From IMG/VR virus record IMGVR_UViG_3300005288_000001, positions 64,001 to 128,000 of that record: a stretch of 64,000 nt of DNA; one strand, given 5' to 3'. This DNA comes from a virus. Made by a program: the position numbers and the translations under genes. Each line of letters starts with the position of its first letter. Positions within the stretch are counted from its first letter, which is position 1. Of this stretch, positions 1 to 64,000 are shown one piece after another. The notes under the pieces are model-generated. The model ran no database searches and was not told the origin of the DNA. It saw only the letters and a list, made by a program, of their open reading frames with translations.

Positions 1-68
1 CCAGTTTTGGTGAGACTGGAGGCAGAAGTTCTTGACGGAGGGGACCGTGTAGCTGCCTTACTAACTCA

Positions 69-97
69 ATTATACGCCGGAGTTACCCGGCGCACAA
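69..97 (-). promoter_or_regulatory. sigma70-type promoter TTGTGC-N17-TATAAT reading out of the left window edge
   Basis: Minus strand reads TTGTGC gccgggtaactccggcg TATAAT; the spacer is itself an inverted repeat; a CCTAAATA late-type box lies just upstream (101-108). Confidence 0.55.
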
Positions 98-114
98 GTT
101 TATTTAGGGAAATT

Positions 115-477
115 TTACTTTGGTCTAGCTAACCAATCAACTAAAACAGTCAAACCACCAGGGCGCCAAGTAAGAGAAATTTCTTTGAGACCCTTCTCTA
201 CCAGTCGGCAGGTCAGCATATAATCGAAAACGTGTTTGGCTTCGTTATATGCAGCCTCGGTGTAATATCCACTGACGTCTTCAAAACTGCCAAGCAAGAC
301 ACCATCTCTGGTGACGTACTTGACTGTATTAGAAGAAGTCTTCGAGGCTACCGCCTTTGCCGTACTTTTCGATTTTGTCTTTGATGATCGACTCATATTT
401 TCCTTCAGGATCAAATAACCACTCCGGGTTAATCCCCAGCACTTCATACATGTTTGGCATGTCTTTGTACTGCTCAT
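115..477 (-). CDS. hypothetical protein (true start uncertain, probably shorter)
   Basis: ORF fills the gap downstream of the AADT-like gene; its N-terminal part overlaps that gene. Confidence 0.4.
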   Translation of the reverse strand: MSSTKTCQTCMKCWGLTRSGYLILKENMSRSSKTKSKSTAKAVASKTSSNTVKYVTRDGVLLGSFEDVSGYYTEAAYNEAKHVFDYMLTCRLVEKGLKEISLTWRPGGLTVLVDWLARPK

Positions 478-1462
478 GCATATTGATTGGACTACCCGTT
501 GCTTCGAACAATTTCATCAGGGCTTTTGACTCTCGCTTCCACTGAATAGTTGGATATATTTTATCATTGACCGTGTCCCGAAAGCCGTCGAAATTGATTT
601 CAGGCCACTTTGCTTTGAATTCCAAGTAGCGGTTAACGGCATCGCCCGTATTCTGACCAGGATAATCTCGCCCGACGAAGAGCTTTTTACACTGACAGAG
701 GTGGGTTTCGAGAGTGAAGTATGATAGATAATGATCGCTAATTCTATCGCGTGCCTTGGCCATGAGCTCTTTCTCCCACTTTGCAGCGCGCTCGCGGTCT
801 TGCGGAGTTGGTTTGTGATTCGCGTAATGCTCGCCGACGGTGTACTGTTCTGCATTGTTGAGGAAGTGAAGACCGTTCCACACCGAAGTGTTGGCGGGAT
901 CGTTGATGAACATTGTGTCGGGACGAATTGGCAGATCGCAAGTTTCCGCAAGAGCTTGGCTAAACAACCAACCAGTCATACGCCCAAACTTATGGAGCTT
1001 CTGAATCTCTTCGTTTACGTTGTGGTAAGATTGAGTTTCGGAATCGACCAAGCACGACTCAAACGCATCTTTAATTGACCCTTTACCTCTACGATCCACA
1101 AATTCCTGTAAGGATTGGACCATCTTGACGATATGTCCTTTGTTATATCGAGTGTCCGTAGCGAACTTTTGTCTGGGCATGGTTTCACGATTCCATTCAT
1201 CCAGAAGCTTGAAGTCCAGTTTGTCATAATCGGGGAAGGTTTGGTAGAAAATCCAAGCCATAGAACTCTGATACGTCATACCGAACAGGTAAGCGAACCA
1301 AAACTTCTGGTCTTCAGTCATAGGAGCGCCAGTAACACTGTGCGCTGTATCACGGTAGCCATTATTCCACAAATAATGATCAATGCCACCTCCCTTCAAC
1401 CGCCAGTCCAGCCAGCGGAAGAAGAGTTCATCACGGTTTTCGTTTAATCGCCAGTCTTTCAA
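329..1462 (-). CDS. amino acid:DNA transferase-like protein (aGPT-Pplase2 / AADT family, HhH-glycosylase-like fold)
   Basis: Motifs WFAYLFGMTY, DTRYNKG, KFGRMTGW, ETHLCQCKK and YPG resemble phage base-hypermodification transferases; C-terminus SLEDFF. Confidence 0.7.
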   Translation of the reverse strand: MKDWRLNENRDELFFRWLDWRLKGGGIDHYLWNNGYRDTAHSVTGAPMTEDQKFWFAYLFGMTYQSSMAWIFYQTFPDYDKLDFKLLDEWNRETMPRQKFATDTRYNKGHIVKMVQSLQEFVDRRGKGSIKDAFESCLVDSETQSYHNVNEEIQKLHKFGRMTGWLFSQALAETCDLPIRPDTMFINDPANTSVWNGLHFLNNAEQYTVGEHYANHKPTPQDRERAAKWEKELMAKARDRISDHYLSYFTLETHLCQCKKLFVGRDYPGQNTGDAVNRYLEFKAKWPEINFDGFRDTVNDKIYPTIQWKRESKALMKLFEATGSPINMHEQYKDMPNMYEVLGINPEWLFDPEGKYESIIKDKIEKYGKGGSLEDFF

Positions 1463-2340
1463 AAGAAGTCCTCAAGAGTATTCGCACTGTCATCCGGTTT
1501 ATCCTGCATAAACCCAGACCAGCGGAGCTCTTTACTTAGGGGAAATTGCTTACGGAGCTCACGGATGTTTTTCAGGCGCAAGCTGTAGAAGTTCATTGAT
1601 TCGATAAAGACGGGATCTTGTTGGTAATAATCGCGAACGTAGGGCTCCTGCAAAGCTCGATAACAAGCATCCTTAGTTGCAGTTGCTCGTTCGTCGGTTC
1701 CTCGATCTCCTGAAGATTGCATACCTCCTCGGTTAGTGCCAACAGCTGTTGTGGCAACAAGCCAGTTGATAGAACCAACTCCGCCGTGGTTATGAAGAGC
1801 TCGAGCAGTTCTGATGTTATCGTCTTCATGGGACTGTTCTGTTCTAAGGGCTGACTTGTCATTGACGGCTCCCCACCAGGCGCCACCGATTTTGCGGAGC
1901 TTGAATTCAGCAAAGGGTTTCCCTTGCTTGAACATGAGATTTGGGGTGAAATCAAATCCAAAAGGCGTGGATCCAAAACATCCAAACGCGTATCCAAAAA
2001 GTCTTCCCAGAGCGACTTCATTGTCACGGCTGTCCTTATCCATAATGTCTTTGTACATCTTCACGGCAGAAATGTCATCGTCCATGAAGATAATCTTTTC
2101 CCCATCTGGGAAGTAATCGATCAGACCGTTGGTGGCGTTGTGGCCACCCTTCGGTACGATGATCATATCCAGCATAGGAACAGCTGGCAACTCAGCCTTG
2201 TATAGAGGATACTCGTCCTTCGTAACAGCCAGCACAAGCTGACGACCAAGGTCCAAGTCTGTCTGAGCGCTCAGGGTGCTGAGTGTTTTCTTCCAGATGT
2301 CTTTATGACGGCCATATGACCGTACAGCGATCTTAATCAT
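1459..2340 (-). CDS. TET/JBP-associated (GREB1-like) GT-A glycosyltransferase
   Basis: N-terminal IAVRSYGR, FMDDD (DxD), HEDD and GTNRGGMQ; close to a TET/JBP gene; C-terminus TLEDFF. Confidence 0.75.
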   Translation of the reverse strand: MIKIAVRSYGRHKDIWKKTLSTLSAQTDLDLGRQLVLAVTKDEYPLYKAELPAVPMLDMIIVPKGGHNATNGLIDYFPDGEKIIFMDDDISAVKMYKDIMDKDSRDNEVALGRLFGYAFGCFGSTPFGFDFTPNLMFKQGKPFAEFKLRKIGGAWWGAVNDKSALRTEQSHEDDNIRTARALHNHGGVGSINWLVATTAVGTNRGGMQSSGDRGTDERATATKDACYRALQEPYVRDYYQQDPVFIESMNFYSLRLKNIRELRKQFPLSKELRWSGFMQDKPDDSANTLEDFF

Positions 2341-2486
2341 TCGTGGTACACCCGCATTCCGGTAGACAAGGTTTGCTCAAGAGCCATACCTTCTGTCATC
2401 TTCTTCAGTGTCTCTTTGTCCTTAGCCATCAGGGCTTCTAAATCACCATTCTTTCTGCGGACCATGAAGAATATTTTCTTAATCAT
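2337..2486 (-). CDS. hypothetical 49-aa protein (MIKKIFFMVRRKNG...VYHE), not in ORF track
   Basis: Read manually; ATGA overlap with the glycosyltransferase start; fills the gap exactly. Confidence 0.55.
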   Translation of the reverse strand: MIKKIFFMVRRKNGDLEALMAKDKETLKKMTEGMALEQTLSTGMRVYHE

Positions 2487-2688
2487 AGATTGTCCAATCT
2501 TTCACTTTTAGCTTCCTATCGCCAATCTGTTTATAGGTTCCGGCTTCGATACGATCCAGAGTTTCAACGATCTCTTTGGCCACCTTCGGGTTCCAACCAA
2601 TGCCAGGGATATGGCAGCTGCAAAAGGATCCATCGTGGCGGGGATCAAGTCTCTGGCAAATTCGGCAAGGCCCATCAAACATGCTCAT
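2479..2688 (-). CDS. small hypothetical protein with CxxC...CxC
   Basis: Overlap-coupled ORF; CRIC and CSCH may bind metal. Confidence 0.55.
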   Translation of the reverse strand: MSMFDGPCRICQRLDPRHDGSFCSCHIPGIGWNPKVAKEIVETLDRIEAGTYKQIGDRKLKVKDWTIYD

Positions 2689-2908
2689 CTGGTATCTCCA
2701 TTAGTGGCATCCAATGCGTTGGATTTCGTTCAGGGTGGTCTGTGACATGGATTGTCACACCTGAAGATGTGACCCAGTTGGTGATAAAATATCCCGCCAT
2801 CCATGGACGCTTATCACCAGGCCACACCACGATACATTGTTGGCCCTGCTGTGGCTTTTCGTCCTCAAACTTGTACCACTTCATTGCTTCGTGTAGGAAT
2901 ATGTCCAA
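2675..2908 (-). CDS. DUF551-like small phage protein
   Basis: W-x-K-x-E-D-E-K-P start and PTHWMPL end are typical of DUF551. Confidence 0.65.
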   Translation of the reverse strand: MDIFLHEAMKWYKFEDEKPQQGQQCIVVWPGDKRPWMAGYFITNWVTSSGVTIHVTDHPERNPTHWMPLMEIPDEHV

Positions 2909-3078
2909 GTTCCCATTTTTGTTTGAGGATTGAACGTTGCTCGATAGACCATCGAGATGATGGGATTACCCACAGTCATGGAGACACCTTGTGTACCACA
3001 GAATTCCTCAGTGGGTTCTGGCAAGGCGCCAACATAGTCAGGTGTAAATCCCTTTCGGGAGATTGGAGTATGTATCAA
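2881..3078 (-). CDS. hypothetical protein
   Basis: ATGA overlap with the TET gene stop. Confidence 0.5.
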   Translation of the reverse strand: MIHTPISRKGFTPDYVGALPEPTEEFCGTQGVSMTVGNPIISMVYRATFNPQTKMGTWTYSYTKQ

Positions 3079-4409
3079 AAGAAATCCTCAAGTGATGCAC
3101 CCTTCTCGGCGTTCGGGTGGTGTTTCAGTAGTTCTTCCCGGCCCACGCGTTTCTCGCAATACTCAAACCACTCCTCCGAGTCCCACATACCTGGAGCGAT
3201 TCCGTTCCACTTGTAGCGTTGAAGCGGATGGCTAGGATCAAGGCGTCGACCCTCGACGAAATCTTCACGCGCTTTCTCATATTCGTAGCTGCCCAGCTCC
3301 AGCATGCCCTCTCGTAAGTAAACAACAAGACTTACTCTCTCGGAGTCTGGACTACCGAGAACAATTGGCGTGTTCCCATGAATAATGTCGTGGTTATTGA
3401 CGAGTAGTAGGTCCCCAGGCCGTACATTGACGGCCACTCGATACTCTGGGAATACGAGGTAGCCTCCGGTGTAATTTCCATCATTGGAGAGGACGAGGAG
3501 GTTAGACATACCTTCTGTATAATCGCCCGCGTCCCGATGGGCAGCCGTCCGAAACGTTGAGTTGACCGTAATCGTCGTGAATGGAGTACCCGGGATAACG
3601 AACGCTGGATCAATACTATCGGAAGCAGCTTTTTGGTTTGCGTATCGAGCCGGTAGCAAATCTCGGAACCCTTCGGCGAGACGCTGTAGAAATGGATATG
3701 CTTTGATGAAGTCTTCATAATGATCTCGTGTGTATCCAGTTGCACGGCCGAACGGGATGCGGGGATAGCGATCAAACCATCCAGCGATACCCGAACGAAC
3801 CTTGTTGCCATAGGTCGAAGTGGAGATGTAACCTGCTACTTCCTGAACTTTCTTATGGCGCTCAGGCTTCGCAAGAGGAATAAGGGAATCAACCCAACGC
3901 TCAAAATCGAAAGAAGGATCAAAACGAGCATAAACCCAAACAGTGTGCTTACCATTCCCGGTGACGACTTCTCGGCTTTCTTTCGTTGGGTAGCGCGCGC
4001 GAATTTTGTCAATTATTTCTTCCTCGACCAAAGCGGACGTAACCGAGTCTTCATCAATGGCTTCCAACATATCGTGTTGGTAATTTGTGACAAAGGCCCG
4101 AGCAACACGACCTTCTTCTGTTGTATGGCCTTCAAGGATCCCAGATGCCAGACCGCGATTTTCTGTTTCACGCGCCGCAGCACGTAAGCCTTCATATGCG
4201 GCTTGTTGGTCTTCCGTACGGAAATAATTTTTACGAAACTTGAACGCAATGCGTTTTTCGTCAAGGGGCGAACCCCCGACCGATTGGTCCGGTATGTAAC
4301 AGTCAGTGTCTTCATTGACTAGAATGTCGTAATGTGAATCGTCGATGAATCGGCCGATGGTGTTTTCGGCTTCTTCGTATCGTTGGGGAGCTACTAGAAT
4401 TTTTGTCAT
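3075..4409 (-). CDS. TET/JBP-family 2OG-Fe(II) 5-methylpyrimidine dioxygenase
   Basis: FTTITVN...TAAHRDAGD (HxD), HGNT (distal His), RVSLVVYLRE (2OG-binding Arg); C-terminus ASLEDFF. Confidence 0.85.
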   Translation of the reverse strand: MTKILVAPQRYEEAENTIGRFIDDSHYDILVNEDTDCYIPDQSVGGSPLDEKRIAFKFRKNYFRTEDQQAAYEGLRAAARETENRGLASGILEGHTTEEGRVARAFVTNYQHDMLEAIDEDSVTSALVEEEIIDKIRARYPTKESREVVTGNGKHTVWVYARFDPSFDFERWVDSLIPLAKPERHKKVQEVAGYISTSTYGNKVRSGIAGWFDRYPRIPFGRATGYTRDHYEDFIKAYPFLQRLAEGFRDLLPARYANQKAASDSIDPAFVIPGTPFTTITVNSTFRTAAHRDAGDYTEGMSNLLVLSNDGNYTGGYLVFPEYRVAVNVRPGDLLLVNNHDIIHGNTPIVLGSPDSERVSLVVYLREGMLELGSYEYEKAREDFVEGRRLDPSHPLQRYKWNGIAPGMWDSEEWFEYCEKRVGREELLKHHPNAEKGASLEDFF

Positions 4410-4427
4410 CAGTTATATAGATTGCTT

Positions 4428-5834
4428 TTAAAAGTTGAAGTCAAAGCCACCGCGCTTCTCAGCCGACTGTCCCTTTCCGAAACTAGTCTTATCAAAGGCT
4501 GGACCGGTGTCCTTGCCGCCAGAGTCAGCCAAGTCATCTTGGGCATCGTCTTCGACATTATACAACTTCATTCGAGCTTTGTCAACACCAACAACGAATC
4601 GCTTATAATAGCTTGGATCGCCATATCGATTCTTCAATTGCTTAATCATTAGCTGGTTCAACTCATCTAGCTCTTCAGTACGTATTATAGCTAGATAAAG
4701 ATCAAGCGCGTGGACGAGGCCCATAGACTCCGACGTATCGGTCATGGAAATATCCGACGAACCAATACCACCACGATTAACCTGGGTCGCCGTCAGGATA
4801 GGAACATTGTATTCCACAGCCAGACCACGGACTTCTTCGGCAATCGCCTTAACCGTCGTGTAGCTATTCGCGTTGGCGTTCGCACGGATACGCTGCGAGG
4901 CACAGATGTTCAGGTAATCGATAACGATCAAGTCTGGAACGAAACCACGCTTCTGCTTCAGATCCTCGATAAGAGCACGGAAGTGTCCAGCATGAGCACC
5001 GGAGGTTGGATACTCCTTGACGATTAGCTTACCAGTCGTACGGGAGGTAATCTTTCCCATACGCGAGTTGAACGTTCCCTGATCGATGTTTCTAAGTTGC
5101 TTGATCGGAGTATTGAACAGGTTCGCATCAATACGTTCCGCATAGCTGAACTCGGACATTTCCATCGAGATGATCAGGACGTTCTTACCCTGCATCAAAG
5201 TCGCTGCGGCGATGTGAGACATAACCAAAGACTTACCACCACCGGTTTCGGCGGCCAAACAGGTCAGGGTCTTGTTTCGTAAGCCGATACCATCCGTGAT
5301 CTTGTTGAGCAGATCAATGTCGAACTTGATACCAGTTTCTTGGGAGTGATAGTGTGCAAAACGATCGTCTGCATTCTCGAAGTAATCGTGACCAATGTTC
5401 GTGTCAAACGAAACGGCCAGGGCTTCTTGAAGCAGGGTTGGAATAGATTCTTGGGTACGCTTCTTGTCAACACCTTCCACAATCGCAATGGAATTGTAGA
5501 TAGCATTGTATACCGCCTTGGCCTTACAGAACTTCTCAGTTTCGTCTAGGAGCCATTGCTCGTTAACAGTTTCTGCCGCGAGCCCGTCAATAATTTCCGT
5601 CGTTGTTTTAATGTCCGCTTCCGTCAAATCCTTACGATTTGCAATAGCGATATTCAGCACCTCATGTGTACATGCCTTGGAGTACTTCTCAAAGAACTCC
5701 ACTGCGGATTCAATAAGCACTCGCTCATGACGATTCTCAAAGTATTCTGGCTTTAAGAAAGGTACAACCTTTCGGGTGTACTTTTCGTCATAGAGCAAGT
5801 GGGAAAGGATAGACTGCTCAATGCGTGCTGTCAA
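4428..5834 (-). CDS. 41: replicative DnaB-like helicase gp41
   Basis: Walker A AETGGGKS, SMEMSE, IVIDYLNIC, TATQVNR, QLKNRY; T4 synteny. Confidence 0.95.
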   Translation of the reverse strand: MTARIEQSILSHLLYDEKYTRKVVPFLKPEYFENRHERVLIESAVEFFEKYSKACTHEVLNIAIANRKDLTEADIKTTTEIIDGLAAETVNEQWLLDETEKFCKAKAVYNAIYNSIAIVEGVDKKRTQESIPTLLQEALAVSFDTNIGHDYFENADDRFAHYHSQETGIKFDIDLLNKITDGIGLRNKTLTCLAAETGGGKSLVMSHIAAATLMQGKNVLIISMEMSEFSYAERIDANLFNTPIKQLRNIDQGTFNSRMGKITSRTTGKLIVKEYPTSGAHAGHFRALIEDLKQKRGFVPDLIVIDYLNICASQRIRANANANSYTTVKAIAEEVRGLAVEYNVPILTATQVNRGGIGSSDISMTDTSESMGLVHALDLYLAIIRTEELDELNQLMIKQLKNRYGDPSYYKRFVVGVDKARMKLYNVEDDAQDDLADSGGKDTGPAFDKTSFGKGQSAEKRGGFDFNF

Positions 5835-5836
5835 GA

Positions 5837-6112
5837 TTAGGTTCCACCTGTGTAAATAATAGAGTTTTTCTGCACTCCTTCTCGAAGCAGGTCCGTCAGG
5901 TGATCACCTAATTCCTGCTCAAAGGCTTCAACATCGAATTCCTCGAGGGGATTTTCGATGATATCATAATCAAATTTAAGTGCCAGCTGATCGTTCTTTT
6001 TGTCTTCAAGCAGCTGAACCTTGGAGTAACTAAAAATTATACCCGCAAACGGTCCCTCTGTAAAGGCCAAGGCCTCGATTGGTCCGTTGATGTGGCTCTC
6101 AGTGTTTCTCAT
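5837..6112 (-). CDS. conserved T4-like protein at the gp40 position
   Basis: Acidic 91-aa ORF between uvsX and 41, where T4 has gene 40. Confidence 0.5.
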   Translation of the reverse strand: MRNTESHINGPIEALAFTEGPFAGIIFSYSKVQLLEDKKNDQLALKFDYDIIENPLEEFDVEAFEQELGDHLTDLLREGVQKNSIIYTGGT

Positions 6113-6320
6113 TTACACCCTTCGTAATGTAGTCGGCTGGATAATGTGCTCCGTTAGGGAGTCGAATGTAGAACTTGTCCCATGGAACAGTCATGTAATA
6201 GGTCGTCAGGATAACATCGAATGGACCGGTGATAACATCGATCCATCGCTCACCCTGGAAACCCACCAAGACACATCCCTTCTTGTACTCGAAAAGCTGC
6301 TCGATGATTTCCTTCTTCAT
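6099..6320 (-). CDS. hypothetical protein
   Basis: Tightly coupled ORF after uvsX. Confidence 0.55.
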   Translation of the reverse strand: MKKEIIEQLFEYKKGCVLVGFQGERWIDVITGPFDVILTTYYMTVPWDKFYIRLPNGAHYPADYITKGVNEKH

Positions 6321-7439
6321 TTATTCCACCTTTAGGTTAATTCCAATTGGTTCGTCTAGGTCGGAGTAGTCGTCATCCAGAAGTGAATCTGCAATGTCGT
6401 CATCCATATCGCTAGACATGATGTTACCGTTCGCTACTTGGTACTTCTGACGAATCCATTCCTTGAACGTTTCATCTGCCAGAATCTGATTCCAGAACAC
6501 CGAGTGATTCGTCTGCGCTTCACGCCAGTTCTTTTCCTCGATCTCACCAGTACCAGTGTTCACACGAGCGTACCAGCCGTTCTTTGGCTTGATAACGTGG
6601 CCGGATTCAAGTGCCATATCCAACAGACCGGACCACTTGTTAATCCCCTTCTCGTACATAACGTTGATAATGATCTTCGACTTTTCGCGAACGTAACGTG
6701 ACTTCTCAACATTAATCACGAAGTTCCAACCAACGATCTCAGTACCGTCCTTCTCTTGCTGACGACCGATAATGTAGATGTTATCTGCCGAGTAGTAAAT
6801 ACCCGTACCACCAGAAACGACTGCCTTCGAGTACATTTCCTGGGTTTGGTATGTATGGTTAACAACGTCCATCTTGATGTCCTTCAACTTCAAGTGAGGA
6901 GTGACCATACGGAAGACCGACTTCAGCTGTTTAGCACGAGTCATGTCGCCAACCGACTTACTATCAAGAGCGTCGTCAACTTCCTTCTTGGATGCCAGGT
7001 TACCAATCGAGTCAACAGCGATGAATACCTTATCACCACGTTCGATACCGTCCAGCTGGTTCATGACGTCAAATTTGAATTCTTCGATGTTGGTAATCGG
7101 AACGTGTAGCACACGAGACATGTCGATGTTGTATGCCTGGAAGTATGCTTGGGGAGTACCAAACTCACTATCATAGAAGATACAGATTGAGTCCTTATAC
7201 TTGTCCAGATACGACTTGATCATCAGGAGAAGATAGGAGGTCTTGAAGTGCTTGGAAGGACCGGCCCAGATGGTCAGGCCAGGTTCAAATCCACCATCAA
7301 GGTCACCCGAAAGGGCAACGTTAATTGCGGGGACTTGGGTTGTGATCATGTCCTTCTTATGGAAGAACTTAGAAACAGCTAGAACAGCCGTATCCTTGAT
7401 CGTTGAGTTTTTCTGTAGTTTATCGAGTAGTTTGGACAT
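6321..7439 (-). CDS. uvsX: RecA-like recombinase UvsX
   Basis: AGPSKHFKT, YDSEFG, DSIGNLASKKE, NHTY, VSGGTG. Confidence 0.95.
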   Translation of the reverse strand: MSKLLDKLQKNSTIKDTAVLAVSKFFHKKDMITTQVPAINVALSGDLDGGFEPGLTIWAGPSKHFKTSYLLLMIKSYLDKYKDSICIFYDSEFGTPQAYFQAYNIDMSRVLHVPITNIEEFKFDVMNQLDGIERGDKVFIAVDSIGNLASKKEVDDALDSKSVGDMTRAKQLKSVFRMVTPHLKLKDIKMDVVNHTYQTQEMYSKAVVSGGTGIYYSADNIYIIGRQQEKDGTEIVGWNFVINVEKSRYVREKSKIIINVMYEKGINKWSGLLDMALESGHVIKPKNGWYARVNTGTGEIEEKNWREAQTNHSVFWNQILADETFKEWIRQKYQVANGNIMSSDMDDDIADSLLDDDYSDLDEPIGINLKVE

Positions 7440-7477
7440 ATGTGTTAGAAGTATAGTAAAATAGTAAGAAGCCTTAC

Positions 7478-10018
7478 TTAGCCGAAGAAATCTTCAAGCG
7501 ATGCAGTCTCCTCAGCCGCCCACCCAAGAGGACCAATAACGGCGTTCAACGGTGCCAGGAAGGCTTTATCAAACATCGTGTCGTAGTCAATGTGCTGGTC
7601 AATCTTGAACTCTGCAGGGATCTTACTGATGTACGAAATAACGTTTTCGTGAAACGCGTTGGGCATACGGAGGTACGTATATTTGACCTTGTCTCCTTCC
7701 TGGATCATCGGATATTTGGTGTCGATCTTAAGTCGCTTCGCATGATGGTTGAAGAGCAGGGCGCCACGAACTTGGATAGGTGTGCCGGAACGATAGACCG
7801 GACTACCGGACCACTTGGCCAATCCATTACAACCACGAGGGAATGCAATCTCATTCACGTCCAACTTCATAAATTCCTGACGCGTATTCGCCACCAGCTT
7901 CTGTACGGACTTTTCGTCACCATACAGAACTGTCTCAACGGCGGAACGCAACTGTGTACGAACCACTGCTGGAGTAGACGACTTAACCAGGGCCAGACCA
8001 CGCACCTTCAACTTCGGCTTCTCATAACGAACACCTTCAGAGTCCCACACGCTGAGCGCGTAGTTCTTCTTGGCAACGAAGACCGAAACGTCAGCAAGAA
8101 CTTCTCGCTTCATGGACATCGCTTGTTTATACGAGTTCATGTATTTCGCCAGGTCTTCATACGATTGCTTAATCAGCGGCTGGATGACCTGCTCACAGAC
8201 CTTATCCATGAAGTCAATCTGGGACTTCACATCCTTGCCCGGCATCGTCTTATCTACAAGAGCCTCAAGAGTCAGGTAGAACGCGTCCGTGTCAATCGTG
8301 ATAACGTAATCCTTATCCTTCGTACCAAGAATCTTGTTCATCTTCTCGTTCATACGGTTAGCCATCCAGCGAATTGCCAGCTGACCAGATAGGGTAATGC
8401 CTTCGGCGATACGGAGATCGTAATAGCGGAAGTAGTTGGAACCGATCGCACCATAAGCCGAGTTCAGCTGAATCTTACGAGCCAGCTGCAGATTGTTCAG
8501 GCGAGCAATTTCATTGAGCAGGCTTGAGTCCTTCGTCTTCTCATACTTATCCTCAAGCGCAAGCATTTCCTTCTTAAACTTCTTACGTTCAGCATACATC
8601 TTCTCCATCAGGAACGGCAAGAAGCCTTGCTTAGACCTGGTATAGCAGACGCCGTTGGCCGTCATCGTCGCGTTGTTATCGTAGAGCCATTGAAGGTCCG
8701 TATCCTGTTCCAGGAGCCCATCCACTGTCACGTTGAAACGCTTATCCTGGATCATTGTCTCAGGACTGATGTTTGCCCACATCATAATGTGTGGATACAG
8801 ACTGTCCAAGTCGAACGAGGCGACGTTACGGTGCTTACCGACAATCGGAGGCTTAACGTAAGCTCCTTCGAACTGGCCACCCTTGCTGGTATGGGTCTTG
8901 TTCGGGATAACGATCTTCAGGTCACGGAAGTGATTGTAAATCAGGACGTCCCAGACTCGAATCTGACCAGACACGTCTTCATAGTTAACCTTCGCGTCAT
9001 AGGCCACCGTCAGCGTCAGGTCTAGCAGCTTATGCTTCGCGTCAATACCACGGACAATTTCATTGTCGATAATATTGTATGCTACGAACTTGTCCCAGTT
9101 CCCTTCATAGAATGCTCGGAAGGTATCGAACTCATCGTGGTTCAGTTTCTTTCGCTTCAGTTCTACGTCACCGATGTGGTCCAGACGATAGTTCTCTTGC
9201 TTCGGAATCGATGTCGACTTCTTATAGATTTCGATGTAATCGATGGCAGAAATACCGGCGATGAAGTAATAGATGGTCGTGTCTTCCTCAACGACTACTC
9301 GCTTCTCACGGATGACACCCCATGGCGAAATTTGCTTTGCGAAGTCTTCTCCCATCACCTTAATCATCCGACGAATCATGTAGGGGACGTCGAAGGTATC
9401 GATGTTCCAACCAGTGATAACGTCTGGATAATTATTGGCCCAGAACTTCATGAACTCTTTGAAGAGCGAAATCTCATCGGCACAGATCGTCTTCTCAATG
9501 ACAGGAATATTCTCCGGGTCATGCTCAAAGTATTCCTTCTTGATGGTAAAGTCTTTGGCCGAGAAGACATGATAGCGTTTGTGGAGGCTATCATAGAAGG
9601 AGATAAGCAGCACTTCCTGGTCGGTGGTTTCCATGTTCGGGAAGCCGTTTTCAGCACGGGTCTCGATGTCCAGGAAGTAGGTCCGAATCATATTCATATC
9701 CGGAGAACGAATGCCAGGATATGTGTCGGCGATGTACTGATACTCATAGCTGGTCATTCCATAGACGTTGAATCCATGGACATCCTTGTACTGCTCAATG
9801 AAGTTTCTACAGTCTTTGATGCTACCAGGCTTTACTGGATAGACTGGTTTACCCTCAAGAGTCGTCCACTCTGAGGTCACGCCTGTTTTCTTGGCGTCCG
9901 TGAAAAGCGTTGGTTCGAACTTGACCTTGCGCATGAATCTTTCGCCATTCCGAAAGTATCCACGTTCTAAAATCTGATTCCCGTATTGGAAAACGTTAAG
10001 GTAATTGTCTTGGCTCAT
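7478..10018 (-). CDS. 43: family B DNA polymerase gp43
   Basis: Exonuclease DIET, FDVPY, YNIID; polymerase DLDSLYP, KIQLNSAYG, DTD, KKNY; C-terminal clamp motif ASLEDFFG. Confidence 0.97.
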   Translation of the reverse strand: MSQDNYLNVFQYGNQILERGYFRNGERFMRKVKFEPTLFTDAKKTGVTSEWTTLEGKPVYPVKPGSIKDCRNFIEQYKDVHGFNVYGMTSYEYQYIADTYPGIRSPDMNMIRTYFLDIETRAENGFPNMETTDQEVLLISFYDSLHKRYHVFSAKDFTIKKEYFEHDPENIPVIEKTICADEISLFKEFMKFWANNYPDVITGWNIDTFDVPYMIRRMIKVMGEDFAKQISPWGVIREKRVVVEEDTTIYYFIAGISAIDYIEIYKKSTSIPKQENYRLDHIGDVELKRKKLNHDEFDTFRAFYEGNWDKFVAYNIIDNEIVRGIDAKHKLLDLTLTVAYDAKVNYEDVSGQIRVWDVLIYNHFRDLKIVIPNKTHTSKGGQFEGAYVKPPIVGKHRNVASFDLDSLYPHIMMWANISPETMIQDKRFNVTVDGLLEQDTDLQWLYDNNATMTANGVCYTRSKQGFLPFLMEKMYAERKKFKKEMLALEDKYEKTKDSSLLNEIARLNNLQLARKIQLNSAYGAIGSNYFRYYDLRIAEGITLSGQLAIRWMANRMNEKMNKILGTKDKDYVITIDTDAFYLTLEALVDKTMPGKDVKSQIDFMDKVCEQVIQPLIKQSYEDLAKYMNSYKQAMSMKREVLADVSVFVAKKNYALSVWDSEGVRYEKPKLKVRGLALVKSSTPAVVRTQLRSAVETVLYGDEKSVQKLVANTRQEFMKLDVNEIAFPRGCNGLAKWSGSPVYRSGTPIQVRGALLFNHHAKRLKIDTKYPMIQEGDKVKYTYLRMPNAFHENVISYISKIPAEFKIDQHIDYDTMFDKAFLAPLNAVIGPLGWAAEETASLEDFFG

Positions 10019-10032
10019 TAATCTCCAAAGGT

Positions 10033-10067
10033 AAAAAGACCGGTTACCACCTATTGTAACCGGTCTT
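10033..10067 (-). terminator. 12-bp hairpin with short T run upstream of gene 43 (terminator and/or operator)
   Basis: AAGACCGGTTAC-N8-GTAACCGGTCTT continuing into TTT, then GGAG and ATG of gene 43. Confidence 0.6.
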
Positions 10068-10085
10068 GGAGGGTTTGGCTAGTTT

Positions 10086-10241
10086 TCAGCTTTTACTGTT
10101 CGCTGCCATAAAGATTTTCTTGTACGAAGCGATGCTGCCCATGAAGTTGATGTGGCAAGCGTCTTTGTCTTTCATCGGCTGCACCTTATTCAAGTGCTCG
10201 ATAAAATGCTTCCAGGCTTCTTCAAGTTCCGTAGAAGTCAT
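10086..10241 (-). CDS. hypothetical 51-aa protein (MTSTELEEAWKHF...), not in ORF track
   Basis: Read manually; fills the gap before the hairpin. Confidence 0.55.
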   Translation of the reverse strand: MTSTELEEAWKHFIEHLNKVQPMKDKDACHINFMGSIASYKKIFMAANSKS

Positions 10242-10449
10242 TGACTAGTTTCGTTAGTGATGCCATATCTTGGGCTACTGTCAACGGCGAACGCGACTTG
10301 AACACGTCGACTTGGTTGACTGTATCGATTACAAGGCTGGCTCGTGCCATCAAGTCTTGAGGAACTGACTTAAAGGTCCCCTCGACCAGGAAGTTCTGGA
10401 CTTGTGATCCGCTCCTTGCACTGAACGCGGAGAACTGTAAGAAAATCAC
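10222..10449 (-). CDS. hypothetical protein
   Basis: GTGA overlap with the dexA stop. Confidence 0.5.
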   Translation of the reverse strand: MIFLQFSAFSARSGSQVQNFLVEGTFKSVPQDLMARASLVIDTVNQVDVFKSRSPLTVAQDMASLTKLVNDFYGT

Positions 10450-11006
10450 TTGCCGTACCTCATCATCATAATGTCGTATGCGCAGTCATGGACTGGGTCG
10501 TGCTTCTTGACTTCGGTCTTATCGAAGCCAGGAACATCGCAGTATCCATTCTTGGCCGTTTCACATAGCAAATCAATTGCCGTACGAACGTCTCGATACA
10601 CCCAGAATTTGGCTAGATCAGGGACCCCGGCCGAACGTGTGAGCGAATCGATGGCGAGTTGGTCGAGCGAACCTCGAACCCAAATCGTATCTCCCTTGAC
10701 AGGAGCATTCTTGTAGTAGTCGCGAAGCGCATCCATACCTTCGTCCACATCATGATCGAGAGCATGAGGGACGAGACTCAGGTTGCGAGCGTGATCAGAT
10801 TGTTGTGCCCACCAGTCGAGGGTGGACTTATCCGTCGAACGCTTGTACTTCTTGATCTGCTCGGAAGCATCAAACTTGATAAACTTAGCTCGCTTGATCA
10901 AGTCATTGTAGGTGAATTCTTCTTCATGCGTCCAATGAATGATCGCAGCGGAAAGAACGACGGAGGTGGATTCAATACCTGCCGTCTCAATGTCGAACAT
11001 GAACAT
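10446..11006 (-). CDS. dexA: DexA-like DEDDh 3'-5' exonuclease
   Basis: FDIET, TLDWW, RDVRT, HDPVHDCAYD. Confidence 0.85.
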   Translation of the reverse strand: MFMFDIETAGIESTSVVLSAAIIHWTHEEEFTYNDLIKRAKFIKFDASEQIKKYKRSTDKSTLDWWAQQSDHARNLSLVPHALDHDVDEGMDALRDYYKNAPVKGDTIWVRGSLDQLAIDSLTRSAGVPDLAKFWVYRDVRTAIDLLCETAKNGYCDVPGFDKTEVKKHDPVHDCAYDIMMMRYGK

Positions 11007-11203
11007 TAGCTTTGTGCGGCAATTGCCGTTGTTCGCATGTGAATTGGGGGATTCAGTAGATCATTGATCATACGAGCCCAGGCATCATCTGCCAGAGCAC
11101 CCAACTTCATGTAGGTTTCGAAGAAGGGATTAAGCATTGCCGCCACCACGCAGAACGATACGAGCCATGGTGGAGACTGCTGCGCCGTCGCCAGCGTCAG
11201 CAA
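11006..11203 (-). CDS. hypothetical protein
   Basis: TAATG coupling to dexA; start uncertain. Confidence 0.4.
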   Translation of the reverse strand: MLTLATAQQSPPWLVSFCVVAAMLNPFFETYMKLGALADDAWARMINDLLNPPIHMRTTAIAAQS

Positions 11204-11399
11204 AGTCCTTTGCCATGAAGTAGAGAGGCGAGATCACCTTCTCTTGCTTGCCGGTCGTTTCGTTGATTTGGAACGAGGTCATCTGTTCCTTAATGAAACG
11301 GAGCGGGCGCACGATAATGGCTGGACCAAGGGCTTGCCATGCAGCCAGCTTTGCCTTCTTGGCGGCAATACGGTTTTCGGTGTCGAATTGTAGAGTCAT
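11130..11399 (-). CDS. hypothetical protein
   Basis: ORF in the accessory block with an A-rich leader. Confidence 0.55.
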   Translation of the reverse strand: MTLQFDTENRIAAKKAKLAAWQALGPAIIVRPLRFIKEQMTSFQINETTGKQEKVISPLYFMAKDFADAGDGAAVSTMARIVLRGGGNA

Positions 11400-11413
11400 T
11401 TGTTTCTTTCTGA

Positions 11414-11869
11414 TTAGTCGTGCGAGTATTCGTCGACGCTGATGCCTTCTTTGGTGGCGGTCACACGAACATGGTTACCGAAGAGCGCTTCGAACAAGTC
11501 ATCCATCACGCTGAAACCCCAGAGGCCGGTCAGCTCATCCATGGCTGCTTCTTCAGCTGCTGTTGGTGTACCTGAATATTCGCCATAAGCGTCTTCACCA
11601 TACAGCCAAGAATCTTCAAGTTCGCTCTCGAGTTCATCGTACTCGATTTCACCATCTGCATCGTTCGTGAACGTAGGATAGTTCACACTGAAGACACATT
11701 CATCGCCGTCATTGAAGTATGGTGAATACTGAGTCCAGGTGAACTTGGCAATGCCGGGATTTACTTCGAAGAACTTCTTAAATTCTTCAGTCAGGAGGGT
11801 CTTACCATTCTCAATAAATGCTGCTTGGGCGGCAGCAATTTCTTTGACCATATCAATCAATGTACTCAT
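11414..11869 (-). CDS. acidic phage protein with WTQYSPYFNDGDEC motif
   Basis: Distinctive motif; overlaps the neighbouring His-rich gene. Confidence 0.65.
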   Translation of the reverse strand: MSTLIDMVKEIAAAQAAFIENGKTLLTEEFKKFFEVNPGIAKFTWTQYSPYFNDGDECVFSVNYPTFTNDADGEIEYDELESELEDSWLYGEDAYGEYSGTPTAAEEAAMDELTGLWGFSVMDDLFEALFGNHVRVTATKEGISVDEYSHD

Positions 11870-12236
11870 TGTCGTCTTTCTTAAAAGGAATAAATGTGGC
11901 CTTAGCCGTGTTACGTTTCTCGGTACCAGACATCCAAGGCTGGATTGTCATGTTCAGAAGATACTGCTCCATCGTTGGGATGAAACCGAGGTCTTGTAGA
12001 ATATGATCTTCAGCAACATCACGGGGCGAATATTCTTTGCCATCGGAGTTGAGTCGAGTTCTACCGAATACTTGCTCTACGATAAAGCAGCCAAAGGCAG
12101 AATGTAGAATTGCCCTATGGCGAATGTCAGGCATCGCTGCTTTGGAGCTATCGATGAAGTCGTCGATGTCGGCATAGTCTTCAGCCTTGCCGCCATACTT
12201 CTTCACATGGATTCGACTATGCAGAAACGGCTTCAT
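11853..12236 (-). CDS. DUF6915-like His-rich protein
   Basis: H-x3-H...YGG..EDY, DSSK, RHRAILHS, AEDHILQDLGFIPT. Confidence 0.6.
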   Translation of the reverse strand: MKPFLHSRIHVKKYGGKAEDYADIDDFIDSSKAAMPDIRHRAILHSAFGCFIVEQVFGRTRLNSDGKEYSPRDVAEDHILQDLGFIPTMEQYLLNMTIQPWMSGTEKRNTAKATFIPFKKDDNEYID

Positions 12237-12373
12237 TTCATGCTAGCCGTGGCATCAACGAGAAGAAGGATACCAAGCAAAAGCCAGAATGAAATGGTGA
12301 AAGCATTTATACCATTCTGTCCGAGGATGTATCCAAACAACCCGTACAAAAGCAAGCTTAGAATAAGTTTCAT
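12233..12373 (-). CDS. 46-aa membrane peptide (MKLILSLLLYGLFGYILGQ...), not in ORF track
   Basis: Read manually; GAGG RBS, TATAAT at 12383-12388, two hydrophobic segments. Confidence 0.55.
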   Translation of the reverse strand: MKLILSLLLYGLFGYILGQNGINAFTISFWLLLGILLLVDATASMK

Positions 12374-12402
12374 ATTACCTCTATTATAACCGCTGGACTG
12401 GA

Positions 12403-12834
12403 TCAGTCCGGCAGCTGTTCCAGCAGGCTGGAAATGTCGTATTGGAATCGTTCCTTCATCGCATCCAGAACGTCGTCAGGAACACCGTGTACGTTGCCCC
12501 AGTTGGTTTGGCAGACGAAGACCGTAGGTTGCTTCCCATAGGTATGGATCATGTCAACATACGGCTTCATTTCCTTGAGGGTCGTGAAGGTATTCGAGAC
12601 GATAACATGCCCGCCACGTCCCAGTGCTTCGGCCGTAGACTGCTGACACCAAGCATGGGCCTGGCGCAGCTTCTGGCGGTCAAACTTGTATTCCCGGCCA
12701 TCCATGAAATACTGGTCAGCCTCGAAATGATAGCCCACAAGACCCAGAGAAATCCACGAATTAACCAAATTCTTTGCCAAGGTAGACTTACCTGATCCAG
12801 GGATGCCACGAATAAGAGTGAGAGAAGGATTCAT
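12403..12834 (-). CDS. P-loop kinase (AAA_33 / polynucleotide-kinase-like)
   Basis: IRGIPGSGKST, EADQYF, AHAWCQ, VIVSNTF, NVHGVP. Confidence 0.85.
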   Translation of the reverse strand: MNPSLTLIRGIPGSGKSTLAKNLVNSWISLGLVGYHFEADQYFMDGREYKFDRQKLRQAHAWCQQSTAEALGRGGHVIVSNTFTTLKEMKPYVDMIHTYGKQPTVFVCQTNWGNVHGVPDDVLDAMKERFQYDISSLLEQLPD

Positions 12835-13430
12835 CAGTCAGTTCCCGATCCATGAGTTTTGATATCGCCGGTGAGGCAGTATCCTACAACGTCATCCATT
12901 CGACGAACCACAGCACCGTCAGAATAGACAGCAGAATCAACACCAACGTCCATTGCACGATAACGCTCCAGACCACTAACCGAACCGTGAAGGTGTCCAT
13001 ATAGGTGTACCGCACCATGATGGCAGCGATTCCATTCGGCAATCGGGAAATGGAACATAACGACCTTGACAGGCTTCTTAGGTTCATTCTCACGTGGTTC
13101 TTCCAAGGTGTATTCGATTTCGAGATAGTCGTGGATACTCACGAATTGCTTCCGGAACCGATCGTTTTGCAACATCTTCTTGTCGTGGTTACCCACAACC
13201 AGAATCTTCTTGCCGAACAGACGATAGGCAATATCAGTTGCCTTGTCCGCAGCCAGGAAGGCGAAGTCTCCAAGAATGAAAACCGTGTCGGTCGGATGAA
13301 CCTTGGTGTTCCACTCTTGGATGAACTTCTCATTCATTTCATCGATATCCGCAAACTTCCGGGTTGCCGGATTGAATTTGAGGATGTTAGCGTGACCGAA
13401 ATGCAGATCACTCGTTACCCATGTTGTCAT
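12834..13430 (-). CDS. calcineurin-like metallophosphoesterase
   Basis: SDLHFGH, LGD, GNHD, HFP, GHLH, DVGVD; start re-assigned to MTTWVTSD. Confidence 0.9.
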   Translation of the reverse strand: MTTWVTSDLHFGHANILKFNPATRKFADIDEMNEKFIQEWNTKVHPTDTVFILGDFAFLAADKATDIAYRLFGKKILVVGNHDKKMLQNDRFRKQFVSIHDYLEIEYTLEEPRENEPKKPVKVVMFHFPIAEWNRCHHGAVHLYGHLHGSVSGLERYRAMDVGVDSAVYSDGAVVRRMDDVVGYCLTGDIKTHGSGTD

Positions 13431-13434
13431 TCTT

Positions 13435-13881
13435 TTACCAATCAAACGTGAAGCTGTGGTATCCTTCGGCCAGGATAGCTTCCTTAAAGTCATCGAGATT
13501 CGCCGGAGTGAATGGCTTCATGCGTTCCAGATTTTCCGGATCCACTTCGGTTTCGCCGTCTTCGAGTTCAAAGTAGCTGGCGATTTGTTCATCTACCAAA
13601 TCAAGCAGTTCTACGCTGTCGTACTTAGAATCCACGAAAGTGTCGTACCATTCGATGTCGCCATGCTTCTTCTCAAATTCAGGGAAGTGCATGATCCATT
13701 GATGGTTGTCGCGCAGTTCATTAGGAACTCCACGGAAGAAGTACCACCGTTCATCCAAGGAAAGTTCCTTATCAGTGTAGATGCTACGCAGTTCCTTCTT
13801 CATCGCCTTGATCGAATCGACCAAAACGCCGCAAACTTCCAGACATGCGTCCGGGCCAGTGGTATCAAGTTGTTGTTCCAT
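13435..13881 (-). CDS. acidic hypothetical protein
   Basis: Lies between the Rnl1-like and phosphoesterase genes; start MEQQLD with AGGA RBS. Confidence 0.6.
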   Translation of the reverse strand: MEQQLDTTGPDACLEVCGVLVDSIKAMKKELRSIYTDKELSLDERWYFFRGVPNELRDNHQWIMHFPEFEKKHGDIEWYDTFVDSKYDSVELLDLVDEQIASYFELEDGETEVDPENLERMKPFTPANLDDFKEAILAEGYHSFTFDW

Positions 13882-14761
13882 AATCTTCCTTAGAGAGGTA
13901 TTGTTCAATAAAAGCACGACGTTCTTGTTCTTCCATCACGTCGAACGTCTCACGGTTCGCGGAGAGGTAATCGAGGAGAGGATAGTACTCCTCATCGATC
14001 TTCTGCTTCGCGTTTCGTGCAATCAACGTTTCCATATCCCGGCCACGCATAAACAGCTTCTTCACCAGGTAATGGGGTGACTTAATTTTAGCTGAAACGC
14101 CGTCCTCGGTATAGAACACGTAGCCCTCGTGCTGGCAGGTCTTGATCTGTTCCTTGAGGGCACCGATAGTTGTATACCAAGCCATCGGACGACCATACTG
14201 GGTCCACATATGTTCCATGCCACGAGTGATGTCGTTGTAACGGACGCCGATTTCGTACATTCCCGGTGCTTCATAGATGATATGTGGGTCTTCGGGATGG
14301 CAGCACTCGAACAACATGGTGGCGTTCTTTCCGCGCAGGTATGCGTTGAGCGAATCCATATAATCCGTTCCCATCTTTTCCAGCATTTCAGTTGCCATTA
14401 GGGCAAACGACGAATCAATTGATCCGGTCGTCGAAACGAACAGCTTACCCTTGTACGAGCTGACAGCGGCCATGAAGCCATTGTACTTTCGCATCGCCAC
14501 AATTTTGGTATCGTCGGCCAGCTTCGGAGCTTCCTTCTCGATGCCATAGTTATAGACCTTCCGGAAGGGAAGGCTGACGATGTTCCAGTCCTTGTCAACC
14601 ACGGTCCCTCGACAGTCTTCCAGGAAGCGATTCCACAGACCATCGTAGAAGACCTTACGCTTGTACTTCAGCACAAACAGGTCGGGATTGCTGGTTGGTT
14701 TCTTGTCTACCAGCTTCGGGTTTGCCTCAACCCAACGAATAAAATCAAGAGGAAGTTTCAT
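13865..14761 (-). CDS. RNA ligase 1 family (T4 RnlA-like)
   Basis: CRG, PFRKVYNY, motif I KYNG, LFE, EGYV, KIKS; start MKLPLDF. Confidence 0.8.
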   Translation of the reverse strand: MKLPLDFIRWVEANPKLVDKKPTSNPDLFVLKYKRKVFYDGLWNRFLEDCRGTVVDKDWNIVSLPFRKVYNYGIEKEAPKLADDTKIVAMRKYNGFMAAVSSYKGKLFVSTTGSIDSSFALMATEMLEKMGTDYMDSLNAYLRGKNATMLFECCHPEDPHIIYEAPGMYEIGVRYNDITRGMEHMWTQYGRPMAWYTTIGALKEQIKTCQHEGYVFYTEDGVSAKIKSPHYLVKKLFMRGRDMETLIARNAKQKIDEEYYPLLDYLSANRETFDVMEEQERRAFIEQYLSKEDYGTTT

Positions 14762-14763
14762 AA

Positions 14764-15708
14764 TTAAGCCATTGCAGGTTGACCGACGTAAGGAGTGACC
14801 ACGCCAGATTTCACATCTTCCCAAAACTGATTGACATAATTGGGGTCATAAAGTTCCACGACAGCATCGTAGTGGTCCCAGGCAAACTCGCGGAACCATC
14901 CGGAAGTAATGCTGGTGCAAACCTTTTCGAGCGCCATCAGGAAACTCTCCAACGGAGTCTTCATCCCAGGGAATGGTATTTGTGAACGTTCAAGAGCCAG
15001 CACCATTGACTCCTCAAGAACGCCATGCAGGCGAATCTGTTGGGGAGCTGCATAGAACAGTTCCCTCGAACAGAAGACGTCTGCCTCATCTTCCTTGTAG
15101 ACTTCATACGCAGGTTGGTATCCTCGCATCACACTCCGATGAATCGAGTCGTGGTCATACTTGTAGTCCACGCCATCACCGTTGAAGAACCGCGACTTAC
15201 TAACATTGAGCTTTGGGTGCCCATAGTTGTAAGTCGCAATTTCTCGCCGGCGATAGAAATCCATATGGATTGGATCAATCTCAGCGCCAAGATTTCTCAT
15301 CATCTTGATGTCCGCCATTGTCTTGTGAAAGTGCGGCGAGTTCTTCAGATACCGATGACTCATCTTCAGCATGTACAGGAAGTTGAAGCTCGGCACAAAC
15401 ATCTGGGAAGACCTGATGTCATAGCCTTGTGTATCATCATCTGCCATTGCCGTCTCGTACAGGTCTTCTGCAGAACTGTCAGGCCAAACGATCTCAGCCT
15501 CGAAGATTTGGCTATTTTGGTACTTCGCTACCAGCTTCTTCCCTTGGCTGATTGGAATCAAACTACGAAGACCATGCTTCGATTTGAAATACTCAACCAG
15601 ATCATCGTAATATCCTACCAGGTCATAGTCCTGGCCATAGCTACGATGATCAATTGGGTGGTGAAAACGTGCAGCATGGCTACCAACCAAAAGCAAGGGA
15701 TGTTTCAT
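14764..15708 (-). CDS. putative nucleotidyltransferase-fold protein
   Basis: N-terminal LVGS...DYDLV (GS plus DxD, Pol-beta-like) followed by LKMSH, HDSIH, EESMVLALER, KVCTSITSGWFR. Confidence 0.55.
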   Translation of the reverse strand: MKHPLLLVGSHAARFHHPIDHRSYGQDYDLVGYYDDLVEYFKSKHGLRSLIPISQGKKLVAKYQNSQIFEAEIVWPDSSAEDLYETAMADDDTQGYDIRSSQMFVPSFNFLYMLKMSHRYLKNSPHFHKTMADIKMMRNLGAEIDPIHMDFYRRREIATYNYGHPKLNVSKSRFFNGDGVDYKYDHDSIHRSVMRGYQPAYEVYKEDEADVFCSRELFYAAPQQIRLHGVLEESMVLALERSQIPFPGMKTPLESFLMALEKVCTSITSGWFREFAWDHYDAVVELYDPNYVNQFWEDVKSGVVTPYVGQPAMA

Positions 15709-15709
15709 A

Positions 15710-15904
15710 TTAGCAGTTGCTGGAGTTCCAGCCAGAAGCTTCGGCAGAGTCGGTGACCAGGTCGTTGATCACCGAATTGTCGCTCAGGTCGAGACCAAGA
15801 CTGAAGTCGCGGTTGAGGGCGTTGAATTCACCGATCGCGTCCGCGATGATTTGGGTGATAACGCTTGCCTTTTCGAGGGCTTCTTCACGAGTCATTTGTG
15901 TCAT
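15710..15904 (-). CDS. small acidic protein, paralog C, ends GWNSSNC
   Basis: Shares the N-terminal helix pattern and C-terminal motif with its two neighbours. Confidence 0.75.
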   Translation of the reverse strand: MTQMTREEALEKASVITQIIADAIGEFNALNRDFSLGLDLSDNSVINDLVTDSAEASGWNSSNC

Positions 15905-15913
15905 GTTTAGTCC

Positions 15914-16144
15914 TTAGCAGCTTTGGCTGGATGGATACCAACCGTTTTGGGATTCACCGTAACCACCACCTTCTTGGTCGGCATCGGCTCCTTTGAAGTA
16001 ACCACCCATTCCATAGGCGACTTCAAAGTTGAAGGTGAGATCGTATTCGATGGCAAGAGCCTCAGCAGCGTTGATAGAAGCATAAGCCGCAGCCAGGTGC
16101 TCAGAGATTTTAGCATTTGCTTCTTGTTTGGTGAGTGTTGTCAT
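15914..16144 (-). CDS. small acidic protein, paralog B, ends GWYPSSQSC
   Basis: AAGGA RBS; LTFNFE segment shared with paralog A. Confidence 0.8.
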   Translation of the reverse strand: MTTLTKQEANAKISEHLAAAYASINAAEALAIEYDLTFNFEVAYGMGGYFKGADADQEGGGYGESQNGWYPSSQSC

Positions 16145-16152
16145 ATTTCCTT

Positions 16153-16404
16153 TTAGCAGTAAGAGCTGCTATTTCGCCAGCCCGGTTGTTCAAGTTGTTC
16201 GCGTTGCCAGTCTTCATACCACTCGGCATCTTCAGGTTGGATACCTGGCTTGCCTTCGTAATATCCTTCGATGGATTCGTCGTGTTCGAAACGGAAGGTC
16301 AGACCGAACTGCTTGGCGAGTTCTTCACACTCGTTTAGCAACGCGGTCACTTCTTCCATCTTGACAGCGATTAGGGCATTCGCTTGTTGTTCCGTCAATG
16401 ACAT
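16153..16404 (-). CDS. small acidic protein, paralog A, ends GWRNSSSYC
   Basis: AAGGA RBS before MSLTEQQANA; first gene after the promoter. Confidence 0.8.
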   Translation of the reverse strand: MSLTEQQANALIAVKMEEVTALLNECEELAKQFGLTFRFEHDESIEGYYEGKPGIQPEDAEWYEDWQREQLEQPGWRNSSSYC

Positions 16405-16426
16405 AGAGTCCTTGGTTAAGTTAATC

Positions 16427-16456
16427 AGCCTAAGCACTAATTTTACCTTTTGTCAA
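16427..16456 (-). promoter_or_regulatory. sigma70-type promoter TTGACA-N18-TAGGCT heading the accessory block
   Basis: Perfect -35 box immediately downstream of a terminator. Confidence 0.6.
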
Positions 16457-16467
16457 GGAGCAAATTG

Positions 16468-16490
16468 AAAAAGCGGCCGAAGCCGCTTTT
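16468..16490 (-). terminator. intrinsic terminator GCGGC-TTCG-GCCGC-TTTTT
   Basis: C(UUCG)G tetraloop hairpin typical of T4-like phages; T runs on both strands. Confidence 0.85.
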
Positions 16491-16491
16491 G

Positions 16492-16782
16492 TTAAGGAAT
16501 TAGAATACCGGAAGTCTGTTTAGTGTATTCTTTGATGAGAGCTCCTACAGGCTCTCCAATGGCCACAATACCATTGGGTGGAAACACTGCAACGTTCTTT
16601 TCAACGTATGGGAGGAACGGGATAAGACCCATCTGCAGCTCACCTTGTGGCGACCATTGAGTCTTTACCTCGAATGGATCGTTCAGTTGGAAACAACCAT
16701 CGGTCTCATGGGCGTTCCAGGCATTGGAAACCTTGCCGATAATTTCTTGACCAGTGGTCAGCTTAAGAATAATGTAGCTCAT
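16492..16782 (-). CDS. conserved T4-like small protein (Sm-like fold, KLTTGQEII)
   Basis: N-terminal KLxxGEEII-type motif, similar to 29464..29814. Confidence 0.65.
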   Translation of the reverse strand: MSYIILKLTTGQEIIGKVSNAWNAHETDGCFQLNDPFEVKTQWSPQGELQMGLIPFLPYVEKNVAVFPPNGIVAIGEPVGALIKEYTKQTSGILIP

Positions 16783-16873
16783 AGAATGTAATTAGGGTCC
16801 GGTTACCAGTTCCGGAAGGTTGTCTAGGCCACCTGGAGTAAGCACCTCATAACCGGTCCTAAGGCTATGTTCT

Positions 16874-17065
16874 TTATCCGTTAAGCTGTTCAGGCTTCGC
16901 GGTTGTTTCGTTCGATTCAGTAACAGGTGGCGCGACTTGCTTGTCGCCCTGAGTCTTGATCGAATGGATGATGCTGGCCACTTCACCATAAGGAAGTGAC
17001 GATAGTGCCTTCAGGACGGTGTTCGTCTCGTCGACATTAAGGTTGAGGTTTAGCATTTGTGTCAT
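16874..17065 (-). CDS. hypothetical protein
   Basis: Start MTQMLNL with AAGGAA RBS; CCTAAATA box at 17092-17099. Confidence 0.55.
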   Translation of the reverse strand: MTQMLNLNLNVDETNTVLKALSSLPYGEVASIIHSIKTQGDKQVAPPVTESNETTAKPEQLNG

Positions 17066-17483
17066 GTTCTTTCTTGGTATTTCCAATAGAGTATTTAGGA
17101 ACGAGAGTCCAGTTCACCTTTTCCTTGAATGAAACGATCTTAATCTGGTTCATAGGAGCCTGGGGAACAGCCTTGGTAGCGTCAACGATATATAGCAGAC
17201 CCCAATCTTGCAGAAGAACTGCGATCGAGTTTCGGCGCTCTACATCGTTGACGGAGATATCGGAAGCCTTAGAATCAAGATTGAATAGCTCCTTGAAGTG
17301 GACAATGTAATAGCGTCCTTGCTTATGGAGAATGTGACACGATTGAAACAGAGTTTGGTCCTTCTTGGACGCCACTCCGATTCGCGTCAGCGTTTCTCGA
17401 ATCTTCAAAAAGTTATCCGGAGTCGATAATGTAACCTCCAACATGGACGCAGGGGTCCATTCATAACGAACTGCTTCAGTCAT
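17037..17483 (-). CDS. regA: translational repressor RegA
   Basis: DNFLKIRETLTRIG, QSCHILHKQGRYYIVHFKELF. Confidence 0.95.
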   Translation of the reverse strand: MTEAVRYEWTPASMLEVTLSTPDNFLKIRETLTRIGVASKKDQTLFQSCHILHKQGRYYIVHFKELFNLDSKASDISVNDVERRNSIAVLLQDWGLLYIVDATKAVPQAPMNQIKIVSFKEKVNWTLVPKYSIGNTKKEHDTNAKPQP

Positions 17484-17863
17484 CTTCCACCTTTATCGTG
17501 CATCTGAGCGATACACTTTAATTGATCAGGCGTGAGGAGCTTCAAAATCTCCAAGGCTTTCGGCTCGGAAACAGTGTAGTGCTTCTTCACTAGCGCAACT
17601 TCGGCTGAGCTTTCCTTTTTCGCCCACTTAGAAAACCGTTTACGCTTTGAAACACTACTTAGTAGAAACTCGTACTGGAGCTTCTTGTCAAGGAAGGAGT
17701 ACCGATTCATTTCGTTGGCGTGCATGACCGTGTCCGGAAAGTAGGACAGGCCACGATTGACCATGAAAGGCAGATAGCCTTTCTCGCTATCCGGGTCTTC
17801 CTTGATTAAGTTCGTCTTCGAATCATTGATGGTGTTGAGCCAGTCGAATGGATTACTTGACAT
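17480..17863 (-). CDS. 62: clamp loader small subunit gp62
   Basis: PFDWLNTIN, YLPFMVNRGLS, ANEMN, RKRFSKWAK; start MSSNPF. Confidence 0.9.
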   Translation of the reverse strand: MSSNPFDWLNTINDSKTNLIKEDPDSEKGYLPFMVNRGLSYFPDTVMHANEMNRYSFLDKKLQYEFLLSSVSKRKRFSKWAKKESSAEVALVKKHYTVSEPKALEILKLLTPDQLKCIAQMHDKGGR

Positions 17864-18161
17864 CAAACCCCACTTTCTGCATTTCCGACAGCGAGGCATA
17901 GATATTCTTGCCAGGAAGGTTCAGCTTCACATGGGCAACCAATTCTTCCTTGGTCTTACCCTGACCCGCAAACTTTCCGTTCTGATCGTACGCATAGACA
18001 ATCCCGTTCTCTTCACGAGTCAGGGTGAGATGCGCCGTGTGGTACACCATTGACTCGAGAATCTCGTCCAGTTCTTCCTTTTGGGCAAGCCGAAACGATT
18101 TGTACGAATGGTATCCCCAAACAATTAGTCCGAAGCCGACGATGCAATAGAAGGTATTCAC
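17853..18161 (-). CDS. hypothetical protein with N-terminal TM helix
   Basis: Inserted between 44 and 62. Confidence 0.6.
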   Translation of the reverse strand: MNTFYCIVGFGLIVWGYHSYKSFRLAQKEELDEILESMVYHTAHLTLTREENGIVYAYDQNGKFAGQGKTKEELVAHVKLNLPGKNIYASLSEMQKVGFDVK

Positions 18162-19105
18162 TTGAACTCCACAGATGACATAATCTCAGTCATAGCTGCC
18201 ATGACATTGATTTCGGGGTCGGCCACGAACGCAGCCTTGTACTGGTAATCGGCAAGGATCAGGATCAGTTGAGGGATAGATGCCGGTACAAGAAGATCAA
18301 CAGACTTGTCGTAGAACATACGAAATAGAGCAGAAGTGTCCACATCGCTGTTCTTACCCACCCATTGTCGGACTTTGTTAAAAGCCTTCGCTCGAACGTT
18401 ATCAACCAGTTCTTTATACGATTCATCGCCAAGGTTCACCAGAATGCCAGCATCAATCTTTCCTGATACGGCATAGCTTTGCAGTTCGTTGAGGGTGCGA
18501 CGGAAGTCCGGAAAGTACTTCGTCACCAGTTCCGCCACTACTTTGGCGTCAAACTCAACACCCTCGGCCTTCAGAATTTCAGTGACGCGCTTGTGGAATT
18601 GCATTGCAATCTTGGGCTTGTCAGCGGCCGCAACCTTGAACGAAATAGTTGTGCAACGGCTGTGGATCGGTTCAATGATCTTTGCCTTTTGGTTACACGT
18701 CAGAATGAACGAGCAGTTGGAGCTAACCGCTTCCATCACCGCTCGGAGCGCTGGTTGGAACGAGTTCGGGTTAAGGCCGTCAGCCTCGTCAATAATAATG
18801 ACCTTCTTTGCATCAGTCAGGGAGACGGTCGTTGCGAAGCCCATGAGTTTCGTGCGAAGCGTATCAATGCCAGACTCTTCCGAGCCATTAATAAGCATGT
18901 AGTCTGCACCGAGTTCGTTACATAAGGCCAATGCAATTGTGGTCTTACCAACTCCCGCAGTTCCGGGTAGAAGGAGGGACGGGATGTTTCCTTTTGCTGC
19001 ATATTCCTTGAAGATGTTCTTGATGTTGGCGGGGAGAATGCAATCGTCAATTTTGCTGGGACGGTACTTTTGATACCAGACGAATTCTTTAGCGTTGTGA
19101 TCCAT
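18158..19105 (-). CDS. 44: clamp loader large subunit gp44
   Basis: KYRP, GTAGVGKTT, IDEAD, SRC, PDFRR. Confidence 0.95.
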   Translation of the reverse strand: MDHNAKEFVWYQKYRPSKIDDCILPANIKNIFKEYAAKGNIPSLLLPGTAGVGKTTIALALCNELGADYMLINGSEESGIDTLRTKLMGFATTVSLTDAKKVIIIDEADGLNPNSFQPALRAVMEAVSSNCSFILTCNQKAKIIEPIHSRCTTISFKVAAADKPKIAMQFHKRVTEILKAEGVEFDAKVVAELVTKYFPDFRRTLNELQSYAVSGKIDAGILVNLGDESYKELVDNVRAKAFNKVRQWVGKNSDVDTSALFRMFYDKSVDLLVPASIPQLILILADYQYKAAFVADPEINVMAAMTEIMSSVEFK

Positions 19106-19142
19106 AATGTAATAGAGTGAAAGTCAATTATACCGCAAACGA

Positions 19143-19430
19143 TTAGTCTTCGCCGCGTTCTTCCGGAGGCAGGTCTACAAAGAACTCGTCCGCGTAATCA
19201 TCGTCCAGAACACTGATTTGCAGCGACTCGGCCGTGCATTCAACCGGAACCTGGATGACGTCGTAGTGGAAACCATCACCGTCAACACCGATACCATTAT
19301 CGTAACACATCAGGTCCAGGTCATAAGCCTTCTGGAGCTTATCGATCAATTCTGAATTGAGTGAGTAGCGGGGATAGCTCGAGCCATCACCACCGTCGCT
19401 GGTCAGGACGTAAAGAGGTTTGGTTTTCAT
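19143..19430 (-). CDS. acidic hypothetical protein
   Basis: DGGDGS motif; lies between 45 and 44. Confidence 0.55.
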   Translation of the reverse strand: MKTKPLYVLTSDGGDGSSYPRYSLNSELIDKLQKAYDLDLMCYDNGIGVDGDGFHYDVIQVPVECTAESLQISVLDDDYADEFFVDLPPEERGED

Positions 19431-19437
19431 AATGTAT

Positions 19438-19527
19438 TCAATCAAAAAGAAGAACGAGGAAAAAGACTAAAAAGAGAAATAGGGCACCTGCCGCTATTCC
19501 TCCTAATAGCAACGCAAGCGCTGCCAC
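19438..19527 (-). CDS. 29-aa single-pass membrane peptide (GTG start; AALALLLGGIAAGALFLFLVFFLVLLFD)
   Basis: Read manually; accounts for the T-rich stretch after gene 45. Confidence 0.4.
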   Translation of the reverse strand: MAALALLLGGIAAGALFLFLVFFLVLLFD

Positions 19528-19532
19528 AATTC

Positions 19533-20192
19533 TTACTCGAAAGTCGAGTCAGCTTCAATCGCGATGAAGTATTCCAGTTCGCCGTTGACAGCCTTGAAAC
19601 GGCTAATCTTCTTCGAGCTAATGGAAACGTCATACGAGCCAGCGACCAGCTTCAGGTTTTCCACCTTCAGGTTTACGCGGAACGTTCCGGTAGCAGCGCC
19701 AATCTCGATGACCGACTGGTTCGAGGTTGCGTTCTTCTTATCGGATACGACCACCGACAGCTTCGAGCCGTCACCGACAATAGCCAAGTCACCACCACGG
19801 AGAACCGCACTGGTACGTTGAATCATGGCCAGGTCTTCTTGCGAGAGCGTGAAGTTGACTTCTGCCGTCGGGAAGGTAATCTTCTTGGTTGGAGTAACCA
19901 GAACCGAGCTATCGGCAGCGAAGTACTTGATCGAGTTCGAGCCTTCTTGGATCAGAACAAACTTCTCGGTGAAGGACAGTTCCGGTTCGTTGAAGAGGCT
20001 CAGGGCGCCCAGGAATTCGCTCAGGTCATAGATACCGAACTCAGCGTCGAAGGTCTCGGTCACGACTGCGGAAGCCATGATGTTCTTCTGTGCGCTGATA
20101 GTTGCGATTTCGTTACCCGGCTTCAGCAAGAGATTGCTGTTGATGCTAGCGAAGTTCTTGAAGCGGGCGAGGGTGTCTTTGGATAGTTTCAT
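19533..20192 (-). CDS. 45: sliding clamp gp45
   Basis: MKLSKDTL..FKNFASIN, FGIYDLSEFL, YFIAIE. Confidence 0.95.
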   Translation of the reverse strand: MKLSKDTLARFKNFASINSNLLLKPGNEIATISAQKNIMASAVVTETFDAEFGIYDLSEFLGALSLFNEPELSFTEKFVLIQEGSNSIKYFAADSSVLVTPTKKITFPTAEVNFTLSQEDLAMIQRTSAVLRGGDLAIVGDGSKLSVVVSDKKNATSNQSVIEIGAATGTFRVNLKVENLKLVAGSYDVSISSKKISRFKAVNGELEYFIAIEADSTFE

Positions 20193-20194
20193 AA

Positions 20195-20380
20195 TTAATT
20201 GGTTTCTTCAATGATAATGCGGCGGCTGGAGTGGATGAACTGCTCGGAGAGTTGGGTGGGATTGTTGAGCGAGGTAATCACGTCGTCAACCCATTCGCCA
20301 GCAGCGTTCTTCACTTGGACAATCAACTTCACCTTGTGAGTCGAGAGGTCCGCGTTTTCAATTCGTACTAGTTTTGTCAT
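20195..20380 (-). CDS. hypothetical protein
   Basis: MTKLVRIENADLSTHK; tightly packed. Confidence 0.55.
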   Translation of the reverse strand: MTKLVRIENADLSTHKVKLIVQVKNAAGEWVDDVITSLNNPTQLSEQFIHSSRRIIIEETN

Positions 20381-20702
20381 TTCGTTTCTTTGGCTTATAC
20401 TCCAACGGAGCATCAATTTTCGGTTTGGATTTAACGGGAAGTTTCGCGTCAGCCCTGTCGATCCAGTTCAGATTAATGGTCCAACCAGACCATTCAAAGA
20501 GTGCATCGACATAGGCGTCAGCACGGTCCTGTCCGCGACCGTATGAAAACTCATCTACTCTACGTATTTTACCGTTGACTTCAACGGTTACGTAGCGATA
20601 AGACTGCTGAAACTTCTTGTCCGTTTCCAGATAATGTGTGACGACATCAACCCGGACCGGCCCCGACTTTAGGACCAGGGATTCGGTCGAAATTTGCGGC
20701 AT
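20358..20702 (-). CDS. hypothetical protein
   Basis: Probable start MPQISTES; the upstream part of the track ORF overlaps the DUF5664 gene. Confidence 0.45.
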   Translation of the reverse strand: MPQISTESLVLKSGPVRVDVVTHYLETDKKFQQSYRYVTVEVNGKIRRVDEFSYGRGQDRADAYVDALFEWSGWTINLNWIDRADAKLPVKSKPKIDAPLEYKPKKRNDKTSTN

Positions 20703-21069
20703 CTCGGTTTCGCTTGGCGTCAGCGAGCTGGAGGTCGGCAATGAACTGGAGACAACAGATGGCGTGGGCCATGTGGTGGAGTCCAGTTTCTTGGTCGTAC
20801 GTTTGACCTTGCTTCCAGGCCCAGAGGTGGCGTTGGGCGGCGTCAAAGTATCGGTCGATACCGTTGGGGACTCGACGCCAGTTGTCGGGTTCGTATTTTT
20901 GCGCGCCAAAAGTCAGTACCTTAACGTTCTCTTCAAGAGCAAGTGGTGGCAGCAAGCCGTAAAGAAGTTTACCGGCATCGAACTTTCGTCCGCCGGTTGT
21001 TGCTGTTTGGGAGGCAGCAATCCGAGCGTTTGCTTGGCTCGGACTTTCCCCAGGGCGAAGCTCGATCAC
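20647..21069 (-). CDS. dATP/dGTP diphosphohydrolase-like protein (DUF5664)
   Basis: GRKFDAGK, FGAQKY..DNWR, DAAQRH, DQETGLHHMAHA. Confidence 0.85.
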   Translation of the reverse strand: MIELRPGESPSQANARIAASQTATTGGRKFDAGKLLYGLLPPLALEENVKVLTFGAQKYEPDNWRRVPNGIDRYFDAAQRHLWAWKQGQTYDQETGLHHMAHAICCLQFIADLQLADAKRNRDAANFDRIPGPKVGAGPG

Positions 21070-21314
21070 TTCGCCTGGAGACCCTTCTTGATTCGTTCAG
21101 CGCGGCAAAGACCGGTAGAAGCGAATCGCTTGTTGCGGCGAACCACAGTGGCGTTCCATGCCTTGATGTCTTCAGCAGCCTGAAGACGGGCCGGTGCCGT
21201 CAGTTCAGCCTTGGCATGCATACGCTCCTGGGCTGGCGAGAGGTGGTTGTTGTAAGGTGATGCGCCCAGACGGGCGACCAGCTTCTGAATCAGACTTGGT
21301 TTGATTTCGATCAT
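21066..21314 (-). CDS. hypothetical protein
   Basis: Overlap-coupled ORF. Confidence 0.5.
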   Translation of the reverse strand: MIEIKPSLIQKLVARLGASPYNNHLSPAQERMHAKAELTAPARLQAAEDIKAWNATVVRRNKRFASTGLCRAERIKKGLQAK

Positions 21315-21526
21315 GGCTTCACGGGTTGGATGGAGTACTCGACGATCGCGTGGCGACGCTTATTGATCGTTCGGGTGAGAGGCTTGGACACGATATTGAT
21401 ACCCATGTTTCGCAGGTAGTGAATGTGTCGGCCAGGGTTCTGGATGCCGTAGACCTTGGTAATGGTCGAGGCGGTGATCTTACGACCCTTTTGCAGGTCC
21501 TTAAGAAGGGAAGCGGTCATCGTCAT
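21311..21526 (-). CDS. small winged-HTH DNA-binding protein
   Basis: KITASTITKVYGIQNPGRHIHYLRNMGINI pattern. Confidence 0.65.
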   Translation of the reverse strand: MTMTASLLKDLQKGRKITASTITKVYGIQNPGRHIHYLRNMGINIVSKPLTRTINKRRHAIVEYSIQPVKP

Positions 21527-21538
21527 AATAAACTCCGG

Positions 21539-21928
21539 TTAAAAGGAAATACCAGCGGCCAGCAGCTCAGCTTCAAACTCAGCGTCGGATAAGGTACGTT
21601 CAGGTTTCAATTGTACTACGTCTTCGTCCGTAGCACAACCCTTCTTCGGCAACTGTTCCACCTTGGTGAAGTTGTCGATATCTTCCTGGGAAGCGAAAGG
21701 CACAAGGCCTTCCGACTCACCAGTCTTATTTTCAACAAAGACCCATCGTGGCCAGCCGATCTTTTCGCCGCCATTCTCACGAGCGGCCAGCAATTCGTGA
21801 TGAAGGGTCCTCACGAAGCTGGAAGAAACTACACCGGAAGGATCGCGGTTGGGGCGATACTTCGCAAGGATGATGCAATAACGTTGTTGCGCTTTGGACA
21901 GTTGTGCAAAGTTAGTACGAAGCATCAT
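21539..21928 (-). CDS. hypothetical protein
   Basis: AGGAG RBS; downstream of the AAA gene. Confidence 0.6.
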   Translation of the reverse strand: MMLRTNFAQLSKAQQRYCIILAKYRPNRDPSGVVSSSFVRTLHHELLAARENGGEKIGWPRWVFVENKTGESEGLVPFASQEDIDNFTKVEQLPKKGCATDEDVVQLKPERTLSDAEFEAELLAAGISF

Positions 21929-21937
21929 GATCTCCTA

Positions 21938-23098
21938 TTAGAACGGGCTAGACTTGCTGTAGTTTGCGGCGGTTGGGCGATTCGTTTGAGTCGCAGCCTT
22001 AACTGGCACCGGCGTCAGCTTATCGAACAATTCGATGAAAGCGTTCTTGGTGGACTTGTCGAAACGGTTGCAGCACAGTTCGATGGCCTTCTTCTTGTTA
22101 CGGAAGACAGCGTAAGCGCGAATCACGTGACCGATACGACGAGTCGTGATGGTTTCATCGACCGCACCGTCGTCAAACGACTTACGAACCGACTCTGCCC
22201 ACTTGGTCAGGGTAGTTGCGAACTCCTGATCATCGATACCGAAGGACTCGAGCAGGCGAACGATAATCTTGTTCTCGATCAGCGCTGCCGGATATTCCTG
22301 GTTGAAGGTAACTGCGAAACGTTCCAGGAATGCCTCATTCAGCACATTCGTACCGATGTAGCGGCCGTCATCCGAACCCTTACCCTTTGTATTGGCGGAA
22401 GCGATGATGTTGAAGCCTTCTGCCGGAATGATCACTTCATTCTTCAACTTGAAGTAATACGGCTTGCCTTCCAGAATAGGTTGTAAGCAAAGCAGAGTGT
22501 TAGCCGCGCCAGCGTCAACTTCGTCCAGGAGCAGGGTCGCGCCAGTACGCATCGCGATAAGCACCGGACCTTCCACGATTTCGACGTCACCGTTCTTCAG
22601 GGTCTTCGAACCAATCAGAACTTCCTCGTCAACCATCACGTTCAGGTTAATTCGGATAAGCGGCTTCTTGTGCTTCGAGCAGATTTGTTCCACCATCGTG
22701 GACTTGCCGTTACCGGTCGGGCCGGACACGTATGCCGGATAGAACAGATTCGACGCGATGATCGTTTCGAGGTCTTTGAAGTTGCCGAAGGGAACAAAGT
22801 TCGGGTCCTTCTTCGGAATCAGAGACTTCAGATCGAAGCCGGAAGCCTTGCTCATCGCCTCGATATCGTAGGCAACCTTTGAGTCGGTGGCCTTCGCGAA
22901 CGGATCGAGATCCTCGGGATTCGCCTGTGGTTCGGTCAGAGCACGAATTCGATCTTCGCTTTCGTAGTTCGTTACACGGGCCAGCGTCTTTTCGGCACCT
23001 TCCTTGGTCTTGGAACGGTGCACGACCGAGCCTTGGAAGTAAACGAAGTAACGTTGAGTTCCGGTGTCGTACTCAATACCAGTCTTATTTGGGTCCAT
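21938..23098 (-). CDS. CobS/MoxR-like AAA+ ATPase
   Basis: GPTGNGKS, LLLDEVD, ANTKGKGSDDGRYIGTNVLNEAFLERF. Confidence 0.9.
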   Translation of the reverse strand: MDPNKTGIEYDTGTQRYFVYFQGSVVHRSKTKEGAEKTLARVTNYESEDRIRALTEPQANPEDLDPFAKATDSKVAYDIEAMSKASGFDLKSLIPKKDPNFVPFGNFKDLETIIASNLFYPAYVSGPTGNGKSTMVEQICSKHKKPLIRINLNVMVDEEVLIGSKTLKNGDVEIVEGPVLIAMRTGATLLLDEVDAGAANTLLCLQPILEGKPYYFKLKNEVIIPAEGFNIIASANTKGKGSDDGRYIGTNVLNEAFLERFAVTFNQEYPAALIENKIIVRLLESFGIDDQEFATTLTKWAESVRKSFDDGAVDETITTRRIGHVIRAYAVFRNKKKAIELCCNRFDKSTKNAFIELFDKLTPVPVKAATQTNRPTAANYSKSSPF

Positions 23099-23130
23099 AT
23101 TTCTCCATGATAAAAATTCACACTCAGTCT

Positions 23131-23158
23131 ATTATAACCTAAGACTGATTATTGACAA
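23131..23158 (-). promoter_or_regulatory. sigma70-type promoter TTGTCA-N16-TATAAT
   Basis: Intergenic, upstream of the AAA gene and its GGAG RBS. Confidence 0.55.
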
Positions 23159-23159
23159 G

Positions 23160-25313
23160 TTACGCGATGCTTTTAATAAACCTATCCAGCAACACGCGGT
23201 TTCGCTTACGATTGTTCATTTGCGCCGTAAGAGCATTGGCTGCTTGTTCAGCAGTGGCCTTCCCAGTAACAGCATTCAGATTTGCGGTTTGGGTTGCAAG
23301 ACTCTGATTTGAGATGATGAACATCTCATCCCGGGATTTCGATTTCAGCATGTAGACGTTATCCTTCAGGATGTCCGCTCGACACTGCGTAGCCATTCTG
23401 GTAATTTCCACCGAATTGACCGAGCGTCCGATCATCGATTGAATGGCATGCCCATAACTCGTGCTGGACTCGATGTGGAAACCAATACTGGTCACCGTTG
23501 CCGTGTCCTTCAGATATGTGAGAATAGCATGTGTCTGTCCTGATTCTCCTTCGTTTACTTCATAGTCCACCTTCGTCTTTTCGTTACGAATCCAGTGGCG
23601 AGCCTTAACCGACTTACCACCCAGGTATGCTGTTGATGGGAAGGCATGGACGCTGTGTCCTTCACCATCCGTCATCGTAATGAAACTCAGCTTTTCCAGA
23701 TTGTGCTTTGCACGAAACTCCGGCAGATACCGAGTCATAAAGATCAGAGCTTCGTTAAGTGGTGTTCCACCAAGCCCGTATCCAGGAAGAGCCGTAAGTG
23801 CCTGTGAGAGTAAACGATCCGTCATACTCGAATATTCCTTATTCGTCATCTGGCTAGACAGCAGATTCAGCAAATGGAAGCGACCGTCACCAACCTGCAT
23901 CGCGTTCTTACTCTTTGCTTGACGAAGTTTCTCACCTTCACGAATCTTTGCATTGGCTGTTCCGGCACGTTGCTCTGGCGAATAAGCCAAATAGCCAGTC
24001 GTGAAAGCGAACACCTCAAAGGGAATTTGGCAGCGTCGGCAGAAAGTGGCAAGGTCAATCGTTTGACGCAGAACCTGGTCGATCGTATACATCATCGATC
24101 CACTCCAGTCAACCAAGAAGACCATACCATGGTTCTTACCCTTGGGGATAACTGAATTGCGTCTGAAGATGTCGTCCTTGAGCGAGTAGGCGAAGAGCTT
24201 CCTCGAATCAAGCATACCCGTCTTGGATACCGTTACACGCTTCTGTGCTTCGGCTGACTTGCGCATCTCGAATTCCTTAATCAGGAACCCGATGTCATTC
24301 TTGGAACGTTCCTTGAAGTCGCGGATGGAAGCAAGCTTGGCCTGAGTGATCGATTGGTCGATCGTAGCTGTTTCCTTGAGGACTCGTGCGAACGGGACCA
24401 CAGGATGGTTGCCATACAGCGGCACGATGGTGTGATAGTTGTACTTCACGTCCATCACAGCTGAGTTGGAAATCGCCTTATCGAATGCAGCGGTAGTCTT
24501 CGACTCCAGATAATTGGAAACACCCGGCTTGGATTTCAACCCACCGCCACCCATGCTTCCCTTCAGGCCAGGAGTGGTCTTTTGGCCATTCTTGCCATCG
24601 CCGTCTCCATCCTCAGAGTCACCATCACCTCCGCCACCTTCACCGTCCTCATCGCCGGAACACGAGTCACCGTCTTCTTCCTCACCATCTTTGTCGCCAG
24701 AAGAAGGTTGACCCTTGCCTTTGGATTGTTGCGGAGGCTTTGGGGGAATTGGTGGGACTTTGCCTTGACTACGTTGGTACTCGAAGATATCGGCAGCAAG
24801 GTCAAGAGCGTCTTGTTCGGACTCGGTTTGGCCGGCACGAACCACAAAATCGTATTCTTCGTCAGTGAAGTCAACGCCGCAATCGTGTCCAACCTTGTAA
24901 AAAAGATTGATACGGTCGATCAGGTTGTACTCGTCAAGGTTCTTTCCCTTGGCACCGAAGAAGTCCAGGTCATTGAGTTCCTTGTACATACCGGACAGCG
25001 ACTTGCGCAGACCAGGGAACTCACGCTTCATGTGCTTTTCGATGCGGACGTCTTCGACGACGTTGAAATAGCTAGGGAGGCGTTCGTCGATGTTGTTGGC
25101 TTTTTCGATAAGCTTCCACGACGTATGTTTGGCGTGTCCAACCTCATGGCCGACCATACCTTCTTCGATGGTGTCAGTCATTCCCTTGAAGATTGGCATG
25201 GTCAGGACACGTTCCACGACGTCAAAGGACGCAGTGCGAACGTTATCCCGAATCACAGATAGGTTTTCTGTCGCTAGGAGGCGGGCGACAATGTCAATGA
25301 CTTTTTCACTCAT
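23160..25313 (-). CDS. CobT-like protein: HExxH metallopeptidase-like domain, acidic/Gly linker, vWA domain
   Basis: GHEVGH, NVVEDVRIE, MIDAS DWSGSM, GGTPL, TDGEG. Confidence 0.85.
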   Translation of the reverse strand: MSEKVIDIVARLLATENLSVIRDNVRTASFDVVERVLTMPIFKGMTDTIEEGMVGHEVGHAKHTSWKLIEKANNIDERLPSYFNVVEDVRIEKHMKREFPGLRKSLSGMYKELNDLDFFGAKGKNLDEYNLIDRINLFYKVGHDCGVDFTDEEYDFVVRAGQTESEQDALDLAADIFEYQRSQGKVPPIPPKPPQQSKGKGQPSSGDKDGEEEDGDSCSGDEDGEGGGGDGDSEDGDGDGKNGQKTTPGLKGSMGGGGLKSKPGVSNYLESKTTAAFDKAISNSAVMDVKYNYHTIVPLYGNHPVVPFARVLKETATIDQSITQAKLASIRDFKERSKNDIGFLIKEFEMRKSAEAQKRVTVSKTGMLDSRKLFAYSLKDDIFRRNSVIPKGKNHGMVFLVDWSGSMMYTIDQVLRQTIDLATFCRRCQIPFEVFAFTTGYLAYSPEQRAGTANAKIREGEKLRQAKSKNAMQVGDGRFHLLNLLSSQMTNKEYSSMTDRLLSQALTALPGYGLGGTPLNEALIFMTRYLPEFRAKHNLEKLSFITMTDGEGHSVHAFPSTAYLGGKSVKARHWIRNEKTKVDYEVNEGESGQTHAILTYLKDTATVTSIGFHIESSTSYGHAIQSMIGRSVNSVEITRMATQCRADILKDNVYMLKSKSRDEMFIISNQSLATQTANLNAVTGKATAEQAANALTAQMNNRKRNRVLLDRFIKSIA

Positions 25314-25352
25314 ACCTCAAGTATACCTGAGGTTTTAGAGCAGTTTGGCCTG

Positions 25353-27074
25353 TTATTTCAGTTCAGCCATTGCCGAGTAATTACCCTTCTTCTCGAACTT
25401 CAGAACACGAGCGAATTTGTCAATATGCTTATCCACCGAGTGTGATACGACGAACACATGGGTGCCATCGGCAGCGAGCGCATTGATCAGGTCTTGAGCA
25501 GAGTCATTACCTTCATCATCCAGGGAACCGTCCATCACCTCATCAAGGATTAGCAAATTGGTATTTGCCGAGTTCTTCATGCGAGCAATCTGGCGCCATG
25601 TGAATAGAATAGATAAATCAATACGCTGACGTTCACCTTCAGAGAAAGATGCGTAAGAGAATTCATCCCGATAACGAGATTTAATAGTTTCTTCGAATTG
25701 TTCATCTAGTTCAAATTGAATAAAGCTATCCTGGACCTGGAGATACTTGTTAATGAGCTTGTTCATTAGCGGCAGATACTCGCGGACCACGTTGGTCTTA
25801 ATGCCGGAATCCTTTAGCAGCGTCGAGGCAACTTCTTGCAGATTACGCTTCTCGGTTAGCTCGATCTTCTCTTCCAACATAGCAGTAATAGCTGCTGCAA
25901 GGGTTTTCAGCTTGACCTTTTCCTTATCTATGTCACCAGTGTTCGCGCTCAATTCCTTAATTTGATTTTCATAATCAACTGTCTGGCGGCGAATAGTTCG
26001 AACTTCAGATTGGATACCTGAATGATCAATCTGCAATTGCTGGAGGTCTGCATAGCATTGGTCGAATTGATTGCTCTTATCGATCAGTTCTTGTTGCTTT
26101 ATCTTTAGTTCGTTACGACTAATATGGATATCTTGGCGTTCGGACTCAAGTTTTTCATTGATTTCATGCTTGTGTTCGGTGTCAATACCCTGTCGGCAAA
26201 CCGAACACTCATCATGGTTTTCAAAGAAACTGAGTTCACTCATCACTTCCTGAAGGCGGCTGATCTTTTGACGGATATCAGAATTGACTTTTTCCAGGTC
26301 TTCCTTGAAAGAAAAGGACTCAAGTTCAAGTTTCTTAGCCTGCATCTGGTCTTCCAGAATTGTCAGGTCTTTCTCAAGAGCTTCGATGCGGCGATTGTTA
26401 TTATCAATCTTATGCTCAAGATCAGCTGTATTGTCTTCTTTGGACTTCTTCATTAAGTCAATGAAGGATCGCTGCGATTCGATTTGATTCTTGAGAGACG
26501 CGATATTCAAATTGATATCGGCCAATGCGGTCTTGGCTTCCGCTACCTTTTCCTTAAGGACGACTCCCATTGTCGAGAAAATCTTGATGTCAAGAATGTC
26601 CTCAATAACTTCGCGACGGTGACCAGCGGGCAGCTTCATAAAAGGAGTGAAGCTTGACGCGCCCAGGATGACTACTTGGGTAAAGGTCTTGTGGTTGAAT
26701 TTAAGGATTTGCGTTTCAAGAACCTTTTGATAGTCCTTTGTGGCCGCGTCTTGTTGAAGGAGCTTTCCGTCAATCTTAATCTCGAACAGATTCGGCTTAA
26801 TTCCACGTGTGACTTCGTAGTGTTTTCCTTCAGTCTTGAAGTTAACGCAAACCTTACACGCCTTTCCATTAACCGAATTGACAAGCTGGTTCTTAGTGAT
26901 ATTACGGAACGGTTTGCCAAAAAGAGCAAAGCATAAAGCGTCAAGGAGGGTGCTTTTGCCGTGGCCGTTCTTCCCGATGACGAGTGTGGTCGGCGCGCCG
27001 TTAAGCGAGATCTTAGTCCCGGCATTACCCGTCGAAAGGAAGTTTTGCCAGAAGACATCTTCAAAGTTAATCAT
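25353..27074 (-). CDS. 46: recombination ATPase gp46 (Rad50/SbcC-like)
   Basis: GKNGHGKST, CSVC zinc hook, FSEGE, LILDE. Confidence 0.95.
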   Translation of the reverse strand: MINFEDVFWQNFLSTGNAGTKISLNGAPTTLVIGKNGHGKSTLLDALCFALFGKPFRNITKNQLVNSVNGKACKVCVNFKTEGKHYEVTRGIKPNLFEIKIDGKLLQQDAATKDYQKVLETQILKFNHKTFTQVVILGASSFTPFMKLPAGHRREVIEDILDIKIFSTMGVVLKEKVAEAKTALADINLNIASLKNQIESQRSFIDLMKKSKEDNTADLEHKIDNNNRRIEALEKDLTILEDQMQAKKLELESFSFKEDLEKVNSDIRQKISRLQEVMSELSFFENHDECSVCRQGIDTEHKHEINEKLESERQDIHISRNELKIKQQELIDKSNQFDQCYADLQQLQIDHSGIQSEVRTIRRQTVDYENQIKELSANTGDIDKEKVKLKTLAAAITAMLEEKIELTEKRNLQEVASTLLKDSGIKTNVVREYLPLMNKLINKYLQVQDSFIQFELDEQFEETIKSRYRDEFSYASFSEGERQRIDLSILFTWRQIARMKNSANTNLLILDEVMDGSLDDEGNDSAQDLINALAADGTHVFVVSHSVDKHIDKFARVLKFEKKGNYSAMAELK

Positions 27075-27249
27075 GTTTGTTGAGAATTTTCTTCGCTGTT
27101 TGTTCCAGCGTCAATTTGTTTTGCGAATGTTTCCAACGTGTATATCTTCGAGACATTTCGCCATACATCTCATCGTACGCCCAAACTGTACGACACATTA
27201 TGGCCAACGCATATTCAACGAAATTATGTTTCAATGTTAATTGCCTCAA
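27067..27249 (-). CDS. hypothetical protein
   Basis: Small ORF between 47 and 46. Confidence 0.45.
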   Translation of the reverse strand: MRQLTLKHNFVEYALAIMCRTVWAYDEMYGEMSRRYTRWKHSQNKLTLEQTAKKILNKHD

Positions 27250-28270
27250 TGTACAGAGATTTCATATATGATTTGATCTTCTCTTTATCGGCCGTTGTTT
27301 CTACCGAGTCAACATAGCTGCTCATGAGGGAAAGGGTATCTTCCAGATCAACCGTTTCGTCCACTGTGCCTTGCTTAAACTCGGTCATGTCCTCGATGAT
27401 CTTTACCTCGTATGCATTGGCTGTTTGGATGCCAGTCATAAAGGCGTCGAACTTCTTAATGTCTTTCTTATTGGTCACGACAATACGAACGAACTTTTCA
27501 AAGCACTCAGCAGGGTCAAGAGTAATTGGCTTATCCTCGTCGTATTCATAGCGGATATGAATCGTATGTGGATTCTCAATGAACTCTAGTTTTCGCGTTT
27601 CGGTGTCGAAGACATGAAAGCCACGAGGATCACCTGCATCTTGCCAGGTAAGTTCGTAAGGAGTTCCAACATAAGTGATGTTTCCATTTTCAGATCTTGT
27701 ATGGAAGTGACCGGAGAGTACTCTCTCATATTTCGCGAATACAGATGGAGAAAGACCACCGTGAGCGGCCATACCACGATACATTGCAAAACCGTCAATC
27801 TCAAAATGTCCAACGCAAAGATCAGACTTCGAGTCCTGAATGTATTCATTGATTGCATCGTAATTCTCTTTGCATATCCAGGGGATAACGTCGATACTCG
27901 TTCCGTCGCAATCCAATGTGGTTGGGCTATCGTAACACCAAACGTTCCCGAATTCACCGAGGACCTGTTGGGTAGAATTAACCTTCAGACTTTCACGATA
28001 ATAGATGTCGTGATTGCCTAGGAGGGTGTGGATTTCGTATTGGCCACCCGATGCTGGCGCGAAGAATTGAGCCTTGCAGTCAGCCAGCGACTGCATATTG
28101 ATATACTTCCGAACGTCAAAAAGATCGCCAAGTTGTATAATATATTTGATCCCGTTCGCCCGAAGGTATGGGAAGAAGATATCTTGGTAGAAATATCCCA
28201 TATACTTCGAGAAAGCCGGCGAAGCATTTCGCGCGCCAAAGTGTGTATCGCCTAAGATTGCAATCTTCAT
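27224..28270 (-). CDS. 47: recombination nuclease gp47 (Mre11/SbcD-like)
   Basis: GDTHFG, GDLFD, GNHD, SGHFH. Confidence 0.95.
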   Translation of the reverse strand: MKIAILGDTHFGARNASPAFSKYMGYFYQDIFFPYLRANGIKYIIQLGDLFDVRKYINMQSLADCKAQFFAPASGGQYEIHTLLGNHDIYYRESLKVNSTQQVLGEFGNVWCYDSPTTLDCDGTSIDVIPWICKENYDAINEYIQDSKSDLCVGHFEIDGFAMYRGMAAHGGLSPSVFAKYERVLSGHFHTRSENGNITYVGTPYELTWQDAGDPRGFHVFDTETRKLEFIENPHTIHIRYEYDEDKPITLDPAECFEKFVRIVVTNKKDIKKFDAFMTGIQTANAYEVKIIEDMTEFKQGTVDETVDLEDTLSLMSSYVDSVETTADKEKIKSYMKSLYIEAINIET

Positions 28271-28677
28271 GGATTAGCTGACGGTTTTAGAATGTCCTCA
28301 ACCAGTTTCACAGGGAGAACAAACATATGGCCCATTATCATTTCGGAGTCTTTTTCGGGCATATCAGTTTTCGTGAATGTGATATCGTCTATGAGCATTT
28401 GAGCCAGAGCCAGAGCCATTTGGCGCTTGACCGAGATCTTCCATTCTTGCTCAGAATTGTACAATTCACGATTACCACTGGCAACCTCCATACGAACTTC
28501 GTACAGATGCTTGTCCATCTTAACAGCCAAGAGACCCATCTTAGTCCATTTGGCGTAAGGAGTTCCTTCTGGCTCCTTCACGACCGCAACTACTCGATGT
28601 TGCTGGCTAAGAGTTCCACCAAGTTTGGGATCGTAAGCGTCAGGAAGGGGAAGCAAGGTTTTAGGAGTCGTCATCAT
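28267..28677 (-). CDS. hypothetical protein
   Basis: Lies between 55 and 47. Confidence 0.55.
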   Translation of the reverse strand: MMTTPKTLLPLPDAYDPKLGGTLSQQHRVVAVVKEPEGTPYAKWTKMGLLAVKMDKHLYEVRMEVASGNRELYNSEQEWKISVKRQMALALAQMLIDDITFTKTDMPEKDSEMIMGHMFVLPVKLVEDILKPSANP

Positions 28678-29320
28678 TAAGTAAGTCTTCAGGAATTGGA
28701 AGACCCTCAAAGTCTGGGTCAGCCAACTCTTCTATCACAGGGTCCTCGACAAATTCGGCGAGGGACGGTTCGCTACTCTTCTTGGATTTCTTAGGCTTCT
28801 TTTTATCGAATACCGAAGTATCTACGTCGGAATGTTGTTGCATGAATTCAACCATAGAATTCGTGAACAAGCCGTCTTCATCATGCACTTGGAGGTCAAA
28901 CTGATTCTCCCATAGCATGCTGGTAACCATCTTTCCCTTAATCGCAGCTTGCTTCTTTTCGCGCGTAATGCGGCGAACGAAAGCATAGTAATTGATCTGG
29001 GTAAAATAGGCAAACGGCTTTGCGTAGTTGTAGGGATCGTAATTATCCAAATATCGAAGACAGTTTTCGATCCCGTCACTAATCATTTCGTCGCGGTATG
29101 AGTAACCTATAAAGTTTGACTTATAAGCTAGATGGCGCGCTATCTGGTAGATGCATGTTCCAATATACTCGGAAACTTGTGGCTTTTCTAAGCCTGCTTC
29201 TTTGGCAGCGTCGACTGCGGCACGGCGTTCCAGCATCGCAGCTTGGAACATCTCGTTATCCACGTAGTGGTGGGCGGTCGATTCAGGGGGATTTTCGGGG
29301 GTCAGTTCTGGCTCACTCAT
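28661..29320 (-). CDS. 55: late sigma factor gp55
   Basis: HYVDN, NFIGYSYRDEMISDGIENC, PFAYFTQI..YAFVRRI; start MSEPELT just after TATAAT; SLAEFV may be the clamp motif. Confidence 0.93.
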   Translation of the reverse strand: MSEPELTPENPPESTAHHYVDNEMFQAAMLERRAAVDAAKEAGLEKPQVSEYIGTCIYQIARHLAYKSNFIGYSYRDEMISDGIENCLRYLDNYDPYNYAKPFAYFTQINYYAFVRRITREKKQAAIKGKMVTSMLWENQFDLQVHDEDGLFTNSMVEFMQQHSDVDTSVFDKKKPKKSKKSSEPSLAEFVEDPVIEELADPDFEGLPIPEDLLNDDDS

Positions 29321-29463
29321 AGATAAATTATACCCTAAGATGGACAGAATGGCTAGTTTCACTCCAACTGGGTAATAGTTGGTAAAATAGTGGAACACCG
29401 CTTTACTTCTACTTTACAGGGTGTCATAATAGCGGTGTGGTGTCTGAAGTATGCCGTTGAAGT

Positions 29464-29814
29464 CTATTGCAAAGTATCTACGGGTTCTACGTAAAATGTT
29501 TCTAAGTTATCTACGCGAGCAGGTTCGTCGGGAGCCGCTTCGTAGGCATCAACCATGTCCTTGTACGCCTGCATTAGCTCTTCCTTGAGAGGGGCAATGT
29601 AGATAAAGTGCTCGGGGTTCATCATCAGAACCTTGTCATCTGTGTAAGGACAGAAGGGTCGTAACATAGTTTTCACAACCATATAATCTCCATCCTGTAC
29701 AGTTTCCTTGGTCACCTCGAATGGGCATACGAGCTGAAGAATGTCTTTGTGAGGTTCACCGGCCAGAGCCACGATAGTTTCACCGGTGATAAGTTTGCCA
29801 ACGAGATAGTCCAT
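29464..29814 (-). CDS. conserved T4-like Sm-like protein downstream of uvsW
   Basis: KLITGETIVA motif; synteny. Confidence 0.65.
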   Translation of the reverse strand: MDYLVGKLITGETIVALAGEPHKDILQLVCPFEVTKETVQDGDYMVVKTMLRPFCPYTDDKVLMMNPEHFIYIAPLKEELMQAYKDMVDAYEAAPDEPARVDNLETFYVEPVDTLQ

Positions 29815-29821
29815 ATCCTAC

Positions 29822-31315
29822 TTAGCTGCTGATTGGTACGTTGATAATTTCGTACTCAAACTGCTCTGCATTATAAATTTTCACCCGTTCCATACAATGA
29901 ACCAAAGTCATGTTGGGCTTCTTTTTATAGCTCAAATCGTCGGCCAAATCAAAGAGACGGCAGAACTTCTTTCCGTCCTGGAGGCGGATACCGCGACCGA
30001 TGGATTGGAGGTTTCTGATCTTGCCTTTGCTCGGGCTGCTGAATATAATGTTGGCAATTTTCGGAAGGTTCTGGCCGGTCGCGAAGCTCTGCGAGCTAGC
30101 AAAGAGCACCGCATTCTCTTCACGAGAAAGAGCGTCCTTAATTCTGTCACGCTCCGCCGTACTGATTCCTCCATGGATGAGGTACGCTGGCGTGTCCGGG
30201 AACTGCGCCCTGAATGCTTCGTAGAGTGGCTTCCCGTGTTTTTCCACGAACTGGAAGAGCACGAGCGTGACGCCCTTCTGAGCTGCTGCGAGCTTGCAGA
30301 TCATTTTGTTACGCTTACCATTTCGCACTATCCAATCGAGTTCGCCCTGGTATTCGAGGTCCTTAACAAACGCCTTATCCTCCGCCGAGTAACCAAGCAT
30401 GAGAATCTTGATCTTGAGATCAGAAACTCGTCCGGCGTCCATAAGCTCCCGAGTCGTTGATACCTGGTGAACGGGTCCGAAGTGTCCTTCTAGAGTTAGC
30501 TTGTTCACCTTGCCGTCTTTGATTGTGCCCGTCGTGCCGATACGATAGGACACATCAGTCATCTTGGCCATGCAAGTCGAAAGGCTTGCTGCCGCAAACA
30601 GGTGCGCTTCGTCACCGATCACACAATCGAATTGGTTAAACCAGCTTGCAGGCTGTTTGTAAACACTCTGCCAGGTGGAAACCACCACCTTCGTGTTCAC
30701 CGTCTTGGTGAAGCCAGAGAAGATTGGTTGAGTGTGTTCTTCCACATCCCAGCCATTGGCCGTTGAGTAGTCAGCAAAGTCGGCGCGTAGCTGTGTCACC
30801 AGCGTCGTGGTTGGTACGAGGATTAGAATGGTGAAACCATGCTTGACCAAGAGCCAACGCATGATAAGGTAGATGATAAGCGATTTACCACTTGCCGTTG
30901 GGCTCAGTAGGAGTCGACGCTTATCATTAAGTCCGATAAGGCATGCCAGAGATTGGTAGTCGTAAACTTCGATGGATTTTCCTCGGGCGTGGATGTCCAG
31001 GTCGGAGATAAACTCAGCAAGGTCATCAGCTGACACTGTTGCAACTGGCTCAGGACTCGGACCCACGGTTTGAAGTTCGATGTCGCGCTCTGCGCAGAAG
31101 TGTTTGAGGTATCCATAGAGTCCTGCTGGAAGTGTTTTACGGACGATTGAATACATCCGTGCTTTGCCGTCCCACAGCTTCGCGCGGAACTTTGGCATGA
31201 ATTTGTAGCCGTCAACGAAGAACGAGAAATAATCCTCGAGCGCGTATTCGACGTCAGCGTCGCCCCAAACTAGCAGGTTACTTTCGTCCCGCTTTTCGAC
31301 TTTCAGAATTGACAT
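29822..31315 (-). CDS. uvsW: SF2 helicase UvsW
   Basis: SPTASGKS, STWQS, DEAH, GTTGT, QSIGRGIR. Confidence 0.95.
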   Translation of the reverse strand: MSILKVEKRDESNLLVWGDADVEYALEDYFSFFVDGYKFMPKFRAKLWDGKARMYSIVRKTLPAGLYGYLKHFCAERDIELQTVGPSPEPVATVSADDLAEFISDLDIHARGKSIEVYDYQSLACLIGLNDKRRLLLSPTASGKSLIIYLIMRWLLVKHGFTILILVPTTTLVTQLRADFADYSTANGWDVEEHTQPIFSGFTKTVNTKVVVSTWQSVYKQPASWFNQFDCVIGDEAHLFAAASLSTCMAKMTDVSYRIGTTGTIKDGKVNKLTLEGHFGPVHQVSTTRELMDAGRVSDLKIKILMLGYSAEDKAFVKDLEYQGELDWIVRNGKRNKMICKLAAAQKGVTLVLFQFVEKHGKPLYEAFRAQFPDTPAYLIHGGISTAERDRIKDALSREENAVLFASSQSFATGQNLPKIANIIFSSPSKGKIRNLQSIGRGIRLQDGKKFCRLFDLADDLSYKKKPNMTLVHCMERVKIYNAEQFEYEIINVPISS

Positions 31316-31505
31316 AATTTATCTTTGGAATGGTTCGCAAGTTCTTCATCAGATCAAGCTGGAATTGTGTAGTAGTGTGTGACGGAGTGTAAGTGTTATC
31401 TTGGCCAGGTATGTATGGCGCAAAGAAATAGCCAGTGTCTATTGTTGTCTGGCCCTTGTATCCAATGTCAACCGCTGGATACTTATCAACGTAGATATTC
31501 ATCAT
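31278..31505 (-). CDS. 75-aa protein resembling a C-terminal segment of major capsid protein gp23
   Basis: IYVD..GYKGQTTIDTGYFFAPYIP versus gp23 VYID..GYKGTSPFDAGMFYCPYVP. Confidence 0.65.
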   Translation of the reverse strand: MMNIYVDKYPAVDIGYKGQTTIDTGYFFAPYIPGQDNTYTPSHTTTQFQLDLMKNLRTIPKINYVNSESRKAGRK

Positions 31506-31939
31506 GCGCCTGCCAGGAATTTCTTATATTCAATTGCGTTCTTGATATCCCAGCCTCGCGACTTGATACCGTTCATAATCGACTCAAGGAAGTAAACCAT
31601 GGTTTCCATGTATTCAATCTTGATGGCGATCTTCGTCAGGTTGCCGTCGCCTTCCAGCAATTCATCCATAACGTTCTTGATTGGTTTGACGCCTTGATAC
31701 TGTTCCCATTTCTGGGCATCAAGTTCTTCACGGGTGAGTTCGCCTCGATAGTAACGGAAGCGAAGCTGACGCATGTTGTTGTATTCCATATTCAACGCCG
31801 ACTTTTTCATGCGCGCGTCGATAAGCAACCGAACATATTTTGCGTGAAGTTTTACGGTCTTCAGGGATTCATCATCTAGGTGGAGAGGATTGATTTCACA
31901 ATCGCGTTCCCACTCGTCCTTCAAGTCATCTAATTTCAT
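31502..31939 (-). CDS. uvsY: recombination mediator UvsY
   Basis: WERDCEI, LHAKY, YYRG, RGWDIKNAIEYKKF. Confidence 0.92.
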   Translation of the reverse strand: MKLDDLKDEWERDCEINPLHLDDESLKTVKLHAKYVRLLIDARMKKSALNMEYNNMRQLRFRYYRGELTREELDAQKWEQYQGVKPIKNVMDELLEGDGNLTKIAIKIEYMETMVYFLESIMNGIKSRGWDIKNAIEYKKFLAGA

Positions 31940-31957
31940 AACTGTAGTTATACAGTC

Positions 31958-32485
31958 TTAAACTAGCGTGAAATAGTCGTATGTAAAGGTCGCCTGGCAG
32001 ATAACGTATTTCACATCTGTGAGTTTGGTCGAGAAAGTGATGGTGTTGATCGAGGTAGGAATCAGGTCAGCAAAATCAACACGTCGAATTTCGTGGTTGT
32101 TTTGATCCAGGACAATCAAAGTGCCTGCCGAGAAGTCCGACCCACCGCCAGGAAGACCTGATTGCGCAGAACGGAAGTCTGTGTATTGCTGATATGTTAG
32201 CGGAAAGCCGAGACCTTCCATCCACCCAAGCATAGCTGCGTAGTTGTCCATCTTGGCATCTACCATGAACGAAACAACCAGAGGGCCATACTGGAGTTGA
32301 TTGGACGGCTGGTTCATCTTGACCAACGGTGTATTCGTTCCGAGAGCTTGTAGGCCAACTGATGGAATATTTGCTTCTTGGCAGAAGAAGGATACTCCGG
32401 GCAGTTTAGCGATTGTCAGTTGAAAGCCATTCGCTGTGAGCGGATCAAGCGTTGCTGGAACAGGGCATGAAAGTGTATTTGGCAT
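31958..32485 (-). CDS. 3: tail completion / sheath stabilizer gp3-like protein
   Basis: FQLTIAKLPGVSFFCQEANIP, ATFTYDYF; start MPNTLS after a late box. Confidence 0.8.
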   Translation of the reverse strand: MPNTLSCPVPATLDPLTANGFQLTIAKLPGVSFFCQEANIPSVGLQALGTNTPLVKMNQPSNQLQYGPLVVSFMVDAKMDNYAAMLGWMEGLGFPLTYQQYTDFRSAQSGLPGGGSDFSAGTLIVLDQNNHEIRRVDFADLIPTSINTITFSTKLTDVKYVICQATFTYDYFTLV

Positions 32486-32489
32486 CTGG

Positions 32490-32497
32490 TATTTATG
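32490..32497 (-). promoter_or_regulatory. late promoter CATAAATA
   Basis: gp55-type -10 box 4 nt before the gene 3 ATG. Confidence 0.6.
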
Positions 32498-32673
32498 TGC
32501 TCCTCTTTGACGCGATAGCTGAAAATCAGCCAAATATCCCTAGGCGTGACAGTGACTTACAAGCGTCGAAAAACGCGATTGGTGCCTCAGCGTAGGGTAG
32601 CCGCCTCGCGCATAAAACGCTAACTGGCTGGCGTTTTTGTGTTTGGTCTATGCTCTCAGGTAAACTAGAGGCT

Positions 32674-33711
32674 ATGTCAAAGTTTATCTCATACGGCTCC
32701 ATTGGCCAATTCCGGGACACGGTTCGTTCCTGTCAACAATGGTTCGAGCATCACCAGTTGCCCAAGGGTAAGATGTCGTTTCACGGAACCGTCAAGCTGC
32801 ATGGCACAAATGCTGGCATCGGCTACGATCCAAAGACTGGTGAACTCTGGGCTCAATCTCGTTCCAACATCATCACGGTGGAAAAGGATAACGCTGGCTT
32901 CGCGGCATACGTTGAGAAGAACAAGGACTTGATTACCAAATTCATGCACAATGAAGTGCAGGGATATCTTGGTGGCGATCAAATCAAGGTGGCCTATGGT
33001 GAGTGGTGTGGCGGAAACATCCAGAAGGGTGTGGCTCTGAATGGTATCGAAAAGTTCTTCGTCTTGTTCGACATCAAGACTGTCAATGAGACGGATGCAG
33101 AAGCCGAGAATGGGAATGATTCGTCGAACGTCTACATGAACTCTAAGGACCTCGACAATCTGTGCTATCCTACGATGCCAGAAATGGTGGCGATTCGCTT
33201 CTACTGCTCCGAACACTTCCCAACGTTCGATATGGAAATCGACTTCAGCTTTCCTGAAGCCAGCGTCCAGAAACTAATCGACATTACGGAAGAAGTTGAA
33301 CGCTGCTGTCCCGTCGGGAAGCACTTTGGCGTTGAGGGAGTCGGTGAAGGAGTAGTCTGGAAGGCTGCAATGCATCCGCACATTCGCTTCAAGTCCAAGG
33401 GTGAAAAGCATAGCGACACGAAAGTGAAAACCATTGTAGCTGTGGACGTTGAGAAGGTCAACTCGATTCGCGAGTTTGTTGCTAACGTACTGACCGACCA
33501 CCGAATGGAGAAGATGATCGACCTGATGAAACAGGAGGGTCTGCCGATCGAGCCAAAGCATACAGGTAATTTCCTTAAACTCGTTATGAACGATGTACTT
33601 AAGGAAGAAACTGACACGTTCATTCAGAGTGGCTTCGTATGGAAGGACCTGACTGGACCCCTGAGCAAAACCGCTCGCGACTGGTATCTTACACAAACTC
33701 AAGCTCTATGA
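32674..33711 (+). CDS. RNA ligase 2 family (Rnl2-like)
   Basis: Motif I KLHGTN, GEWCGGNIQKG, FDI, EGVVW, FKSK; start MSKFISY. Confidence 0.8.
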   Translation: MSKFISYGSIGQFRDTVRSCQQWFEHHQLPKGKMSFHGTVKLHGTNAGIGYDPKTGELWAQSRSNIITVEKDNAGFAAYVEKNKDLITKFMHNEVQGYLGGDQIKVAYGEWCGGNIQKGVALNGIEKFFVLFDIKTVNETDAEAENGNDSSNVYMNSKDLDNLCYPTMPEMVAIRFYCSEHFPTFDMEIDFSFPEASVQKLIDITEEVERCCPVGKHFGVEGVGEGVVWKAAMHPHIRFKSKGEKHSDTKVKTIVAVDVEKVNSIREFVANVLTDHRMEKMIDLMKQEGLPIEPKHTGNFLKLVMNDVLKEETDTFIQSGFVWKDLTGPLSKTARDWYLTQTQAL

Positions 33712-33899
33712 TTATCGCAACAATTGTTATCCTGCTGTTCGCCTGGGTGGGCATCAGCCTTTGGTGGGTCTACCAAGAACTCCACGGCAACCATAGCACT
33801 CCTGATTCCTGGTGGACATGGTTTAAGTCTGCTCCTGTCCTGGGTATTCTCTGGGTGGTTGAACAGGCACAAAAGGCCAAGAAGCACGGGATCAAGTAA
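33708..33899 (+). CDS. small membrane protein
   Basis: ATGA overlap; hydrophobic N-terminus. Confidence 0.55.
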   Translation: MIIATIVILLFAWVGISLWWVYQELHGNHSTPDSWWTWFKSAPVLGILWVVEQAQKAKKHGIK

Positions 33900-34252
33900 T
33901 GGACAAATACGTATTTGTTAAAACATCCCATAATTGGGCTGATGAATTCGACATGGGTGGTTGTTTCGTGGCTATCGATTCCGAGTTCGGAGCAATTATG
34001 GATAAGATTCAAGTTGCCTTCGAGAAAGGTTTCATCACCGAGGATGACGAATTTCACTTTGGTACCAACGAGGGTTTGTCCTTCTATGACTGGGAAGACT
34101 TCCGATCAGGTGTTCGAGTTCAAGAATGTAGCAAACCTTTCTACGATGAATTTCGAATCATGTGTCCTTACGGAGTTGGTTATGACGTGATCGACAATAT
34201 ACTGGACGCCATCGCTAATTCGGAGACTGACCTTGACGAAAGCCAACGATAA
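33899..34252 (+). CDS. acidic hypothetical protein
   Basis: TAATG coupling; NWADEFD and FGTNE motifs. Confidence 0.6.
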   Translation: MDKYVFVKTSHNWADEFDMGGCFVAIDSEFGAIMDKIQVAFEKGFITEDDEFHFGTNEGLSFYDWEDFRSGVRVQECSKPFYDEFRIMCPYGVGYDVIDNILDAIANSETDLDESQR

Positions 34253-34326
34253 TCAACACTCCTTCAGTCGGAGAATTCTGAACTGGAGGTATTGCTGCTA
34301 CTGTGGCCTTATCAATCTAAGCAACG

Positions 34327-34539
34327 ATGCAACAAGACGAGAAATGCGCCGCGCCTGCGAACGCTGATTTGGTTTATCGTTTGCGGAAACGTGCTGAGAT
34401 TCGCAGACAAATCCCTTCCCGGAAATCAGTTCAGGAAGGTTCCCCTGACCGTTTGGCGGACTTGCTTGAAGAAGCTGCCAATGAAATTGAAAGATTACAA
34501 AATGAAGAAATTGCTTGCCGCCTTCGGCATTGCCCTTAG
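34327..34539 (+). CDS. conserved-looking small phage protein (LVYRLRKRAEIRRQI...DRLADLLEEAA)
   Basis: Pattern I recall from phage hypothetical proteins; function unknown. Confidence 0.6.
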   Translation: MQQDEKCAAPANADLVYRLRKRAEIRRQIPSRKSVQEGSPDRLADLLEEAANEIERLQNEEIACRLRHCP

Positions 34540-34675
34540 CGGCTTCTTGCTGTTTATTCTGCTAATAACTCTGTTGTCACTCTTCCCCGTTGCATTCTTC
34601 ATGGTGGTACTTATTGGATTCGGGACATGGTTTGCCTACGGTTGGATCGATGAATGCACGGAGTGGTTCAAATGA
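34502..34675 (+). CDS. small two-TM membrane protein
   Basis: MKKLLAAFGIALSGFLL... Confidence 0.5.
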   Translation: MKKLLAAFGIALSGFLLFILLITLLSLFPVAFFMVVLIGFGTWFAYGWIDECTEWFK

Positions 34676-34734
34676 GCGATTACATTTGCCTCAAGTGTCT
34701 ATCTTGGTGTTGCCGTTGCTATAGACGACGAACA

Positions 34735-34760
34735 TAAAAAAGGGTTCCCGAAGGAACCCT
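34735..34760 (-). terminator. gene 23 terminator AGGGTTCC-TTCG-GGAACCCT-TTTTT
   Basis: 8-bp stem, UUCG loop, T run. Confidence 0.9.
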
Positions 34761-34821
34761 ATTAAACGCCGGTCTTAGAGCCGGCTTTATTTTGCTGGAC
34801 CCGCAAGCCCAGCACACAACA

Positions 34822-36156
34822 TTACATGATGTTGTTAACGATAACACGACGGTAGTACATGTTACCGGTCGTTTGCGACGTACCAGCAGCCATGTTAGTT
34901 CCACCGTTGTCCAGCGTTACGAACGGGTTCGAAACCATGCCGTAGCGGGTCTTGAACGCGATCTTTGGTTGGAACGTGTTAGGATCAACAGCGCGAACCA
35001 ATTGCAGCGGAACGTATGGGCAGTAGAACATACCAGCGTCGAAAGGCGAAGTACCCTTGTAACCAGCGATGAAATACTGTGGGTTTGCACCACCGTTAGC
35101 CGAGAATGGATCGATATAGACCTTGTACTTACCGTTCAGGATACCGGCGAAAGTCGAAGTAGCTTCGTCAATCTTCAGGCCTGCGTTAGCAGCAGCAAGA
35201 GCTGGCTGAACGTCAAGAATACCAGCCATAGCCAGAGCGGATGCAACATCTGACGAGCAGATGATGAAGTTACCGCGACCACGACGGGTTTGTTGAGCAA
35301 TAACGTTTGCTTCACGTTCGATCTGGAACATCAGACCCTTGAACTTTTCTACCGACCAACGACCGTTAGCGTCAACGTCCAAGTCGAAAGTACCAGCCGT
35401 AGCAGTAGTACCAGCAACAGCACCAGGGCGAGCCGTGATGTAAACGTTACGAACAACTTCGCGGTTAATTTCGCCCAGCATTTCGCTCGACAGAATGTTG
35501 CTCAGTTCGGCTTCAGCGTCAAGACCGTGAATTGACTTCATGTCTTGTGCCAGTTCGATCGAGTACTCAGCCTTCAGCGCGCGGGTAACGGCTGTAACGC
35601 TGGTCTTCTCGATTGAGAACGCCATTTGGTTCAGAGTGGTAGCTCCACCGAAGTCTTCACCCGTAGCTGTCGAAACGCCAGTTGCACGAGTGTAAGAACC
35701 ACCAGGAAGAACCGCTGGGTTAGTACCAGCTTGTCCAGCACCTAGGGCTTGACCAGTAGAGAAACCAGTGTCAGCTTCGTTGAAAAGAGCTTCAGTACCA
35801 CCTTGGGTAGAATACTTGCTCTTCATCGCGAAGATCAGACCAGTTGGTTGGGTCATTGGCTGAACACCGCAAATGTCATAAGCGATCATTTGTGGCATAG
35901 CACGGCGGACCAGGCTGATCATGACTGGGTCGAACTTAGCGACACCACCAGTATCAGGGTACGAACCCACGCTGTTAGCTGGAGCTGCTTCATTCAGCAT
36001 GCCCATAGCTTGGTTGGAACTGTTAAGTTCACGTTCCTGGTTTTCCAGGAGAACCGCAGTAACTTCCTTACGGTAGTTATCGCGAATTTCAGGTTGCGAA
36101 GTGTGCTCAAGGATGGCAGACCACTTCTTAACCAGAGCGTTACGATCAATCGTCAT
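34822..36156 (-). CDS. 23: major capsid protein gp23
   Basis: LLENQE, LVRRAMP, GVQPMTQPTGLIF, RALKAEYSIELAQD, EINRE, YCPYVPL, FKTRYG. Confidence 0.98.
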   Translation of the reverse strand: MTIDRNALVKKWSAILEHTSQPEIRDNYRKEVTAVLLENQERELNSSNQAMGMLNEAAPANSVGSYPDTGGVAKFDPVMISLVRRAMPQMIAYDICGVQPMTQPTGLIFAMKSKYSTQGGTEALFNEADTGFSTGQALGAGQAGTNPAVLPGGSYTRATGVSTATGEDFGGATTLNQMAFSIEKTSVTAVTRALKAEYSIELAQDMKSIHGLDAEAELSNILSSEMLGEINREVVRNVYITARPGAVAGTTATAGTFDLDVDANGRWSVEKFKGLMFQIEREANVIAQQTRRGRGNFIICSSDVASALAMAGILDVQPALAAANAGLKIDEATSTFAGILNGKYKVYIDPFSANGGANPQYFIAGYKGTSPFDAGMFYCPYVPLQLVRAVDPNTFQPKIAFKTRYGMVSNPFVTLDNGGTNMAAGTSQTTGNMYYRRVIVNNIM

Positions 36157-36180
36157 AATTTCCTCTATTGTTAAAAATTC

Positions 36181-37191
36181 TTACTTGTTGAAACGATCAA
36201 GTGCTTGGGAGTACTGAGCCATACGACCAGTCAGGACTGGCTTAACGTCTTCAGATAGTTCCACTGGAGCATCAGTAACAACCGATTCGGTCAGTACCTT
36301 TGAACCAGACTTCTTAGCGAAGTAGCTTTCACGGATTGTCTGTAGCTTTGAAGCGAAGGCTTCAGCACTTTCGAACACCAGCTCTTCAGCCAGGCTTGAG
36401 AACTTTTCGATTTCTACGTCGGTCAGTCCAGCAGCAGCTTCAGCAACCATATCCGCCTTCTTCATTTCTGATAGAGCTTTAGATAGGTTAACTGTTTCTG
36501 CAACCGATTCGTCCAACTTGGTCGTCAGTTCAGCAACTTGTTCTTCCAGCGATGCCAATACATCGAACTTTTCTTCAGGGACTTCGATGTAGCTCTCAAC
36601 GAACAACGCCTTCAATCCACTGACGAACCCTTCCATGATTTCGGTCTTCAAACTAGACTCAAGGGCAAGTGCATTATCTTTCAACCACTTCTCAGCAACT
36701 AGTGCGAGATATCCATCAACTTGTTCAACAAGTCCCTCGGCAGCTTCTTCAAACTGTTCTTGCAGACGCTGTTCAAACTCTTCTTCAAGGCGAACAACTT
36801 CTGTCTTTACACGGCTAACCACGGCAGCTTCGAAAATTGTCGTTGCCTTGGTCTTAAATTCTTCCGAAAGGTCTTCACCATTCATCAGCGCTTCTACGTC
36901 AGCAGAAACGTCAACTTCCAGTTCTTCACGGGTTTGGCCCGGAGCCGAGAAGTGTGATGGGAACTTACCTTCAGGTGCTGTAGCGTTACCCTTAACCGAA
37001 CCTTGCTTCAGATTGCTCTTAGCAATAACCGATTGGTTAGTGTTGTTACGCTTAACGTTAGGCTCATCTACGCCGTCGTTGTTTCCAGGTGCGGTCTTAG
37101 GTCCGTCTCCGACCTTGTCAGCGCCAACCTTTTCTACGATTTCTTCCTTTGATTCGTTAACCAAATCGCGGATTGTCTTTTCAATCGACAT
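36181..37191 (-). CDS. 22: prohead core scaffold gp22
   Basis: LSEEFKTKATTIFEAAV, acidic coiled coil; synteny. Confidence 0.92.
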   Translation of the reverse strand: MSIEKTIRDLVNESKEEIVEKVGADKVGDGPKTAPGNNDGVDEPNVKRNNTNQSVIAKSNLKQGSVKGNATAPEGKFPSHFSAPGQTREELEVDVSADVEALMNGEDLSEEFKTKATTIFEAAVVSRVKTEVVRLEEEFEQRLQEQFEEAAEGLVEQVDGYLALVAEKWLKDNALALESSLKTEIMEGFVSGLKALFVESYIEVPEEKFDVLASLEEQVAELTTKLDESVAETVNLSKALSEMKKADMVAEAAAGLTDVEIEKFSSLAEELVFESAEAFASKLQTIRESYFAKKSGSKVLTESVVTDAPVELSEDVKPVLTGRMAQYSQALDRFNK

Positions 37192-37230
37192 TCATTACTC
37201 CTAATGTGTTATTAGATGTCCTACAGATTT

Positions 37231-37238
37231 TATTTATA
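37231..37238 (-). promoter_or_regulatory. late promoter TATAAATA
   Basis: Exact T4 late consensus upstream of gene 22. Confidence 0.8.
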
Positions 37239-37260
37239 CTCTATAGAATTTCTGATTCGC

Positions 37261-37908
37261 TTACTTGACGCTCTTTAGGAGACGTTCAAAATAAGCGGCT
37301 TGATTTTCAGCAACAACCTTTGCAGGCAGGCGCTTAATTTCTTGTTGGATCGCTTCCGCTACCATCCAAGTACCTGTACTCGCGTTGAATGCCCATTCCT
37401 TGTTTTCCATAATGCCTTGGACCCAAGCCTTTTGGCTAGAAGGGTCAGACACGATGTCAGCAGCGGTTGAGAGCATAAAGTCGTTTTGTACAATCTTGAT
37501 ACCGTTTTGTTCTACCAGCGAACCCATACCACGGGAACTGACACCAAGGCAAGCACCTTCGTCAAGAAGGCTCTTGACGATTTTGCCCATTGGGGTATCC
37601 AGAATTTTGGCCTTACCCAGGAAGTAGTTTCCTTCTTGAGTCAGGGATTTGATCATGTGCGAAGCGCGGTCGAGATTAACCGTTGGCCCTTCTGGATGTC
37701 CTAGTTCGCCAAAAGCACGATTCTTTTCAATGAATTCGGTGCGGTAGCGTGCAACTTCACGTTCCATAATATCTAGTGGATACGAACGCTTGTTGCGATT
37801 TGGGTCAACGGCTTGCAGGAAATAACCTTCAATGAAGTACTGCTTCTTGCCTTCTTTTTCTTCGACGATCCATTGGATGTCTTCGTTGAGTTCTGTGAAC
37901 AGTTTCAT
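37261..37908 (-). CDS. 21: prohead protease gp21
   Basis: NRNKRSYP, GELGHP, GVSSRGMGS, DIVSDPS. Confidence 0.95.
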   Translation of the reverse strand: MKLFTELNEDIQWIVEEKEGKKQYFIEGYFLQAVDPNRNKRSYPLDIMEREVARYRTEFIEKNRAFGELGHPEGPTVNLDRASHMIKSLTQEGNYFLGKAKILDTPMGKIVKSLLDEGACLGVSSRGMGSLVEQNGIKIVQNDFMLSTAADIVSDPSSQKAWVQGIMENKEWAFNASTGTWMVAEAIQQEIKRLPAKVVAENQAAYFERLLKSVK

Positions 37909-37916
37909 GTTATTCC

Positions 37917-38330
37917 TTAGGCGGTTGCTGACGTAGGATCGTCGTATGAACCGTATTGTTCAGGTTGAATCTTGGTCTTGTAACCACCAACCTTGTGGAC
38001 CTTAATCCAAATTTGTACTTCGGCAGCAGCAGTTGTAATAACGATGTCGTTAGTATTACCACCATTGTCCATGTGGAAGCCAGCATTAGGCGTCAGGGAA
38101 CCAGTAGGGCCTGCGCAGGTAGCGATGGTTACACCGTTACGAACGATAGTAGCTGTGCCGGTGGTAGTCGTCCAAGTGATACCGACGATATTAACCGTCT
38201 GCGTAGCACCATCGAGAACTTCCCAGGCACCAAGCAGGTCAACGTCCAAGTCAATGGTGTTGGCTCCAGCGGCACCTTCGATCTTAATTAGAGCTTCGTT
38301 GTTACGAAGTGAGATAATACGCTTGGCCAT
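37917..38330 (-). CDS. probable virion structural protein (beta-rich) at the gp68 position
   Basis: Thr/Gly/Val-rich 137-aa protein between 67 and 21. Confidence 0.55.
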   Translation of the reverse strand: MAKRIISLRNNEALIKIEGAAGANTIDLDVDLLGAWEVLDGATQTVNIVGITWTTTTGTATIVRNGVTIATCAGPTGSLTPNAGFHMDNGGNTNDIVITTAAAEVQIWIKVHKVGGYKTKIQPEQYGSYDDPTSATA

Positions 38331-38497
38331 TATTCGTCCTGTGTATCTTCAGGCGTATTGAACAGGCTCTTGGCTAGCTGCTCGCGCTTGGCTTGGATGA
38401 TTTCTGAAATACGATTCTTCATAAGATCGTTAAACAGTTGATCTGTAGCTTGAGAGTCTTCACTCGCAGCTGCGTAAATTAGGTCTAGTGCTGACAT
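38330..38497 (-). CDS. 67: prohead core protein gp67-like (55 aa, MSALDLIYAAASEDS...), not in ORF track
   Basis: Read manually; acidic helical peptide after the portal gene; AAGGA RBS; TAATG coupling. Confidence 0.65.
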   Translation of the reverse strand: MSALDLIYAAASEDSQATDQLFNDLMKNRISEIIQAKREQLAKSLFNTPEDTQDE

Positions 38498-38511
38498 ATT
38501 ATTCCTTCAGG

Positions 38512-40155
38512 TTATTTAGTAGATTTAGGCTTTGGCTTAGAAGCGTTATTGGCCTTAATCTCGTCCTTCTTTAGATCGGAACCATGCTCGGCATTCTCTT
38601 GATCGATGCCTTGTTGATGTTGAGCCATTTCCTGGTCCATACCCATCTGCATAGACATTTGAGCTTGCTCAAGCGGCGACGGTGTAAGTGCTGGATCTTC
38701 CTTCTTACTATCGTTTTCCATACCCTTAGCCATGAGTTCGATTTCCTCGTCGGTTTGCATCAGGACGTTCTTCTTAACAAAAGTAACGTCGTAGAAGCGA
38801 CCAATGTATGGTTCGATCAGTTGCAGGGTGGCCAAACGAGATTGCAGAATTTCTGATTCTTTAAGCTCAGCAAAATGGTTGTCGCGAATAAAGTCGAACT
38901 GGAAGAACTGCTTATTGTCATCCCAATCGTCCGGGGACATAATGCCCTTGGAGATCAGTTGAACGCGCAGGGCTTCAATGAATAGTTTCGAGAACTTCTT
39001 ACGCAGACGGCTAACGAATTTGCTGAACTTGATTTCGTCACGCGAGATTTCGCTTGACTTGCCCATCGAGAAACCAGTGGAAGGCACAAGGCGACCCAAT
39101 GGAACGTTCAGGCTGCTATACAACTTATTCTGAAAGTGTTCAACGTCTTCAAGATTCTGGAGGTTTTGTCCACCAGCCAATGTGGTAATTTCCGTACCCT
39201 TGCCGCCTTCGCGACGTGGCATCCAGAAGTCTTCCATCATAGACATATGCTTACGGTCATCACGAACTTCACCAGTTGTGGCGTCGTAAACAATCTTGTT
39301 ACGATATTTGTTCATGATGTCAGTGACGTATTGTTCCGCCTTCAGCTTTGGAAGGTTACCAACGTCAATGTAGAAAATGCGGCGCTCAGGTGCACGGCTG
39401 AGACGATAGATAACGAGGCTATCCTCAATCATCTTAAGTTGGTTAACAGTCTTTACAGCCTTGTGTAGATAACTGATAACGGTGCCAGTAGCTCCATCGA
39501 TGATACCGGATGGAACGTAGATAACCGAATCCTTGGATAGCTTAACGCCTTGCGTTGTCTTTTCCGAAAGACCCTTGTCGTTGTAAAGATAGTACTCTTC
39601 AACCGAGACAACCATGTCTACACCGGTCGGCGACTTCTTCTTTTTAACGTCCTTGACATAACGAATCTTGCGAGGGTCGATCTTGATGATATCAATGATC
39701 CCGTCCTTCGGCTTCGATGGATCAAGAAGAATGTGGTAGTAGAGGCGTCCGTCGATATACCAGTTACGGAAGATCTCGTGACCATTCTCTTCAAATTTGA
39801 ACAAGCGAACCATTTCCTCAAACTCATCACGAATCTTCTTCTTGATGGCGTCTGACATCTTTAGATCGTCTAGGTCGATATCTACCGACTTCTGACCATC
39901 CTCAGCTGAAATTGCTTCGTTGATAATGTCTTCGATTGCTGAATCGCAATCAGGGTAAGCTGCGGCTTCACGGTAACGACGGATAAGGTCGTTTTCATTC
40001 TTGATAGTGGCTTCTAAGTCGAGGACCTGTGAATAATATGCGGCCCCATCGGAGCCGAACATCGTTGCGCCATCGTCAGCAGGAGGGCTTACTACAGCCT
40101 GTACTGCTGACGATAGGGGTTTCTTCTTGCCAATTGTAAAACCAAATAATTCCAT
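38512..40155 (-). CDS. 20: portal protein gp20
   Basis: WYIDGR, IYRLSRAPERRIFYIDVGNLP, EDFWMPRREGGKGTEI. Confidence 0.97.
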   Translation of the reverse strand: MELFGFTIGKKKPLSSAVQAVVSPPADDGATMFGSDGAAYYSQVLDLEATIKNENDLIRRYREAAAYPDCDSAIEDIINEAISAEDGQKSVDIDLDDLKMSDAIKKKIRDEFEEMVRLFKFEENGHEIFRNWYIDGRLYYHILLDPSKPKDGIIDIIKIDPRKIRYVKDVKKKKSPTGVDMVVSVEEYYLYNDKGLSEKTTQGVKLSKDSVIYVPSGIIDGATGTVISYLHKAVKTVNQLKMIEDSLVIYRLSRAPERRIFYIDVGNLPKLKAEQYVTDIMNKYRNKIVYDATTGEVRDDRKHMSMMEDFWMPRREGGKGTEITTLAGGQNLQNLEDVEHFQNKLYSSLNVPLGRLVPSTGFSMGKSSEISRDEIKFSKFVSRLRKKFSKLFIEALRVQLISKGIMSPDDWDDNKQFFQFDFIRDNHFAELKESEILQSRLATLQLIEPYIGRFYDVTFVKKNVLMQTDEEIELMAKGMENDSKKEDPALTPSPLEQAQMSMQMGMDQEMAQHQQGIDQENAEHGSDLKKDEIKANNASKPKPKSTK

Positions 40156-40178
40156 AACAACTAGTTATTCAACTAGAA

Positions 40179-40706
40179 TTAGCCGGTGGTCAGGTTGGTC
40201 TCGTACCAGTTGTAAACGAACTGAACACTGAATTGTTGAATGTTTGGATTATCGTACGACAGTTCCATTTCACCGATGTCGGTTGGATACGCGTCGAAGA
40301 AGGTATACGTCTTCAGCACGTTGTTGTTACGATCCAGTTGGTCAACGATCAGGGTTGCTTGGTAGTCAGCTGGGTTTGTGAGACCGGTCGTGTCTTGCAG
40401 ATTTGCAATCCCGTTAGACCAACGCTCAAAAGCCTTGCGGACGAAAAAGTCGCCGTCGTTAAGAACAGTGATATTCCATGGAGCGTAAGCACGTTCACCA
40501 GCGAAGTGCACTGGACGGCCGCGATACGCAACAGGGATATCTTCGATTGTCATTGCTGGAACCGAAGCAGCCTTACATAGGAACGAAGCAGCCTGGGCTG
40601 CTTGTCCACCAGCCACGAAGGCTGGGAAAGCGAGCGTCACTTGGAATTGGTTGGAGCGAGCTCCACCCTGACGCATTTGGTTCTTGAATTCTGTGATTGT
40701 AGGCAT
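40179..40706 (-). CDS. 19: tail tube protein gp19
   Basis: GGARSNQF, FLCKAASVP, AGER, QLDR, AYPT. Confidence 0.93.
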   Translation of the reverse strand: MPTITEFKNQMRQGGARSNQFQVTLAFPAFVAGGQAAQAASFLCKAASVPAMTIEDIPVAYRGRPVHFAGERAYAPWNITVLNDGDFFVRKAFERWSNGIANLQDTTGLTNPADYQATLIVDQLDRNNNVLKTYTFFDAYPTDIGEMELSYDNPNIQQFSVQFVYNWYETNLTTG

Positions 40707-40722
40707 TTCTATCCTTTAAAAA

Positions 40723-42813
40723 TTAACCGCCGTTTTCGCTGAAGGAAACGTCACCGGTACGAGTCGCGATAAAGTTCAAGTTAATGAAGTTGATCGAACG
40801 AGTAGGAGCAACGTAGATGTCACCAACGAAGTTATTCGTGTCAACAACTTGTTGTGTGTTGTTGGTCTTATCGCAAACAACCTTGAAGCCAGTAATACCA
40901 CGGCGTCCTTGGACGTCACGTAGGAACGGCTCAACCATGTTACGGAAGTTAGCTTGCGTAAATTGGTCGTTGAATTCGAACAGTTGGTACTTAGCAGCAG
41001 TAGCGATAGCCTTTTCCAGAACGATGAACAGACGACGAACGTTGATACGGTCGAATGCCGATGGCTTTGCCTGCATAGTCTTGTCACCATACAGAATGGT
41101 TCCGTTAGCAGGGAAAGTAACAACTGGGTTCACACCGCTCTTGTACATCAGGTCGCGGTCGGTTTGGTTCGGGTTGAATGCAAGCTTGACAACTCCCTTG
41201 ATCTGACCACGAGTGAAACCACCTGGAGACCACCATGCGTCGTTCGTGAATTCGGTACGAGCAACCAGACCAGCGATGTCGCCGTTCAGTGGAATCCAAC
41301 GGTACACGTCGTTGTAACGGTCGTATTGGTACTTGTAACCCGAGTCCATGAAAGCGTAAGACGAGCTTACACCAACAGCATTGCGGAATGCAACAGTGTC
41401 TTCTGCAGCAGTTAGCGATGAACCGAAGATAATCGAACCATCATCCTTAGCAGCCGAGAGGAATACAACAGCATCCTTACGTGTCTCAGCGATGTTAATC
41501 AGGTTGATAGCAACTGCAGCAGAAGCGTCACCCGAAACAATCAGCGAAACGTCGTAGGTTTGGTCATCAATGAATGGAGCGTAAGCTTCAATCTTGTCAC
41601 CGTCAGTGATCGCAAAGTCGTCAGCACCACCCGAAAGAGTAGCAACTGCGGAACCTTGAGAGAACGTAACTGGAGCACCCGATGCAACACCCGCAGCCGT
41701 AACTGGGATTGACAGGGAAATAACACCAGCAGCGTTAGCAAGAACCTTCGTACCAGCAGCGATACCAACACCAGTTACCAGCTGTCCAGCTACGACGGTA
41801 GCAAAAGTGTTAGCGATAGTGATAGTAGTCGCGCCCGCAACCGACAGACCAGTGGTAACAGTAGTTGCCACAGCCAGAGATTGGAATTGCGAGAAGTTCA
41901 GTTGAGTTGCGCTTGCAGTAGTCGCTGTAGCAGCTTGGCTCAGAACCAAGGACGTGCCAGAGATCGAGTAAACAAACGTTCCAGCTGGGATGCCTGGGCC
42001 GGTAACAAACATACCTGGGAGAATTGCAGCGTTAGCAGCACCCAGTGTTTGAGCGGCGGACAGGGCAATACCCGAAGCAGCAGTCATTGCGATCAACGGA
42101 GTGATGTTAATGGTTGCGCCCCAGTTCAATTCAGTACCAGCAGCGTTAGTTGGTTGAGCAACAGCCCAAACATACTGTGACGAGTTGTTCAGAACATACG
42201 CCCAGTAAGCATTGGTCAGGTCAGACTTCTTAGCATCGGCCGCCTTGTTCAGGAAGGCATACTTTTCTAGAACGCTACCAGCAACGCCAGTCCAACGGCC
42301 GTCAGCATCGATAACTGCAATGTGCAGTTCGTCAGCGCCTGGAGCACCGTCGAATTGCGAAGCATATTGCCATTCAGCCCATGTTGAAGCGTCGCACATC
42401 GAAACGCGAAGCGAGTTACCGAACGAACCTGGATACTTAGCAGCGAATGTACCGTGCAGAGTAGCAGTGTAAGCGGTTCCAACGCCAGTTTCGTATGCGT
42501 CTTGGTTGTTAATCTTAACGCCAAGACCCTTTGAGGTTGCGTTCAGTTGACCAGCTGTATCAGCGCGGTTAACAAGAAGATTGTTTGCGTATGCTAGAAA
42601 GTTAGCAGCAGAGAAGAAAGACTTCGCGTTAGCGGTGATTGGCTTACCGTAAACTGCTACGAGTTCGTTTTCGGAATCGATAACGATCGGAGACAATACT
42701 GGGCCCCACTGGAACGCGCCTGCGAATGCACCATTGGTTGTTGCAACACCAGGGACAACGGAAGTGTAATCCTTTTCCTGGATTTGTACGCCTGGAGAAA
42801 CGAGAAATGCCAT
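40723..42813 (-). CDS. 18: tail sheath protein gp18
   Basis: SPGVQIQEKD, WGP, YDRYND, FDRINVRRLF, FEFND. Confidence 0.97.
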   Translation of the reverse strand: MAFLVSPGVQIQEKDYTSVVPGVATTNGAFAGAFQWGPVLSPIVIDSENELVAVYGKPITANAKSFFSAANFLAYANNLLVNRADTAGQLNATSKGLGVKINNQDAYETGVGTAYTATLHGTFAAKYPGSFGNSLRVSMCDASTWAEWQYASQFDGAPGADELHIAVIDADGRWTGVAGSVLEKYAFLNKAADAKKSDLTNAYWAYVLNNSSQYVWAVAQPTNAAGTELNWGATINITPLIAMTAASGIALSAAQTLGAANAAILPGMFVTGPGIPAGTFVYSISGTSLVLSQAATATTASATQLNFSQFQSLAVATTVTTGLSVAGATTITIANTFATVVAGQLVTGVGIAAGTKVLANAAGVISLSIPVTAAGVASGAPVTFSQGSAVATLSGGADDFAITDGDKIEAYAPFIDDQTYDVSLIVSGDASAAVAINLINIAETRKDAVVFLSAAKDDGSIIFGSSLTAAEDTVAFRNAVGVSSSYAFMDSGYKYQYDRYNDVYRWIPLNGDIAGLVARTEFTNDAWWSPGGFTRGQIKGVVKLAFNPNQTDRDLMYKSGVNPVVTFPANGTILYGDKTMQAKPSAFDRINVRRLFIVLEKAIATAAKYQLFEFNDQFTQANFRNMVEPFLRDVQGRRGITGFKVVCDKTNNTQQVVDTNNFVGDIYVAPTRSINFINLNFIATRTGDVSFSENGG

Positions 42814-42860
42814 GGTTTTTATCCTTTATAATTCTGGGCCGCTACAAAAGAGCGACACTT

Positions 42861-42868
42861 TATTTAGT
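42861..42868 (-). promoter_or_regulatory. late promoter variant ACTAAATA
   Basis: Intergenic, upstream of gene 18; the same box occurs at 38513 and 52386. Confidence 0.55.
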
Positions 42869-42885
42869 TTTCTTAGCTCTTCTGG

Positions 42886-44493
42886 TTAGAAGTTAAGTGG
42901 CATATCCTCTTCGCGTCCGTCCATAATGAATCCGAAAGGAGTCATATTGGCTTCAAGAGCTGCCATTTGTTGCTCATAAAGAGCTCTACGAATGTCCACG
43001 TTATTTAGGTCCTTGAAATAATCCTGTGTCGTCAACCAGGCAAATAGAACCATCGTCATAACGACGTCGTCGGTGTAACCATCGTCAGCAGCAAAACTTT
43101 CCTTCTTCTCAATGAAGGTAGAAATCTCACTAATAGCAACAGCATCCCAGAAAAGCAATTTACCTTCTTCAACAAGAGACTTGAAGTTGAAGCAACCGAT
43201 ACGCTTAACCTTCTTATCGGTATTCACACCCATAGCAAGAGCTCCGCCGGCAAAGCCTTGAGAGATTTCCTGACCACGCTGGGTGCGCTTAACAGTCATC
43301 ATATTTTCGTATTCAAGCTCATAGTGAAGAATGTGAGCTACCTGTTCGGACGAGTTCACTTCACACAGGACGTATGCCTTGTTGTATTCAGTGGCCACTC
43401 GGTGGATCATGGTTGGAAGCATCATTGGCGGCATACTGTTCGAACGGAAGCGGGCAACCATTCGATAAGGAACCTTGGTAATGTCCATCACACAGAACGC
43501 CGAATAGTCAGCGCCAAGACCCTTTGACACGTCAACGACCATACAGTAAACCGCATCGGCAACTCCATCACCATCATTCTTAATTGGGTTCTCGAAGATA
43601 TCGAGGCCGTCCTTTGAGAAGATAGGAGTCTTTGCTGACAGCTTACCAATCGTGTTTGAGTCGATAAGCGTCGCGCTAGAACCTAGCCAGTGGCACAGAA
43701 CTTCCTGGTTGAACTTGAGTTGACCCAGCTGCATCAGCTGTTCCTTCGCCCACTCTTCTGTACGATCTGGATGTTCCTTGTAGTGAGCTTCTACGCGAAC
43801 GTATTTGTTGCGACCTTCTTCGGAGTCATTCCAGAACTTCCAGAAGTGGTTAAAACCAAGTGGAGTTGAAGTTTGAATAATCTTCGAGTTCTTACCAGAT
43901 GAAATCGTTGGATACGTAGCAGCAAAGAACGAGTCAGCAACACCATTTTCAATAATAGCTGCTTCGTCGATGTACAGCATCGAAATAGACTTACCACGTG
44001 GTCCGGAAGCAGTAGTAGCACCGGTGTAAATCTTGGAGCCGTTTTCTAGTTCGATGTTACCCTTGTTCCAGGTCTTGATACCTTGCTGGAGCCAAGTTGG
44101 TAGATACTCGTAGGCAAACTGCACACGAGACAATACTTCACGAGCAGCCGCAGCCTTGTTGGCCAAAATACAAATTTCTTTCGAATCATTGAAGATGGCA
44201 TAGTGAATCAGGTAACAGGCAACGGTAATGGTCTTACCCATCTGACGGCCAATCTTACCGAGCACAAAACGGTTGTTGTGAATGGCTTCGACCAGACGTT
44301 CCTGATACGGATGCATGTCGAAAGGAACCGCACCACGGTCAAGCGAAACGATTGTGCAGTACGTCTTCATGAAGTAGATTGGATCTTGCTTACACTTGAT
44401 GTACTCCGACATTTGCTCGGCAGTGAATTGAATAGGAATACCAACTGGTTTAAGGTTGGCGTTCCCGTTATAGAACAGCTTAATTTTTGCCAT
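42886..44493 (-). CDS. 17: large terminase gp17
   Basis: GRQMGKT, ILANK, YIDEAA, TSTP, VDVSKG, DDVVM. Confidence 0.96.
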   Translation of the reverse strand: MAKIKLFYNGNANLKPVGIPIQFTAEQMSEYIKCKQDPIYFMKTYCTIVSLDRGAVPFDMHPYQERLVEAIHNNRFVLGKIGRQMGKTITVACYLIHYAIFNDSKEICILANKAAAAREVLSRVQFAYEYLPTWLQQGIKTWNKGNIELENGSKIYTGATTASGPRGKSISMLYIDEAAIIENGVADSFFAATYPTISSGKNSKIIQTSTPLGFNHFWKFWNDSEEGRNKYVRVEAHYKEHPDRTEEWAKEQLMQLGQLKFNQEVLCHWLGSSATLIDSNTIGKLSAKTPIFSKDGLDIFENPIKNDGDGVADAVYCMVVDVSKGLGADYSAFCVMDITKVPYRMVARFRSNSMPPMMLPTMIHRVATEYNKAYVLCEVNSSEQVAHILHYELEYENMMTVKRTQRGQEISQGFAGGALAMGVNTDKKVKRIGCFNFKSLVEEGKLLFWDAVAISEISTFIEKKESFAADDGYTDDVVMTMVLFAWLTTQDYFKDLNNVDIRRALYEQQMAALEANMTPFGFIMDGREEDMPLNF

Positions 44494-45224
44494 TAGAAGT
44501 CATAGAGCCATTGCTCTGTAATTGGTTCGGTCGGAATCGTACCATCAGCCTTATAAGTGCCGAAGCCATCATGAACATTGACCGTAACATGTTTGATGAT
44601 CTTTCCGTTGGTAACTGGCCCGTAGAAGTTCGTCTTCATCGTGAAATTCAGAGTATGAATGACGACGCGTTGGTTCTTTTCATAGGACCCGTCGTAATTG
44701 TCTTCTGCCGGAACGGCACTGTTGAGAACAACTGGAACGGATTGAACGATATTCAGCTCGGGTACAATAGATAGGCTGAGGGAATAGGCAGGACCGAAGT
44801 ATGGTAGAATCTGCTCCAAAATCTGAAGCGCGTCCTCTTGGCCCTTGGTAACGATGTAAAGACTGATACCGATGTTCCATGGCACAGGTGCGAAGACTTG
44901 CTTGCGGCCAGGATCAGTTGGTGTTGGACTGTTACAGATGATTGTATTGGTTGAATTCATCTTACGACTTTCGTCATAAGTGTATCCTGTAATCTCGAAG
45001 GCCATACGCGGCAACGAAACCTTAACGTGTTTGTCCAGACTTGGGTCCGAATCAACACGACGCAGCAACTTATCCTTGTTTGAATATGCGATAGGAACTG
45101 CGATGGTTTGTTCGACCGAGCCATCAAGGGCTTGTCGTTGCACAACTACATCACTGAATAGTCGCGCGAAGGCGATAATAGTGTTCTTGGTTGTGCTGTG
45201 GTAGAAAGGGTTTCCAGCAAACAT
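44493..45224 (-). CDS. 15: tail sheath stabilizer / terminator gp15
   Basis: FYH, VPIAY, LPRMAFEI, QILEQILPYF. Confidence 0.92.
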   Translation of the reverse strand: MFAGNPFYHSTTKNTIIAFARLFSDVVVQRQALDGSVEQTIAVPIAYSNKDKLLRRVDSDPSLDKHVKVSLPRMAFEITGYTYDESRKMNSTNTIICNSPTPTDPGRKQVFAPVPWNIGISLYIVTKGQEDALQILEQILPYFGPAYSLSLSIVPELNIVQSVPVVLNSAVPAEDNYDGSYEKNQRVVIHTLNFTMKTNFYGPVTNGKIIKHVTVNVHDGFGTYKADGTIPTEPITEQWLYDF

Positions 45225-45877
45225 TAAGGAAGATCTCCGAATGGATTGTCAGTCGGGAAGCCAACGTTGGGCCACTCGTCACGAGCTTTTTCATTATCGC
45301 CGTATGAATCAGGGACGTCGATATTAGGTTGTTTCGTAGTGTCAAAGGTTCGCATAGATTCGAACACGTCGATTTCAGGCTTACCTGTTTCGATACGTTC
45401 CGACGAGTACGTGTATGTTTCGACCGTAAGAGTGTACGTGTATAGCTTTGCCAATTGGTAAAACTGTTCTTGGTGCTTGACGAATGTGACAACGAATAGG
45501 CCACCAGTCAGTGGGAAGTAAATCAGATCACCTTCGGCCGGACGGTTGGGAAGTTGATTGCCGGGAAAACGACCAATCAGTTGGTCCCAACGGCGACGGG
45601 CAACGGTCAGGTATGCGCTCTGGTCCATCGTGTGGCCGAACGTCTTGACGAATGCACCCTGGCCATCGAAGCCCATTGGAGTCTCAAGATACATTTCAAT
45701 TGAATATGCATCCTTGAACTTTGAGAGACGGTCTTCTCCTAGAAACTCATCCTTGGCAACTAGCACGCGAGGGATGTAATAGAAGTTTTGTCCCTTTGCC
45801 TGGATGGCTTCAATGATAAGGTCTTCCAGAAGACCCTGCTCATTCGTAGAACCAACATTGAAATAAGGATTGATCAT
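45224..45877 (-). CDS. 14: neck protein gp14
   Basis: NPYF, LIIEAIQ, YIPR, RPAEGDLIYFP, FYQL, NPFG. Confidence 0.93.
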   Translation of the reverse strand: MINPYFNVGSTNEQGLLEDLIIEAIQAKGQNFYYIPRVLVAKDEFLGEDRLSKFKDAYSIEMYLETPMGFDGQGAFVKTFGHTMDQSAYLTVARRRWDQLIGRFPGNQLPNRPAEGDLIYFPLTGGLFVVTFVKHQEQFYQLAKLYTYTLTVETYTYSSERIETGKPEIDVFESMRTFDTTKQPNIDVPDSYGDNEKARDEWPNVGFPTDNPFGDLP

Positions 45878-45878
45878 G

Positions 45879-46829
45879 TTATCCCATGAAGAACGATAGT
45901 GGCGCCGACTTGGTTAGCAGGTCAGTTTCGAGAGCCTTGATATCCAACATAGCTTCTTGGAAGATGGTGTTGCCGTCAACCTTGATACCACCTGGAAGAG
46001 TCATACCACTATACTTCTTCAGGTTAATTCCCCACTGGCGCTTGATTAGGGCAGTTGTATATTGGCGAACCCAAGGTTCAGTCCAAACCTTGCTGAAGGC
46101 TTGAGGATCGATAGCACGGTATCCTTCAACGACAATAACCTGTCCGGTTGAGAGCTTCCCGCGCCAGTTCACATCAAGACGCAGCTGTCCCATCATACGG
46201 TTGAACTCGAAATCTGGAGCTGCATTCAACGTGAAGTTGAGCAAGTCCAGATGGCTCATGGCCATTGTGTAGTATGTAAGGTCCGTAGACGTCAGATTGC
46301 GGATATCATTCAGCATCAATTGGTATTGGACGTCAAAGATATATGCACTAGAACTTGTAGGTTGGGTGAAAGGAATAACACGAGTCACACCGAAAACCGC
46401 GTCTGGAATACGAATCCAGTGGTTTTCTGTATCGCCGGCAGTATAGAAAATTCCAGAGCTGAGAGTTGCTACGTTGCCAGCAGCATCAGTAATGTTTTCG
46501 CCTGCCAGGAATTCACCTACAACGTTACGGATATTGAGAACTGTTGGATCAATAGATGGTTGTGTCTTAGCCTTGGCGCCCGATGTGGTTCCAACAATAT
46601 CAATCTCGTTAGGGAAGGCAGTTGCATTATTCGTCGTAATGTTCAGCTGCGAGCAGGTAATCTTGTGCTGCAGATAAATCTTCTCGGCACCTTCATAGTG
46701 GTAGAGGTTGAAATACGACAGGGCTTCGTCGATACGATCCTGCAGTTGTTCTTCGGCAACGTTGATTTCAACCACGGGTGCGCCAAGAGCGCGAAGGCAA
46801 TACTGCTTTAGATGTTCTCTTGTCGACAT
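45879..46829 (-). CDS. 13: neck protein gp13
   Basis: YCLRALGAPVVEINV, YTTALIKRQWG.NL.KY, LPGG. Confidence 0.93.
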   Translation of the reverse strand: MSTREHLKQYCLRALGAPVVEINVAEEQLQDRIDEALSYFNLYHYEGAEKIYLQHKITCSQLNITTNNATAFPNEIDIVGTTSGAKAKTQPSIDPTVLNIRNVVGEFLAGENITDAAGNVATLSSGIFYTAGDTENHWIRIPDAVFGVTRVIPFTQPTSSSAYIFDVQYQLMLNDIRNLTSTDLTYYTMAMSHLDLLNFTLNAAPDFEFNRMMGQLRLDVNWRGKLSTGQVIVVEGYRAIDPQAFSKVWTEPWVRQYTTALIKRQWGINLKKYSGMTLPGGIKVDGNTIFQEAMLDIKALETDLLTKSAPLSFFMG

Positions 46830-48400
46830 TACTTCACCACAATTCTTTTAATTTTATCCTTCAAGGTCACAAACGATTTCGAGACCTTGTCCATAACAAC
46901 GTTCTTAGATTCAGGGATAGCACCCGGAATATTAGCAACAGATTTGTTCATTTGTTCCGATACAGTATTGGTATTCTTACGCAAGACGACACGAACATTG
47001 TAACGCTTAGTGATCCGTTGAACGAACGAGAGGACGTTGGTTATCACGTTCGCATCTAGCGCCACATAGAAGAGGCGGCTGAGTCTACTATTTAGGGTCT
47101 TCGTCGCCTTAAAGACTTTTGATACGAGTCTACTCTTGGTTGCAGTAGCATGGATCGAAGTCATGAATACTTTCGCGCGCAACGAATTACGCACGGCGGT
47201 AATCAGTGTAGACTTAGAAATCAGCACCCCAACCATACGAATCATCTTCGGTGACAGACCAAGGTTTGCCTTGAGTGACTTGAAGAATCCCTTTGTAACT
47301 AAAGTATTAGCTAGGAGGCTTTTTGAAATGGTTTTGCCAACACGACGAATCAAGATAACGTTGGTGGCCACGGCCTTAGTAATCTTCTTACCAATCAGAC
47401 GTGACATCAGATTAGAAACCTGAAGGGTCTTGCTGATTCGTTTGAAGACTAGACGTTGACGAAGCGCAAAGGCGTTCACAGTTGTAGTGTGGAACGATAG
47501 CAGCTTACGCGAAAGAGCGGACGTTTCGTTGACAACGAGGCTTCCGGACAAGACAAGAAGCATACGACGAAGTGGCGTTGCAGTTCCCGTAGCGACCAGG
47601 CTCTTGTTGATGATATGGAATACTCTACGGATACGCGTCGTCACAGCCGTGAGACTAACAGATCGAATCTTGTAGATTCGACGAAGCATACTCGATGACG
47701 ATGAGACATTCGCCATAAGCATCATCGCCTTCAGGCTTGCGTACGAGTATGAGGCAAAGGTTGTAAGACCAGCACTTAGAGACTTGGTCAGTGTACGAAA
47801 CGCGGTGCCCACCAACGAATTAGATGTGGTATGATTGCTTCCGACACGACGGATACGAGTGGCCGAAACCAATTTGACCACGTTGATGATCTGAGTCGTT
47901 GAGCGAATACGGGTTGCGTTGATTAGCTTGGCTACGCTTAGATTCTTAGTGAGATTGCGAATTTGAGTTGCGCTAATAACTTTCGCGACGCTACGAATCT
48001 TATACACTGCGCGAGCGCGTGTAGCAGTTGCCAGCTTGGATGTGCTGAAATTCTTACCAATCACCGGAGTACGAGTGGCCGATATTACCTTGCTCAGACT
48101 GATAATCTGTGTCGTAGAACGAATTCGTGAAGGTGTTATCACCTTCGATAGATTGAAAATCTGGGTGACCGAACGATTACGTGTTGCGGTGATTGCCTTC
48201 GTTGCTGTTTCAATCTTCGATACACTATTGAGACGAGACTTGAGTGTTGTAAGAGATGCCAGGAAACTCTTCAAGATGGAACGTGAACGGCTAGCAGCCA
48301 CAGAACTGCTAGCGGTCAGAGTCATCGTGGTTGAGTTTGATCCTGCCGCGCGCAACTCCGCGGATATAGGCTGCGCACCGAGAATCAATCTTCCGTACAT
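46829..48400 (-). CDS. very basic 18-residue-repeat protein, probably structural (fibre core)
   Basis: 523-aa ORF tightly coupled on both sides; periodic K-V-I-x-A-T-R-x-R repeats; about 8 acidic residues. Confidence 0.7.
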   Translation of the reverse strand: MYGRLILGAQPISAELRAAGSNSTTMTLTASSSVAASRSRSILKSFLASLTTLKSRLNSVSKIETATKAITATRNRSVTQIFNLSKVITPSRIRSTTQIISLSKVISATRTPVIGKNFSTSKLATATRARAVYKIRSVAKVISATQIRNLTKNLSVAKLINATRIRSTTQIINVVKLVSATRIRRVGSNHTTSNSLVGTAFRTLTKSLSAGLTTFASYSYASLKAMMLMANVSSSSSMLRRIYKIRSVSLTAVTTRIRRVFHIINKSLVATGTATPLRRMLLVLSGSLVVNETSALSRKLLSFHTTTVNAFALRQRLVFKRISKTLQVSNLMSRLIGKKITKAVATNVILIRRVGKTISKSLLANTLVTKGFFKSLKANLGLSPKMIRMVGVLISKSTLITAVRNSLRAKVFMTSIHATATKSRLVSKVFKATKTLNSRLSRLFYVALDANVITNVLSFVQRITKRYNVRVVLRKNTNTVSEQMNKSVANIPGAIPESKNVVMDKVSKSFVTLKDKIKRIVVK

Positions 48401-48401
48401 A

Positions 48402-51400
48402 TTACGTCAGTCGTTCGACTGTGAAGAATATTTGGTAGCGAGCGGTTCCAATAGTTCCCGTTACAGTTGTTGTGTACTGAGCAGTACCAATTGCCATACG
48501 AGCAATAATAGAACCTTGCGTGTAGTTCGCTGCCGCCATAGAGATAGAAGGAATGACCACGCTTCGTAGTTGACCAGCGGCATCATTGAAGAAGATAGTC
48601 GACGCCACCGTTGCCGTGCCGCTGGATACTTCCGTTGCCAGATAGTAGGTGATACGATAATCGCCTTCAGCCCATGCCGTGAACAAGTTCGTAGCACCGA
48701 TAGAAGTAGATTGGGTCTTCAGAGCCTTCTTAGCCTTGATTGCTGGAATGCACGAAATCAGGTTATCAATAGTCGTTGGCCATACAGCGTTGTTCGTTTC
48801 AACCACACCATGGACCAGATTAGGACGCGCGCCTGAACCCGGAGTCGAGATATTTGCCCAGCTGGTGAACAAAGCTCCAGTATCAACACCGTAGAATGCA
48901 TTACTTGCTGGCCATACGTTGTTGATCGTATAGTCAAGAGCCACACATGTCGCGCTGCCGTTACCGCCAAAGAAGTGAACGTTATGGAACTGGTTACTAT
49001 CACAAGATGCTAGATAGATACCATAGACCACGTTTGAGCCAGTCGCAAAGGTAACAACCACGTTCGTGAAGTGGCAGTAGTCCGTGTTGCTGTTGAGCAA
49101 TCCTGTGCAGTGGATACCGATAGCACCAGTAACGTTTGGCACTTCGATGCTGATATTGTCGAAACGATTATGCAGACTGTCTACGTTATCCACACCAGAC
49201 ACAGTGTTAGCAACTGTGGTTGACAGGATAGAATACTTGCATCCCTTGAAGGACAGGTCTTGGCAAGAACCGAAAGCAGCTGACACCACATGCAAACCAG
49301 CAGAGGCAACACCACTTCCTTCAAATTCGATACGGTCAACACCCCATCCAACGAGTGGACCGGCAAGCTTGATCATAACCAAGACAGAAGCGCTCGCCCA
49401 TACCAGCTTCGTAGTGGCAGTTGTAGCCATACCAGCCAGTGCGTATTGCGGACGTGGAACACCTTCACCAACCAAACGAACGCCACGAATGGTAGACGCG
49501 GCCGAGCTGGTTCCATCACCGATCGTAATGCTGGTCGATAGACGATACGTTCCCTTAGGAAGATAAACTTCACCACCAGATGTACCAAGATAGTTGATGG
49601 CAGCCTGGATAGCGCAACCGTCAATTTCTTCAGTCAGGGCAGCAGCGAATGGATATACCACTTGAGCCGCAGCCAGGGTAGCATATTGCGCTGATAGTGG
49701 GTGAGTCGTCCCATCACCGTAGGCACCAAAGTCCTTAACGTTGATACGATTATTCAGGTCGTTAATGTAACGTGAACTGTTAGACTTCTGTACCTTGACC
49801 CCAGTGTGACCTGACGAATCAATCTGATAGAACGTGTTCGATGATGGGCGACCACCTGAATCTTGCTCGTTTACAGCGTGACGCATCTTTCCGTTACCGG
49901 CCCAAGACTGTAGATTCGACACCTTGTTGTTAACGGTTCCCGAACCATAGAACAGAACCGCAGCGCCTTCTGTTTCGTCTAGCGAGTTTGGATTGGTGAT
50001 CGAAAGACCATCTACAGTGTTGAACTGGCAGTTGTCGGCAATAGCAAATCCAGACTTAGCGGGCGAATTGATCTGCCCACCAATTATCTTGTTGAAGTTA
50101 GAAAATGTACCAAGGCTCAGACCTGATACATTATTGTCGCCCCAGATAGACATACCAAAGTCTGTAGATGCCCAAGTGGCATTACCTGTCCAGAAGATAG
50201 ATGGATTGACAATATCGCAGTTGTTGCAATTCAGCAGATTGATACCTTCCAGCTTGGTGTCCCAAGTGCGGTGGTTAATAATCTTACCACGACCCACATT
50301 GTACATCTGTGCACCCATCTGTGTACAGTTAAATGTCGTACAATCGATGATAGCATGGTCGCTTCCGCTAACGTTTTGGATACCGTGCGAAGTGTATACA
50401 TTAGACACGACACAGTTACGTGTGTGGATATTGCTGCCACCCGAATGATAGATGCCGATCTGTTGAGCTTCGTTTACTGTGATTCGTTCGAAATCGCATT
50501 GGCTAGAAGCTGATGTGTTGATACCGAAGGCTGCAGATGCTGAGATCAGAATATCCGATGCCTTAATCTGAGCACTTGAATCTACGAAGATACAACTCGC
50601 AGCTGTGAAAGTAGCACGTTCAGCGTACAGCTGGAAGTTGCTCAAATTCACATTGGTCTTGCTGCTAATCAAGAACCACTTGTTGCCTGTAATCGTTGAT
50701 CCAAACGGAATGAAAACGGTATTCATTCCCGACCCACGGAAGTTCATATTCGAACCAAATGTAATCTGGTCCGTATAGTAAAGTCCGCCTGGTACAAAGA
50801 TGCCACCACGCCCATAAGTCGCCATCGCATTGATAGCGTCTTGAATGTTGGTCTGTAGATTCGATGTTTCAGTCTGAGCTGAAATTGTAGAATGCTTAGC
50901 AGGTGGAATAAAACGGAACAAGGAAACTTCATCACCGTTCGCCATATCAGACAGCGTCTTAACATACGCTGGTGCGACTGGGTCCGCGTGGGGAACCATT
51001 GTCGACGTGATACCAGCAACCGTTCCGGTGAATGTTGGTGAAGCTAGAGTAGCATAACCTTGCGCCTTGACGTAAGCGGTCGTGGCAATTTGAGTCGTGT
51101 TGGTACCAGTGGATGCTGTTGGAGCTGTTGGAGTACCAGTCAGGGCAGGGGATGCTAGAGTAGCATAAGCCTGTGCCTTGACATATGCAGTGGTCGCAAT
51201 CTGAGTCGTGTTGGTACCAGTGGATGCTGTTGGAGCTAGTGGCGTACCAGTTAGAGATGGAGATGCAAGTGGCGCATAAGCCTGTCCAATAACAAACGCA
51301 GTTGTGGCGATTTGTGTGGTGTTGGTGTTGGCAGCTGCGGTTGTTGAAGTTGGTGTGCCAGTAAGAGCGGGCGATGCAAGAGTTGCATACGCTTGAGCCT

Positions 51401-51824
51401 TAACATAGGCAGTTGTAGCGATCTGGGTTGTGTTGGTAGCAGTAGCAGCTGTAGGAGCGGCAGGCGTACCAGTGAAGGTTGGTGAAGCTAGGTTGGCCTT
51501 ACCGACGATCGTAGATGCATCCAACGTGATTGCGATGCGTCGTGTTCCAGCGGCCCACGAAACAGCGGCGTTTGCATTTGAACTACGGATGATTGCGGTA
51601 CGAGCCAGGATACCACCTGTGCCCCAGGTACCAGTTCCAATTTCCCAGCTACCACTAGGGATTCCGGAAACGTTGACATCTTCTGCATAGTAGATGCAGG
51701 TGTCGCCGTTCGCGCACTGAGACGCGAACGTGGTGAATCCAGAAATAGTGCCAGCTAGAGTATATGAACCAGTTCCCGTAGTAGTGCTGGTTTCCAGCAC
51801 TCGATCTGCGGTAATAAAGGCCAT
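48402..51824 (-). CDS. fibre/tailspike with two pectate-lyase-like beta-helix regions
   Basis: N-terminal ADRVLETSTTTGTG, 37-aa stalk repeats, IQDAIN..GGIFVPGGLY and INVKDFGA.GDG..AIQAAIN..VYLPKGTY. Confidence 0.8.
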   Translation of the reverse strand: MAFITADRVLETSTTTGTGSYTLAGTISGFTTFASQCANGDTCIYYAEDVNVSGIPSGSWEIGTGTWGTGGILARTAIIRSSNANAAVSWAAGTRRIAITLDASTIVGKANLASPTFTGTPAAPTAATATNTTQIATTAYVKAQAYATLASPALTGTPTSTTAAANTNTTQIATTAFVIGQAYAPLASPSLTGTPLAPTASTGTNTTQIATTAYVKAQAYATLASPALTGTPTAPTASTGTNTTQIATTAYVKAQGYATLASPTFTGTVAGITSTMVPHADPVAPAYVKTLSDMANGDEVSLFRFIPPAKHSTISAQTETSNLQTNIQDAINAMATYGRGGIFVPGGLYYTDQITFGSNMNFRGSGMNTVFIPFGSTITGNKWFLISSKTNVNLSNFQLYAERATFTAASCIFVDSSAQIKASDILISASAAFGINTSASSQCDFERITVNEAQQIGIYHSGGSNIHTRNCVVSNVYTSHGIQNVSGSDHAIIDCTTFNCTQMGAQMYNVGRGKIINHRTWDTKLEGINLLNCNNCDIVNPSIFWTGNATWASTDFGMSIWGDNNVSGLSLGTFSNFNKIIGGQINSPAKSGFAIADNCQFNTVDGLSITNPNSLDETEGAAVLFYGSGTVNNKVSNLQSWAGNGKMRHAVNEQDSGGRPSSNTFYQIDSSGHTGVKVQKSNSSRYINDLNNRINVKDFGAYGDGTTHPLSAQYATLAAAQVVYPFAAALTEEIDGCAIQAAINYLGTSGGEVYLPKGTYRLSTSITIGDGTSSAASTIRGVRLVGEGVPRPQYALAGMATTATTKLVWASASVLVMIKLAGPLVGWGVDRIEFEGSGVASAGLHVVSAAFGSCQDLSFKGCKYSILSTTVANTVSGVDNVDSLHNRFDNISIEVPNVTGAIGIHCTGLLNSNTDYCHFTNVVVTFATGSNVVYGIYLASCDSNQFHNVHFFGGNGSATCVALDYTINNVWPASNAFYGVDTGALFTSWANISTPGSGARPNLVHGVVETNNAVWPTTIDNLISCIPAIKAKKALKTQSTSIGATNLFTAWAEGDYRITYYLATEVSSGTATVASTIFFNDAAGQLRSVVIPSISMAAANYTQGSIIARMAIGTAQYTTTVTGTIGTARYQIFFTVERLT
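51021..51491 (-). repeat. about 4.2 copies of a 111-bp (37-aa) coding repeat LASPxxTGTPxAPTAxxxTNTTQIATTAYVKAQAYAT
   Basis: Directly visible in protein and DNA. Confidence 0.9.
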
Positions 51825-51828
51825 ATTC

Positions 51829-52206
51829 TTATGTCAGTTGGGTCTTCAACGTGAATTGAATTGATTCACCGATGTCAAGAGCGATACCAGTAAAGTCAGC
51901 CCACAGGAACAGATTACCAGAAGTAGAAGCATCAAACAGACCAACTTCGGAGATGGTCTTACCAGCTCCAGCGACGGTCAGAGTTCCTACGACTTGATAT
52001 GTGTCGTTAGTGGTCGTGGTTGTTACGAGCGAGCTCGTACCTGCAACACGTGCTTCTGCAGCAGCGGTTGATAGTGCAGTTCCGGTAATAACAGCGCCAG
52101 TACCAGTTCCCCAAGCAACGTAATTTGGCTCAGTAGCACCAGTTGCACCATTCTTTAGACGATTGTTGTAAACACCCTTGCCGATGTTCGTGATGACGGT
52201 TGCCAT
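51829..52206 (-). CDS. small fibre subunit (tail-collar-fibre-like, ISEVGLF motif)
   Basis: VITNIGK, YVAWGTG, ISEVGLFD, SIQFT. Confidence 0.65.
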   Translation of the reverse strand: MATVITNIGKGVYNNRLKNGATGATEPNYVAWGTGTGAVITGTALSTAAAEARVAGTSSLVTTTTTNDTYQVVGTLTVAGAGKTISEVGLFDASTSGNLFLWADFTGIALDIGESIQFTLKTQLT

Positions 52207-52370
52207 TATTTTCTCCAGTTTTTAAGTTTTTGTTTAAGAAAATGTAATCCGCGCATAAGAGGATTCTTATGGTAGTAGGCCACAACACCGAGAGGAACTT
52301 TTGTACCATCGGCGCGAATAATTGTCGCCTCGATGGTCACTTCCTTAAATTTCTGTTCGCCGAGAAACAT
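52206..52370 (-). CDS. 54-aa protein MFLGEQKFKEVTIEATIIRADGTKVPLGVVAYYHKNPL..., not in ORF track
   Basis: Read manually; TAATG coupling to the 125-aa gene; ACTAAATA box at 52386-52393. Confidence 0.7.
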   Translation of the reverse strand: MFLGEQKFKEVTIEATIIRADGTKVPLGVVAYYHKNPLMRGLHFLKQKLKNWRK

Positions 52371-52384
52371 ACATTCACTTTCTA

Positions 52385-53059
52385 TTATTTAGTAATGTTA
52401 GGACTTAGAAGAACAGTCCCACTGAGAATTCGCGTAACAGTTGTGTCCGGCGCTGTAATTTCCAGATCATAGACAGCCGAGTCAAAAGATAGCACTGATG
52501 TTTCCAGAGCCGTCAGTTGGATAGTGACAGTCCCGAAAGCACCACCCATGGCCAGACGACCATTGGTATTTGTTAGTTCGAGGATCAAAACTGGAGAACT
52601 GGCCACTGGACGAATCTGCATCTTGGCAGTGTACCCAGTCAGGTCCTTAAGGGAACCGTCCACATCGCGCAGTTCAACCACGTGGTTATATGTGGCTCCC
52701 TGGATAATTTCAAGGAGTTCACTATCAACATCGCTCGTTGAGTTTGTTGGATTAACACCTGTAAGACCAGGGGATACAATTGCTTGTCCTTGTTCAAGTC
52801 GAATTCGGTCATTCGCCGACGTCGCCAAGACGTCATAGACGCAACGGCCAACTGTTAGGAACGCAGTATTCTCAGCCTTCATCGAAATAGCAATCTGACC
52901 TGTAACCAAATTCAGGACAGTAACGTCGAAGAATTCGTACTCAGCAGCGTCATACCATTTACGGATTTGTGCTGCCAAAGTATAGTTGGTCAGATTGACT
53001 CCCGTATCAATGACGTGATAGAAAGTCGCTCCCTGATCAATATAGATGTAGTTATCCAT
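52385..53059 (-). CDS. structural adaptor with two tandem QGAT...AQIR...YD (BppU-like) domains
   Basis: IDQGATF...AQIRK...YDV and IIQGATY...MQIR...YDL internal duplication. Confidence 0.7.
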   Translation of the reverse strand: MDNYIYIDQGATFYHVIDTGVNLTNYTLAAQIRKWYDAAEYEFFDVTVLNLVTGQIAISMKAENTAFLTVGRCVYDVLATSANDRIRLEQGQAIVSPGLTGVNPTNSTSDVDSELLEIIQGATYNHVVELRDVDGSLKDLTGYTAKMQIRPVASSPVLILELTNTNGRLAMGGAFGTVTIQLTALETSVLSFDSAVYDLEITAPDTTVTRILSGTVLLSPNITK

Positions 53060-53460
53060 TAGGTGCTCTTCTTAGTGCGCTTTGGTCGAGCTTCAAGTGC
53101 TTCAAGTCGCTTCAGGATATCAGCAAGTGGATCAGGTGGGAGTGAATCACCAATCAGAGATTCAAGCTCTTGGGTCTTGTGCTTATTCTGCGCGCGGAAG
53201 AAGCTGAAGCGTTCAGCTTCACGTTCTGCTCCAACGGCGTTATTCAGCCATTCAAGTTCTTCCTTACCAGCGCCAGCGTGTGCTTCGATGATTTCTTTGG
53301 GAATTGAATAGGCGCGAACAATCTTGTCGACGTCTTGTAGATTCTTGGGATACGGTTGCATCATCGTGATAGCAGTCCAACCGCCATCGGCAAATTCGAC
53401 TGTTAGAACCTGACGGGAAGCATCCCATTGTGTAATTTTGTATTTGAAAGTATCGCTCAT
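53059..53460 (-). CDS. hypothetical protein, possible fibre assembly chaperone
   Basis: Position directly after the adhesin gene. Confidence 0.5.
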   Translation of the reverse strand: MSDTFKYKITQWDASRQVLTVEFADGGWTAITMMQPYPKNLQDVDKIVRAYSIPKEIIEAHAGAGKEELEWLNNAVGAEREAERFSFFRAQNKHKTQELESLIGDSLPPDPLADILKRLEALEARPKRTKKST

Positions 53461-53461
53461 G

Positions 53462-54661
53462 TTATGCTCTTAATCCTTGGACATTGCCTTCATTAACCAG
53501 TGCTCCATATGGGCCAGAATATAGATAGTAGCCTGGCGCACCACCGTAATATCCACTACCGCCTGGCGAACCGCCTGAGCCACCACCATTGTTTCCGTTA
53601 CCGCCTGTTGCACCTGTGTCGCCTGTTGCACCTTGTTGTCCATAGGCACCCCAACCACCACCTGATCCACCGACACCACCAGTACCACCTGTGCCTCCGG
53701 TCCCAGCATTAATACCACCGCCGGCTCCACCGCCACCGCCGGTTCGACCAGCATTTGTTGCACCAGTTTGTGCATGGTCCCAACCTTGGCCAAAACCACC
53801 ATCGCCGCCAGTACCACCACCACCACCTCCACCACCACTGGTGTAGACGTTGCTATCCCATTGACGATAGATTTCGTATAGGTTATAGAATCCGAATAGT
53901 GGGTCCGACCCAACGTAGCCAGTCAATCCACCACGGTAGTAGCGGAAGATACCATCGTTTACTTGGTTAACACCGTCGCCTGCAGTTGAGAACGCATTTT
54001 GATATGGCCATCCAGCTTGGTGCCATTTCCACCAGGTCGCACCAGTTCCCGAATAGCGATAAACACCGTGTGTTGATGCTTCCGAAGACGGACCTTCTTG
54101 GTTGGTGACAACGTAGTATCCTGGACCACCTTGTCCACCGCTGCCTCCGAAACCACCCTTACCACCTCCGCCGCCACCAGAGAAAATCTGCCCGCTAGAC
54201 TTATTGTAAACTACAGTCCAGCAGCTTGAGTTCCAGCAATGGATACACCAACCACCTTGAACACCGTTTCCACCCGTTGAACCTTGACCGATTGGTCCGT
54301 ATGATCCTAGGATGTTTCCGTAGTTGATAATGATCATGGTGGAACCTTGAGGGAAAGTTCCTACAGTAATAGCTGAGTTTCCCAGAGTTCCACCAATTTG
54401 TCCTTCGTTGATAACCTTGTAGGTCGTGACAGTCGTAGGATTGAATGTTGGTTGGAGATATAGATTCTGCAGGTTGCCGACGTTATACAATACTCCGCGC
54501 GCAGCACTCATTCGAGCAGGCTGCGACAGATAGTTCGTACCGTTATAGTCCACAGCCATAGCACGACGAACGCGTGAATTGCTGAAGCTGACTGGACCAG
54601 AAAGACCCAGTTCAGCGGCAATCTGACTTAAGGAGATAGGGCCAGTGTGAGGTGTAGGCAT
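53462..54661 (-). CDS. glycine-rich adhesin (T-even gp38-like architecture)
   Basis: GPISLSQIAAELG N-terminus; poly-Gly segments flanking a Trp/Tyr-rich insert. Confidence 0.7.
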   Translation of the reverse strand: MPTPHTGPISLSQIAAELGLSGPVSFSNSRVRRAMAVDYNGTNYLSQPARMSAARGVLYNVGNLQNLYLQPTFNPTTVTTYKVINEGQIGGTLGNSAITVGTFPQGSTMIIINYGNILGSYGPIGQGSTGGNGVQGGWCIHCWNSSCWTVVYNKSSGQIFSGGGGGGKGGFGGSGGQGGPGYYVVTNQEGPSSEASTHGVYRYSGTGATWWKWHQAGWPYQNAFSTAGDGVNQVNDGIFRYYRGGLTGYVGSDPLFGFYNLYEIYRQWDSNVYTSGGGGGGGGTGGDGGFGQGWDHAQTGATNAGRTGGGGGAGGGINAGTGGTGGTGGVGGSGGGWGAYGQQGATGDTGATGGNGNNGGGSGGSPGGSGYYGGAPGYYLYSGPYGALVNEGNVQGLRA

Positions 54662-55716
54662 TAAGCACCCTTTTCTAGCTTCTCAATACGAGCGTTCAGT
54701 GTACGAATTGACTCGATGAGGTCAGCTGTCATTCCGATGTAATTGACCGAGTACAAACCAGTATCGTTCAGTTGGACCAGATCAGGGGCAGTTTTCAGGA
54801 CTTGCTGAGCCAGAACACCGCGCGACTTACGGCCTGTAGAAATCATCGTGTATGAATAACCATTCCATGAAAGAACACGTTCCAAGGAACCAACCAGTGG
54901 TTCAATATCGGTCTTCGCGCGTTCATCTGACAAGCCAGTGATGTCACCGCTCGTTGTAATGTTCATACTGTTGAAGTTCGCGGTAATACCAACGAAGCTC
55001 AGATTTCCTTGACCGACCGAAGAATTACCACCGTAACCAATGATACGAGCGTCGAAGTCTGAAGTGGTTCCGCTTGAATGGAAATCGATGTAATTGGCGC
55101 CAGCGGAAGTGGTAGAACCAAGTTCCACAGCTCCAGAAGGAATAACTACTGAACCATTTACCACGACGCCTGAGAATGTCGATGTACCGCTGAACGATGG
55201 CGAAGCGAGGTTTGCCTTCAGATTCAACGCATTTTGTGTGGCGGTGGAAATCACCTTATCAATGTCAGCTGTATTGTCTACGTTTGGTAGACCAATCATA
55301 ACCTTGTTGATACCAGTTACTGTTCCAGTAAAGGCTGGCGAATTGATAGGAGCATAGCCAGAGATGAACGCACCAGTTGGAATCGTTACAGTACCAGTGA
55401 AAGTTGGTGAGTTGAGCGGTGCACGCGAAGTATCAATTGGGTGAACGTGGTCCGCACGAGCATGTCGAGTAGATACACCAATTGCAACCGCACCATTCAT
55501 TACTGGATTGGTAGTTGAGGCGTTTGCAAGTACGAAAGCAGTAGTGGCAATCTGAACTGTATTGGTACCAACTGCAGCTGTAGGAGCGTTAGGTGTGCCA
55601 GTCAGAGTTGGCGAGTTAATCTCAGCCTTATCTGTATTCAAATTGTTAAAGTTTGCATCCACTTCGGCAGTGGTTAGTGGTGAGCCCTTGCCAAGACGGG
55701 TTACAATCGTCGTCAT
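54661..55716 (-). CDS. tail fibre protein with C-terminal peptidase S74 intramolecular chaperone
   Basis: TRLGKGSPLTTAEVDANF N-terminus, SPxxTGT repeats, YIDFH, SDERAKTDI, GVLAQ, VNY. Confidence 0.8.
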   Translation of the reverse strand: MTTIVTRLGKGSPLTTAEVDANFNNLNTDKAEINSPTLTGTPNAPTAAVGTNTVQIATTAFVLANASTTNPVMNGAVAIGVSTRHARADHVHPIDTSRAPLNSPTFTGTVTIPTGAFISGYAPINSPAFTGTVTGINKVMIGLPNVDNTADIDKVISTATQNALNLKANLASPSFSGTSTFSGVVVNGSVVIPSGAVELGSTTSAGANYIDFHSSGTTSDFDARIIGYGGNSSVGQGNLSFVGITANFNSMNITTSGDITGLSDERAKTDIEPLVGSLERVLSWNGYSYTMISTGRKSRGVLAQQVLKTAPDLVQLNDTGLYSVNYIGMTADLIESIRTLNARIEKLEKGA

Positions 55717-55958
55717 TATTTATCCTTGTTAATCAGTTGTAGCAGGAGCGATTTGATCTCCGTCATTTCATTCTTCAACGTATTTATTTCATCTGCGTGA
55801 GATTGAATCTGCTGTTCTTTCTCGCGAGCTAGACGAACAGATTCCATATATGCCTGGAACCCGTTCGGGTCGCGATTAACAATGGCTCCGGTAGAGGCGT
55901 CACGATAGAGACCATCATGACCCTCAACTTTTAGAAACTTAGGCGCAGGCGATGACAC
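55716..55958 (-). CDS. conserved small protein following the VrlC-like gene
   Basis: KVEGHDGLYRD..TGAIVN plus coiled coil, as in environmental T4-like phages. Confidence 0.7.
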   Translation of the reverse strand: MSSPAPKFLKVEGHDGLYRDASTGAIVNRDPNGFQAYMESVRLAREKEQQIQSHADEINTLKNEMTEIKSLLLQLINKDK

Positions 55959-58900
55959 GTAGATCCTTGATACGAGGTACCATAGACGAGTTAGTGCTCT
56001 TCATAACAATCTTCAGAGAAATACCGTCGAATGGAACCAGGTTTGTCAGCGTGAAGTTCACGTCCGTAAACGCGGTGAACGAATAAGGAATAACCGCATC
56101 TGGATTGACCAGAGTGTAAGGAACCTTAGACAGATCAGTCGTAGAACCCGAAGAGCTCAGACGATAGTAAACTTCAACGGCTGCTTCAGTTGGAAGCATA
56201 ACGGCCATACGGATACGCAGATACGTAGACGAGTTCTCAAGATTGATACGTTGGGTAACGTATTTGCTCAGCGAAGAACTTCCGATAGCGGCAATTTCGC
56301 TAACCATCGTGATACGTTGTGTAACAGTGATAACTGAAACACCGGAACCTTGGGCAACCGTAGTTGTAGAGTTCGTTGACGCATTACGAAGATACACACC
56401 GTTGGTTGGCGAAGTACCAATTACCAGGTATGTAGCATTGTTTCCTGCGCTAGATGCACCAGCGATAGTCAGGTAACGACCAATCGGAATGCTGGCAAGC
56501 AGAAGACCGGTTGCAGAATCAGCACTGAACAGACGTCCCGCAGTATCCAATTGGATCAGGTTGTTAGACGCAACCAATTGGTTATCCAGACCAGCAACGT
56601 TCATGTTGGTTTCAGTTGGGTTATTGATTCGGTTAGAAACCATAACGAAACTGATACGTTGAGTGTCGATAATTGGAGACAACGCGTCGTTGCTACTCTT
56701 CATGCTAACGTCGAACCACAGCGAATAGTCACCGGAGAAGTATGCAATTTCCGTTTCACGGTTCAGAATCAACTTTGGAGAACCCAGAACGTTGTTGTCG
56801 TTTACGGCAACAGGAGTACTATATGGTTCACCAATGATAGGAACCTGTGTAGTCGAATTGATCGACTTACCAGACGTTCCCCAGATGTTGTACGCAGTAG
56901 CGGTCTCTGGGAAGTTCAAAGCCTGGATACATGGTTGGAACACGTCGTATTGGATACAACGTGAAGCGCGATTACCCGCACCACCAAAGTAACCTGTCAC
57001 AGTTGGAGTTCCGCTAGTCGTGATAATGAACGAATCTGCTTGCAGACCAGCTGGCACGATAAGATGCTGACGGTAGATATCCGAAGCAACGATACCAGCA
57101 ATTGGCGAATTCACGAACGCGAACGGTTGGTTGATCAGAGTGAGCGCCGCACCAGCGTACAGCGTGATACTTGTTCCTGCAACTGCAGAAACGACGCCAA
57201 TGAATTGGCGAGTAGACGTGTACAGCGTAGAGTTAACCAGAACACCTTGCGTAGCAAACGAAGTTGTAGAAGTAACTGCAGTAGATCCTGAAGTCGTAGT
57301 GATACCAGTTCCGATTGCGTACGATGCTGGAGTGATAGTCACCAGAGCATTGTCCACCAGACCGTGATCTGGAAGATGGATACGGATACTTTGTGAACCT
57401 GCACGAACTTCAAACGGATTGTTATCCAGAGTTACCAATGGAATTTGATCGTTGACGAAACGGATCAGACCTTGCGTAGGAGCTTCAGCAGTACCAACAT
57501 CAAACTTCGCGCGCCATACCTTGAACATCAAGTCTTGCGACTGGTCAGGCGTCCAGGTAGAAGCGTTTTGCGACTTGAACAGCGAACCGAGGTTAGGTTG
57601 TTCAGACACAGTACGTTCAGTTCCAGGAACGGTTTCACCCATTTGGCTAATCCAAACGATGTAGTTCTGGGTTTCGGCCATCAGAACGATAGCATATTGC
57701 GCACCGTCTTGGACGTAAACTGGCGATGGGAACTCAAAGGTCGTTGGAGTATCGGCCGCAGGAGTCAGAACACCATTCAACATAACGTTCGTGCTAGAAA
57801 CATTAACTTGTTCTGGCTTCAGAGTTACACGCGAGAATGGCAGAACCTTGATACCTGGGTATCCGTTAACAACTTCACGCAGTTCCATAGTCACTGGAAT
57901 GTTTGCATCCTTCTTAGCGAAGAAGATATCAATCTTGCTAAGGAACGCACCACCCGTGTTTTGGATGTAGAAGGTTTGAGCCAGCGGGTCTTGCGCACCA
58001 GTAGAGGTTACGCTCGTAGTGATGTTTCCGTCAGCGTCACGAACAGCCAAGGCCAGAGCACCGTTGCCAGCAAGGCCAGCTGCGGTAATTACTCGGTCGG
58101 ATGTTTCGATAATCGTACGGGAATCACCAACAGTAGACGTAGAAACTTCACCGTTACGAACCGACAGGATCGTAGCTTGCTTAGTTTCCATGATACCTTC
58201 AGCGAAGTACGAACCACGGGCGCGTGAAGTTACGTTCACGTCGTTTTGTGGCTGGTCAAGAAGCAGAAGTTCACGAGTACCAGTACGGAAAGCAACCGAA
58301 TCAGTGTTAGGGATGTTGAACAGGAAGTTCAGATCACCGTTGTTGTTCGAGATCATACCGAACGATGTGACCGACAGGATAGTTCCAGTAGCAACGTTCA
58401 GGGAAGCGTCTTGGATCGAACCAGAGAAGGTGTTACCGACAGTCAGAGTTCCGATAACGTTCAGGACGCTCAAAGAACGAACACCGTTATCAATCGAAGA
58501 ACCAACAACAACCGCAGTTGCGCCGTTAGACGTGGTGATCACGTCACCCTTGTTCAGACAAACTTGGCTATCGCCGTTGATCATACGAGCTGCTTGCAGT
58601 TGGTTGGAACCAACGTTAGAGTCAACATCGAAAGTCTTTGACGAAGTCAGAGTGTAAGTGATAGTTGTCGCTGCAGCAACATAGTTGTCAATCTTCACAC
58701 CGTCGAAGAACGGATAGAATTGAGTGTATGGCTTCAGACGCTTAACTTGCACCAGAATATTGCGCGAACGAATGTACGGAATAACTTGTGACGAAACAAC
58801 GCGGTCACCGATAGTGGTGTTCGTGTAAGTCGGAATAACCGAAGTGGTTGTGCCGCTACGAGTTTGACCAACGGTCGTTGCGTAGGTGTCAGTACGAGTT

Positions 58901-61900
58901 GCAATAGCTGCGGTCCAACGACCAACAACAGCAAGTGCTACCGAAGTTAGTTGGCTGTTCGTCAGAACTGGCTGACCAGTCCATTGAGTTTGCCAGCCGT
59001 TCCAAACGGTTCCTAGTACACCTTGCGTCGCAAGAGTAGAAGTCAGTTGGCTGTAGTTACCTTCAACGCTCTGTACGATGTCTGGAAGACGATTAACTTC
59101 AAACCAGTCGTCGGACGCTGGATTGATGGATACGTCACCGAGGAACGTAAAGACCGCGAATGGGTTAACGTTTTCGGTACGAGTTCCGTAAGGTTGATCA
59201 ACCAATACGACGTGAGGTGTAGCTGGGTCCAGTGGAAGCGTGATAACGTCGCCGTAGAGCTTGTAGTTCGATGCCAGACGTTCTGGTTCAGAAACGGCTT
59301 GTTCCAGCATGTTCACGTTATGCATCACGAAGTATGGACGAAGCTCACCTGCCAGTGGGTCGGTCGAAGCAACGTAATCTGGTGAGTTAGAATCACCGAT
59401 GCCGTTACCCTTGAACGAGTCAACAATGAAACCGTTCTTGTAGCGTTCCAGACCAGCAGAGTCGCGGATCGACAGGCTAGCTGTTTCTTGTTCCAACAGG
59501 CTCAGGCTGGTGTAGTATTCCAGGTTGCTGATACGTTGTTCCAGCTTTCCGATATCGCGCATTGTGTAACGCTTGTTATCGGTCTTAGAAATCAGAACGT
59601 TTTCGCTACCTGAACCAAAGGTGTATGGCTGGTAAGTCAAACCATACAGAAGCATGCTGTTAGCATCCAGCGGAGGCTGCTTAGGCGAGATCGAAGATTC
59701 ACCTTCAGTAATGTAGAAACGACCAGCCGAATCCATCGCCAGCAAGTCCTTGCGCGACAGATAGTATTGGACGTCAGCAGTAATGTTAACACCACGCTTA
59801 ACTGGCAGAGTACCAGCGATGGTCACACCGTCATCCGAACGTGGACGGAAGTCCAGAGCGTCGCGCAGTTCGATGTCGTTGAACTTAGGAATCAACTTGT
59901 AGTCGATAGCCGCGTACGAATTCTTTGAGAAGAAGTGGCCGGTGCCATGCGTGAAGTATTGGAACGTTACGCGGATTGGGTTGGTTGGCGGAGCGTAAGA
60001 ACCCTTCAGCTTCAGGTATGCTGGACCATAGTATGATTCAGTTTGGCCTGTGAAGAACTCATAACGATCTGTAATGTCAGTGGTAGATGCCCATGTTGGA
60101 GCGCCACCGAAGGCGACAGACGTATCCATTTCAACGCGCGAGAGCTTGTATCCGTCAGCCTTGTCCAGAGTCAAGATCGAAGCAGCGGCAGCAGCAGTTG
60201 AGAAGATCGTGCTTTGACCAGTCAGGGTCTTAACCTTTTCGGTAACACCCAGAGTTCCCGTGTATTGGACGTCAGCCAAACATTGGATCGTGGTGCTTGC
60301 TGGAGCGCCAGTAATAATGACTTGATTCCCAACGATATTCGTCGAAGTTGGAATGAAGGTAGTGTTGTTCGCGGTGAACGTGTAGTTCGTTAGACCAGCG
60401 CCTGAACCCAGAGTTCCACCACCGGTGTACGTGAACGTAGCACCACCGCCACCTGTTGAGACGACGTTGGTAAGCGGTTCGTAGACCGAGTAGTTAACGT
60501 CAGCAAGTGACGAAACTGCGTAGTATGGCAGAGGATAAATGGCGTCAACGGCCAGAGGTTCGACGATACGAGTTGTGATCAGACCGTATGCTTGACCAGT
60601 TTGAGTTGCTGGAGCAGCTGTCAGAGTAGCAGAAGTCTGCGATGCAATGGACGCAATTTGCAGATTGACAGTTGTGCCAGGCAGATAAACGATGTCGCCA
60701 GGAATCAGATCGGTCAGGAAGCTGGTACCAACACCAGTCATAGCTGTACCAGAAGTGCTGATCGAACCAACCAATGCCTTAACGTTTCCAGAAATATTTG
60801 CGGTGAAGTTGTTGGTTGAAGTTCCGATAGACTTAACTTGACGATCGAAGTTATAACCAGTGTTCATCTTCACGTCGAAGAGGAACAGTTTTTGGAAACC
60901 AGTCGAATTATATTCGATACCACGAACGCGAGCAGTACCAACAATGTTTGCCGTTGGTTGCGTGCCTGGAGTTACGACGAAAGCATCGTACAGATTTACC
61001 AGACCAAAGGTGGTTGGAATGCTCGAAGCATAGGTAATGTAAACGAAGTTACCAACGTTGGTTGTAACTACAGCATTGTTAACTGCTGGATCGTTGATGT
61101 CGCGCGACTTAGGAGTCGATACGTATTCGGTAGCAATCTTCTCGATTTCATAACCTTGGACGTATGCCTTACCAGGTTCCAGACCGATAGCCAGCTTGGC
61201 TTCGTTGGCTTGGTGGGCTGCCAGAGTGGTTTCACTAACCTTTGGTGTGAAGATACCACGGTTGTAAACTGGGTTCGGAGTGTATTCCCAAACCATCAAG
61301 CTGTCAGTTACCAGTGTACCAACCAGGGTTGCGTCAGGAGCAACGTTGGAAACACCTTGTGTAATACAAGTGAACAGCTTTCCATTGGAAGTAACAATGT
61401 CACCTGCCAGGTATGGAGTAGCAGTGGCCCATGCGCCACGGTCGTTGTTGCGGTATTCGCGAACGTCGATCTCAAAGTCACGTACAGTGTAGCTTCCCGA
61501 TTCGTCGAAAGTGCGACGAGCCAGAGTCTTTTCTAGATCAGAGTATTCAGTTGTACGTGTGTCACGAAGAACAATACCAGTGTCAACAACCGACAGAGTA
61601 ACAAAGTTGCTGTCCTCTACGCTGTCCAGGGCACGCTTTTCCAGAACCAATTCGATGAAGTGGCGGTGCGCACCAGGTGCTGCGTAGTTGTACGAGCCTT
61701 GCGCGTTGTCCAGGAGTTTTTCGTCTTGTTCAGGAGTGACGATAGATTCGTTAACCGAAAGACCAATACGATACGAAGGTGTTACACCGAACTTATCAAG
61801 AATGATGGTTTGCTTTTCGACCAGAACGAATTGACCATTGATGAAGTAGACACCTTGTTCAACTCCAGCAAACGAACCAGCACCAGTTGCATCAACAGCA

Positions 61901-62364
61901 GCCAGAGTTGCTTGGTAGCCGTTTCCAGCTGTGATAACTTCCGATTCTACAAATGCCTTGGTTGTAGCAGTGTTACCTGAGTTCGTGTACTTAACATACA
62001 GAATATGTGGGTCGGTAGCTGTAGCTGGTGATACGAAGAAGACCGTGGCATCAACACCGGAAGTACCAGTGATAGTTTGACCAAGAAATTCGTTGATGTA
62101 TGAGTCAACGTTACTTCCAGCATAGGTATTCTGCAGCTTGATCAAGCTGACATTGTTATAGATACCTGTTTGGCCAGGGATGACCATGGCACCTTGCTTG
62201 AAGATTGCCGATCCATGGCGAGCGATTTGAGTCTGCAGAATGGTCTGCAGTTGGGTCAATTCACGAGCCTGAACTGGATAGCTTGGACGGAACAGAATCT
62301 TGTAGAATTTATCAGATTCTGCGTAGTCGTCGTTGTACGGATCGGTGTTGAAGTCTAGTGTCAT
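55939..62364 (-). CDS. large baseplate-associated structural protein, VrlC/DUF4815-like
   Basis: PYNDDY, ILFRP..VQARELTQLQ, ARRTFDESG, NKRYTMRDIG, DPLAQTF, GSLFKSQN, PRIKDLR. Confidence 0.88.
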   Translation of the reverse strand: MTLDFNTDPYNDDYAESDKFYKILFRPSYPVQARELTQLQTILQTQIARHGSAIFKQGAMVIPGQTGIYNNVSLIKLQNTYAGSNVDSYINEFLGQTITGTSGVDATVFFVSPATATDPHILYVKYTNSGNTATTKAFVESEVITAGNGYQATLAAVDATGAGSFAGVEQGVYFINGQFVLVEKQTIILDKFGVTPSYRIGLSVNESIVTPEQDEKLLDNAQGSYNYAAPGAHRHFIELVLEKRALDSVEDSNFVTLSVVDTGIVLRDTRTTEYSDLEKTLARRTFDESGSYTVRDFEIDVREYRNNDRGAWATATPYLAGDIVTSNGKLFTCITQGVSNVAPDATLVGTLVTDSLMVWEYTPNPVYNRGIFTPKVSETTLAAHQANEAKLAIGLEPGKAYVQGYEIEKIATEYVSTPKSRDINDPAVNNAVVTTNVGNFVYITYASSIPTTFGLVNLYDAFVVTPGTQPTANIVGTARVRGIEYNSTGFQKLFLFDVKMNTGYNFDRQVKSIGTSTNNFTANISGNVKALVGSISTSGTAMTGVGTSFLTDLIPGDIVYLPGTTVNLQIASIASQTSATLTAAPATQTGQAYGLITTRIVEPLAVDAIYPLPYYAVSSLADVNYSVYEPLTNVVSTGGGGATFTYTGGGTLGSGAGLTNYTFTANNTTFIPTSTNIVGNQVIITGAPASTTIQCLADVQYTGTLGVTEKVKTLTGQSTIFSTAAAAASILTLDKADGYKLSRVEMDTSVAFGGAPTWASTTDITDRYEFFTGQTESYYGPAYLKLKGSYAPPTNPIRVTFQYFTHGTGHFFSKNSYAAIDYKLIPKFNDIELRDALDFRPRSDDGVTIAGTLPVKRGVNITADVQYYLSRKDLLAMDSAGRFYITEGESSISPKQPPLDANSMLLYGLTYQPYTFGSGSENVLISKTDNKRYTMRDIGKLEQRISNLEYYTSLSLLEQETASLSIRDSAGLERYKNGFIVDSFKGNGIGDSNSPDYVASTDPLAGELRPYFVMHNVNMLEQAVSEPERLASNYKLYGDVITLPLDPATPHVVLVDQPYGTRTENVNPFAVFTFLGDVSINPASDDWFEVNRLPDIVQSVEGNYSQLTSTLATQGVLGTVWNGWQTQWTGQPVLTNSQLTSVALAVVGRWTAAIATRTDTYATTVGQTRSGTTTSVIPTYTNTTIGDRVVSSQVIPYIRSRNILVQVKRLKPYTQFYPFFDGVKIDNYVAAATTITYTLTSSKTFDVDSNVGSNQLQAARMINGDSQVCLNKGDVITTSNGATAVVVGSSIDNGVRSLSVLNVIGTLTVGNTFSGSIQDASLNVATGTILSVTSFGMISNNNGDLNFLFNIPNTDSVAFRTGTRELLLLDQPQNDVNVTSRARGSYFAEGIMETKQATILSVRNGEVSTSTVGDSRTIIETSDRVITAAGLAGNGALALAVRDADGNITTSVTSTGAQDPLAQTFYIQNTGGAFLSKIDIFFAKKDANIPVTMELREVVNGYPGIKVLPFSRVTLKPEQVNVSSTNVMLNGVLTPAADTPTTFEFPSPVYVQDGAQYAIVLMAETQNYIVWISQMGETVPGTERTVSEQPNLGSLFKSQNASTWTPDQSQDLMFKVWRAKFDVGTAEAPTQGLIRFVNDQIPLVTLDNNPFEVRAGSQSIRIHLPDHGLVDNALVTITPASYAIGTGITTTSGSTAVTSTTSFATQGVLVNSTLYTSTRQFIGVVSAVAGTSITLYAGAALTLINQPFAFVNSPIAGIVASDIYRQHLIVPAGLQADSFIITTSGTPTVTGYFGGAGNRASRCIQYDVFQPCIQALNFPETATAYNIWGTSGKSINSTTQVPIIGEPYSTPVAVNDNNVLGSPKLILNRETEIAYFSGDYSLWFDVSMKSSNDALSPIIDTQRISFVMVSNRINNPTETNMNVAGLDNQLVASNNLIQLDTAGRLFSADSATGLLLASIPIGRYLTIAGASSAGNNATYLVIGTSPTNGVYLRNASTNSTTTVAQGSGVSVITVTQRITMVSEIAAIGSSSLSKYVTQRINLENSSTYLRIRMAVMLPTEAAVEVYYRLSSSGSTTDLSKVPYTLVNPDAVIPYSFTAFTDVNFTLTNLVPFDGISLKIVMKSTNSSMVPRIKDLRVIACA

Positions 62365-62371
62365 AGAAAAC

Positions 62372-62379
62372 TATTTAGG
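62372..62379 (-). promoter_or_regulatory. late promoter variant CCTAAATA
   Basis: In the 22-bp gap, 7 nt before the ATG of the 2141-aa gene. Confidence 0.55.
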
Positions 62380-62386
62380 TTACAAA

Positions 62387-64000
62387 TTAGAACTTAAAGA
62401 CAGTGCTAATTGTAATTTTCTCGGATGTGTCGTCCATTGGAGTGAACGGAATTTGATTGTCTTGATAGAGCAAATCACCAGAGTATTTATCAAGAGTAGG
62501 AGCAGTAATAGTGGCAGCTGAGAATGAATCTCCGCCATAATTGAAAACATCTCCTACAACTGGAATCGCATTGTCCATAGATTGCAATACGATAGAATTC
62601 GTAGCACTATGAATAACACGATAACGAACCGAGAAGTTAAAGCGCAGAGTAGCACCGTTCACAACACCAGCAATTGGCGATGATACAGTGATCGTCTGAA
62701 CAGTAATATCAGTAATCACAGTTCCCAGGACAGCTCCAGGAGCAGCCACAGGCATACCAACAGACAAACCAGCTACCGAAGACAAAGTAAATTGTGTACC
62801 GGAGATAGCATTGGTAACCGTTGGGTTAATAGAGTTAGTTAGCGGAATGACAGTGACAACTGTATCAGCAACAAAGCTCGCAGGAACCGTAGTGGTCGGT
62901 GAAGCCGTCCAGCAAGCACTTAGCGTTGAAGCTGTGGCGAAGACTGGGGCACCAAATCCATATGGATTCTTGATCAGACCGAATTGACGGTAATCAGCTT
63001 CAAGCGAAATACCATTGACCAAGTCCTTAGATACACCCGAATGGAACATCAATGTGCGCGTGAACAGGCTTCGAACAGCGTTCTTACTGTGGCCACCATA
63101 AGGTCCGATGATCGCACGAGCCGAAGCACCTGTACCACCGCCACCTGTAATTACAATTTCAACCTTCTTGTATCCTGAACCTGGAATGGTCACATTGATT
63201 CCACTAACACGACCAGCGGAGATTGTTGCCACAGCCGAAGCTCCGGTGCCATCACCACGAATCGATACAGTTGGAATAGTCGTGTAACCATAACCACCGG
63301 AAACTACTGGGATGGTATAGATAGCTCCGTCTACCGAAGTCAATTCTGTATTGGATTGAAGAGTAGAAACGTCGCCAAAAAGCAAGTCTACTTCCAGAAC
63401 CGCACCAGTACCTGTTCCAGTAACTGTGATATCTGCTTCGTTGTATCCGACGCCTGATTCAACGATAATCGTTCCGGTAATTCCACCGCTTTGGATGATA
63501 GGAAAGATACGAGCTTCAGACTTAGATGCAATGGAGTTCACAACTGCTGGAGTCGTGATAGTTCCTGTGCCAGTTACAGCGATAGTTGGAGCTGATTGGT
63601 AACCTGCACCTGATTGTCCAAGAACAACACCAACCGCACCAGTACCACCTCCACCAAAGCTGGTGACGGTTGGAAGAGCGGTCAATTGGTTATAAGCGCG
63701 ATTGGTAATATCGACTCGGTAAATCTTACCGTTCTTGGCGTATGAAACACCAGTAACTGCAGGATTGCTGAAGGTCATCGTGTTAGGACCGTTGGAGTAA
63801 CCAGTACCACCAGCAGTAACTTCCACACCACGAACACCTTGGAGCAGCGTTGTGCTATTGATCGCACCGGCGGAAACCGTTGCAGTCGCTTCGGCAGTCA
63901 TACCAACAAACTTATAGAAGACCGAACCCTGCGCAACCGAACCTGATTGGTGAGTTGGTGGAGTAGCAGTTGAGATACCACCAACGGTGATTTCGTAGAA
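62387..64000 (-). CDS. baseplate wedge gp8-like protein, C-terminal part (5' end outside window)
   Basis: YRQFGLIKNP and DKYSGDLLY.DN..I..VF.F terminus; GxGY/GGGGTGA repeats; the frame stays open to the window edge. Confidence 0.7.
   Translation of the reverse strand, partial: FYEITVGGISTATPPTHQSGSVAQGSVFYKFVGMTAEATATVSAGAINSTTLLQGVRGVEVTAGGTGYSNGPNTMTFSNPAVTGVSYAKNGKIYRVDITNRAYNQLTALPTVTSFGGGGTGAVGVVLGQSGAGYQSAPTIAVTGTGTITTPAVVNSIASKSEARIFPIIQSGGITGTIIVESGVGYNEADITVTGTGTGAVLEVDLLFGDVSTLQSNTELTSVDGAIYTIPVVSGGYGYTTIPTVSIRGDGTGASAVATISAGRVSGINVTIPGSGYKKVEIVITGGGGTGASARAIIGPYGGHSKNAVRSLFTRTLMFHSGVSKDLVNGISLEADYRQFGLIKNPYGFGAPVFATASTLSACWTASPTTTVPASFVADTVVTVIPLTNSINPTVTNAISGTQFTLSSVAGLSVGMPVAAPGAVLGTVITDITVQTITVSSPIAGVVNGATLRFNFSVRYRVIHSATNSIVLQSMDNAIPVVGDVFNYGGDSFSAATITAPTLDKYSGDLLYQDNQIPFTPMDDTSEKITISTVFKF

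What the first reader, a model, noticed from the sequence alone, without database searches (positions are those of the whole stretch)
329..10018. Three DNA-modifying enzymes carry the polymerase's C-terminal clamp-binding peptide
Seen: the C-termini are AADT-like GGSLEDFF*, glycosyltransferase NTLEDFF*, TET/JBP GASLEDFF* and gp43 TASLEDFFG*. These four folds are unrelated, and no other called ORF in the window ends this way. Established: T4/RB69 gp43, gp33 and gp55 dock on the gp45 clamp through C-terminal SLDFL-type peptides. Inference: the modification enzymes ride on gp45 (19533..20192) and modify nascent DNA at or just behind the fork, shortening the time unmodified DNA is exposed to restriction or CRISPR. 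The tail also works as a search tag for further pathway members.
Basis: partly seen in the sequence, partly recalled or inferred. Interest (0 to 1): 0.85.

Follow-up and report, generated by a model that had tools for sequence, protein, structure and literature searches.

The report
Polymerase clamp tails on DNA-modifying enzymes
In this T4-like phage, three unrelated enzymes that chemically modify DNA end in the same six-residue peptide as the phage DNA polymerase, which T4-type polymerases use to hold the sliding clamp. DNA modification is therefore probably tethered to freshly copied phage DNA, although binding has not been measured.

Summary
LEDFF occurs four times in all six frames of the 172.5-kb genome (0.06 expected). 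Each time it ends a real gene: AADT, a GT-A glycosyltransferase, a TET/JBP dioxygenase and gp43. Codons differ, so selection acts on the peptide.

- Ranking all ORFs by tail likeness to gp43 puts the three enzymes first of 263. The same test on T4 returns gp55 and gp33, the known clamp binders.
- In 86 related loci the tail sits on gp43 (53/53), TET (82/84), GT-B, TAGT, GNAT and AADT enzymes. It never sits on gp41, UvsX or 320 other orthologues.
- The tail changes with the polymerase. ViI and LIMEstone1 use NLLSMM plus basic residues on polymerase, 5-hmdU DNA kinases and AADT. Vibrio phage D493 uses KRKLW. Cr30 uses DLSxLF.
- TETs of two phages with no detectable gp45 lack the tail.

A co-fold of gp45 with the TET tail gave no verdict.

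T4 alpha-glucosyltransferase is already known to bind gp45, though it lacks this tail. I found no paper describing these tails. This scan has noted the same thing before on other phage genomes. Verdict: a new variant of a known kind; confidence 0.75.

The parts
329..1462 (-). AADT-family (amino acid:DNA transferase) enzyme, 377 aa, ending GGSLEDFF
   Evidence: PF18724 ADDT E 1.6e-22, 80.8 bits (cut-off 26.2), and phrog_3271. Tail rank 2 of 263 ORFs against gp43.
332..349 (-). AADT tail SLEDFF
   Evidence: Translation.
1459..2340 (-). GT-A-fold glycosyltransferase (TAGT-like), 293 aa, ending NTLEDFF
   Evidence: TAGT PF20691 E 0.002, below the cut-off. hhalign to a bona fide TAGT: 66% probability over 87 columns. 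AF2 pLDDT 89.6; Foldseek finds TarP/TarS/RmlT/AvpGT at E about 1e-5. DDD 87-89 is invariant. 15 of 19 homologues keep the tail.
1462..1479 (-). GT tail TLEDFF, on a low-confidence C-terminal segment (model residues 287-293, pLDDT below 50)
3075..4409 (-). TET/JBP-family 2OG/Fe(II) DNA-base dioxygenase, 444 aa, ending GASLEDFF
   Evidence: PF12851 E 1.1e-23; phrog_24024 E 2.8e-133. H291/D293/H344 are invariant. 118 of 120 homologues down to 56% identity end in [ST]L[ED]xFF-type tails.
3078..3095 (-). TET tail SLEDFF (model residues 439-444, pLDDT below 50)
7478..10018 (-). gp43 family-B DNA polymerase, 846 aa, ending TASLEDFFG
   Evidence: DNA_pol_B and exonuclease domains; phrog_262 E 6e-303. 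48% identical to cyanophage gp43.
7481..7501 (-). gp43 tail SLEDFFG, positional equivalent of the T4/RB69 clamp-binding epitope
   Evidence: PMC2988020.
19533..20192 (-). gp45 sliding clamp, 219 aa, the proposed docking partner
   Evidence: PF09116 gp45-slide_C, 38.9 bits (cut-off 25); phrog_223 E 6e-73.
18158..19105 (-). gp44 clamp-loader large subunit
   Evidence: Gp44_lid and AAA domains; phrog_168 E 3e-117.
17480..17899 (-). Probable gp62 clamp-loader small subunit (by orthology only)
   Evidence: Its orthologue in related loci sits before regA. In other related loci the gene in that position is recorded as PF16790 Phage_clamp_A.
28661..29398 (-). gp55 late sigma factor, ending EDLLNDDDS (no LEDFF)
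   Evidence: phrog_234 E 3.4e-51; tail.

Best explanation
The C-terminal [ST]LEDFF peptide is a portable sliding-clamp-binding epitope. In gp43 it holds the polymerase on the gp45 trimer. The same peptide, at the end of a low-confidence C-terminal segment that probably acts as a flexible linker, has been added to the TET/JBP dioxygenase, the GT-A glycosyltransferase and the AADT transferase. These enzymes work on DNA after it is made. The genome has no C5-methyltransferase, so TET most likely oxidises thymine in DNA. By docking on free subunits of gp45, or on clamps left behind on replicated DNA, the enzymes would be concentrated on phage DNA, which is what the phage's gp44/62 loads with clamps, and could scan it in one dimension. 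That would give fast, phage-specific and possibly sequential modification. Shown here: the shared tails, their exclusivity, their conservation and their co-variation with the polymerase tail. Taken from established T4/RB69 work: what the polymerase tail binds. Inferred: binding of these enzymes to gp45, the timing at the fork and the protective benefit.
For: 1. Exclusivity. LEDFF occurs 4 times in the genome, always at a C-end, against 0.06 expected. TET, AADT and GT rank 1-3 of 263 ORFs by tail likeness to gp43. If the three had been named in advance, the chance would be about 3e-7.

2. Positive control. The same ranking on T4 returns gp55 and gp33 as numbers 1 and 2 of 267. These are the proteins whose tails bind gp45 and can be swapped with the gp43 tail (PMC2988020).

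3. Conservation. In 86 related loci with 1308 ORFs, a loose tail pattern hits gp43 53/53 and TET 82/84. It hits gp41 0/86, UvsX 0/64 and other orthologues 0/320. The 43 further hits are mostly the 449-aa GT-B next to TET; others include a GNAT and a TAGT. The AADT homologues listed there end GLENF, GLENFL or similar, apart from one ending GIFDYA. 15 of 19 GT homologues keep the tail.

4. Dialect switching with the polymerase.
- ViI: gp43 VNLLSMMGKKG, HMUD2 kinase VSLLGLMRKA, AADT VNLMSLLKR, HMUDK_hel protein SVNLLDRLKKPE.
- LIMEstone1: the same dialect.
- Vibrio phage D493: polymerase KARKLW, HMUD2 KTKKLW, AADT KTRKLW, HMUDK_hel STKRLW.
- Cr30: polymerase DLSSLFD, GT DLSKLF.
- DLP_6: polymerase TLDSFFA, TET TLGDFFV, TAGT DLSSFFN.

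5. Link to the clamp. ViI, D493 and Melnitz have gp45-family clamps and tailed enzymes. HTVC112P and S-CBWM1 gave no gp45 match and their TETs have no tail; small phage P12024L also has a tail-less TET.

6. Not part of the fold. 142 of 150 AADT cluster representatives have no such tail.

7. Architecture. The tails fall on the low-confidence C-terminal end of the models.

8. Precedent. T4 alpha-GT co-purifies with gp45 (PMC13216743), and T4 ligase binds gp45 through LDFLF (PMC6212786).
Against: No binding data exist for any of these tails.

That the gp43 tail of this phage, ViI or D493 binds its clamp is an extrapolation from T4 and RB69.

gp55 of this phage lacks the motif. T4's own alpha-GT, the one modification enzyme known to bind gp45, also lacks it.

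The P-loop kinase of the same cassette (PF18751, genome 58609-59151) has no tail. GATase, amidoligase and small 2OG oxygenases in relatives also have none. So either not every pathway member is tethered, or these act on soluble precursors.

Within the LEDFF group, polymerase and enzyme tails co-vary only weakly. Mean identity is 3.94 of 5 against 3.61 when shuffled; 122 of 5000 shuffles reach the observed value; relatedness is not controlled.

Cr30 TET (GATLF) and Cr30 AADT (KWFKVL) match their polymerase tail poorly.
Confidence: 0.75

Rival explanations
1. The tail is a docking peptide for a different shared partner of the polymerase and the modification enzymes, not the gp45 pocket. Candidates are the clamp loader, gp32, a replisome-organising factor or a chaperone.
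For: All my evidence shows a partner shared with the gp43 tail; it does not identify that partner. In T4 the clamp loader also contacts the same face of gp45 (PMC2988020).
Against: The C-terminal tail of T4/RB69 gp43 is mapped biochemically and crystallographically to gp45. The T4 positive control returns the two other known gp45 binders. Tailed enzymes were found in the phages where a gp45-family clamp was detected, while HTVC112P and S-CBWM1, with no gp45 match, have tail-less TETs. Clamp net charge becomes more negative where tails are basic: -4 to -6 for acidic-tail phages against -11 for ViI and -23 for D493. That is only five genomes and a crude measure.
Confidence: 0.12
2. The tail is a regulatory or turnover signal, such as a C-terminal degron or a timing or localisation tag, shared by early replication-phase proteins rather than a tether to DNA.
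For: Short hydrophobic C-termini can act as protease tags. All tailed genes are early or middle-type genes in one transcriptional direction.
Against: Other early replication proteins in the same operons never carry it: gp41, UvsX, gp44 and gp62. The motif changes completely between lineages, from acidic FF to basic LW, yet stays matched to the polymerase. That fits a co-evolving phage partner better than a conserved host protease.
Confidence: 0.06
3. The resemblance is chance, or a by-product of recent 3'-end recombination between neighbouring genes, and has no function.
For: The four genes lie within 10 kb on one strand.
Against: 0.06 occurrences are expected and 4 are seen, all terminal. Codons differ. 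The tail is kept on homologues down to 37-56% identity and on other enzyme families in other phage families.
Confidence: 0.02

Closest known systems
C-terminal gp45-binding epitopes of T4/RB69 gp43, gp55 and gp33 (T4 gp43 ...SLDFLFG; reviewed in PMC2988020)
   Same: A short hydrophobic, here also acidic, peptide at the very C-end, set beyond the folded domain and shared between the polymerase and other proteins of the same phage. A tail-likeness ranking recovers both sets: gp55 and gp33 in T4, and TET, AADT and GT here.
   Different: The clients here are DNA-base-modifying enzymes (dioxygenase, glycosyltransferases, AADT; in relatives GNAT and 5-hmdU DNA kinases), not transcription factors. 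gp55 of this phage lacks the motif. Binding is untested.
T4 alpha-glucosyltransferase-gp45 interaction (Sommer et al. 2004, cited and reproduced in PMC13216743)
   Same: A phage DNA-modifying enzyme that physically associates with the phage sliding clamp, proposed to couple modification to replication.
   Different: T4 alpha-GT ends KEQFDIITK and has no polymerase-type tail, so its binding mode is different or unknown. The 2026 study also concluded that the interaction is not what mainly sets the alpha/beta glucosylation ratio.
T4 DNA ligase internal LDFLF loop bound to gp45 (PMC6212786)
   Same: The same kind of clamp-binding motif grafted onto an enzyme of another fold, giving a non-processive DNA enzyme a sliding platform.
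   Different: In the ligase the motif is internal, within a loop of the NTase domain, and helical. Here it is strictly C-terminal.
ViI-type thymidine hypermodification enzymes (5-hmdU DNA kinases, AADT/aGPT-Pplase; Lee et al., PMC8989533)
   Same: Post-replicative DNA hypermodification enzymes, including an AADT homologous to the one here. I find that they too carry their own polymerase's tail.
   Different: The tail dialect differs (NLLSMM plus basic residues) and the entry step differs (5-hmdU is incorporated during replication rather than made by TET). The paper does not mention a clamp at all.
ParB-dependent phage T-dioxygenases (PMC13229309)
   Same: A phage TET/5mYOX that needs a partner from a DNA-clamp family. 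The authors suggest that ParB may stabilise the enzyme on DNA.
   Different: That partner is a ParB homologue encoded next to the enzyme. This genome has no ParB and has a gp45-type tail instead. HTVC112P shows the opposite arrangement: ParB beside TET, no tail and no gp45 match.

Membership tests
[quoted passage not shown] | Sits at the extreme C-terminus, outside the folded domain | tested here: met
   The motif is followed by a stop, or by G and a stop. Tail residues have pLDDT below 50 in the GT and TET models.
[quoted passage not shown] | Closely resembles the tail of the cognate gp43 polymerase | tested here: met
   TET, AADT and GT rank 1-3 of 263 ORFs. The method recovers gp55 and gp33 in T4.
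[quoted passage not shown] | The phage encodes a gp45-family clamp and a gp44/62 loader | tested here: met
   PF09116 and phrog_223 for w19533-20192; phrog_168 for w18158-19105.
[quoted passage not shown] | Tail co-evolves with the clamp/polymerase system across lineages | tested here: met
   Four dialects are each shared by polymerase and modification enzymes: this phage, Cr30/DLP_6, ViI/LIMEstone1 and D493. Within the LEDFF group the signal is weak.
[quoted passage not shown] | Physical binding to gp45 | not testable with these tools
   This needs ITC, fluorescence polarisation, pull-down or a structure.
TET/JBP 2OG-Fe(II) dioxygenase (PF12851) | Profile match above the curated cut-off, and HxD...H iron ligands | tested here: met
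   83.7 bits against a cut-off of 34.9. H291, D293 and H344 are invariant in 20 homologues.
TET/JBP 2OG-Fe(II) dioxygenase (PF12851) | Substrate base (5mC or T) | tested here: inconclusive
   The genome has no C5-MTase, HMUDK_hel or ParB. That favours thymine, but there is no chemistry.
AADT / aGPT-Pplase (PF18724) | Profile match above the curated cut-off | tested here: met
   80.8 bits against a cut-off of 26.2. It has homologues in Cr30 and in ViI-type phages.
TET-associated glycosyltransferase TAGT (PF20691) | Profile match above the curated cut-off | tested here: not met
   18.5 bits against a cut-off of 27.5. hhalign to a true TAGT gives 66% probability over the N-terminal 87 columns only. 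I therefore file it as a GT-A-fold, TAGT-like enzyme, not as a TAGT member.
GT-A fold glycosyltransferase | Rossmann-like GT-A fold with a DxD motif | tested here: met
   AF2 pLDDT 89.6. Foldseek finds TarP, TarS, RmlT and AvpGT at probability 1.0 and E about 1e-5, with TM only 0.40-0.48. D87-D88-D89 are invariant.
gp43 family-B replicative polymerase | Exonuclease and polymerase domains; T4-like synteny with uvsX and gene 41 | tested here: met
   The order pol-uvsX-41-TET is conserved in relatives.

The most novel reading that the evidence does not exclude
A general rule may hold in clamp-encoding phages (Kyanoviridae-like, Cr30/DLP_6-like, Ackermannviridae, D493-like vibriophages). Under it, enzymes that modify bases in polymer DNA are clients of the phage sliding clamp, through a lineage-specific C-terminal peptide that co-evolves with the polymerase tail. 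The tail would then serve as a sequence tag separating DNA-acting steps (TET, GT, AADT, GNAT, 5-hmdU kinases) from soluble-precursor steps (GATase, inositol-phosphate synthase). It would also flag unannotated clamp clients, such as the 70-99-aa phrog_4789 proteins and the 71-aa ORF here. ParB-dependent TETs of clamp-less phages would be the alternative way of putting the same enzyme on a sliding DNA platform.
Probability: 0.35. Interest if true: 0.85.

Novelty: new variant of a known kind. Interest (0 to 1): 0.72.

Why it matters
Post-replicative hypermodification leaves newly made phage DNA briefly unprotected, and it must distinguish phage DNA from host DNA. A clamp tether would address both problems, because gp45 is loaded by the phage's own loader on replicating phage DNA. 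It would also give distributive enzymes a one-dimensional search.

The idea is directly testable in culturable phages: ViI, Cr30 and DLP_6. It could explain why isolated enzymes often modify only a fraction of sites in vitro; for example, about 23% of 5-hmdU was phosphorylated in PMC8989533. It gives annotators a simple tag for finding new DNA-acting enzymes and clamp clients. It also parallels DNMT1-PCNA coupling in eukaryotes (from my own knowledge).

Tried and rejected
- Co-fold of the gp45 trimer (alignment A2) with the last 44 residues of TET (alignment A3). The scores were 0.59-0.60, but one unrelated-protein control scored 0.44, so the tool's verdict was 'no answer'. I do not use it for or against binding.
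- Megablast of w1-10100 against the phage collection found no match. The phage is known only from metagenomes.
- Identifying the 71-aa GDLEDFM protein as gp33 failed. There was no significant PHROG, Pfam or NCBIfam match and no tblastn hit, and only one close metagenomic relative, with the same tail. It stays a candidate.
- Within-group co-variation of polymerase and TET or GT-B tails among the LEDFF-type loci is weak and not controlled for relatedness. I rely instead on the switches between lineages.
- A DNA-repeat or gene-conversion origin of the tails is rejected, because the codons differ and conservation is deep.
- The idea that the tail belongs to the AADT fold is rejected: 142 of 150 cluster representatives lack it. 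Some of those may be fragments.
- The Ralstonia phage RP13 AADT-like protein has no evident tail. I did not look up its polymerase, so it is uninformative.
- A PDB sequence search with the GT profile gave nothing meaningful.


Full report
**What is there.** The window is bases 64001-128000 of a 172,501-bp metagenomic phage genome with direct terminal repeats. It is T4-like. The minus strand carries gp45 (w19533-20192), gp44 (w18158-19105) and a probable gp62. It also carries gp43 (w7478-10018), UvsX (w6321-7439) and a DnaB-like gene-41 helicase (w4428-5834). The polymerase is about 48% identical to cyanophage gp43. No near-identical record exists in the phage collection.

Directly after the helicase come three enzymes:
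- a TET/JBP dioxygenase (w3075-4409, PF12851, E 1.1e-23);
- a 293-aa glycosyltransferase (w1459-2340);
- an AADT-family transferase (w329-1462, PF18724, E 1.6e-22).

The glycosyltransferase reaches only 18.5 bits on the TAGT model, below its cut-off. Its profile aligns with a true TAGT over the N-terminal 87 columns at 66% probability. Its AF2 model is confident (pLDDT 89.6). Foldseek matches it to GT-A enzymes (TarP, TarS, RmlT, AvpGT) at E about 1e-5, with TM-scores of only 0.40-0.48. A DDD motif is invariant. I call it a GT-A-fold, TAGT-like enzyme.

**The observation.** The four C-termini read GGSLEDFF, NTLEDFF, GASLEDFF and TASLEDFFG, as reported. LEDFF occurs nowhere else in any frame of the whole genome. 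Residue frequencies predict 0.06 occurrences. The encoding DNA differs at synonymous positions, so selection acts on the peptide. One further ORF, outside the window (71 aa, genome 43071-43286, next to an RNase H-like exonuclease), ends GDLEDFM. gp55 (w28661-29398) ends EDLLNDDDS and does not share the motif.

**Is it the polymerase's clamp tail?** In T4 and RB69 the hydrophobic, acidic C-termini of gp43, gp55 and gp33 bind gp45 and are interchangeable (PMC2988020). T4 ligase binds gp45 through an internal LDFLF (PMC6212786).

I built a blind test. All ORFs of a genome are ranked by BLOSUM62 likeness of their last residues to the gp43 tail.
- On T4 the top two of 267 are gp55 and gp33, so the test finds known clamp clients.
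- On this genome the top three of 263 are TET, AADT and GT. The next are a baseplate hub ending GFENFF and the 71-aa ORF.

**Conservation.** 118 of 120 TET homologues, down to 56% identity, end in [ST]L[ED]xFF-type tails. In 86 loci around TET homologues (1308 ORFs), a loose tail pattern hits gp43 53/53 and TET 82/84. It hits gp41 0/86, UvsX 0/64 and other orthologues of this genome's genes 0/320.

The 43 remaining hits are mostly the 449-aa GT-B glycosyltransferase just after TET. Others include a 213-aa GNAT (TLEEFLV) and a 265-aa TAGT (STLEEFF). The AADT homologues listed there end GLENF, GLENFL, GLEAFL or GLEQFI, apart from one ending GIFDYA. 15 of 19 homologues of the GT keep the tail.

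GATase, amidoligase-like and small 2OG oxygenases in the same cassettes have no tail. Neither do the inositol-1-phosphate synthase and the PF18751 P-loop kinase of this genome.

**Co-variation across lineages.** This is the strongest evidence.
- Salmonella phage ViI: gp43 ends VNLLSMMGKKG, the HMUD2 5-hmdU DNA kinase VSLLGLMRKA and the AADT VNLMSLLKR. A fixed tail pattern finds only these three and a 70-aa protein (KVNLLSLMRK) among 213 ORFs. An HMUDK_hel protein ends SVNLLDRLKKPE.
- Dickeya phage LIMEstone1 repeats this dialect.
- Vibrio phage D493: the polymerase ends KARKLW, HMUD2 KTKKLW, AADT KTRKLW, an HMUDK_hel protein STKRLW and a 99-aa protein KTKRLW. These are exactly five of 213 ORFs.
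- The two small proteins are homologous to each other (phrog_4789), yet each carries its own phage's dialect.
- Cr30: polymerase DLSSLFD and GT homologue DLSKLF, which ranks first of 266 ORFs.
- DLP_6: polymerase TLDSFFA, TET TLGDFFV (ranks first) and TAGT DLSSFFN.

ViI, D493 and Melnitz have gp45-family clamps. S-CBWM1 and HTVC112P gave no match, and their TETs have no tail. The small phage P12024L also has a tail-less TET. The tail is not part of the AADT fold: 142 of 150 cluster representatives lack it. Clamps are more acidic where tails are basic. Net charge is -11 in ViI and -23 in D493, against -4 to -6 in the acidic-tail phages. That is five genomes and a crude measure.

**Mechanism proposed.** The tail tethers DNA-acting modification enzymes to gp45, either on free subunits at the replisome or on clamps left on replicated DNA. 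This would concentrate them on phage DNA and let them scan it.

The genome has no C5-methyltransferase, no HMUDK_hel-family kinase and no ParB. TET therefore probably oxidises thymine in finished DNA. If so, nascent DNA would be completely unmodified, and fast coupling would be valuable.

These steps are inferred: binding, timing and benefit. A co-fold gave no verdict and is not used.

**What is known already.** T4 alpha-GT co-purifies with gp45 (Sommer 2004; reproduced in PMC13216743), but it lacks this tail. The papers on phage TET/5mYOX, viral DNA glycosyltransferases and thymidine hypermodification do not describe clamp tails. Six full-text searches found none; subscription journals are not covered. 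The ParB-dependent T-dioxygenases (PMC13229309) may be an alternative platform: HTVC112P has ParB beside a tail-less TET and no gp45 match.

Earlier notes of this scan report the same tails on other T4-like marine phages and on ViI-like phages. I reproduced the ViI case here independently.

**Verdict.** It is a new class of clients for a known docking mechanism.

Noticed in passing
outside the window: genome 43071-43286 (-), = L012:5071-5286: A 71-aa ORF ends GDLEDFM. It lies next to an RNase H-like exonuclease (phrog_107) and matches no family. One close relative keeps the same tail. It may be a gp33-like clamp client.
   Followed up: partly
L130:2356-2568 (ViI Vi01_049c) and L131:2592-2891 (Vibrio phage D493): Two small homologous proteins (phrog_4789, unknown function) each carry their own phage's polymerase-type tail, KVNLLSLMRK and KTKRLW. 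They are candidates for unannotated clamp-binding factors such as gp33 analogues.
   Followed up: partly
window 4428-5834 (-) and its orthologues in L019, L023, L024, L026, L034 and L039: The gene-41 helicase has its own conserved aromatic C-terminal motif: GGFDFNF here, and DGFKF, AEFNF, EGFKF, SGFQF, SGFKF or EGFKV in relatives. It is distinct from the clamp tail and may dock another partner.
   Followed up: no
outside the window: genome 62676-63986 (-) and 58609-59151 (-); Cr30 L005:17293-18474; RP13 L133:12762-14042: A myo-inositol-1-phosphate synthase (PF01658) lies close to TET, GT and AADT in this phage and in Cr30, and near an AADT-like gene in Ralstonia phage RP13. A PF18751 P-loop kinase without a tail also belongs to the neighbourhood. 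The final modified base is unknown.
   Followed up: partly
window 81361-82065 (+) (outside the given finding) and DLP_6 genome 135667-136368 (-): The baseplate hub protein (phrog_150) ends GFENFF. A 233-aa DLP_6 ORF, whose family I did not check, ends GMENFFV. This ENFF ending is the nearest non-enzyme look-alike of the tail and is probably unrelated.
   Followed up: no
window 10222-10449 (-): A 75-aa ORF between gp43 and an exonuclease ends SLTKLVNDFYGT. This is a weak tail look-alike (rank 6), and the ORF matches no family.
   Followed up: no
L104:2042-3576 (Pelagibacter phage HTVC112P): A ParB-like gene lies directly upstream of a tail-less TET in a phage with no gp45 match. This is the opposite of the arrangement here, which has no ParB, a gp45 and a tail.
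   Followed up: partly
L106:2350-4534 (Methylophilales phage Melnitz-3): Next to gp43 (TTLEDFFG), a C5-methyltransferase without a tail precedes a 328-aa TET ending NLNDFLGE. So a 5mC-type TET in a Kyanoviridae phage also has a tail-like end.
   Followed up: partly

Follow-up and report, generated by a model that had tools for sequence, protein, structure and literature searches.

The closest described systems are the thymidine hypermodification pathways of Salmonella phage ViI (5-NeOmdU) and Pseudomonas phage M6 (5-NedU), which use 5-HMUDK and an AADT/aGPT-Pplase2 enzyme in post-replicative chemistry on the DNA polymer (Lee et al., PMC8989533). Their 5-hmU arises through a dUMP hydroxymethylase and hmdUTP, 5-HMUDK phosphorylates the hydroxymethyl group, and the AADT adds the hydroxyl of serine (ViI gp247) or the amine of glycine (M6 gp51) to 5-PmdU, with a Cys and a Glu being essential (PMC8989533). 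ViI gp247 shows that a hydroxyl can serve as the nucleophile, and AADT chemistry is known on 5-hmU only (PMC8989533). Work on the T-dioxygenases (5mYOX) of phages (O'Toole et al. 2026, PMC13229309) and on TET_JBP-linked hypermodification contigs (Lee et al. 2021, PMC8989533) describes TET/JBP genes that have no C5-methyltransferase partner and are linked to genes for AADTs, P-loop kinases, and glycosyltransferases. An association of TET with AADT has thus been published before, and post-replicative conversion of T to 5-hmU has been predicted or shown as the priming step (PMC13229309; PMC8989533). The final product of the AADT-linked TET clusters was determined in neither paper, and neither main text mentions inositol genes or sliding-clamp tails. 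Kinetoplastid base J is made by the thymidine hydroxylases JBP1/2 and by the glucosyltransferase JGT, of the family TAGT.

The window analyzed here is a stretch of 64,000 nucleotides (positions 64,001 to 128,000 of IMGVR_UViG_3300005288_000001); the 172.5-kb source genome, that of a T4-like phage, has terminal repeats and a completeness rating of 100%. Genes for a TET/JBP dioxygenase (TET), a glycosyltransferase (GT), and an AADT form a module that continues past the window start with genes for a myo-inositol-phosphate synthase (MIPS), a HAD phosphatase, and a P-loop kinase. The features are as follows, in window coordinates unless marked as genome positions.

19533..20192, minus strand: gp45 sliding clamp (phrog_223, E 6e-73), on which TET, GT, and AADT are proposed to dock
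7478..10018, minus strand: gp43 DNA polymerase; its C terminus, SLEDFFG, is the reference clamp-binding tail
6321..7439: uvsX
4428..5834, minus strand: gp41-like replicative helicase, upstream neighbor of TET (DnaB_C E 2.2e-20; phrog_19 E 3.7e-121)
4557..4585, minus strand: perfect sigma-70 consensus (TTGACA, 17 nt, TATAAT; 12/12 positions, a consensus match only)
3075..4409, minus strand: TET/JBP-family 5-methylpyrimidine dioxygenase, 444 aa (PF12851 and phrog_24024)
3078..3092, minus strand: C-terminal LEDFF of TET, a candidate gp45 clamp-binding epitope, identical to the tail of the phage's own gp43
2881..3078, minus strand: small open reading frame (ORF) between TET and GT, 65 aa (ORF list)
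2675..2908, minus strand: 77-aa small ORF matching DUF551 (PF04448 E 1.9e-4, 22.7 bits; cut-off 22)
2479..2688, minus strand: small ORF, 69 aa (ORF list)
1459..2340, minus strand: GT-A-fold glycosyltransferase, 293 aa (fold and weak TAGT match)
1462..1476, minus strand: C-terminal LEDFF of GT (sequence read and complex model with the gp45 trimer)
329..1462, minus strand: AADT/aGPT-Pplase2-family DNA transferase, 377 aa (PF18724)
332..346, minus strand: C-terminal LEDFF of AADT (sequence comparison)
genome 62676-63986, same strand as AADT, just before the window: MIPS
genome 61703-62122, same strand as AADT, before the window: small HAD phosphatase
genome 58609-59151, same strand as AADT, 4.8 kb outside the window: P-loop kinase (PF18751)

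The initial annotation had placed three enzyme genes directly after gene 41, and all three were found there on the minus strand. Their proposed identities also held, TET and AADT by Pfam matches above the cut-off and GT by its GT-A fold, with a subthreshold TAGT match. No hydroxymethylase or glucosyltransferase had been seen between gene 43 and uvsX, and nothing lies there, since uvsX abuts gp43. The AADT matches PF18724 with an E value of 1.6e-22 (80.8 bits against a cut-off of 26.2), the same Pfam family as the ViI and M6 enzymes, and its invariant E252 and C256 align with ViI gp247 at an overall identity of only 24%. Because the Glu and Cys essential in ViI gp247 and M6 gp51 are retained (PMC8989533), a reading of 329..1462 as an ordinary glycosylase fails. 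The locus further resembles ViI and M6 in having a P-loop kinase and a predicted post-replicative chemistry. In contrast to those phages, 5-hmU would here come from TET/JBP oxidation of T in DNA, and the kinase, which lacks the HMUDK helical domain, is from a different P-loop family, PF18751. It did not match PF18723, and BLASTP found no similarity between it and a true HMUDK. The statement that the window holds no hmU kinase was correct, and canonical HMUDK (HMUDK_hel) is absent from the whole genome, but outside the window the genome does encode this putative hmU kinase as part of the module.

The partners of the AADT were compared across 41 IMG/VR viral loci carrying this AADT clade. MIPS lies directly downstream of the AADT at 40 of them, and the remaining contig ends at the AADT. 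HAD is present at 34 loci, TET at 31, and the kinase at 26, whereas GT-A is present at only 6 and is an optional partner. The constant partners of the AADT are therefore MIPS, the HAD phosphatase, and the P-loop kinase, not GT, and the earlier view of GT and AADT as the defining pair was not borne out. The genes of the module keep together in three distinct genomic locations: after gp41 (the present phage and L009), as contiguous GT-AADT-MIPS-kinase-TET between an NT5C-like gene and a topoisomerase (L011 and L013), and near regA/gp44/gp62 in Caulobacter phage Cr30.

MIPS and HAD recall the bacterial synthesis of myo-inositol by Ino1 and inositol monophosphatase in Actinobacteria. MIPS is homologous to Mycobacterium tuberculosis Ino1 (1gr0; E 3.8e-53), with the residues aligned to the catalytic D197, K284, D310, and K346 conserved, and a phosphatase gene follows it. 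However, this phosphatase does not belong to the IMPase family but is a HAD of minimal, capless form (motifs DIDGV, TGRS, K, and FEDD); it gave no Pfam match, and its best fold match, a weak one, is the T4 Pnkp phosphatase domain (E 3e-3, TM 0.53). Unlike the bacterial genes, the pair is embedded in a DNA modification operon.

TET, GT, and AADT most likely form the in-window half of a six-gene post-replicative thymidine hypermodification module. Because the constant partners of the AADT are MIPS, HAD, and the kinase and GT-A is optional, inositol appears a likelier nucleophile than an amino acid, in place of the sugar and amino acid branches, or an AADT acting on the sugar, suggested by the initial annotation. 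In the pathway suggested by homology and gene context, ThyX would supply dTMP and the genome would be replicated with ordinary T, after which TET would hydroxylate thymine in DNA to 5-hmU and the kinase would phosphorylate the hydroxymethyl group to give phospho-hmU. The Cys/Glu pair of the AADT would then expel the phosphate and add a nucleophile at the C5 methylene. MIPS would make inositol phosphate from glucose-6-phosphate and HAD would remove the phosphate, so that the nucleophile would be a hydroxyl of myo-inositol, or of inositol phosphate trimmed later, and the product 5-(inosityl-O-methyl)-dU. Finally, GT would add a sugar to the inositol, or to 5-hmU escaping phosphorylation as a base-J-like side product. 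Taken as a whole, including docking on the clamp, we regard this computational reading as somewhat favored. Against this reading, the characterized AADTs all use amino acids, the kinase is not a canonical 5-HMUDK and could act on a small molecule since it lacks a clamp tail, and the MIPS-HAD pair also occurs in 7-deazaguanine clusters, which would agree with a broader role or with co-residence in the variable region of the replication module.

GT resembles the base J system in that the gene of a GT-A enzyme weakly similar to TAGT lies beside that of a TET/JBP enzyme predicted to hydroxylate T in DNA. Its match to TAGT (PF20691) is below threshold (E 0.0021; 18.5 bits, with the cut-off at 27.5), but 10 of 18 GT homologues matched TAGT (best E 2.4e-6), and none matched a different GT family. 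The predicted GT-A fold is confident (AF2 pLDDT 90.1), Foldseek matched the model to TarP, TarS, and RmlT at probability 1.0, and D87-D88-D89 is invariant. In other phages the same slot holds a GT-B or an FkbM-type O-methyltransferase, so that all occupants are hydroxyl-modifying enzymes. GT therefore appears to be a distant relative of the TET-associated glycosyltransferases occupying a variable tailoring slot. Its substrate may be either the inositol moiety or leftover 5-hmU; the only family signal of GT, TAGT, speaks for the latter, base-J-like branch, as the characterized member of that family glucosylates 5-hmU directly. That same signal, the use of serine or glycine by characterized AADTs (PMC8989533), and a clamp tail on GT implying that it acts on DNA would suit two parallel decorations of one 5-hmU, a base-J-like sugar from GT and an amino acid or amine from the AADT, with MIPS and HAD as unrelated neighbors. 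This explanation is unlikely, given that MIPS follows the AADT at nearly all loci and in all three genome positions while GT-A is rare, and that the cluster contains no PLP decarboxylase, radical-SAM enzyme, or other amino acid-tailoring gene, unlike ViI and M6. Base J synthesis, for its part, lacks the kinase, AADT, MIPS, and HAD route found here.

A second alternative is that MIPS and HAD act indirectly or are unrelated, supplying a cyclitol-derived donor or cofactor or remodeling host inositol; the AADT product would then not be an inositol adduct, and co-location would reflect common residence in the variable part of a T4-like replication module. The pair does occur in three chemically different clusters (TET/AADT, HMUDK/phrog_13881, and DpdA/QueC), neither protein has a clamp tail, and in one paper on phages MIPS is regarded as an accessory gene of bacterial type (PMC9025141). 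However, the best 80 MIPS loci all lie inside, and not merely beside, DNA modification clusters (HMUDK at 55, TET/AADT at 16, and DpdA/QueC at 4, with the contig ending after MIPS at 5), where MIPS is flanked by FolE and QueC, by dCMP deaminase and HMUDK, or by AADT and the kinase. The module also relocates as a block between genome positions, and we consider an indirect role for MIPS and HAD quite improbable.

In the favored inositol pathway, clamp tails are carried by TET, GT, and AADT, which are predicted to act on DNA. Among 264 ORFs, LEDF[FM] is the C terminus of just 5: gp43, TET, GT, AADT, and one 71-aa ORF. The tails covary with the polymerase, as Cr30 has DLSSLF on the polymerase and DLSKLF on GT, and DLP6 has TLDSFF on the polymerase and TLGDFF on TET. 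Across loci, tails were counted on gp43 in 9/9, TET in about 19/28, MIPS in 1/38, and HAD in 0/29; the proposed small-molecule enzymes MIPS and HAD lack a tail here, as does the kinase. When the gp45 trimer was modeled in complex with GT residues 256 to 293, L289 and F292 of GT lay in the hydrophobic clamp pocket. The ipSAE was 0.61, compared with 0.15 for the best of 3 controls, passing a mark reached by 58/80 solved complexes and 2/110 mismatched pairs, though this pass may merely mirror the solved RB69 clamp-polymerase peptide complex. The runs shared at least 58% of contacts, with a partner pLDDT of at least 42. From sequence and model together, TET, GT, and AADT probably trail the fork on the gp45 sliding clamp. 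The short acidic and hydrophobic C-terminal peptides resemble those of the T4 gp45 ligands gp43, gp55, and gp33 (Geiduschek and Kassavetis 2010, PMC2988020), where the function of the gp43 tail is described and the only clamp ligands named are the clamp loader and these three tails. In contrast to T4, the tail carriers here are DNA base-modifying enzymes. The docking of eukaryotic DNMT1 on PCNA appears to be the nearest analogy. No prior report of the inositol link or of the clamp tails was found in the literature.

TET matches Tet_JBP (PF12851) with an E value of 1.1e-23 (83.7 bits; cut-off 34.9) and phrog_24024 with an E value of 2.8e-133, and H291, D293, H344, and R358 are invariant across six homologues. 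The absence of a cytosine methyltransferase noted for the window holds for the whole 172.5-kb genome, which also encodes no ThyA/dCMP- or dUMP-hydroxymethylase family member and no ParB. A proposed search of the remaining genome for a C5-methyltransferase, 5-HMUDK, and thymidylate synthase variants thus returned only ThyX. Together, these findings point to thymine as the TET substrate and agree with the suggested post-replicative installation, in which TET-made hmU feeds the AADT. Phage TET/JBP enzymes without an adjacent C5-methyltransferase have been shown to be T-dioxygenases, and 5mYOX linked to AADTs and kinases have been classed or shown as such (PMC13229309). The AADT/kinase-linked subclass described there is ParB dependent, whereas TET is probably a ParB-independent thymine dioxygenase making 5-hmU in DNA. 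Oxidation of 5-methylcytosine made by a host methyltransferase and decoration of 5-hmC is highly improbable, since, although some phage TET enzymes are GT-linked 5mC dioxygenases (bioRxiv 10.1101/2023.12.21.572611) and the substrate is not fixed by sequence alone, the phage lacks a C5-methyltransferase and both the AADT chemistry and the T-dioxygenase class argue against it.

Of the small ORFs between TET and GT, the 65-aa ORF had no Pfam or PHROG match and is not conserved in relatives, and the family search gave no match for the 69-aa ORF. The TTG start of the AADT overlaps the GT stop (TTGA), and the LEDFF codons of GT also contain GAGGA, a Shine-Dalgarno-like run for the AADT start. The sigma-70 consensus lies within the 3' end of gene 41, approximately 150 nt upstream of the TET start.

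The phage is T4-like, with a GC content of 49%, and its genome is a viral record of 172,501 bp with direct terminal repeats that is rated 100% complete; the window covers bases 64001-128000 of this record. The initial annotation had placed genes for a TET/JBP dioxygenase, a glycosyltransferase, and an AADT together after the gp41 helicase gene, and this clustering was confirmed by the gene layout, by profile searches, and by the fold of the glycosyltransferase. The genes concerned are as follows, in window coordinates unless marked as genome coordinates.

7478-10018, minus strand: gp43 DNA polymerase, first gene of the minus-strand run
6321-7439, minus strand: uvsX, after gp43
between uvsX and gp41, minus strand: open reading frame (ORF) of 91 aa
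4428-5834, minus strand: gp41 helicase, directly before the TET, GT, and AADT genes
3075-4409, minus strand: TET/JBP dioxygenase (TET; PF12851, E = 1.1e-23)
1459-2340, minus strand: GT-A glycosyltransferase (GT; sub-threshold TAGT match, E = 0.0021)
329-1462, minus strand: AADT (PF18724, E = 1.6e-22)
genome 62676-63986, same strand, past the window start: MIPS homologue (PF01658)
genome 61703-62122, after MIPS: HAD-like protein of 139 aa, assigned by motifs
genome 58609-59151, same strand: P-loop kinase (PF18751, E = 1.4e-14)
19533-20192: gp45 sliding clamp

A megablast search of window positions 1 to 6000 against 50,697 phage records returned zero matches, and the nearest cultured relatives are detectable at the protein level only. 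The TTG start codon of the AADT gene overlaps the stop of the GT gene (TTGA). Two candidate expression signals, both consensus matches only, are a perfect TTGACA-17 nt-TATAAT sequence on the minus strand at 4585-4557, about 150 nt ahead of the first codon of TET, and a GAGGA run 9 nt upstream of the AADT start, inside the LEDFF codons of the GT gene. About 2.5 kb beyond the kinase gene, a minus-strand gene for a 194-aa protein (genome 55552-56136; 11552-12136 of L003, a part of the same genome) weakly matched phrog_395 (E = 5e-9), for which PHROG gives the annotation cytidyltransferase, and matched nothing in Pfam.

Homology gives the module six components: a dioxygenase of a DNA-acting iron/2-oxoglutarate family, an AADT whose active site is intact, a glycosyltransferase of the GT-A type, a MIPS, a P-loop kinase, and a phosphatase resembling HAD enzymes. 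The TET protein scored 83.7 bits against its profile (cut-off, 34.9) over residues 229-367. Six homologues show no variation at H291, D293, H344, and R358; by the roles usual in the superfamily, the first three are assigned as the HxD...H iron-binding triad and R358 as the distal arginine for 2-oxoglutarate. An Atlas search with TET residues 1-228 returned TET clusters only, all below 0.9, and gave no sign of a separate N-terminal domain type. The PF02195 profile found no ParB in the entire genome, even at E values up to 1, and the enzyme is probably outside the ParB-dependent subclass of T-dioxygenases, which is marked by a co-encoded ParB-like activator (PMC13229309).

The absence of a hydroxymethylase, first noted between gp43 and uvsX, and of a C5-methyltransferase, first noted for the window, extends to the whole genome, in which profile searches found no member of the ThyA/hydroxymethylase family, no C5 DNA methylase, and no HMUDK_hel (PF18723). 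The genome does encode ThyX (genome 48779-49618, minus strand, in the part labeled L016; PF02511, E = 2.3e-11), the only thymidylate synthase of the phage. Given this inventory, the phage makes dTMP and incorporates T, and a TET/JBP enzyme acting on T in DNA is the sole evident route to a hydroxymethylpyrimidine. The genomic context (the missing C5-methyltransferase, ThyX, and the linkage to AADT and kinase genes) points to T rather than 5mC as the probable TET substrate. The combination of TET and AADT in itself is not new, because the linkage has already been published: Lee et al. noted contigs with TET_JBP in place of dUMP hydroxymethylase beside hypermodification genes (PMC8989533), and O'Toole et al. 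showed phage 5mYOX enzymes to be T-dioxygenases, with many of them associated with P-loop kinases, AADTs, and GTs (PMC13229309). Stenotrophomonas phage DLP6 (KU682439; L002, 7001-8347) encodes a TET protein, annotated as an SNF2 DNA repair protein, that is 44% identical and ends in the polymerase-like tail TLGDFFV; DLP6 was absent from the tblastn matches for MIPS and for GT-A and may be a TET-only variant.

The AADT scored 80.8 bits against its profile (cut-off, 26.2), and PDB sequence searches gave chance matches only. E252 and C256 are invariant, and both align with Salmonella phage ViI gp247; in this protein and in M6 gp51, the matching Cys and Glu are essential for the addition of the nucleophile to phosphorylated 5-hmU (PMC8989533). 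Since the essential pair is intact, the assignment as an AADT stands against the alternative of an ordinary glycosylase raised in the initial annotation.

The GT is at most a distant relative of TAGT enzymes, judging from its match to PF20691 (18.5 bits, below the cut-off of 27.5) and from its 18 homologues, 10 of which match TAGT (E up to 0.01; best, 2.4e-6) and none another GT family. PDB sequence searches gave no matches. The AF2 model built with the 18 homologues has a GT-A fold (pLDDT, 90.1), with TarP, TarS, and RmlT as the nearest solved structures in Foldseek (probability, 1.0; TM of about 0.45), and the DxD motif D87-D88-D89 is invariant. The TET gene lies 0.7 kb upstream of the GT gene. 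A variable tailoring position, usually between TET and AADT, holds a GT-A enzyme in this phage, in Caulobacter phage Cr30, and in the contigs L009, L011, and L013; elsewhere, it holds a GT-B-like protein (381-385 aa) or an FkbM-type O-methyltransferase. The kinship to TAGT favors 5-hmU as the acceptor of the GT, whereas this variety of hydroxyl-modifying enzymes favors inositol hydroxyls. The GT family also extends beyond the module: its most distant GT-A homologue (L012, 8812-10882; 31% identity) belongs to a phage outside the T4-like group, where it immediately follows a GT4-like protein and RecA and where TET, AADT, and MIPS are all absent within 10 kb.

The MIPS homologue scored 37 bits against PF01658 (cut-off, 27) and aligned with Mycobacterium tuberculosis Ino1 (1gr0) over residues 11-395 (E = 3.8e-53). 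The residues aligned to the catalytic residues D197, K284, D310, and K346 of the M. tuberculosis enzyme are conserved. For the 139-aa protein, neither Pfam nor a PDB sequence search gave a match, and it matches phrog_415 (E = 6e-6). Its tentative assignment as a HAD-like phosphatase comes from the family motifs DIDGV, TGRS, K73, and FEDD, invariant in 14 homologues, and from a weak fold match of the AF2 model (pLDDT, 89), the best being the 3'-phosphatase domain of T4 Pnkp (E = 3e-3; TM, 0.53). Most Proteobacteria are not known to make inositol, which would explain why inositol synthesis genes are carried by the phage.

We additionally examined the conservation of the neighborhood with a profile of the AADT clade, which found 41 IMG/VR loci. 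MIPS is directly downstream of AADT in 40 loci, and the remaining locus ends at AADT. HAD is present in 34 of these loci, TET in 31, the kinase in 26, and GT-A in only 6, with the usual order being TET, the variable gene position, AADT, MIPS, HAD, and kinase. The cultured phage Cr30 carries TET, AADT, GT-A, MIPS, HAD, and kinase together, beside regA/gp62/gp44. The gene order of this phage recurs in L009, a 177-kb contig, and the divergent T4-like contigs L011 and L013 have a contiguous GT-AADT-MIPS-kinase-TET block elsewhere in the genome, flanked by an NT5C-like gene and topoisomerase. MIPS relatives are encoded on at least 498 viral contigs, and the best 80 MIPS loci are all inside DNA modification clusters. 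Of these, 55 combine a ThyA-like enzyme and dCMP deaminase with a true HMUDK and a phrog_13881 protein; another 16 have TET/AADT, 4 have FolE/DpdA/QueC, and 5 are truncated right after MIPS. In at least 70 of these 80 loci, HAD comes after MIPS. The module kinase was not called a 5-HMUDK because BLASTP showed no similarity to true HMUDK.

The C termini of the proteins were also compared. The gp43 polymerase ends in SLEDFFG, TET in SLEDFF, GT in TLEDFF, and AADT in SLEDFF; among the 264 ORFs of the genome, such a tail is otherwise present in only one, of 71 aa. In relatives, the tails follow the local polymerase, with DLSSLF on the polymerase and DLSKLF on the GT of Cr30, TLDSFF on the polymerase and TLGDFF on the TET of DLP6, and DLSDFF, SLEEFF, and SLEDLF in L009. 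Across the AADT loci, a tail is found on gp43 in 9 of 9 cases, on TET in about 19 of 28, and on the enzymes of the variable tailoring position in 14 of 20, but on MIPS in 1 of 38 and on HAD in 0 of 29. The kinase is untailed. In T4, the similar acidic/hydrophobic C termini of gp43, gp55, and gp33 can stand in for one another as epitopes that bind gp45 (PMC2988020). A complex model of the gp45 trimer with GT residues 256-293 gave an ipSAE of 0.61 (best control, 0.15), passing a mark that 58 of 80 solved complexes but only 2 of 110 mismatched pairs attain; as the RB69 clamp with a polymerase peptide has already been solved, this pass shows likeness and not binding. The runs agreed in at least 58% of contacts, partner pLDDT was at least 42, and L289 and F292 of the modeled GT sit in a pocket of clamp residues 32-39, 102-108, 194-196, and 209-215. 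By sequence, the tails of TET, GT, and AADT match a T4-type gp45-binding epitope, and clamp binding is predicted from the GT model only. As separate observations, the 71-aa ORF (genome 43071-43286, minus strand, 20.7 kb before the window) ends in GDLEDFM and may encode a gp33-like late-transcription coactivator that docks on gp45, and the gp55 homologue (window 28661-29398) has an acidic EDLL...DDDS tail instead.

These data suggest the following pathway. TET would oxidize T in DNA to 5-hmU, and the kinase would convert 5-hmU to 5-phosphomethyl-dU. In the AADT reaction, a hydroxyl of myo-inositol or an inositol phosphate would attack 5-phosphomethyl-dU; a hydroxyl nucleophile has a precedent in ViI gp247 (PMC8989533), and the gene context points to inositol, not a free amino acid, as the nucleophile. 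MIPS and HAD would supply the nucleophile, with the phosphate removed before or after transfer, and the GT-A enzyme would then add a sugar, either to 5-hmU or to the inositol hydroxyls. That MIPS instead cyclizes DNA-bound glucose-6-phosphate in situ was rejected, as MIPS is untailed and is paired with the phosphatase even in clusters without a GT. Tails on the DNA-acting enzymes and their lack on MIPS and HAD fit the proposed division of labor, in which the untailed kinase is a loose end. We tentatively propose, as a possibility somewhat short of probable, that 5-(inosityl-O-methyl)uracil is present in virion DNA from this phage, from Cr30, and from hundreds of uncultured T4-like phages, with further glycosylation in this phage, and that the base is installed by a dioxygenase, transferase, and GT that travel with the fork, tethered to the clamp by the C-terminal peptide of the polymerase. 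Because inosityl-methyl-dU and the base J nucleoside are isomeric and identical in mass, mass alone cannot settle the product.

Hypermodifications of phage DNA decide which restriction and CRISPR defenses a phage escapes, and they are a source of useful enzymes; sugars, amino acids, and polyamines are the groups found on the known classes of hypermodified base. If true, a cyclitol on thymine would add a class to the natural DNA bases, and AADT substrates would no longer be limited to amino acids but would include polyols. The near-obligate linkage of AADT, MIPS, and HAD gives a concrete candidate substrate, and since Cr30 is cultured with the whole module, the chemistry is directly accessible. 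The pathway would resemble the thymidine hypermodification of ViI and M6 in its working but would be fed by JBP-like oxidation, and the module belongs to the same landscape as the published phage 5mYOX pathways. Judged by sequence, it differs from what is in print in three respects: this AADT clade is almost always accompanied by a MIPS-HAD pair, the module kinase is apparently not a canonical 5-HMUDK, and the DNA-acting enzymes carry putative clamp tails of the polymerase type. The common tail suggests how post-replicative modification could match the pace of T4-type replication, with the enzymes joining the clamp-bound set; such clamp-docked modifying enzymes would parallel eukaryotic DNMT1 on PCNA. 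Full-text searches, in which most subscription journals are not covered, found no paper linking inositol to DNA modification, and the matches for inositol and phage DNA hypermodification mentioned inositol only in passing, in the name of a structural homologue.

The commonest MIPS context is represented by L179 (8482-14966) and 54 other IMG/VR loci, with the order ThyA-family enzyme, dCMP deaminase, MIPS, HAD, PF18723 5-hmU DNA kinase, phrog_13881 protein, and C5-methylase-like protein. These clusters look like a pre-replicative-hmU version of the inositol-linked pathway. The phrog_13881 protein (326 aa) is fused to the kinase in phrog_17781; an AADT relationship of this kinase partner was not detectable by hhalign (probability, 0.2). 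The closest cultured MIPS, with 60% identity and HAD downstream, is that of Ralstonia phage RP13 (LC554890; L007, 3243-4136 and 9004-10938), in which a 590-aa ORF 5 kb upstream contains an AADT-like region and no TET was detected by tblastn. In Stenotrophomonas phage Moby (MN095772; L008, 6201-11615), MIPS-HAD lies inside a 7-deazaguanine cluster (FolE, MIPS, HAD, QueC, DpdA-like, and QueE) between uvsX and gp41, and the pair is likewise found in 7-deazaguanine clusters in L134, L162, L166, and L174. From this placement, a deazaguanine base may be a further attachment site for inositol, or MIPS-HAD may have a more general role.

Follow-up and report, generated by a model that had tools for sequence, protein, structure and literature searches.

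Three small genes in tandem, whose products have divergent bodies but end in much the same way, precede a gene for a nucleotidyltransferase-like enzyme in the window (the whole stretch of viral DNA that was analysed, 64,000 nucleotides in length). The question that this locus raises is whether the small proteins, here called mini-proteins or minis, and the enzyme are functional partners, and, if they are, whether the shared tail is the part of the minis with which the enzyme deals. The best explanation for the locus is a phage-specific two-component module consisting of one nucleotidyltransferase of the MenT/AbiEii/ANT clade and 1 to 9 small acidic proteins, in which the enzyme most likely binds or chemically modifies the tail. 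What the analyses reported here directly support is that the genes are linked, that the enzyme has the fold and the intact catalytic motifs of a nucleotidyltransferase, and that the tail ending is not due to chance.

Organization of the locus

The features of the locus are listed in Table 1. The order of the open reading frames (ORFs) is as originally predicted, including the tight junction at the end of the mini-protein series, where a single base separates the stop codon of mini 3 (15710-15712) from the ATG of the enzyme (15706-15708). Of the predicted sizes of 83, 76 and 64 residues the last two stand, but mini 1 has 82 residues, 83 being its number of codons with the stop included; its start is an ATG after an AAGGA ribosome-binding site.

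Table 1. Features of the module and of its upstream region in the window.
Feature	Position	Strand	Basis
Intrinsic terminator, closes the upstream gene	16468..16490	minus	Read from sequence and folding
TTGACA, -35-like hexamer, putative promoter	16451..16456	minus	Read from sequence; below promoter-scan threshold
Mini-protein 1, 82 aa	16153..16401	minus	ORF; family HMM E = 5e-16; phrog_899 8.7e-08
Mini-protein 2, 76 aa, AYGMGG subfamily	15914..16144	minus	ORF; family HMM E = 6e-20
Mini-protein 3, 64 aa	15710..15904	minus	ORF; family HMM E = 8.6e-08
Nucleotidyltransferase, 314 aa, DUF7277 + DUF7275, phrog_2141	14764..15708	minus	Pfam and PHROG matches

The terminator expected upstream of the minis is present: its stem (16469-16490), AAAAGCGGC-UUCG-GCCGCUUUU, consists of a GCGGC/GCCGC core with a UUCG loop and an extension of A-U pairs, the hairpin ends with a run of five U (16468-16472), and its folding energy is -13.7 kcal/mol (z = -4.09 versus shuffled sequences). 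A scan for consensus promoters and terminators called neither this hairpin nor the TTGACA promoter; the hairpin was probably missed because the A/U extension of the stem consumes the T-run. The promoter can be upheld only in part, as the hexamer is there, but it lies below the threshold of the scan and the -10 candidate 17-18 nt downstream of it is weak (TTAGGC/TAGGCT).

A conserved tail linked to one enzyme

The tail of the minis has the consensus G-W-x-x-S-(S)-x(1 or 3)-C and usually coincides with the end of the protein. Ser is found at W+3 in 158 of 159 tails, and Thr or Ala never, while Cys is the final residue in 152 of 171 minis. The distance from W to C is 7 in 102 cases, 5 in 41 and 6 in only 3; with a spacing of 5 or 7, and rarely 6, Ser and Cys come to lie on the same face of a strand. 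Among the 1,834 ORFs of the entire 172.5-kb genome, a W-x-x-S-x(1-3)-C ending occurs only in the three minis and in one unrelated ORF. When 80 related loci are considered, the strict tail ending is present in 143 of the 974 ORFs that lie no more than 2.6 kb upstream of the enzyme versus 17 of 5,090 other ORFs: the tail ending is not a chance feature.

The position of Cys at the very end of most minis could mean that its carboxylate is adenylated, for ligation as in Pup- or ubiquitin-like tagging, or for cyclisation, and small acidic carriers with a conserved C-terminal motif do recall Pup and LysW. However, some minis contain a full internal copy of the tail with more sequence after it, or extend 1-3 residues past the Cys; moreover, no conserved ligase or E2-like partner was recognized, and the structural clade of the enzyme is known to act on hydroxyls rather than carboxylates. 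Activation of the carboxylate is thus highly unlikely. There are also a few members without the terminal Cys or the entire tail (L055, L060, and one Konradin copy ending in ...NWSNSES).

Linkage to the enzyme could be recognized from both directions, which bears out the proposal that minis and enzyme are coupled as a conserved pair. Starting from the enzyme, the mini-protein HMM matches 75 of 80 viral loci, with 1-6 tailed minis each, nearly all directly upstream. Among the five loci without a match three have no upstream DNA, and one mini-less locus holds a second copy of the enzyme, the other copy on that contig being accompanied by a mini. Likewise, 148 of the 170 ORFs with the loose motif are on the same strand as the enzyme and no more than 2.5 kb upstream of it. 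Starting from the minis, loci L091 and L092 were retrieved, each with the enzyme directly downstream; L092 carries nine minis, the highest count (there are three in this genome). A further locus, L098, found through a fusion of the enzyme with a ligase, has two minis directly upstream. The expectation that tailed ORFs would co-occur with the enzyme in variable copy number is therefore confirmed, with 1-6 copies at 75 of 80 loci and up to nine elsewhere.

Numerous large lytic phages infecting Gram-negative bacteria carry the module. Homologues of the enzyme number more than 2,500, and 732 deposited genomes of phages encode it; the module is all but restricted to phages, occurring in virulent phages rather than in bacterial chromosomes. 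It is found in the E. coli phages VR7 (VR7/JS98 group), where the enzyme is ORF136c and the minis are ORF138c-142c, and ESCO37, while T4 has neither the minis nor the enzyme. A tblastn search of phage genomes with a single mini returned only 3 records, and is too insensitive for mapping the distribution. Distant homologues of the enzyme in actinophages are without minis: this enzyme lineage can therefore work alone, which fits an ancestral acceptor other than a protein (RNA).

Could minis and enzyme be neighbours by descent only, with no joint function? Small early genes of T4-like phages often move in blocks, and a physical interaction of the pair is putative. Yet the pair recurs in unrelated contexts and lineages in which all other neighbours change: in T4-like, phapecocta-like, ~100-kb Pseudomonas and jumbo phages alike, conservation of the neighbourhood is limited to the minis and the enzyme, and no third conserved neighbour component was found among the loci compared. 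Both parts are jointly missing from T4, and the gene junctions are tight or overlapping. Mere inheritance of gene order is the explanation to which we give the least credence; it is, on the contrary, very probable that minis and enzyme are direct functional partners through the tail.

The enzyme

In the enzyme, Pfam recognizes DUF7277 (residues 6-86) and DUF7275 (residues 111-289). The pattern of pol-beta-like nucleotidyltransferases, hG[GS] followed by [DE]h[DE]h, is present as G9-S10 and D27-Y28-D29, and the nucleotidyltransferase signature noticed originally is strengthened by its conservation among 26 homologues, all of which have G9, S10 and D27 and at least 90% of which have D29. Two nearly invariant residues on strand 68-73, E70 and E72, are candidates for the third catalytic carboxylate on the basis of the alignment and the model.

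Structure prediction agrees with this assignment. The AF2 model (pLDDT 88.5) has a pol-beta nucleotidyltransferase core whose matches are MenT1 (Z 9.7), ANT(2'') (8.7), TglT/MenT3 (8.3) and MenT4 (7.6). Residues 1-160 of the model align to MenT1, ANT(2'') and TglT, with JHP933, LnuA and TM1012 at ~8; in the match to MenT1 156 residues are aligned across model residues 1-280. Foldseek gives a probability of 1.0 (MenT1 E 4e-4), and in the ESM Atlas the AbiEii clusters are the nearest ones outside the enzyme's own family (TM 0.6 by target). The likeness to the bilobed enzymes of the MenT/AbiEii type is thus evident in structure (MenT1, TglT/MenT3, MenT4), but the enzyme has no Pfam match to PF08843 (AbiEii/DUF1814) at E up to 10, nor one to PF10127 (RlaP) at the same limit, and searches of NCBIfam, PADLOC and PDB sequences returned no match for either the enzyme or the minis.

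Members of this fold clade transfer NMP to hydroxyls, which belong to an RNA 3' end in the case of MenT and to a sugar in that of ANT(2'') and LnuA. ANT(2'')-Ia and LnuA/LinB, whose core fold is similar (Z 8.2-8.7), modify an acceptor that is not a nucleic acid and is held by a helical C-terminal part, as we propose here for the tail Ser; unlike the module, they are bacterial resistance genes that act on small molecules and have no partner proteins.

The C-terminal domain (about residues 160-314) is highly conserved among the 26 homologues, including a block of motifs, and contains invariant His, Asp and Glu residues; Cys264 is conserved but is replaced by Ala in 7 loci. In the fold comparison of the full model this domain had no clear match (Z at most 3.8). 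Many invariant residues fall in a loop (Y160, Y162, H164, P165, K171, F174, F175) that is modelled with low confidence (pLDDT 47), and this combination would fit a lid that becomes ordered on ligand. Pairing of Cys264 with the tail Cys was considered and rejected, since the 7 loci with Ala264 have normal tails. With a pI of 5.8 and a net charge of -10, the enzyme as a whole is acidic. Co-folding of enzyme and mini 2 (score 0.20, mark 0.32) counts neither way.

The mini-proteins

All minis follow one plan: the N-terminal helix and the tail are conserved, and the acidic stretch between them varies. The three of this genome have pI values of 4.2 (mini 1, net charge -12), 4.2 (mini 2) and 4.05 (mini 3), and end respectively in G-W-R-N-S-S-S-Y-C, G-W-Y-P-S-S-Q-S-C and G-W-N-S-S-N-C. 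Identity to the orthologs in locus L004 is 49% for mini 1 and 62% for mini 3. Mini 2 belongs to a subfamily matched by 930 representative clusters, in the alignment of which Y44-G-M-G-G48, W69, S72 and C76 are all invariant. The original view of the tail as the conserved element on otherwise divergent bodies holds well, as the bodies sort into 51 BLAST clusters across which the tail is unchanged; besides the tail, the N-terminal helix is conserved too, and a single HMM retrieves all paralogues.

In its AF2 model (pLDDT 82.5) mini 2 is a single long helix (residues 6-33) followed by an extended chain. With this model Foldseek gave no match, VIA-align gave only generic helices (best Z 3.2), and the ESM Atlas only unnamed clusters. 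The minis contain no Pfam domain and no R-x(4-6)-H (HEPN) motif, and no longer, fused forms of them were found, although this last result is weak evidence.

Constant ends around a variable middle might identify the minis as exchangeable specificity subunits, in which the tail would only dock the mini on the enzyme and the variable body would recruit a host protein or nucleic acid for nucleotidylylation. The many-to-one layout, in which anciently diverged body subfamilies are kept together, and the conservation of tail and helix next to a variable middle speak for such a role; acidic bodies (pI about 4.1) could also bind basic, nucleic-acid-binding host proteins. We nevertheless consider it improbable: a pure docking motif should tolerate replacement of Ser by Thr or Ala, and none occurs at W+3; the bodies are tiny, often one helix and a linker; and no third conserved component was found.

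Relationship to MenAT1 and to RNA repair

Of the MenT/AbiEii (DUF1814) systems, MenAT1 (Rv0078A/Rv0078B) resembles the module: MenT1 is closest to the catalytic core, and a small (60-100 aa), mostly one-helix protein is encoded directly upstream, which in MenAT1 acts on the enzyme (PMC10435456). The module could accordingly be a MenAT1-like pair, with an enzyme that would act as a nucleotidyltransferase on the 3' end of RNA or tRNA, in repair or host shut-off, and minis that would be MenA1-like regulators; the long mini helix would bind the enzyme and either block it or trigger auto-phosphorylation of the G-S serine, and the tail would be a pseudo-substrate plug. MenT1 is indeed the best structural match (Z 9.7; Foldseek E 4e-4), and MenA1, an upstream-encoded protein of 68 aa that has a helix of 32 residues and whose C-terminus is flexible, occludes the active sites (PMC10435456) and induces auto-phosphorylation of MenT1 on T39, so that this active site can use a protein hydroxyl (PMC11375011). 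The modelled mini is likewise a long helix and then an extended chain, with the helix kept across paralogues, and the actinophage homologues function without minis.

The two systems also differ. The minis have no sequence similarity to MenA1, and the enzyme, which is without a Pfam AbiEii match, carries an additional conserved domain, about 150 residues long. As in a MenA1-type upstream antitoxin the minis are small, upstream and mostly helical, but there are 1-9 partners here versus one in MenAT1, and up to nine distinct inhibitors per enzyme are hard to explain. The invariant W-x-x-S-S-x-x-C tail, which MenA1 lacks, is the best-conserved part of the minis, yet the C-terminus of MenA1 is dispensable (PMC10435456). 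The module is found in virulent phages, whereas MenAT resides in bacterial chromosomes. The acidity of the enzyme also counts against an RNA-directed activity of this kind.

The remaining argument for a MenAT1-like pair comes from links to RNA. In this genome the operon runs directly on into RNA-repair genes, with an Rnl1-like ligase 2 nt after the enzyme; in RSP15 an RNA ligase (Rnl2) directly follows the enzyme, and a search for longer forms of the enzyme gave a single natural fusion with Rnl2. Thg1 and cREC genes are near some loci, and 17 of 80 have tRNA genes no farther than 4 kb away. Nonetheless, about 5 of 80 viral loci, plus this window, have an RNA ligase that phmmer detects within 4 kb, and although RNA ligase ranks first among downstream Pfam families, it makes up 5 of 131 neighbour ORFs. 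Adjacency at about 6-9% of loci is roughly at the chance level for genomes with two ligase genes. RNA-repair coupling was for this reason dropped as the main explanation, and retained in support of a MenAT1-like pair, which on the whole we regard as unlikely, though it is the main alternative. The same figures set the module apart from RlaP (PF10127), a phage and bacterial pol-beta nucleotidyltransferase that is sometimes found by an RNA ligase and extends damaged RNA 3' ends by 1-2 NMP: the regular association with RNA ligase was not found here, there is no PF10127 match, and RlaP has no mini-protein partners.

The tail serine as a possible acceptor

We come now to how the enzyme might act on the tail; that the two proteins bind each other, which residue is the acceptor, what the donor is and what role may follow are all matters of inference. 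The helix of a mini would dock on the enzyme, and the tail would occupy the acceptor channel in the form of an extended strand; Trp would serve as an anchor on one side of this strand, and Ser(W+3) and the terminal Cys would face the other way. With an NTP as donor, the enzyme would then place NMP (or phosphate) on the hydroxyl of Ser(W+3), and the paralogues might each deliver their modified tail to another target. Entry of the tail into the acceptor site, with nucleotidylylation of its Ser, is a plausible proposal, to which we assign somewhat less than even likelihood.

Nucleotidyltransferase-type enzymes that serve a small acidic carrier do exist. The holo-ACP synthases CitX/MdcG (EC 2.7.7.61, 2.7.7.66) modify one Ser of such a carrier with a group linked through a phosphodiester; they are of a different family, have a single carrier, and use a CoA-derived donor from a dedicated partner enzyme, which is absent here. 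The phosphorylation by MenT1 of a protein hydroxyl, its own T39, is a second precedent (PMC11375011). A third is the type VII system HepT/MntA, in which, as reported, a pol-beta-fold MNT nucleotidyltransferase O-AMPylates a hydroxyl of the protein encoded by the adjacent gene, poly-adenylylating its HEPN partner HepT (PMC7641770). In that bacterial system, however, the partner is an RNase, modified on Tyr and paired one to one, whereas the phage module has non-enzymatic minis with Ser/Cys tails, many to one, and their modification is our proposal. Against Ser as the acceptor are the members without tail or Cys, the mini-free actinophage homologues, and the neighbouring RNA ligases and tRNA genes; the invariant Cys, furthermore, has no role in a simple nucleotidylylation of Ser.

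A role for Cys is offered by a maturation akin to that of RiPPs: Ser(W+3), activated by nucleotidylylation or phosphorylation, would be eliminated to dehydroalanine, and the Cys thiol would close a C-terminal thioether (lanthionine-like) ring. This would account for the invariance of both residues, their shared strand face and the two spacings (i+2, i+4). The layout of 1-9 tandem short genes directly upstream of one modifying enzyme is the usual one of RiPP clusters, as in the prochlorosins, where many precursor genes with a shared recognition element and reactive Ser/Cys are served by the single maturase ProcM; the large conserved C-terminal domain of the enzyme, whose fold is not a known one, might provide a second activity. 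But the arrangement of conserved and variable parts is opposite to that of leader and core peptides, as here the conserved element is C-terminal and variation affects a folded helix with a linker. The minis are cytoplasmic viral proteins of 60-150 aa, no conserved lyase, cyclase, protease or exporter is present nearby, and tails are normal in the loci with Ala264. We know, moreover, of no lanthipeptide dehydratase with a nucleotidyltransferase fold. Ring closure of this kind is very unlikely.

Modification of the tail, as O-nucleotidylylation of Ser or as an activation-dependent Ser/Cys crosslink, may in turn arm diversifying acidic effectors against host targets; this broader reading of the module we put forward tentatively, as possible rather than probable.

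Significance

No description of DUF7275, DUF7277 or the module was found in the papers searched, in keeping with the original remark that no function was known for such a module; despite their wide spread, both parts are known only as "DUF" or are unnamed. Since the module is present in easily grown E. coli phages (VR7/JS98 group, ESCO37), the decisive experiments are simple. An invariant eight-residue tail, carried by proteins that otherwise evolve freely and tied to one enzyme, constitutes a clear biochemical hypothesis that can be put to the test. If the tail is modified, the module would represent a new class of viral protein modification together with a short, portable recognition tag; if instead the minis regulate an RNA-directed enzyme, the logic of MenAT would extend to virulent phages and to their conflicts over tRNA damage and repair.

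Organization of the locus

The source genome, 172.5 kb long, is a complete virus record that has terminal repeats; it is T4-like, and in the window the clamp loader gp44/62 and RegA sit just upstream of the module formed by three minis (small acidic proteins with a W-x-x-S-S-x-x-C tail) and the nucleotidyltransferase-like enzyme encoded directly downstream. The ORFs, tails, terminator and TTGACA hexamer of the original prediction are all in place, except that mini 1 has 82 residues rather than 83 and that the −10 element is weak. The three minis are strongly acidic (pI 4.05-4.2) and share 26-39% pairwise identity. The RNA ligase, DUF7020 and metallophosphoesterase genes that follow the enzyme have the look of a set for healing and sealing RNA ends; DUF7020 is seen again near the enzyme in loci L042, L066 and L091.

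Features of the window, and minis with duplicated tails at related loci
Feature	Position	Strand	Remarks
96-aa ORF	16492-16782	-	weak DUF6561/phrog_431 match; directly upstream of terminator
Hairpin terminator, stem	16469-16490	-	folding −13.7 kcal/mol, z −4.1
TTGACA hexamer	16451-16456	-	downstream of terminator; weak −10
Mini 1	16153-16401	-	ORF, 82 aa, end GWRNSSSYC
Mini 2	15914-16144	-	ORF, 76 aa, end GWYPSSQSC
Mini 3	15710-15904	-	ORF, 64 aa, end GWNSSNC
Enzyme	14764-15708	-	ORF, 314 aa; starts one base past mini 3 stop
Rnl1-like RNA ligase	13865-14761	-	PF09511; starts 2 nt past enzyme stop
DUF7020 protein	13435-13917	-	same gapless operon as enzyme
Calcineurin-like metallophosphoesterase	12834-13493	-	same gapless operon as enzyme
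Only other strict-tail ORF in genome	50231-50440	-	69 aa, ...SWKVSIC; no mini HMM match
Mini with two complete tail motifs	L018 3754-3984		
Mini with two complete tail motifs	L099 2107-2325		
Mini with two complete tail motifs	L056 2098-2568		

In the closest relative (L004, enzyme 64% identical) the 96-aa ORF has a counterpart at the same position with 60% identity, and the DUF6561-like gene is separated from the minis by a GroES-like 89-aa gene (2557-2826), which the window lacks at this place. Outside the window, the genome carries 23 tRNA genes called by ARAGORN (G000:C1 26756-44665), including one with anticodon tca, called as tRNA-SeC and possibly a UGA suppressor, and one with a four-base anticodon call, tttg.

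Pairing of the minis with the enzyme

The enzyme family has 2,543 homologues in the protein collection and is present in 732 deposited phage genomes, the main hosts being Escherichia, Acinetobacter, Aeromonas, Pseudomonas, Vibrio, Enterobacter and Klebsiella. We sampled 80 viral loci around the enzyme, with 4-kb flanks each, and built a mini HMM from their tail-bearing ORFs. This HMM matches in 75 of the 80 loci, bearing out the suggestion that small tailed ORFs occur upstream of enzyme homologues; copy number varies, as also proposed, from 1 to 6 minis per locus (1 in 25 loci, 2 in 20, 3 in 17, 4 in 5, 5 in 4 and 6 in 4). In three of the five loci with no mini the enzyme is at a contig edge with zero upstream DNA, and a fourth is an additional enzyme copy on a contig where a mini accompanies the other copy. 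The strict tail is found in 143 of 974 same-strand ORFs within 2.6 kb upstream versus 17 of 5,090 elsewhere, and several of these 17 are real minis located downstream. When all ORFs were clustered, the enzyme and the minis were the only neighbours common to more than 10 of the 80 loci.

In the reverse direction, a profile search with the AYGMGG-type mini subfamily retrieved 930 representative clusters, all small and with the match running to the C-terminus; both matches having enough context (2/2) carry the enzyme directly downstream. The same layout recurs in phages RSP15, Konradin and SYP and in the E. coli phages VR7 (five minis) and ESCO37 (three), while neither enzyme nor minis were found in T4. 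At L092 (2588-5919), one of the two loci reached from the mini side, nine tandem minis precede the enzyme, which a stretch of undetermined bases splits into two ORF calls. The 1,834 ORFs of the genome to which the window belongs include three minis, one enzyme and one other strict-tail ORF, whose tail pattern is probably due to chance. Only 5 of 185,579 bacterial species genomes contain the enzyme, all on MAG contigs, and the module is therefore essentially viral.

Fold and conservation of the enzyme

The enzyme consists of two Pfam domains of unknown function, DUF7277 (residues 6-86) and DUF7275 (111-289), and belongs to phrog_2141, whose function is likewise unknown; searches of NCBIfam, PADLOC and PDB sequences gave no matches. 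AlphaFold models the enzyme with confidence (pLDDT 88.5, pTM 0.83), and by fold comparison residues 1-160 adopt a nucleotidyltransferase fold, nearest to MenT1 (Z 9.7), ANT(2'') (8.7) and TglT/MenT3 (8.3), followed by JHP933, LnuA and TM1012 (Z about 8). In a set of 26 homologues of about 50% identity, G9, S10 and D27 never vary, and D29 and E70/E72 hardly do; the predicted fold together with G9, S10, D27 and D29 upholds the original assignment as nucleotidyltransferase-like. The C-terminal two thirds contain long invariant blocks (SHRYLKNSPHF, YDHDSIH, ALERSQ, KVCTSITSGWFR), and in the fold comparison the C-terminal domain found no clear counterpart (Z at most 3.8). Loop 163-170, rich in invariant residues and of low model confidence, may be a lid that becomes ordered upon ligand binding. 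In L091 the enzyme gene shares its 3' end with an overlapping HNH endonuclease gene (5830-6495), which points to mobile-element traffic there.

Anatomy of the minis

The mini bodies have drifted apart and form 51 clusters by BLAST, yet an N-terminal amphipathic helix common to them lets a single HMM retrieve them all. In one large subfamily Y-G-M-G-G is invariant. Mini 2 is modelled as a single long helix (6-33) that runs on into an extended chain, and fold searches with this model gave no match. Over 171 distinct minis, Ser occupies the third position after the tail Trp (W+3) in 158 of 159 cases and is usually followed by another Ser at W+4; Gly frequently precedes the Trp (W-1), and Cys is the final residue in 152. 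The Trp-to-Cys spacing is 7 in 102 cases, 5 in 41 and 6 in just 3, which in an extended strand would place Ser(W+3) and Cys together on the face opposite to Trp. Some minis have an internal W-x-S-S-x-C plus the terminal copy, so that a free carboxylate directly after Cys is not universal. A few family members lack the Cys or the tail; proteins at L055 (2901-3305) and L060 (7404-7664), with a mini-like helical body and a longer, different C-terminus devoid of the W..S..C tail, may be a tail-less sister family.

Interpretation

We read the module, at the level of class, as a nucleotidyltransferase with cognate small partners. It resembles MenAT1 and type VII toxin-antitoxin systems, in which a nucleotidyltransferase is likewise encoded alongside a small partner, but has no HEPN partner of the kind found in MntA systems. 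By sequence the enzyme falls outside AbiEii (PF08843) and RlaP (PF10127), giving no match to either even at E = 10, and AbiEii-like clusters are its nearest neighbours in the ESM Atlas once its own family is excluded. The gene layout is also like that of RiPP clusters, whose leader, protease and exporter are missing.

The strict pairing, the service of many minis by one enzyme and the invariance of the tail argue that the enzyme would recognise the tail. The enzyme's structural clade transfers NMP onto hydroxyl groups, those of sugars in the case of ANT and Lnu. The target of MenT is the tRNA 3'-OH (PMC10435456), MenT1 can phosphorylate its own T39 and so act on a protein hydroxyl (PMC11375011), and MntA is reported to adenylylate the protein it is paired with (PMC7641770). 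Since the tail Ser is never replaced, not even by Thr, a role as acceptor is its best explanation. We thus tentatively propose, as quite possible, that after binding the tail the enzyme would transfer NMP, or phosphate, to Ser(W+3). Adaptor subunits, a RiPP-like Ser/Cys crosslink and activation of the C-terminal carboxylate share the probability that this reading and the rival below leave.

The strongest rival, which we consider unlikely, is a MenAT1-like arrangement in which the enzyme could be directed at RNA. MenA1, which is 68 aa long, mostly one long helix and the product of a gene upstream of MenT1 (PMC10435456), blocks MenT1 and triggers its auto-phosphorylation (PMC10435456; PMC11375011). 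RNA ligase is the commonest Pfam family downstream of the enzyme: besides the Rnl1-like ligase of the window, 2 nt away and followed by DUF7020 and the metallophosphoesterase, Rnl2 adjoins the enzyme in RSP15, and at L098 (4001-5893) a single natural DUF7277+DUF7275 enzyme-Rnl2 fusion (protein P0271; PF09414 + PF21189), perhaps genuine and perhaps the product of a lost stop codon, lies downstream of two tail-bearing minis. Thg1, a cyclic-phosphate-processing domain and a HisRS-like gene occur downstream once each (Pfam), and tRNA genes lie within 4 kb of the enzyme in 17 of the 80 loci. The distant actinophage homologues of Gordonia phage Aphelion (gp16, L095) and prophiT49-2 (gp90, L096), which keep the G-S/D-x-D and HDSIH motifs and lack the KVCTSITSGWFR block, have no tail-bearing minis in their vicinity, again as this rival would have it. 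(The Aphelion homologue is 1.2 kb away from a five-tRNA array.) However, a ligase adjoins the enzyme in just some 6-9% of loci, roughly the chance level for two-ligase genomes, nine inhibitors for a single enzyme make little sense, and the C-terminus, the most conserved part of the minis, is dispensable in MenA1 (PMC10435456). Taken across the loci, the tie to RNA-repair genes is weak, though not nil.

Our search of the literature found no paper on DUF7275 and DUF7277 and, more broadly, no description of such a mini-nucleotidyltransferase module; there is a fair, though less than even, chance that the module modifies proteins in a way that is new for viruses.
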